Source: Bdellovibrionota bacterium
GTDB taxonomy: Bacteria > Bdellovibrionota_C > UBA2361 > OMII01
Assembly (NCBI GenBank): GCA_044345405.1
Contig: JBIJBE010000056.1
Coordinates: 1 to 18,919, forward strand
Direction of reading: 5' to 3'
Length of the DNA: 18,919 nucleotides
Shown here: positions 1-18,919 of the stretch, in pieces
Position numbering within the stretch: position 1 is the first letter of the stretch
Layout: every line of letters begins with the position of its first letter
Position numbers and translations under genes: made by a program
The notes under the pieces: generated by a model
What the model was told of the DNA's origin: nothing
The model's database searches: none
What the model saw: the letters and a program-made list of their open reading frames with translations, nothing else

Positions 1-189
1 CCTACAGGAATACCGTCCGTAATATCTGGTTATGGATTCGTAGGTCTTCGGTACATGACATGAAAGGGCTGCCAAAAACTCGAGAGCCTCAAACTCATGA
101 GCAGCTCCGTCGTTAGTGGTGTAGGTGACGATGTCGTCTTGTATTGAGAGTTTCTCTAAGGATAGAGGAGAGCGTTCGATGTAGCGCGC
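1..189 (-). pseudogene. IS91-family (Y2 HUH) transposase fragment, 5'-truncated, running off the left edge
   Basis: Manual minus-strand translation gives ARYIERSPLSLEKLSIQDDIVTYTTNDGAAHEFEALEFLAALSCHVPKTYESITRYYGRYSCR. This matches the IS91/ISCR C-terminal pattern (YxxR-PLSLE-L...LEFLA-L--HVP...RYYG-YS). Similarity stops at ~189, where palindrome A begins. Not in the ORF track. Confidence 0.85.
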
Positions 190-300
190 CTCTCTCCTGG
201 TACCCTGTACCTTTTCAGTGCTAGCTAACTATTCGATTTGTGCTCCGAATTCCGCATGGTTTAACGGCTTGTGAAGGTACAGGGTACTAGCCGAGAGGAA
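186..300. repeat. Palindromic MITE/REPIN-like element A
   Basis: Arms 189-213 and 274-298 are inverted repeats (22/25), with a perfect 14-bp core GTACCCTGTACCTT/AAGGTACAGGGTAC. 189-297 matches 3871-3979 at 107/109. Confidence 0.9.
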
Positions 301-367
301 GTTGTTGATATCGCAGGGTAGCTGAAACTATTTACGATATTCGCTGCGGCGCCCGAGCGGGCTCGAT

Positions 368-417
368 AAAGTAGGGTGTACCAGAGGATGGGGTACCAGA
401 GGATGTTCCAGAGGATG
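368..417. repeat. Lone arm (C) of the element-E palindrome type plus tandem CCAGAGGATG x3
   Basis: AAAGTAGGGTGTACCA at 368-383 is identical to 5235-5250. CCAGAGGATG occurs at 381, 396 and 408. No partner arm is visible; element A sits where it would be expected. Confidence 0.8.
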
Positions 418-430
418 GAGCCGCACTTTC

Positions 431-458
431 TCAAGCATCTGAAGAAACCTGTCGAAGC
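431..458 (+). promoter_or_regulatory. Possible sigma28-like promoter for the subtilase
   Basis: TCAAG-N15-GTCGAAGC loosely resembles TAAA-N15-GCCGATAA and lies ~50 bp upstream of ATG 508. Weak match. Confidence 0.25.
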
Positions 459-507
459 AGAGTTCTAGGGGTTTTGAGGTCCTTAAGGGTCTTGATGGGG
501 AGCAGCT

Positions 508-3500
508 ATGCGCACGGTTACCTATAGGGTATCCATCATACTTTTGGTCGTGCTGACCGCGGCCTTAGTGCCTGTCTCGGCTGGTCTGGCGGCGCCGATA
601 GCAACCCCCACTCCAAGCCAAGTCCAAAAACCTTTTGAAACACATCCTCAGCGGAATCCGCGCCGGGTTCTCGATAATCAACGTCACTTCACCTTCGCTT
701 CGGGAGCCTCCATGGCTCGGGTCTCGTCGATCCTTTCTTCATGCAGAGTCAGCTCGATAAAACACCTGTACTCTCAGAAGGAGGTCACGGTCGACGGCAT
801 CGCCGGGGCTATTCAAGAAGCGCCGGTCTCCAAGGGCGAGGCCCGCAGTCGGGCGGACTTTCCCGAACGGGCGGCTCGAGGAGTCGGGGTGTCTCCGGCA
901 AAGGAGATGGACGCAACCTTTCTCGCCTTCTTTTCCAGCCCTGATGCCGCAAGGTGCGCCGAGGAGACTCTGCGAAAGGAGGGTCTCATCACCAAGTCCG
1001 GAAAGCCGAGCGCTGGGTTTCTCAACCAGAATATCCCACCTCAATCTTTTCAATCGAAGATCTCCGAGACTCCAATACCAAGCTCACTTACCCTCGACCG
1101 CTCCTACATGCGAGCCCTTGAATCATTCATTCCCCCAGGAGTGCGGCTAAGAACGACTCCGATCGTGGCGATTATCGATTCGGGCGTAGCTATCGACCAC
1201 CCCGACCTCCGAGGCTCGGTTTTTATTAATAAGCGGGAGATCCCTCGTAACGGAAAAGATGACGATTTAAACGGTCTTGTGGATGATGTGTATGGCGGAA
1301 ACTTTGCCTGTCAGGAGGCGACTAGTGAGTACCGTTGTATCAAGCCTCCAGTTGATGGCGATGTACGGGACTACACAGGGCACGGTACACATGTTGCCGG
1401 AATTGCCGCGGGGCGGGGTGCGGTGCCTGGTGGAGTTAGAGGTGTTGCTCCTTCAGCCATGATCATCCCAGTGCGTGTTTTTGGGGAAGAGTCAGGCCCC
1501 ACATCAAGTTCGATAGCTTCCGCGATTCGATACGCTACTGATCGGGGCGCTCACGCCATGAACCTATCTCTCCAATGGGGGTATCCACCAACTGAAACGG
1601 ATCCGACGGATCCAATTGTGCACGATGCGATTAGGTACGCTCGAGCGAATGGGTCGGTCGTTGTGTTCTCTGCTGGGAACGACGAAGAAAACGCGTCAGC
1701 CCATCCAGGATGTTCCATCCCGGAGTCCGTGTGCGTCTCAGCGTCACTCGTCTCAAAGGATTCCCTGATTGAAGGACCCAAAAAGCGGGCAAATATCAAG
1801 ATAGCGGATTTCTCGAATTTCGGCGTCCAGGTTGATATCACAGCTCCCGGTGAGGCGGTGTGGTCTACAACTCCCTGCCTTGCGACCGATGAGAACGGCA
1901 ATCTGGCACCAGCCAAATGCTCATTTCCCCAGGACTACTATGCGAAATGGGATGGCACATCGATGGCGGCGCCGCATGTCGCCGCGCTCGCGGCTCTTGT
2001 CGCTGCGGTTAATCCCCGCCTCACTCCGGATCAGATCAAGAGTGTCATTCAGATCACGGCGAGCGACGCGTTTGAGCCAGGCTATGATGCTCTCGGCGGC
2101 GCGGGGCTGATCAACGTGCGCGATGCCCTAAACTACGCCAACGATATTTATCTGGGGCAACGTCCGTTGCCGCCGACAATCAGGGTCCTTGAGCCAATCG
2201 CGGCATCGCAAGCAAGAGAGGAGCAGGTCGTACCCCTTGGATTCGAGGCCTCCTCTAACGGTGAACACACCTACTCGGTAAACGTTCATGACGCGATCTC
2301 CGGAAAAATAAGGAGCTCCGTGACGGGCGGTGCATCTCCCTCACGGCTGTACAGTGTTCCTATAGATACGGCAAAGGTGGGTGGCGGCCTATTCGTGGTT
2401 GAGGTCTCACTATCTGACTCTCGGGGGAACTCAGTCAGCGAGTGGCGAGACCTTGAAATCTCTCCACAGAATCAGTCTGTCGAGATAGAATCCATGGACA
2501 TAGGCTTTAAACCAGATGCTTATACAAGCGTAGCTGTGCCCCTCCACGTTGAAGAATTTGCGGGGCGGCTTTGGGTTCTTGAGGAGGTGGCTGAGGACGC
2601 GGCAGGAGATGAAAAGTGGTATCGGTATCTCCGTGAGCGATTCTTGACTTTTTCCCCAAAAGGCATGCAGAGCACCCCCGCAGCGTTCCTGATTGAGACT
2701 GTAGATTGGAAAATTGACGAGACGTATACACATCGGCTCGCGTACTCAAGGTATCCTGAGCATGTGGGGTTATGGAGCGACCCCAGCCACGGGGCAAAGA
2801 TATCTGGGTTCGCGACCCTAGATACTGTTAATCATCAGATTGCGGAGGATCCGGAAGGGACTGCAAGCCTTGGAGACGGGGACATCAGGGAAATTGCGCA
2901 CAATGCAGATTATTCAGTGGCCATGAAGCATTCAGTCGACCAAAGGGGCGCTTCGCTTTTTATCCGTAATGGAGCCACCGGCCGATTTACCGAGATTAAG
3001 GGAGTATCAGCCAAGGAGTTCCTTCTCGATAGCAAAAAGAAGAGGATAGTGGCCCATTCATCTTTGACGGGAGAGATACTTCTCATCCCTCTCAATACGC
3101 CACGAGTGGCTGAACACCTTTCTAGGGGGGAGTATCCTGTAGAGGAGATCGTTCGCACTCGACTACGGCTTCCTCCGTTCGCCTATCCTGAGCTAGTTGA
3201 TATCGATGGCGCTAACCTTCTTATGACAGGGAATTTGGGCGATCTCACGCAAAATAGACCCCGTGAGCTATTCATTCTCAACCTGGAGACCTCTGCCTCG
3301 CTCCCGATAACCGCTAAGCCCGAGGAATATTTCACAGCGGCTATCCACGGAGAGGACGTGTACTATACGAAGGGGACCAGATTAAGCCCCTTCTTCGGGC
3401 GAAAGCCCGCCTTCATAGCTAGGATGTACTCGTTCAAAAGCGGCGAGGACAAAGCAATTTTGACCAGCTTTTTGCCATACCATCACCGAGGGCAGATGTG

Positions 3501-3639
3501 GATAAAACTTTCCAATGGTATCGTGCTTTACAGGAACAAGAACATTCCAACTTTCACGTTTCAACAGTACCGCCAGAGGGAATCGCAACCTGCACGCCTC
3601 AAAAGTACAGTCAAAGGGAAGACAGATATGCTTGATTGA
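508..3639 (+). CDS. Secreted S8 subtilisin-family serine protease with long C-terminal extension
   Basis: Signal peptide followed by ATPTPS. Catalytic motifs: IIDSG (Asp), HGTHVAG (His), AGN (oxyanion Asn), GTSMAAPHV (Ser). Has the NGKDDDLNGLVDD insert typical of S8A. The C-terminal ~490 aa look beta-rich (Ig-like/propeller, inferred). GGGGAG RBS upstream. Confidence 0.95.
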   Translation: MRTVTYRVSIILLVVLTAALVPVSAGLAAPIATPTPSQVQKPFETHPQRNPRRVLDNQRHFTFASGASMARVSSILSSCRVSSIKHLYSQKEVTVDGIAGAIQEAPVSKGEARSRADFPERAARGVGVSPAKEMDATFLAFFSSPDAARCAEETLRKEGLITKSGKPSAGFLNQNIPPQSFQSKISETPIPSSLTLDRSYMRALESFIPPGVRLRTTPIVAIIDSGVAIDHPDLRGSVFINKREIPRNGKDDDLNGLVDDVYGGNFACQEATSEYRCIKPPVDGDVRDYTGHGTHVAGIAAGRGAVPGGVRGVAPSAMIIPVRVFGEESGPTSSSIASAIRYATDRGAHAMNLSLQWGYPPTETDPTDPIVHDAIRYARANGSVVVFSAGNDEENASAHPGCSIPESVCVSASLVSKDSLIEGPKKRANIKIADFSNFGVQVDITAPGEAVWSTTPCLATDENGNLAPAKCSFPQDYYAKWDGTSMAAPHVAALAALVAAVNPRLTPDQIKSVIQITASDAFEPGYDALGGAGLINVRDALNYANDIYLGQRPLPPTIRVLEPIAASQAREEQVVPLGFEASSNGEHTYSVNVHDAISGKIRSSVTGGASPSRLYSVPIDTAKVGGGLFVVEVSLSDSRGNSVSEWRDLEISPQNQSVEIESMDIGFKPDAYTSVAVPLHVEEFAGRLWVLEEVAEDAAGDEKWYRYLRERFLTFSPKGMQSTPAAFLIETVDWKIDETYTHRLAYSRYPEHVGLWSDPSHGAKISGFATLDTVNHQIAEDPEGTASLGDGDIREIAHNADYSVAMKHSVDQRGASLFIRNGATGRFTEIKGVSAKEFLLDSKKKRIVAHSSLTGEILLIPLNTPRVAEHLSRGEYPVEEIVRTRLRLPPFAYPELVDIDGANLLMTGNLGDLTQNRPRELFILNLETSASLPITAKPEEYFTAAIHGEDVYYTKGTRLSPFFGRKPAFIARMYSFKSGEDKAILTSFLPYHHRGQMWIKLSNGIVLYRNKNIPTFTFQQYRQRESQPARLKSTVKGKTDMLD

Positions 3640-3657
3640 ATCGGAAGAAATCAGTTC

Positions 3658-3690
3658 CCTCCCAACTATTTCTCTCAGAGACCGCGCAGT
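3658..3690 (+). repeat. 33-bp dispersed direct repeat, copy 1
   Basis: 31/33 identical to 6908-6940; ACTATTTCTCTCAGAGACCGCGC (23 bp) is exact. Confidence 0.85.
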
Positions 3691-3699
3691 CTCGCTCCA

Positions 3700-3794
3700 C
3701 TGGTACAGGGCAACTCTGGACCGGCTCATTTTTCTGTGTGGTTTTCCCTTGTTGTGCGGTTGAGTCAGTGAGATCGAGAGTTGCCTTGTACCAG
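3700..3794. repeat. Palindromic element D
   Basis: CTGGTACAGGGCAACTCT (3700-3717) and AGAGTTGCCTTGTACCAG (3777-3794) are inverted, 17/18. Confidence 0.85.
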
Positions 3795-3851
3795 AGAAGG
3801 GGAGCCTTTGCAGGTTCCTTAATTGTATCGGCCTGTTAGGCAGGTTTAGGT

Positions 3852-4005
3852 GCGCCTCTCTCCTGGTACCCCTCTCTCCTGGTACCCTGTACCTTTTCAG
3901 TGCTAGCTAACTATTCGATTTGTGCGCCGAATTCCGCATGGTTTTACGGCTTGTGAAGGTACAGGGTACTAGCCGAGAGACTAGCCGAGAGGAACTAGCC
4001 GAGAG
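3852..4005. repeat. Palindromic element B (second copy of A) with terminal tandem duplications
   Basis: Core 3871-3979 equals element A with 2 substitutions. CCTCTCTCCTGGTACC x2 (3855, 3871) on the left; ACTAGCCGAGAG x3 (3968, 3980, 3994) on the right. Confidence 0.9.
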
Positions 4006-4126
4006 ACGGGTGTCCCTGTTCCACCTTTTTCGAGGGGGCAAGGTTTTAACCCCCTTTCCTTAAGACGAATACAGGAAGTGCCGTTAGTCCGACAGTAGAG
4101 CAATAGAGTTGTGCCGGGATTGCGAT

Positions 4127-4985
4127 ATGCAAATCACTACGTCGTGCGGGATCGTAGCCAAATTGCGCTCTCTTACCCTCTCTCTTTCTTTAATACTTTT
4201 AAACGCACAGCCTGCTCATGCACAGCCTGCCCGCAATTCGGCAAACAATAGCGTCACCAGTAGAGCTACTCCTACACCTGTGCCTACAGCTGGGTTTTCT
4301 CTCTCGTACAACAGTTGTCTAGCTCCAATGTACGAATCAATCAGTGGAGGCGTGCCTTATACGGGAGTGTGCGAAAGGGAGTGGGTTAGTGGGCAATATG
4401 TGTGCCGACATTTTGCGCGCGATCTGCGCGGCAATTCTTAGTAATAGCAGTAATCAGGAAATGGGGTCTGGTTGTTGGATCCTGACGCTCAGTCCGGACT
4501 ATTCAAGTGTCAAGAAGGTTATAAAAATTGCCGGCTGCGTCGCTAGCGAGTGTGGCATTAGTTGGTTAAGCGCAAGAACGGCGGACCTAGCGACGGGCGG
4601 AGACAAAGTCGCTGACTTCGTAAGTAGGGCAACGTGTTCTGAGAAGGAGCGTAAATGTGTGCACGATTTCGTTGGCACTGGGCATGCCATAAATATTTTC
4701 CGGTCGGGAGGTAAGGGATTCCTAGATAGATCCGGGGAGGTAACCTTTATGGCAGTTGAACCGCAGTATCAGGATGGTGGTAGTGCTGTTCTGTGTACTT
4801 GGACACAGAAAACGCTTGAACCGGTTCTTCCTGATTGGTGTAAAGAACATATTGCTAAGGATACCTATCCAGGGCAGGTCGCATGCGGTATCCCGTATCA
4901 ATTTACAGTGTCGGACCTAGATACATATGTGGCTCACGTAACTAGGCAAGATAAAGTGTATGGGTCCGAAACTTCCAAGCCCTAG
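4127..4985 (+). pseudogene. Frameshifted secreted Cys-protease-like protein (papain/transglutaminase-like fold, similar to MOA Agglutinin_C-type)
   Basis: ORF 4109-4441 gives the signal peptide, ATPTPVPT and YVCRHFARD. ORF 4344-4985 continues with CAAILS...GHAINIF...AVEPQ. The Cys..FA / GHA.N / EPQ motifs are joined by a frame change at ~4421-4427. ATG 4127 is the likely start. Confidence 0.65.
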
Positions 4986-5101
4986 GGATAAAGGGGACGC
5001 TACTGCTCTGTAGAAAAGCCCTGAATCAAGCATTAATTGCCACGTTATGACAAAGCGATCGGAGGAGCAGCTCTCGATAACGACCATGAGTAGATCGTGC
5101 C

Positions 5102-5278
5102 CCCTGGGCTCTTGGTCCCTGGGCTCTTGGTACACCCTACTTTGCCAGGGTCGGCCGAGCTCTTCAGAGCCGCAACGCAAACTGGAAATGGCTTCAGCCA
5201 TCCTGCTATATCAAACTACTTTAGCTACTTTTGAAAAGTAGGGTGTACCAGACGGATAGGGGACCAGACGGATAGGGG
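5102..5278. repeat. Palindromic element E with tandem duplications on both sides
   Basis: Perfect 16-bp inverted repeat TGGTACACCCTACTTT (5128-5143) / AAAGTAGGGTGTACCA (5235-5250). CCCTGGGCTCTTGGT x2 (5102, 5117) and ACCAGACGGATAGGGG x2 (5247, 5263). Confidence 0.9.
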
Positions 5279-5308
5279 AGTTGTGAAATAGGAGGGGGAT
5301 CATATGAA

Positions 5309-5714
5309 GGATAGGATGATCGATCGCTTTTTTGTAAGTAGCTGAACTGTAGTAGGCAGCCGCTACTTGTACCGCCGAGATGGGTCAAGCGAGGGTCGAA
5401 ATCAGTTGTCTGTGGCTCCACGCTATGGTTTCAATCCTCCAAAGAGAGCGTGGAAGGGCGAGCTAAGTCGCCAAAAATGGCGTGAGACACGCACTCCTGC
5501 CTTTCCGTGACAGAGGAAGCGGGTTTTAGAAGTCATCAGGAGCCGGCTCAAACGAGTCGTGCGAGGGAATTTCATCGATAGCCTCCACGGCATCGATGAA
5601 TTTGGGGATTTGAGGAGGTGCTTGGAAGTCAGGGATTCCTTGAGCCTTCATGATGTCCTTGATTGAGTGCTGGTCTTGGATGAAGGAGATAATGCGCATC
5701 TGTGCTTTACATTT
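5309..5714 (-). mobile_element. IS91-family remnant: transposase 3' end, downstream non-coding region and oriIS-like end
   Basis: The minus strand ends ...AAAAAAGCGATCGATCATCCTATCC (5333-5309), ~200 bp past the transposase stop. This resembles IS91/ISCR oriIS termini (GCG..GA...TCCTAT), compared from memory. Confidence 0.7.
5526..5714 (-). pseudogene. IS91-family transposase extreme C-terminal fragment
   Basis: Manual translation: KCKAQMRIISFIQDQHSIKDIMKAQGIPDFQAPPQIPKFIDAVEAIDEIPSHDSFEPAPDDF*. This fits the (CP)KC---MRIISFI-D---I--I...PP tail of IS91/ISCR transposases. An in-frame TGA lies immediately upstream at the junction. Confidence 0.8.
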
Positions 5715-5715
5715 T

Positions 5716-6294
5716 CAGGTTGTTAATCCAACAGCTACCCCGACTAACACGCCGACTGCTTTGCCAACACGCACGCCGACAACTACCCCAACTCCGATGC
5801 CAACGCATACCCCTACGCCCACAGCAACGCCGACCCCCGAACCTTTTTGCCAGTACAGTGAGTGGAGCGCTTGGAGTGGTTGTTCCAACCAGTGCGGTTC
5901 TGGTACCAAGCGGCGCCGGCGTTCAGTGATATCATCATCAGGCACCATCGCGGGTGGGTGCACACAAACCGAAGAGGTTTCGGCTTGCCGAAGCACTACG
6001 GAGTGTTATGTAGAGGCGACGATCAAATTCACTTGGCAAGGAGCCACGATGGACCTCCAATGTCCGAACGGCGGAAGTGAGGTCCAGCGGTCTGGATTCA
6101 GCGGCACCCAGGAGTCGTGTAGGTTTGACAAATTCCCGAGCAAGAGAGGAGGTCGATGGACCTGCGTGGCTGGTAACGGCACCTGCTTAAATCAGTCTCC
6201 GATTGTGAGCAGTCCAAAAGGCCGTTCGGGGACATCTTACCGACGTTCCGGTACCTGTGACGCAACGATCTGGATACGATGCGAAGAGGATTAA
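5716..6294 (+). pseudogene. 5'-truncated gene: Pro/Thr linker + thrombospondin type-1 repeat + Cys-rich C-terminal domain
   Basis: PT repeats at ~5728-5841. TSP1 motif CQYSEWSAWSGCSNQCGSGTKRRRR...C...C...C at 5848-6006. The first 22 codons of ORF 5650 are antisense IS91 sequence, so no native start or signal peptide is present. Confidence 0.75.
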
Positions 6295-6399
6295 TGCCCT
6301 AAATCGGCCCGAAGCCTTACCGTCTTTCTCGGGAAGGCATGAGCTTCTCGGGTGGGGCTCTCTGAAATCCAGAGAGCTCTACCTCATCCTTGCCGGTCA

Positions 6400-6492
6400 C
6401 TGGTGCAGGGCAGCTATTTCGCGTTCGTCTTTGGGATTCATATCAATTCATTGGCTCGCTGTTTGGCTCTCTGGAGAGTTGGCCTGTACCAG
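6400..6492. repeat. Palindromic element F (degenerate, same type as D)
   Basis: CTGGTGCAGGGCAGCTAT (6400-6417) and AGAGTTGGCCTGTACCAG (6475-6492) are inverted, 14/18. Arms resemble D; length 93 vs 95 bp; interior unrelated by eye. Confidence 0.7.
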
Positions 6493-6501
6493 AGCATGTG
6501 A

Positions 6502-6871
6502 GCCACTGAGCGTGTCGCGCAAAAGCTTACCAAGAATATGCCGCCTCTACTCGGCTCACCAAGCTCATTGATCTTTGTGCTGCGCTCGCAGCGTGCCTTG
6601 CTCGCGTGTGTTGAGTTTGCGCGAATAGATGGTGAGTGGCAGGTACTCCATCTGCTATGTGTCGACGCAGAGCAGCGATACGACAACTTTATCGCGTATG
6701 CTATGGAACAGTTTTTTGATGTTTCAGGGGCTAAGCGGGTGGTGGTACCAGAAAGTAACCTCTCTCGCGCGCTTGTCCCTGCTCTTGAGCATTGGCGAGC
6801 TGGCTTACACGCTAACGCAGGACGTCGTTGTGGGGGCGTGCTTTCCCGTGGTGTGGCCTATTGATGGGTAA
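6502..6871 (+). pseudogene. Gene fragment, possibly GNAT-like fold, probably 5'-truncated and perhaps frameshifted near 6790
   Basis: The frame opens just after element F (ATERVAQKLTKNMPPLL...). IFVLRSQRALLACVEF...WQVLHLLCVD has a GNAT-like strand pattern. An alternative C-terminus IGELAYTLTQDVVVGACFPVVWPIDG lies in another frame. Confidence 0.35.
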
Positions 6872-6889
6872 TACCGTTGGTTAGCGATA

Positions 6890-6959
6890 GGCTAGCAACC
6901 CCTACGTCCTCCCCACTATTTCTCTCAGAGACCGCGCGGTAGAGTAGGGAAAGGTAGCC
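6890..6959. repeat. Imperfect hairpin between convergent genes enclosing copy 2 of the 33-bp repeat (6908-6940)
   Basis: GGCTAGCAACCCCTAC...GTAGGGAAAGGTAGCC arms; the interior matches 3658-3690. Confidence 0.6.
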
Positions 6960-6984
6960 GCAGTTCAGAGAACCGAGAGATTCT

Positions 6985-7446
6985 CTATTCCCCCGCACAC
7001 ACGGTGTTGTACATGACCATGCATGAATTTTTCTGCCAAGGCGCTGGCAACTGGATGCAGGTCCTCCATAGTCCGGCGCATCCCGCTTTTCCGAAGGTTG
7101 TGCAAAGAAGACCACAGGCGGAGAAAGCTTTCGAGTAATCAACTCCTTTGGCATTGTCGATGCATTTGTGTACACATTGTAGGCACGTGCCTCCGCCAGG
7201 AAATGCTACCGTTTTAGCTTTAGCACAGGCGTCACACATCGCGAGCGAGGGTGATCCTTCGACAGGTACGCACTCGGTGAATGAATCTTGGTCTGCTGTT
7301 GGAGATGGTGTTGCTGTCGCTCGTGCCGTTGGATACACAGGTGGTAACGCATCGGCTGAATTGAAGACTAGGCATGAAAGAATAATGACCAGGAGTATTC
7401 CTCTCTTGGGGCGGATGTAGCGATTTGCTGTTGCTCGTGTTTGCAT
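6985..7446 (-). CDS. Small secreted Cys-rich hypothetical protein
   Basis: Likely start MQTRAT (ATG 7446). Basic-hydrophobic signal peptide ending ADA, then an ATATPSPT linker and repeated CxxC/CxxxC spacing in a ~95-aa domain. Confidence 0.75.
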   Translation of the reverse strand: MQTRATANRYIRPKRGILLVIILSCLVFNSADALPPVYPTARATATPSPTADQDSFTECVPVEGSPSLAMCDACAKAKTVAFPGGGTCLQCVHKCIDNAKGVDYSKAFSACGLLCTTFGKAGCAGLWRTCIQLPAPWQKNSCMVMYNTVCAGE

Positions 7447-7644
7447 CTCAGTCTCGTCTAAGCTGTTACTATCCCTCGGTGATTCGGACCCACCGTCCAA
7501 CGAACCTGTTACAGGAGTCGTACGGATAGTTCAAAAACTTTAGCGCAAATGAGTAGTTGCTATGTAGACCCCTAAAAGAATCCCTCTCCGCCCGTAAGTA
7601 ATCGAAGTGATTGCAATGAGTAATTACTTTGAGAGGAGAGGGAT

Positions 7645-8688
7645 ATGGGAACACCCAGTTACGAAGGTAAGCAGGTGTATATGGGGTTGGATGTTCATCG
7701 TGAGTTTTTCGTTGCAAGTTGTATCTGTGACGGGGTTGTCGTTAAGCGGTGCCGAATGCCTGGGACAGCGGAGGCTGTTATCTCGCTGGTGTCCAAGGAG
7801 TTTAGTGGGGCAAGCGTTCGCGCGGCGTACGAGGCAGGGTATAGTGGTTTTTGGCTGTACCGAAAGCTCGTGGCGGTAGGGATTGACTGCATAGTGGTTC
7901 ACGCTGCGTCGATAGAAGTGTCATCACGTGACACCGTGAAGACGGATAAGCGGGATTCGTTGAAGATAGCGCAGCAGCTGGCCGCTGGCCGGTTGCGGGG
8001 CGTGAGGGTTCCGACCGAAGAGGCGGAACAGCGACGACTACTGACCCGCACTCGTGAGCAGCTCATGAACAAGAAGCGCCGAGTGATGGTTCAGATACGG
8101 ATGCGGTTACATTATTTCGGGCGGTTCCCTGAGAGCATTCAGCGACGGGTAAAGCTTCAAGATGTTGAGGATATTTTAGTCGGGCTTGAGGGCGAGCTGC
8201 AGCGCACGATTGGGATGCTGCGTGACGAGTGGGTTGAGCTCGCAAAGAGAATCAAAGAGATCGATCGATTGCTTGTAGAGCAAGCCAAGGAAGATCCGCT
8301 GGACGCAGCGTATCGGAGTGTCCCAGGAGTTGGCCCGCTCATATCGCGTATCCTCTCAGCGGAGCTTGGCGATATGAGTCAATTCCGAAACGAGCGTGCG
8401 TTATTCAGCTTCACTGGATTAACCCCGAGTGAGTACTCAAGTGGCGGACATATCTGTCGCGGGCACATTTCTCGCCAAGGCAACACTCGATTGCGACATA
8501 TGTTGGTTGAAGCCTCGTGGAAAGCGGTAAGAAAAGACCCCGTTATTAAAGAATATTACATCAAGCTCTCAGAGCGAATCGGCAAGAGAAAGGCGATCGT
8601 TGCGGTCGCGCGTAAGCTTGCCGGGCGCATCAGAGCTGCATTGAGGAAGCATGAGCATTATACCTTAGACTATAGAGCAGCGGCGTAA
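7645..8688 (+). CDS. IS110-family DEDD recombinase/transposase
   Basis: GLDVH, YEAG and KTDKRD (DEDD RuvC-like); SVPGVGP; GLTPSEYSSGG (catalytic Ser loop); GHISRQGN; AIVAVARKL. AGGAGAGG RBS. Appears intact. Confidence 0.97.
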   Translation: MGTPSYEGKQVYMGLDVHREFFVASCICDGVVVKRCRMPGTAEAVISLVSKEFSGASVRAAYEAGYSGFWLYRKLVAVGIDCIVVHAASIEVSSRDTVKTDKRDSLKIAQQLAAGRLRGVRVPTEEAEQRRLLTRTREQLMNKKRRVMVQIRMRLHYFGRFPESIQRRVKLQDVEDILVGLEGELQRTIGMLRDEWVELAKRIKEIDRLLVEQAKEDPLDAAYRSVPGVGPLISRILSAELGDMSQFRNERALFSFTGLTPSEYSSGGHICRGHISRQGNTRLRHMLVEASWKAVRKDPVIKEYYIKLSERIGKRKAIVAVARKLAGRIRAALRKHEHYTLDYRAAA

Positions 8689-8699
8689 GAAGTAGAGCA

Positions 8700-8940
8700 G
8701 TGAGTTGTGGTAGTGGAAGGAAACCAAGAGTAACGTAACTTTGATTTCAGGTGTGACCCCGTCGATTTGCCTGTGTCTGCGAAAGCATGCACGATTGCTA
8801 GTTTGAGGCGCACCCCTTTTGTAATTTACGAAAAAGCATCATGTGAGCGCTGCATAGACAGTGACCACGAATAGCAGGTTGTTACGCGAAAGGTCCCTTT
8901 AGGTTTTTGAAGGCAACTCTACGCCAACGGTTTTAGTGAA
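8700..8940 (+). ncRNA. Putative bridge RNA/seekRNA (boundaries approximate)
   Basis: ~310-bp non-coding end downstream of the transposase. It contains GATTTGCC (8764-8771), the reverse complement of right flank 9001-9008; CATAG (8853-8857), matching the right end; and ATAGCA (8871-8876), the reverse complement of left end 7558-7563. Confidence 0.65.
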
Positions 8941-8998
8941 TACTTCGATTCTTTGGATCGGACAGGATTTTTTGTCGTGACGTTGACAAGTCTCATAG

Positions 8999-10622
8999 CG
9001 GGCAAATCCTTAAAGATGAAACGTACCAGTTAAGCTCCGTGATCCCCTCCCAGCAAACCGAGACACCCGAAGCGCCGCAAACCTATCGCGCGATCGTTCT
9101 CAACAACATAAATCACGAAGCCTTGCCAAACAGCATCAAATCCGGACTCTCTCGCTACGTAAGAGGCGGTGGTGGCCTTATTATGGTCGGTGGCAACGAG
9201 AGCTTTGGTCTCGGCGGTTACATCGGCTCCTCGATTGAGGAGATCCTGCCGGTGCGCTTACTGAAGCCACGCCAGGAGCAGAAGCGCCTCAACGTGGCCG
9301 TCCAACTCATCATTGATAAATCACGAAGTATGGCGACCGATGACCGCTTGGAGTTCGCCAAAGCCGCCGCGCAAGAGGTGCTACGAAACCTAAAGAACGA
9401 CGATCTGATTGGCGTGATGGGATTCGACGAAGGTCCTTTTAAAGTTCTCCCCGTGTCGCCCGTAAGCGCCGTCCGAGACACCGCGATTACTCGCATCAGC
9501 CGCCTTTTTCCATCAGGAGCGACAGCGCTGTACCCCGCGCTTGAGGAGGCGGAGCTCGACCTTTCCAGCGTTCCCGCCGGGCGCAAGCATATCATCGTCC
9601 TCACCGATGGAAAGCTACCAGACGCTGGACCAAAATATCTCGGCACCCTCAAGCAGCTCCGCATGCTGGGAATTACCCTCTCAACAGTTATGGTTGGTGG
9701 CGATGTAGGTGATGGATTCCTGACGCAGATGGCCGAGCTAGGTGGTGGCTCGTTCTATCAAACAAGTGACCCAAGCAACCTCCCCAAGATCTTCCTCTCT
9801 GACGTGCGCGTCGCTGGGGGCGAGCGAACGATGAAAGAGGAGCCCAACCTGCCCGTGCGAAACGGGCCCGATCCTCTCGTAAGCACATCACTACGCTCGT
9901 TTCCAAATGTTCGTGGAATCGTTCAAACGGAGCGTCGCGACAGCGCTAACACCGAGCTCGTGGTTTCCGACCAGGAAGGCACCTATCCACTCCTGGCGTC
10001 ATGGAAGGTAGGAGAGGGGAGGAGTATCGCGTTTACGTCAGATGCGAATGGTCGTTGGTCATCCCGGTGGATGCGCTGGGACCAGATCCGAACCTTCTGG
10101 TCGGATCTCATTGACTCCGCGCGCCCTAAGACAGTCGGCAAAGAATCGACGATTCCTTTCGATATGCGTTCGTCGGTCGAAGGCGGTGAGGTCGTTATAG
10201 ACCTCACCCTTTTTGAGGAGATCGGCTCAAGTAGCGTGTCGGCCTCGATTGTCACTCCCGGCGGCGCCACCCGCTCCGTTTCGTTCAATCCGGTACGACG
10301 AGGTCACTATCAAGCGAGACTCGACCACGCCATGGCCGGTACCTATAAAACCACCGTGGCGATCGACGACGCGAAGCTACCGGAGGTAGCGTGGACACTA
10401 TCGGGGGAGTTGTTTGGTGAGGTCTCTCATCGAAAACCAAACGTGTCGCTCCTCTCGGACCTAGCGCTGCGCACAGGCGGCATGATGGATCCCTCGCCAG
10501 AGGACATACGTCCCTATTTGAAACAGAGCGCCACGAGACGACTTTTCAGTCACGATCTGCTCGTTTTAGCGCTTTTGTTCCTCTTTTTGGAGGCCGGAAT
10601 GCGCGCTCTGCCGCGTCGCTGA
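8999..10622 (+). pseudogene. vWA + glutamine-amidotransferase-like (DUF1355-type) membrane protein, 5' end cut by IS110
   Basis: YVRGGGGLIMVGGNESFGLGGY (GATase-like), IIDKSRSM MIDAS, VLTDG, GEGRSIAFTSD..RWS..W, C-terminal TM helix. The frame stays open upstream of GTG 9039 into the IS end (GQILKDETYQLSSV) with no RBS or signal peptide. Confidence 0.8.
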
Positions 10623-10665
10623 GAGGTCGCTTGCCTTTTGACTCGAACTCGGCAAAAACCACCCG

Positions 10666-11790
10666 ATGTTCTCCTTTGACGACAATCCAGCGCGCCACAT
10701 CGACGAGCGCCAACCACCACACTCACCGCGCGAAGTATTGCGGGCCACATCGCGCCATCACCTTGAGGACCTGAAAGATACTCTTGAGCACACGTCAGGA
10801 TACCTTCCGAACGCGATGCGACATCTCGCGGACTCATTAGCGTCCCCATCAGTAAGAGATCCCGTGATCGCGGTGGTACTTTCCGAACCTCACCTTTTTC
10901 TAGATCCTCAACACCGCGTGGCGCTGCTTGATTCGCTGACGAAATTTAGTCATGAGCCGCTAGTTCAATCCTTCGCCATTCAAACACTCGCTCAACCCCC
11001 GTACCAAAATCATCCCGATGTGGTACGCGCGGCGTCCGACGCGATTCTCTCCGCTTCCGAGCACCTCACTCCCACGAACATCAAGACTATCGCGAATCTG
11101 GCGACGATTCAGCGCGATCGCTCGGAATCGCTAGCATCCGCCTCCGCGCGCCATATCCTTGAGGCGCTTCCGTCTTCCGCTATCCCTCATGAATCGCTTC
11201 AAACGCTCGCGCGCGATTGGTACATCTCTCGTCGCGGGGAACCCAATCCATGGCTCGCCTCGATATCTCACGTTCCATCCCTACAACGAGTCGCGATTCT
11301 GCGAGAGATTCTCTCTGGAAATGTGCCGTATGAGGGAAAGCCATCGCTACTGCAACGAATGTCGACCTTTCCGACCGACCTCCACCATGCCGCTGTCGGA
11401 AGTGGCTTCGTCGCTATCATCTTCAACAAGGCGTTACCACTTCTCGGCGTAGGTAGAGGAGTCTCCTCCCTTCGCGCCTTTTTGATAGCGTCGACGATCG
11501 TCTATGGCGTTAAGACCCTCGCGAATGCCACGAGCATGGACGCCGCAAACGCTCAAAGAGAGCCTGAAAGGCTCGAAGCCGTTCGACACCTAAAAACCAT
11601 CTACGAACGCGCGTTTGAGAGTTGCGACCGTAACGATCGCGCGGCGGGACGCTCTGCGTATCTCACTCTACGGCGAGCCTCTCGCTCTCTACTACAGGAA
11701 CCGATCGTTCGAGCCGCCGCTCGCGCGGCGCTAGAAGACATCGAGCGGAGCGAATCTTCATTCCTTTTATATCAGCGCTTTAGCCCCTAA
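10666..11790 (+). CDS. Hypothetical helical (HEAT/ARM-like) protein with two probable TM segments
   Basis: 374-aa ORF co-oriented with neighbours, with amphipathic helical character and hydrophobic stretches near aa 240-285. No family recognised. Confidence 0.7.
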   Translation: MFSFDDNPARHIDERQPPHSPREVLRATSRHHLEDLKDTLEHTSGYLPNAMRHLADSLASPSVRDPVIAVVLSEPHLFLDPQHRVALLDSLTKFSHEPLVQSFAIQTLAQPPYQNHPDVVRAASDAILSASEHLTPTNIKTIANLATIQRDRSESLASASARHILEALPSSAIPHESLQTLARDWYISRRGEPNPWLASISHVPSLQRVAILREILSGNVPYEGKPSLLQRMSTFPTDLHHAAVGSGFVAIIFNKALPLLGVGRGVSSLRAFLIASTIVYGVKTLANATSMDAANAQREPERLEAVRHLKTIYERAFESCDRNDRAAGRSAYLTLRRASRSLLQEPIVRAAARAALEDIERSESSFLLYQRFSP

Positions 11791-11866
11791 TACGTCGTCA
11801 TGTAGGCTACCTATTTCGTCCAGAACCGCATAACTCCAAGGCAGGACGGATAGGGAGAGCCTAGCG

Positions 11867-14800
11867 GTGACTGAAGCGACGTTAGAGAATAGAACACAAC
11901 TAGAGCATACGCGTCTCGCCTCGCCCGAGTCGACGGACTCCTCGTCCTCGCTCGAGGGGAAAACGGCGCCAGGTGATAGGGAGCGATCTCTTGATATCCT
12001 GCAGGAGCGCTACACTCGCGAAGTTAAGGCGTTCGACGTGATGATGCGGCAATGTCACCGGATCGTCCCCTCGGAACACCCCACTCACCAACACCTTCAG
12101 TCCGTACTAACACAGGCCGCGACCATGCTGGGCCTCGAAAGCCCCGGGGTGAACCTCGTAATCTTCGCTCGATATCCATATGAACGATTAGAGAAGATAG
12201 TCGACGCGGGCAATATAGCTCCATACGTTCCTGAAGCCTTCGTCAATCCCGCTACCGGAACTGTGTACCTCAACGTCGCTCTCCTCGACGCTTGTAAATA
12301 CAACTCCGACCTCATACATAGCGTCATGTATCACGAACTCGCTCACATGGTGCTTCTTCAAGGTCTTCGAGAAGAGCTAACCCAATCACTCTCCGATCCG
12401 CTCGGCAGGTCCTTTCGAGACTATGAAGTGGAATATCACTGCGATCGTATCGCCGCGCTTATCTCCTCCAAACGAGGCGAGGACCCTCGTAGTATAAGCA
12501 AAGCTCTTGAAGCGATCGAAGCCGCGGAGAAGGCGACCATAGAGTCGACACGACTAGCGTCAGAGGTCGCGTGCTCAATCGAGCTCCCACTTATCAGCAC
12601 TCATCCAGCGACTCAACGGCGAATGCGCGCGAATGAACTGGTGTCTCACCAGATGCCTGTCGCTCGAAATGCGCTGACCTCGGCGCCCACCCTTCAAAAC
12701 ATCGATGTTTCCACGATCCCGGTAACGAGACCGTATGGAAACCTAATCCGTCGTGATAATTCGAACGGCAATCAGTGTGATACATTAGATGGACTCACCG
12801 CCCTAGACGCCGACAATCGTCCCCGGCAGCTCCTCCTCACCCCGGATGATTACCGTCGCTGGTGCGGAGAAGCCGCCAGCGGCGATGATAATGAGCTGAT
12901 TCCGCGCGAAATACGAACTCTCCTCCGCGATCCCTCTGTACTCCATGTAAGCGATTGGCTGCGTGAATTCGCCCAGCTCGCCAGCACGGGAACCGAAACG
13001 CTCGCGGATGTCATTGATGAGTTCAACCAGGAATTAGAGAGCGTTTCCCTCGACGACCTCACCACAATACTTACGCGGATAAACCCAGCTCGAGTGCTCG
13101 ACAACTCAGATGAGCCCAATCTGCAGATTGAGCCGTATACAACGCTACCGTTTTGCCTCTCACCACTTGTCAATCGCTTCATTCAACTGAAAACCGAGCA
13201 GGGCGCCAGCTCCCTGGAATGCCTATCAGACCTCATCAAAATCGCGCAGGAGCATCAACGCGTATTTGGAGGGAGCATTCTGTTATCGGCCGCTGATGTT
13301 CCGATACTGGCGATCGACATCTGCGGAAACGGCAGCGCTTCTGACCACGAGAAACTTGTTGGACTTATTCTGGGAAATAGCGATCTAAAAGAAGCGCTCA
13401 TATCCAACGCGACCGTCAAGCTAGCCGATGCTCGCCCATCATACCTTCGAGAGACATCCGAACTGATTAAGCCACTGCTTGAGCGCTACAGCCCGTTTAG
13501 AGTCACTCAAGACAATAAAATACTTTCGCGTCACTCGATGTGCGCCGAGATCGTTCCCCTTTCGACGGACGACGAGATTAACCAGCCAACAGTACTCAGG
13601 CGTGTGCCGGGAGGAGAGTTCGCCATAAAGACGCTGGAACGTCCTGGCAATCTACCCCCGATCTCCCTGATAGAGTTCGGAGACGCTCCCCTCAGCGAGC
13701 GTAATATCGAGGTTATAAAGCAAACTTTTCTGGCCCGATTCACCGATCCATTTCACGCCAAGCTCCATTCTACAACAATCTCCAACGCTCTCCAGTCGAT
13801 GCTGACTAACGTGACGCGTCATTCAGAGGATCTCCTTACACTCACTTCTCCCTCCCGAGAGGAGCGCGAAACATTCGTGAAAAACGATCTTGCTACGCTA
13901 TACGCGCAGGGCGGCACCACCACCTCCGTAGCTCGTCGATTCGGTCGAGAACTAACCGAGACCAAGATCCGCGAACTCTTCGCCGCGACGTCGATTGAAG
14001 CGCAAATCTTTGACATGGGCGACGACGAAACAACCAAGGCTTGGATAGGCGTGGGACGCCAGGGTTACTCAACCACATCATACACCCGCCCTGAGAGCTC
14101 ATCATTTGATATCTTTCAATCCTCTCTTCTTTTTAATGACCTGCATCGCTCTCACTTTGACTCGATCTCCCCCGGCGTCGAAAAGGCCGCGCTCTTGCTC
14201 GATAGCTACCCAATTAAGGTGCTCGAGCGCGATCAACTTCTGTGTGTCGCGCTCGGATATCCCGCGCTCGAGTGCCTCAACGACATGAAGCCAGTGGAGA
14301 TCACTATCGCCGCGGAAACCGACATTCATGTCCTTCATATCTTACGCGAGGGGCTAAAAAACCAAGGCCTCGCCCAAGTGGCGGAGGGGCGGCTACATGA
14401 GATCAGCACCCAGGATAGGGACTCGTTTCTCAATCACCCAGCCATCGTGGCATTGAGAGCTTCTATTCTCACTAACCTTCCGGAAGTCGTCCAGGACGCG
14501 GCGATACGAGACGAGCGTTTACTGGCGATCCTGTCGGCGTTCACCAGCCCCTCCCGGGAGCGTGATAAATATCTCCGTGAATTCATCGACCACGCCAACT
14601 CCCGAGCCCTCAAGGAAGGTCTTGGCGCGCTCCTCGCGGACCCAATCGTGTCGCGACTCTCTCCCGATATAGGCACCAAGTCACGCGTCTCTCCCGACAC
14701 TATCCTGTCTCTCATCTCATACCTCTCGCCATACGACAAAGCGCAAGCGCTCCTCTACTTCATGGGCTGCAGAAAGTTTGAGTCTCCAACCGCGACGTGG

Positions 14801-16489
14801 CTTCTTGAGGGATATGACGTGCGTACTCCGCTCTCCGAGCTACAAGCGCGGCTCTCCCTTGAGGCGCCAACGGGTAAGCGCATCAGCGAACGCTGGCTAG
14901 GCAAAGAAGTGAAGCATCAATTTGACCTACCTGACTGTTTGGTTCGAGCTCAAAAGACATTCGGCATCTCCGTCGCGACCGCCGAAAATCTTCAGGGCTC
15001 GCTCCTCAATGAGCGCGCCATCACGGACCTCCTTACTACCATTCTTTACGGAGACTCGGGCGTTGTCGCTGACGACAAGGTTCGAAAAGAGTTCTTCAAA
15101 CTCGCGGGTCGAACCCTGATTCAAACCAGCGATCGCTTCAAAGAGCTGGATCCGCAACGGAGAAAGGATCTCTCGAAGTTTGTGGCGTTCGCCTTTGAGC
15201 AGTGTCCGAGTGAGAAGCTACCAACGGTGATTATGCGCGTATGGGAGGCGACGAAAGGGGAGACGGAGCAGCTTCCGTCCGTGGTCGCCAGTATCCTTAC
15301 CGGACTCGGCCCAGCATTTGTCAAATTCGGCCAAAAGCTCGCCACGCTCAACATCGAAGCTGAGTACAAGAAGGCGTTCAGGCAGTTATCCAGCGAAAAT
15401 AAAGAGATCGACTCCACGCTCGTATACCACAACACCGAGGCGATCTTTGGTGGTTCGGTCTTCGAGGAGCGGGGCAGTGGTCGCAAATTAGGCGAGGGTT
15501 CCATGGCCGCGACATTCGTCGCGCTGCCAAAAGGAGAAAGCGAGCCACGAGCGATTAAGATTGTGCACCCATTTATTGAGCAGGAGATTGAGGCCGACTG
15601 CGTCTATATTCAGAAGCTCGTCGAATACATTAACACTCATAAACCATTCGCCTCGCTGACGCTGCCCAAAAATACGGCTACCGTCATCCGTCAACAATTG
15701 ACTCATCAGATCGACACCGAACGTGAGATAGCGAACAGCCACGCGCTCGCGTCCGCGCTGCGCCCTGGCACCGATACCGTCGACTTCCGAGTCGCGAAGA
15801 TAGACAATCGATTCTCCACCAAGGGTGTAATTGCCGCGGAGTTTCTCCCCGGCTATGAGCTCGATAAACCCGAGATAGAGGCGCAGGGGTACTCGAGCGC
15901 CGCTATAAGAAATGAAGTCGGTCTCGAGGCCCTTCGACTCCTTCTAACAGCTCCCGTCTATCAATCTGACGTCAACCTTGGGAACTTCGGCGTTCTCAAA
16001 AACCCAACGAACGGAAAGATTGTGGCGCATGACGGACGACCCACGGTTGTCTGGTATGACGCCGGCGCGGTCGACCCCATATCGACGAACGATCAGAAGC
16101 TACTTCTTACGATAATCAAATCCGCCATGAAGGACCCCTCGTCTCTTCCGGGCGAATTAAGCAAGCTTGTTAAAGATTCTGACGGAAGAGAGGCGGAACT
16201 TACAGTCATCTGCGATGACCTCAAAAAGGAATGGGCAGGTACGGGCTCATTCGCCCCGAACGTAATTAAGGGACGATTTGAGCGCTTCTTCGACAAAGTC
16301 AGCGAAGCAGGGCTTGAGATCGAGGAGCGCTGGCTTATCGTCGCGAACACGATCTCGATGGTCGCGCCCCTTCTTGATGGCGTTTCAAGCGATCGCGTGA
16401 GGAGTCTCGTGGTCGAGGCGCTCAAACATCATAAAATGCTCTCCTTTACTGAGCGAGCGGCGCTTGCTGCGCTTCCGTGGATCAGCTAA
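11867..16489 (+). CDS. M48-like zinc metallopeptidase fused to a C-terminal UbiB/ABC1 (AarF) atypical kinase
   Basis: HELAH (12332-12346), EYHCD and STHP give the M48 pattern. GPAFVKFGQKL (KxGQ, 15308-15340), LGEGSMA, AIKIVHP, QSDVNLGN (15962-15985) and YDAG give the UbiB pattern. GGGAG RBS before GTG. Confidence 0.88.
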   Translation: MTEATLENRTQLEHTRLASPESTDSSSSLEGKTAPGDRERSLDILQERYTREVKAFDVMMRQCHRIVPSEHPTHQHLQSVLTQAATMLGLESPGVNLVIFARYPYERLEKIVDAGNIAPYVPEAFVNPATGTVYLNVALLDACKYNSDLIHSVMYHELAHMVLLQGLREELTQSLSDPLGRSFRDYEVEYHCDRIAALISSKRGEDPRSISKALEAIEAAEKATIESTRLASEVACSIELPLISTHPATQRRMRANELVSHQMPVARNALTSAPTLQNIDVSTIPVTRPYGNLIRRDNSNGNQCDTLDGLTALDADNRPRQLLLTPDDYRRWCGEAASGDDNELIPREIRTLLRDPSVLHVSDWLREFAQLASTGTETLADVIDEFNQELESVSLDDLTTILTRINPARVLDNSDEPNLQIEPYTTLPFCLSPLVNRFIQLKTEQGASSLECLSDLIKIAQEHQRVFGGSILLSAADVPILAIDICGNGSASDHEKLVGLILGNSDLKEALISNATVKLADARPSYLRETSELIKPLLERYSPFRVTQDNKILSRHSMCAEIVPLSTDDEINQPTVLRRVPGGEFAIKTLERPGNLPPISLIEFGDAPLSERNIEVIKQTFLARFTDPFHAKLHSTTISNALQSMLTNVTRHSEDLLTLTSPSREERETFVKNDLATLYAQGGTTTSVARRFGRELTETKIRELFAATSIEAQIFDMGDDETTKAWIGVGRQGYSTTSYTRPESSSFDIFQSSLLFNDLHRSHFDSISPGVEKAALLLDSYPIKVLERDQLLCVALGYPALECLNDMKPVEITIAAETDIHVLHILREGLKNQGLAQVAEGRLHEISTQDRDSFLNHPAIVALRASILTNLPEVVQDAAIRDERLLAILSAFTSPSRERDKYLREFIDHANSRALKEGLGALLADPIVSRLSPDIGTKSRVSPDTILSLISYLSPYDKAQALLYFMGCRKFESPTATWLLEGYDVRTPLSELQARLSLEAPTGKRISERWLGKEVKHQFDLPDCLVRAQKTFGISVATAENLQGSLLNERAITDLLTTILYGDSGVVADDKVRKEFFKLAGRTLIQTSDRFKELDPQRRKDLSKFVAFAFEQCPSEKLPTVIMRVWEATKGETEQLPSVVASILTGLGPAFVKFGQKLATLNIEAEYKKAFRQLSSENKEIDSTLVYHNTEAIFGGSVFEERGSGRKLGEGSMAATFVALPKGESEPRAIKIVHPFIEQEIEADCVYIQKLVEYINTHKPFASLTLPKNTATVIRQQLTHQIDTEREIANSHALASALRPGTDTVDFRVAKIDNRFSTKGVIAAEFLPGYELDKPEIEAQGYSSAAIRNEVGLEALRLLLTAPVYQSDVNLGNFGVLKNPTNGKIVAHDGRPTVVWYDAGAVDPISTNDQKLLLTIIKSAMKDPSSLPGELSKLVKDSDGREAELTVICDDLKKEWAGTGSFAPNVIKGRFERFFDKVSEAGLEIEERWLIVANTISMVAPLLDGVSSDRVRSLVVEALKHHKMLSFTERAALAALPWIS

Positions 16490-16502
16490 GCCGATGCAGA
16501 AA

Positions 16503-16527
16503 AGCGGAGCTAGAAGCTCCGCGGTCC
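16503..16527. repeat. REP-like palindrome, single copy
   Basis: AGCGGAGCTAGAAGCTCCGCGGTCC with internal stem GCGGAGCT/AGCTCCGC; near-identical to the copies at 17086-17144. Confidence 0.8.
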
Positions 16528-16538
16528 GATAAAGAGGG

Positions 16539-16583
16539 TGGGTGTCTCCGGAAAAACCGAATGAAAATATATGGAGCCACCCA
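16539..16583. terminator. Inverted repeat between convergent genes (possible terminator)
   Basis: TGGGTGTCTCC / GGAGCCACCCA (10/11) with a long loop and no clear U-tract. Confidence 0.3.
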
Positions 16584-16601
16584 TTCCCCCTACTTACTAT
16601 C

Positions 16602-16910
16602 CTACGCCGCGGAGCGGTCATAGGACGCAAGCAGCTCGAACGAAACGCGGTCGTTCTCATCCTTTCGGAAGAGAACTGAGCCGTTCCACATAATCCGCAG
16701 TCCCTTGTGTGGTTTTAGCGCCAACACATTAAGACCAGGATCGAGAACGATACCGGCTTCGGTTAAGACAAATCGCGCGCCCTTTACCTCCACCTGGTTA
16801 CCGACCTCCTCAAGAAGCAGGTCCTCCAGAAAGAATTCATCGCATTGCTCAATGCGGAATTCCTTAAAGGTAATCGTGCACGAGCGACCTCCTTGTCGCA
16901 CTTCCAGCAT
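16602..16910 (-). CDS. Hypothetical protein (102 aa)
   Basis: Strong RBS AAAAGGAG 6 nt before ATG, protein-like composition, no overlap with large genes. Confidence 0.75.
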   Translation of the reverse strand: MLEVRQGGRSCTITFKEFRIEQCDEFFLEDLLLEEVGNQVEVKGARFVLTEAGIVLDPGLNVLALKPHKGLRIMWNGSVLFRKDENDRVSFELLASYDRSAA

Positions 16911-16955
16911 AGCGGACTCCTTTTGCTGGTGAATGGATGGCGGATAGTCCCTCAG

Positions 16956-16975
16956 CGCTAATCACGCGATTAGCG
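16956..16975. promoter_or_regulatory. Perfect palindrome, possible operator or leader hairpin
   Basis: CGCTAATC-ACGC-GATTAGCG, ~45 bp upstream of the 16910 start. Confidence 0.4.
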
Positions 16976-17085
16976 AATTCCTTATCAGACCCCACCAGAT
17001 AGTGTTATGGAGGGGTTATTGGCTGATGCGCCATAACGCTCGCTTTATTGGCCCAAATAGGCGATCTCAGGTTCATGTATCGGCT

Positions 17086-17144
17086 AGCGGAGCTGGAAGC
17101 TCCGCGCTCCGCCCTCTATGGACCGCGAAGCTTCCAGCTTCGCT
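17086..17144. repeat. Inverted REP doublet
   Basis: AGCGGAGCTGGAAGCTCCGCGCTCC (17086-17110) and GGACCGCGAAGCTTCCAGCTTCGCT (17120-17144) are inverted, 22/25, and each is itself palindromic. Lies just downstream of the glycosyltransferase stop. Confidence 0.85.
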
Positions 17145-17168
17145 TGGCATTTGCGCCCAACGGCGCGG

Positions 17169-18692
17169 CTACGGATACACCACCGCGACAACGCTCCACT
17201 CGCGCAAGACACTTGGCGCGAGCCGACCAACCTCAACCCATCCAGATGGGAGCGCGCTCAGCGACGGCTCCTTCACCAAGTACACTCGCCGCGACTCCGG
17301 TTGAAGCTCAGAGATGGCCGAAAGAATAAGAAGGTCTGGCTTGAGCGTCTCTCGATAAATCCCTTCAACATTAAACCTACCTTTGCGCGGATTTGACCTC
17401 GCGCTGACGGCGCTCTCCACGACACCAAACTTCGTGTACTCACCCCGAAGCCGCTCCGTCAGGATATCAATTGGAAGTCTGCGTGTGTCTGTAACGACCT
17501 CTTGGATGTTTCTCGCGAGCGCGCGAGAGTACGCGCCAGCTGAGACGTAAAGCGTCACGAGGATCGCCAACGTGGCGATCGAGCGCACCATCTTTCGCGC
17601 AGATAAACGATCATACAGAGCGCTCGTTCCGAACACCGCGACCATACATACGAAGGGGAAAAACGGGGCGATATACCACGGAGTACGAGATGCCGAGAGG
17701 CTGTAGGCGACAACTGGAAGCGCGGACCAAACCAACGCGTATCGTGCCCACAGGTGTCGTCTCGCCGCCCAGACCGCGCCCACTACGCCTACCCACGCCA
17801 ACACCCGCGGCGCCGCGCCACCTCGTATGAATATATACCAAACGTAAAACCACCGACTGCCAGTGTTGTGCCCATCAAAGCCAGAGAACGCGCGGTCAAC
17901 GATCTCAACGCCAAGGAACATCCTCAGTCCTCGCATGCCGCCTACCTCCCAGACGGCGAAGACGTACCCCAAGAAAACAGCGAACGGCAGCGCGAACCAC
18001 AGCGCGCGCCTTGTAAAAAGCGCTCTCGGAGCGACAACTCCTATCGAGCAAACTGCGCATGCGAGCGGTATAAATCCGGCGACGCTCTTCGTAAGCACCG
18101 CAAGCGATGAAAGTATTCCGATAAGACAGAGGTCCCGTGATCGCGGGGACTCTCGATTCTCGATGGCGCGCCAAGCGGCCCACGCCGTTCCCAACGTCAG
18201 AACCGTTAACAATCCATCAAGCACGACTTTGCGGAATCCGTGTTGCGCGATAATCCACTCAGGCATCGCTAGCACAAGGAAACCAAGAGCGAGCGCCCCC
18301 GGAACGCTACGCGAAACTCTCCACGCAAGTAACACGGAGCCCAGCACCGCGAGGACACCGAAGAGTCCATCAAGCGCTCGAAAACTAAAGTCGCTCTCAC
18401 CAAGTATCCATGGGGCAAGTGCCCCTAGCCATAACTTCAGTGGTGGCTTTTCAAAGGTCGGAACATTGCCGTGCATGAGAGGAAAAAATGATCCCTCGTG
18501 CAGGACCCCTTGGCTGACCCTCACGTAGATAACCTCATCTGAAGAAATCGAGATTGAGTTCGCTCCGAGATTCCAGAACATGACAAAGAGTGTTAGCGCT
18601 AGCAGCGTGCTGGCGCCGACAGCGAGAAGAGCATCTCGGCCAAACGCTGAAAATTGAAATCTTCGATTATCAGGACACCAAAGGCGCTTCAT
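17169..18692 (-). CDS. ArnT-like / GT39 (PMT-family) polytopic membrane glycosyltransferase
   Basis: SDEVIY, FEKPPLKLWL, SFR..DGLFG, LAVLTKS and many TM helices. Likely start MKRLWC (ATG 18692) rather than 18872. Confidence 0.9.
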   Translation of the reverse strand: MKRLWCPDNRRFQFSAFGRDALLAVGASTLLALTLFVMFWNLGANSISISSDEVIYVRVSQGVLHEGSFFPLMHGNVPTFEKPPLKLWLGALAPWILGESDFSFRALDGLFGVLAVLGSVLLAWRVSRSVPGALALGFLVLAMPEWIIAQHGFRKVVLDGLLTVLTLGTAWAAWRAIENRESPRSRDLCLIGILSSLAVLTKSVAGFIPLACAVCSIGVVAPRALFTRRALWFALPFAVFLGYVFAVWEVGGMRGLRMFLGVEIVDRAFSGFDGHNTGSRWFYVWYIFIRGGAAPRVLAWVGVVGAVWAARRHLWARYALVWSALPVVAYSLSASRTPWYIAPFFPFVCMVAVFGTSALYDRLSARKMVRSIATLAILVTLYVSAGAYSRALARNIQEVVTDTRRLPIDILTERLRGEYTKFGVVESAVSARSNPRKGRFNVEGIYRETLKPDLLILSAISELQPESRRVYLVKEPSLSALPSGWVEVGRLAPSVLREWSVVAVVYP

Positions 18693-18919
18693 CGGGCAAC
18701 TACTGTAACAGATAACTTCGTATGGAAGTGTTCCACATGGCGGAGAAACAGACCTTATGCTACACAGCCAAATAGCCGAAATAAAGGGGAGTTGGCGCCC
18801 GCGCGGCCCTAAAGCCGTTAACTCAATGGAGCCTATCCAGCATGAAAGCACTTGGAATGATGAGCGGCACAAGCGTTGACGGATCGGTCAGCGGCGCGAT
18901 CATCTAAACAGATGGCGAT

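Follow-up and report, generated by a model that had tools for sequence, protein, structure and literature searches.

What are the short palindromes that punctuate this locus, and which enzyme would move them? The window analysed here, a stretch of 18,919 nt from a Bdellovibrionota genome, carries within its first 6.5 kb a series of GTAC-ended palindromes lying between genes of secreted proteins and gene fragments, and a preliminary description took them for the sites of an undescribed cassette-shuffling system whose recombinase is encoded elsewhere. The analysis presented below leads to another reading, namely that the palindromes are probably non-autonomous miniature elements of long RAYT/TIRYT-like Y1 HUH transposase families encoded elsewhere in the genome.

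The palindromes of the window

A direct check of the sequence confirmed all six palindromes at the positions first assigned to them (Table 1), and also their division into three arm types with two occurrences each: T1 with the arm GGTACCCTGTACCTT (A and B), T2 with GGTACACCCTACTTT (C and E) and T3 with GGTACAGGGCAACTC (D and F). Each doublet is an inverted pair of arms around a spacer of 55-90 nt, a layout like that of REPINs or of the TIR dimers of TIRtrons. Two points of the first reading had to be corrected. Element C was described as a lone 16-bp arm at 368-383, whereas window positions 298-393 correspond to the last ~95 nt, on the right side, of a T2 element. They share 80-90% identity with the T2 copies on contigs C40, C45, C82 and C83 of the same genome, and the left part of the element is missing, cut precisely at the end of A. 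The interiors, said to differ except between A and B, include one of ~80 nt that is conserved across the T2 copies (E is 70-78% identical to the others). An arm scan allowing up to three mismatches found none beyond 6490 in the window.

Table 1. Palindromic elements, genes and insertion sequence fragments in the left part of the window
Feature	Positions	Strand	Description
IS91-family transposase gene, internal fragment	1..189	-	Ends at left edge of A
Element A	186..298 (palindrome 189-298)		T1 doublet; two inverted arms (25 nt, 88% complementary), ~60-nt spacer; IS91 fragment abuts left side, truncated T2 element right side
Element C	298..418	+	5'-truncated T2 element; interior and right arm 298-383; outer end unit CCAGAGGATG three times in tandem, 381-418
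Secreted subtilisin-like S8 protease	508..3639	+	1043 aa; Pfam Peptidase_S8, E 6.9e-50
Element D	3695..3799		T3 doublet; arms 3695-3720 and 3774-3799, 85% complementary; starts 56 nt past the S8 protease stop codon
Element B	3852..4007 (core 3871-3979)		T1 doublet; outer end unit twice on left (3855-3886), three times on right (3969-4006)
Two overlapping open frames	4109..4985	+	110 and 213 aa; without Pfam family
Element E	5101..5278	-	Complete T2 doublet, core 5128-5250; orientation opposite to C; arms 5128-5143 and 5235-5250, 100% complementary; outer end unit doubled on both sides (5101-5131, 5247-5278)
IS91-family element, 3'-terminal fragment	5306..5714	-	Begins 28 nt from end of E
Thrombospondin type-1 repeat protein, C-terminal remnant	5650..6294	+	Pfam TSP_1 25.1 bits (cut-off 21.6, passes); TSP1_spondin 40.1 bits (slightly below cut-off 41)
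Element F	6400..6492		Decayed T3 doublet; against T3, one mismatch in right arm and three in left arm

The view of the palindromes as hairpins is supported by their folding as single-stranded DNA, with z-scores of -4.9 (A), -4.5 (B), -2.9 (D) and -3.5 (E); a T2 copy on C45 also folds (z within -2.9 to -4.9), and F has no excess folding energy (z -0.4). Apart from a single sX7 hit, an Rfam scan of the window gave only a sub-threshold mir-306 match to either strand of D, and both were treated as chance resemblance to a hairpin. The element ends extend ~10-15 nt outside TGGTAC, and this outer segment stands in two to three tandem copies at five element ends of the window. The number of end units varies between strains; a contig of run X17 has one extra 13-nt unit after 379 and, to the left of 298, runs on into an inverted T2 arm. 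In assembled reads, joints were also seen at 404->3661 (which would remove the protease gene), 298->3694 and 5251->5307, with 24-27 matching letters on one side, and these were set aside, as were stretches of the window that no contig covered in some runs.

The surroundings consist of other mobile DNA and accessory genes. The IS91-family fragment at the left edge of the window is 75% identical to C51:7137-7357, inside a frameshifted gene whose translation we take, by eye, to be IS91-family, and copies of 80-87% identity occur across the genus. The second fragment truncates the TSP1-domain gene, and its repeat is found also at contig ends of C22, C51, C52 and C73. The 110-aa frame has a hydrophobic start, by eye a putative signal peptide. 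An IS110 bounds the island, and the GC content (50-55% inside, 53-58% to the right) is uninformative. When window positions 1-7000 were compared at the DNA level with 35 genomes of the genus, the matches listed comprised IS91 fragments and D only, and no empty site of the window's own island could be defined from these genomes.

Copies in the genome and signs of mobility

Iterative blastn gave 31 doublet loci (about 33 doublets) on 11 contigs of this genome. This count was preferred to those of earlier arm scans, which were too noisy (316 matches with three mismatches, 235 in the control) or too strict (18 matches with at least 14 of 17 nt, eight in the control). Independently of the arm types, the whole genome was searched for inverted 14-mers that start with GTAC and are separated by 40-220 nt; it has 18 such pairs, 13 of them T1-T3, against four in the reversed genome, so the palindrome pattern exceeds chance. 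A neighbour within 5 kb is present for 26 of the 31 loci, against a null mean of 2.3, and three large islands stand out: that of the window, C22:1-17 kb and C40:1-13 kb. The palindromes are thus neither dispersed uniformly over the genome nor confined to the window, so that their clustering in accessory DNA, as the preliminary description expected, stands as a real observation. Their orientation is mixed: in the C22 island the successive T2 elements read + + - - + -, and the window has one + and one -.

Several observations point to movement. A and B are 98% identical over 109 nt and lie in unrelated flanks, the element being all that they have in common, and a 93% identical copy of D is present in another species (genome G024, C126:32493-32610). 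The distribution is patchy, with T1 arms in nine and T2 arms in 16 of the 35 genus genomes. Furthermore, a 5.37-kb insert (C45:67631-73001) opens with a T2 element 11 nt past a stop codon, and the corresponding intergenic position lacks it in G010, G020, G044 and G014, a directly observed difference between species. By inspection, without statistics, no target-site duplication was seen at the borders of A, B and the aligned T2 copies.

A family of long RAYT-like transposases and its arms

A jackhmmer search of all open frames of the genome gave 20 matches, 11 full-length (317-332 aa) and nine partial. H60 and H62 of the HUH motif and Y121-x3-N125-P126 are invariant in the alignment of all 11 intact paralogs, and Y-x3-NP together with HUH is the class 2 signature according to a passage of Quentin et al. 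2018 (PMC6006769). Three proteins were tested against profiles, and all three match NCBIfam REP_Tyr_transpos (E 6.6e-8, 6.5e-7 and 4.2e-19) with bit scores (32.6, 29.3 and 68.9) under the curated cut-off of 80; Pfam Y1_Tnp passes in one (32.6 vs 23 bits), the other two have no Pfam hit at all, and NCBIfam transpos_IS200 reaches 24 bits against a cut-off of 55. In a PDB profile search the top match was 4er8, the E. coli TnpAREP (E 1.5e-6, positions 1-143), and the predicted structure (mean pLDDT 83) likewise resembled 4er8_A best (E 3.2e-6, TM 0.68, rmsd 2.3, 138 columns), followed by the TnpA proteins of IS608 and ISDra2. The C-terminal ~190 aa match no Pfam family, and the fold search gave no PDB match beyond the N-terminal domain. 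Within the order, 41 genomes were searched and 40 carry the family, with 2-32 matches each, and 536 database proteins match at E <=1e-5, labelled by their sources only "hypothetical protein" or "RayT". All members seen so far come from uncultured Bdellovibrionota of fresh water, and the literature searched contains no paper that ties this phylum to these elements.

Ten of the 11 intact paralogs have inverted arms on both sides, and the arm type tracks the protein clade. The layout observed in full-length elements is an arm (often in 2-8 tandem copies), ~45 nt, the transposase gene, ~200 nt and the inverted arm. The arm of the C73/C23 clade (CTGGAACACCCTACTTT) is identical to T2 at 16 of 17 positions, with mostly GGAAC beside the genes of the C73 clade and GGTAC in the T2 doublets; that of the C39/C40/C51 clade (CTGGTACAGGCCAACTT), the gene-flanking arm nearest to T3, is identical to it at 15 of 17. 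Both differences speak against the model. At the C18 copy the arm is CTGGTGCCAGGCTCTTT, matching doublets of a fourth type found on C22 and C40, and the C22b/C67/C52 clade has CTGTAGCCGGGCTAC. In relatives, CTGGAACACCCTACTTT brackets C73-clade genes at G020:C250, G011:C375 and G015:C221. At 53 loci from other Bdellovibrionota, the best inverted 16-mer shared by the upstream and the downstream flank agreed in at least 14 of 16 positions in 30 cases, against seven in the direct-repeat control, and the top inverted matches were the same arm motifs. In addition, the T2 arm is present in 13 of the 14 genus genomes with a C73-clade gene (at least 57% identity) and in three of the 21 without one, a count that includes the arms beside the gene itself and is drawn from related genomes that are not independent.

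The palindromes had been placed outside the REP/RAYT systems, a view that is not supported, as arms differing from T2 and T3 at one or two of 17 positions flank RAYT-like genes here and in relatives. Because such arms flank RAYT-like genes elsewhere in this genome, the elements are best classed with a kind of element already known, as a member not studied before, rather than as a novel system of gene cassettes. The exact T1 arm was present at no intact paralog here and at none of 20 loci from genus relatives, so that no partner enzyme was found for A and B. Of the 20 loci that have T1 arms, 17 belong to relatives, and the only RAYT-like frame among these 17 lies ~1 kb from the arm at L040 (G044). 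Since the conserved T2 interior has no similarity to the sequence just inside the ends of full-length elements, the doublets are not simple internal deletions.

Explanations, mechanism and related systems

On the cassette reading, a dedicated recombinase would use the palindromes as sites to assemble, excise or reorder gene cassettes, as at attC. In its favour, elements lie at nearly all gene boundaries of three islands (the window, C22:1-16 kb and C40:8-12 kb), most loci are closely spaced, and at C45 and C77 single cargo units stand between direct T2 pairs; the C77 cargo shares 97% identity with DNA of another species. Breakpoints also coincide with elements, at 189 (IS91 fragment/A), at 298 (A/truncated T2) and at C22:9171, where a T2 end and the border of a 522-bp duplication fall on the same position. 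However, no tyrosine recombinase (PF00589) is encoded in the three islands, the only three of the genome being on C49, C7 and C85; the elements are of mixed orientation; homologs of the C45 and C77 cargo in G024, G020, G011, G019 and G001 have no arms at their borders; and the 5.37-kb insert of C45 has a T2 element on one side only. Moreover, self-contained transposons end in arms that closely resemble T2 and T3, and the ends CTGGTAC/GTACCAG differ from the attC core sites. With no integrase nearby, mixed orientation and cargo that occurs elsewhere without arms, a cassette-shuffling system is very improbable.

Nor is it probable that the doublets are immobile, whether as neutral remnants or as intergenic terminators or stabilisers of mRNA. 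They are all intergenic, several begin 56-143 nt downstream of a stop codon, F and three copies on C40 have decayed arms, and such roles are reported for REP-type elements in a passage of PMC3733652; against this stand the near-identity of A and B at unrelated sites, the copy of D in another species, the patchy distribution over the genus, the end units varying between strains, the catalytic residues kept in all 11 intact paralogs and the absence from the window scan of any Rfam family except the sub-threshold miRNA match. A further candidate is the adjoining IS91-family (Y2 HUH) elements or the IS110 as the mobilising agent in place of the RAYT-like proteins, suggested by IS91-family ends or fragments lying 0-55 nt from a doublet at window 189 and 5306, C77:14509, C57:6281 and C45:71139 and by the IS110 at the island border. 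This is extremely improbable, for the IS91-family end (5306-5345; contig ends of C22, C51, C52 and C73) has no CTGGTAC arm, Y1 genes are bracketed by arms in many genomes, and the adjacency is equally explained if IS91 targets hairpin repeats or if all of these collect in junk DNA.

For miniature elements of RAYT-like transposases, a mechanism may be proposed by analogy with TnpAREP and IS200/IS605. In single-stranded DNA the two arms would pair into a long hairpin with CT before its 5' foot; the enzyme would nick beside the arms and form a 5'-phosphotyrosine link; and the segment would be moved or copied without target duplication, gene-less doublets being moved in trans by a paralog with matching arms. 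The trans-mobilisation, the single-strand intermediate and the cleavage position are all suggested by this analogy, TnpAREP cutting at CT beside its hairpin according to part of PMC8266576. Of the preliminary proposal, an enzyme encoded elsewhere is retained, likely a HUH enzyme acting on single-stranded DNA, and the cassette-shuffling recombinase is given up. Copies would accumulate in dispensable accessory DNA beside other mobile elements, and this pile-up would bring doublets to the boundaries of genes and gene fragments. The clustering in islands is not predicted by the model and needs local hopping, targeting of other elements or tolerance in junk DNA. A bolder and improbable extension is that long RAYT-like enzymes and doublets build accessory islands, cleavage and strand transfer at arms joining unrelated segments. 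Genes enclosed by a doublet on each side (T2-gene-T2, the arrangement at C45 and C77) would then be mobilised, hairpin-punctuated arrays of secreted-protein genes would arise at intergenic hot spots, and the tandem stutter of the outermost 10-16 nt would have been left by repeated rounds of nicking and re-initiation at the element tip. Such a mechanism would be replicative, which has not been described for Y1 transposases.

The nearest described systems are gene-plus-repeat units. Di Nocera et al. 2013 (PMC3733652) describe the REPtron and TIRtron layouts; in the latter (TIRYT/TIRtron), RAYT-like genes lie between terminal inverted repeats, and these repeats are found elsewhere singly, as dimers or in clusters. 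TIRYT fall mostly into subclass 2.1 in a section of Quentin et al. 2018 (PMC6006769). As in TIRtrons, a RAYT-like Y1 HUH gene lies here between terminal inverted repeats that are not classic GTAG REPs, these repeats are moderately abundant and exist also as singles, dimers and clusters, and several paralogs, each with its own repeat type, share one genome. Unlike TIRtrons, the arms here are CTGGTRC-N7-9-ACTTT and not the GGGGWSAS of the majority group, the C-terminal region of ~190 aa lacks Pfam and PDB matches where TIRYT have a DnaA_C/HTH-like tail, at least 11 intact paralogs share one 3.6-Mb genome, the ends are tandemly multiplied up to 8-9 times, and the family is so far restricted to uncultured freshwater Bdellovibrionota.

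With the REPIN-RAYT or REPtron systems of Pseudomonas fluorescens and E. coli, the family shares class 2 Y-x3-NP, inverted repeats of its own flanking the gene, the N-terminal domain with TnpAREP (4er8) as nearest solved relative, and non-autonomous inverted-repeat doublets forming one long hairpin with CT at the stem foot. The C22b/C67/C52 clade arms (by eye, GTAGCC-G-GGCTAC) and the T1 arms (a 5-bp stem, GGTAC-CCT-GTACC, reading GTAC rather than GTAG) are themselves small palindromes like REPs, whereas the T2 arm, which contains GTAG, and the T3 arm, which does not, are not self-complementary. The spacers are long for REPINs and conserved within each type, and the proteins score under the NCBIfam RAYT cut-off. 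According to PMC5581495, a classic RAYT is present in a single copy, is inherited vertically and has hundreds of REPINs as its partners; here, in contrast, the genes are many-copy, the doublets are few and the distribution among species is patchy.

The Y1 HUH fold and motifs, the many copies and the lack of target-site duplication are shared with IS200/IS605 elements such as IS608 and ISDra2. IS200-type TnpA proteins have ~130-155 aa, and unlike hairpins lie just inside the left and right ends of these elements, on one strand, whereas the protein here exceeds twice that length and each end is an inverted copy of the other. Integron attC sites are imperfect palindromes of ~60-140 nt that form single-stranded DNA hairpins between promoter-poor accessory genes; the elements here are imperfect palindromes of similar length, fold on a single strand as hairpins and occur in arrays, and they differ in the missing adjacent integrase, the mixed orientation, the end motifs and the double role of the arms as transposon ends. 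From MITEs of DDE transposons they differ in that no target-site duplication was seen at the inspected borders.

With these results, the puzzling palindromes can be identified as a mobile-element system with a testable candidate enzyme. Arms can be used in annotation as marks of accessory DNA and of assembly breakpoints in these metagenome-assembled genomes, and the long uncharacterised C-terminal domain and the end stutters are handles for biochemistry. The family is intermediate between domesticated single-copy RAYTs and true insertion sequences, and therefore bears on the origin of REP/REPIN systems.

Palindromic elements and their clustering

The source genome comprises 3.59 Mb in 85 contigs with 55% GC, and the window is one entire contig (C25). 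All six palindromic elements claimed in the preliminary description (A to F) were found in it, with three types of arms, or inverted end sequences: T1 (GGTACCCTGTACCTT), T2 (GGTACACCCTACTTT) and T3 (GGTACAGGGCAACTC). Identity between A and B is 98% over 109 nt, and the sequences on either side of them are unrelated. C was correctly placed but is not a lone arm; positions 298-393 form the right-hand ~95 nt of a T2 element and share 80-90% identity with other T2 copies, the left part of this element being cut exactly at the end of A. The interiors, said to differ except in A and B, do not do so in T2, whose copies including E have a conserved interior in common. The element boundaries lie 10-15 nt further out than TGGTAC, and scanning the window gave no arms right of 6490. 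The proposed hairpins are borne out by single-stranded DNA folding (z-scores: A -4.9, B -4.5, E -3.5, D -2.9 and F -0.4).

Iterative blastn of the whole genome with the complete elements as queries gave 31 loci on 11 contigs, and a fourth type of doublet (two inverted arms around a spacer), CTGGTGCCAGGCTACTTT, is present on C22 and C40. The suggested clustering in islands holds genome-wide, since 26 of these loci lie no more than 5 kb from another one, whereas 2000 random placements gave 2.3 such loci on average and at most 11. In these islands the doublets are intergenic and lie at most gene boundaries.

At 14 of 79 arm ends, five of them in the window, the 9 bases that come first in the outward direction are found again 10-23 nt further out (control, 41/4988 at all genomic ACC|AG sites). 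This stutter unit stretches from inside the GTACC core as far as the tip of the element, and the number of end units differs between A and B despite their 98% identity. The tip would be the nick site, copying restarting via microhomology at CC or ACC. On the opposite strand the unit junction is CT|GG; TnpAREP enzymes are described in PMC8266576 as cleaving at CT adjoining their hairpins, and by analogy the junction may reflect cleavage of this type.

Coordinates of the elements, doublet loci and neighbouring features
Feature	Contig	Position	Remark
A	C25	189-298	T1
B	C25	3871-3979	T1
C, arm	C25	368-383	equal to right arm of E
D, arms	C25	3695-3720, 3774-3799	T3-type
E, arms	C25	5128-5143, 5235-5250	T2-type; perfect 16-nt arms
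F	C25	6400-6492	decayed relative of D
Doublet loci	C22	first 15 kb	9 loci
Doublet loci	C25		5 loci = 6 elements
Doublet loci	C40	first 12 kb	5 loci
Doublet loci	C21, C45, C67, C77		2 loci each
Doublet loci	C48, C57, C82, C83		1 locus each
Putative IS91-family element	C25	1-189 + 5306-5714 (minus strand)	fragments
Putative IS91-family element	C51, C49	C51:6284-7900, C49:16860-17305	
Putative IS91-family element	C22, C51, C52, C73	contig ends	
IS91-type ends/fragments near doublets	C25, C77, C57, C45	C25:189, C25:5306, C77:14509, C57:6281, C45:71139	0-55 nt from doublet
IS110-family element	C25	7554-9008	transposase 7645-8688
MITE-like single ends	C25	3658-3690, 6908-6940	same orientation
MITE-like inverted pairs	C22, C40, C48, C83	C22:93573/93733, C40:644/807, C48:2112/2399, C83:4127/4308	160-290 nt apart
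TSP_1 gene remnant	C25	5650-6294	
1540-aa open frame	C25	11867-16489	
522-bp duplication	C22	5758-6279, 9171-9692	99% identity
~200-nt dispersed repeat	C45, C40, C84	C45:72793-72994, C40:12035-12247, C40:15737-15949, C84:8573-8756	76-88% identical; also in many genus genomes
GTAG-type arm arrays	C52, C57, C26	C52:37981-38151, C57:89-303, C26:119107-119286	7-9 tandem copies, ~24 nt apart

The long RAYT-like transposase family and its arms

The preliminary description was right in placing the likely enzyme elsewhere: long RAYT-like HUH genes are encoded on other contigs. Several contig ends carry T2-like arms (AAAGTAGGGTGTTCCAG) adjoining a repeated gene, the product of which has an HUH motif. 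Jackhmmer against all open frames gave 20 matches in the source genome, 11 of full length (317-332 aa) and nine fragments, several at contig ends; H60, H62, Y121, N125 and P126 are invariant in the alignment of the 11 full-length paralogs. All three proteins tested match NCBIfam REP_Tyr_transpos with E-values of 6.6e-8 to 4.2e-19 but score less than its cut-off of 80 bits, and one of the three passes the cut-off of Pfam Y1_Tnp. The best match in a PDB profile search is 4er8 TnpAREP (E 1.5e-6), and the predicted structure (mean pLDDT 83) retrieves 4er8_A first (E 3.2e-6, TM 0.68), then IS608 and ISDra2 TnpA. These sequence-profile and fold matches are confined to the first ~140 residues; the C-terminal ~190 residues gave no match in family, PDB-profile or fold searches.

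Inverted arms lie on both sides of 10 of the 11 full-length genes, ~45 nt upstream and ~200 nt downstream, and are frequently repeated in tandem (up to 8 copies); for the eleventh, on C43, the 433 nt that remain before the contig end show no downstream arm. The arm type tracks the protein clade (paralogs are named by contig): CTGGAACACCCTACTTT flanks C73/C23/C50 and is 16/17 identical to T2, CTGGTACAGGCCAACTT flanks C39/C40/C51 and is 15/17 identical to T3, and CTGGTGCCAGGCTCTTT flanks C18 and matches the fourth doublet type. The arm of clade C22b/C67/C52/C69/C26 is CTGTA(G/C)-NNN-GGGCTACTTTT, a short palindrome with a GTAG tag that has 41 matches in the genome and 0 in a reversed control; no doublet type was assigned to it. 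T1 is built like this arm (CTG, 5-bp stem with 3-nt loop, TTTT); an exact T1 partner gene was found neither in the source genome nor among 20 retrieved loci with T1 arms, of which eight relatives contributed 17. The copy numbers in GTAG-type arrays are far above the need of one transposon end. Those on C52 and C26 lie directly upstream of RAYT-like genes of clade C22b/C67/C52, and that on C57 is at the contig start, so that no gene can be seen there.

The protein family occurs in 40 of 41 genomes searched (24/24 of the same genus and 15/16 from other families of the order), with 2-32 matches per positive genome. In databases 536 proteins match at E ≤1e-5, called "hypothetical protein" or "RayT" in their sources; the named records are nearly all Bdellovibrionota metagenome-assembled genomes. 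In related genomes CTGGAACACCCTACTTT also lies on both sides of C73-clade genes (G020:C250, G011:C375 and G015:C221, the last having six copies in tandem on the upstream side). In 30 of 53 loci from other assemblies, at least 14/16 positions agree in the best inverted 16-mer shared by the two flanks (direct-repeat control, 7), the top matches being the same arm motifs. Of the genus genomes, T2 arms occur in 13 of the 14 that have a C73-clade gene versus 3 of the 21 that lack one, a count which includes arms beside the gene and comes from related, non-independent genomes. Among 35 genus genomes, 9 have T1 arms and 16 have T2 arms, the largest number of each being in the source genome. In addition, G024 has a copy of D (93% identity), and on G046:C127 T2 doublets occur in a comparable island, whose small genes are of secreted or lipoprotein-like type.

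Insertion sites, cargo and neighbouring elements

No target duplication was seen at any aligned element end. A convergent gene pair on C45, spaced by 13-182 nt in G010, G020, G044 and G014, is separated in the source genome by a 5.37-kb insert that begins with a T2 element 11 nt past the stop codon and continues with a 1038-aa gene, T2 and a 312-aa gene; its right edge is the ~200-nt dispersed repeat. G015 has a different insert (~960 nt) at this site. On C77, two genes enclosed by a pair of direct T2 copies form a unit with 97% identity to G019 DNA. The proposed cassette-shuffling system is not supported. No arms were found flanking homologs of the C45 and C77 cargo, the genes between elements, in other species. 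On C22, the left edge of the second duplicate (9171) is the exact right end of a T2 doublet, where the duplicated gene is truncated.

Sequencing runs with the label lake water metagenome contain the window. One contig of run X17 (3353 nt) spans 298-2328, has one additional 13-nt end unit following position 379 and, left of 298, matches an inverted T2 arm over 31 letters at unchanged depth in place of A. We read this, from contigs and not reads, as a strain with a complete T2 element and without A.

Other elements share these regions. A many-copy element, read by eye as putative IS91-family (Y2 HUH), has intact copies in which both window fragments are ~135 nt apart in one gene, and it may target doublet hairpins. 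The 5' part of the bacterial TSP_1 gene, in whose remnant a thrombospondin type-1 repeat scoring above the Pfam TSP_1 cut-off comes after a Thr/Pro-rich linker, was removed by one of its fragments. Several other species of the genus carry copies of the IS110-family element at 92-93% identity, which suggests recent between-species spread. A separate MITE-like family has the end motif CCCAACTATTTCTCTCAGAGACCGCGC, with one copy just upstream of the C52 transposase arm array. Within the 1540-aa frame, residues 121-162 weakly match M48 peptidase and residues 1209-1422 form an ABC1 atypical-kinase domain.

Relation to known systems

TIRYTs, or TIRtrons, are described by Di Nocera et al. (2013, PMC3733652) as RAYT-like genes between terminal inverted repeats that are found also as singles, dimers and clusters. 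Class 2, defined by Y-x3-NP in Quentin et al. (2018, PMC6006769), has its signature in the long RAYT-like family. In the same source subclass 2.1 is long with an HTH-type tail, and the likewise long subclass 2.3 (325 aa, multi-copy, Chromatiales and Alteromonadales) has two core insertions. The present family has no HTH match, and its model shows no large insertion in the core. Literature searches on TIRYT, TIRtron and RAYT in Bdellovibrionota and Bdellovibrio turned up no publication describing elements of this sort in the phylum. The palindromes are quite probably doublets resembling REPINs and belong to a long RAYT/TIRYT-like family not described before.
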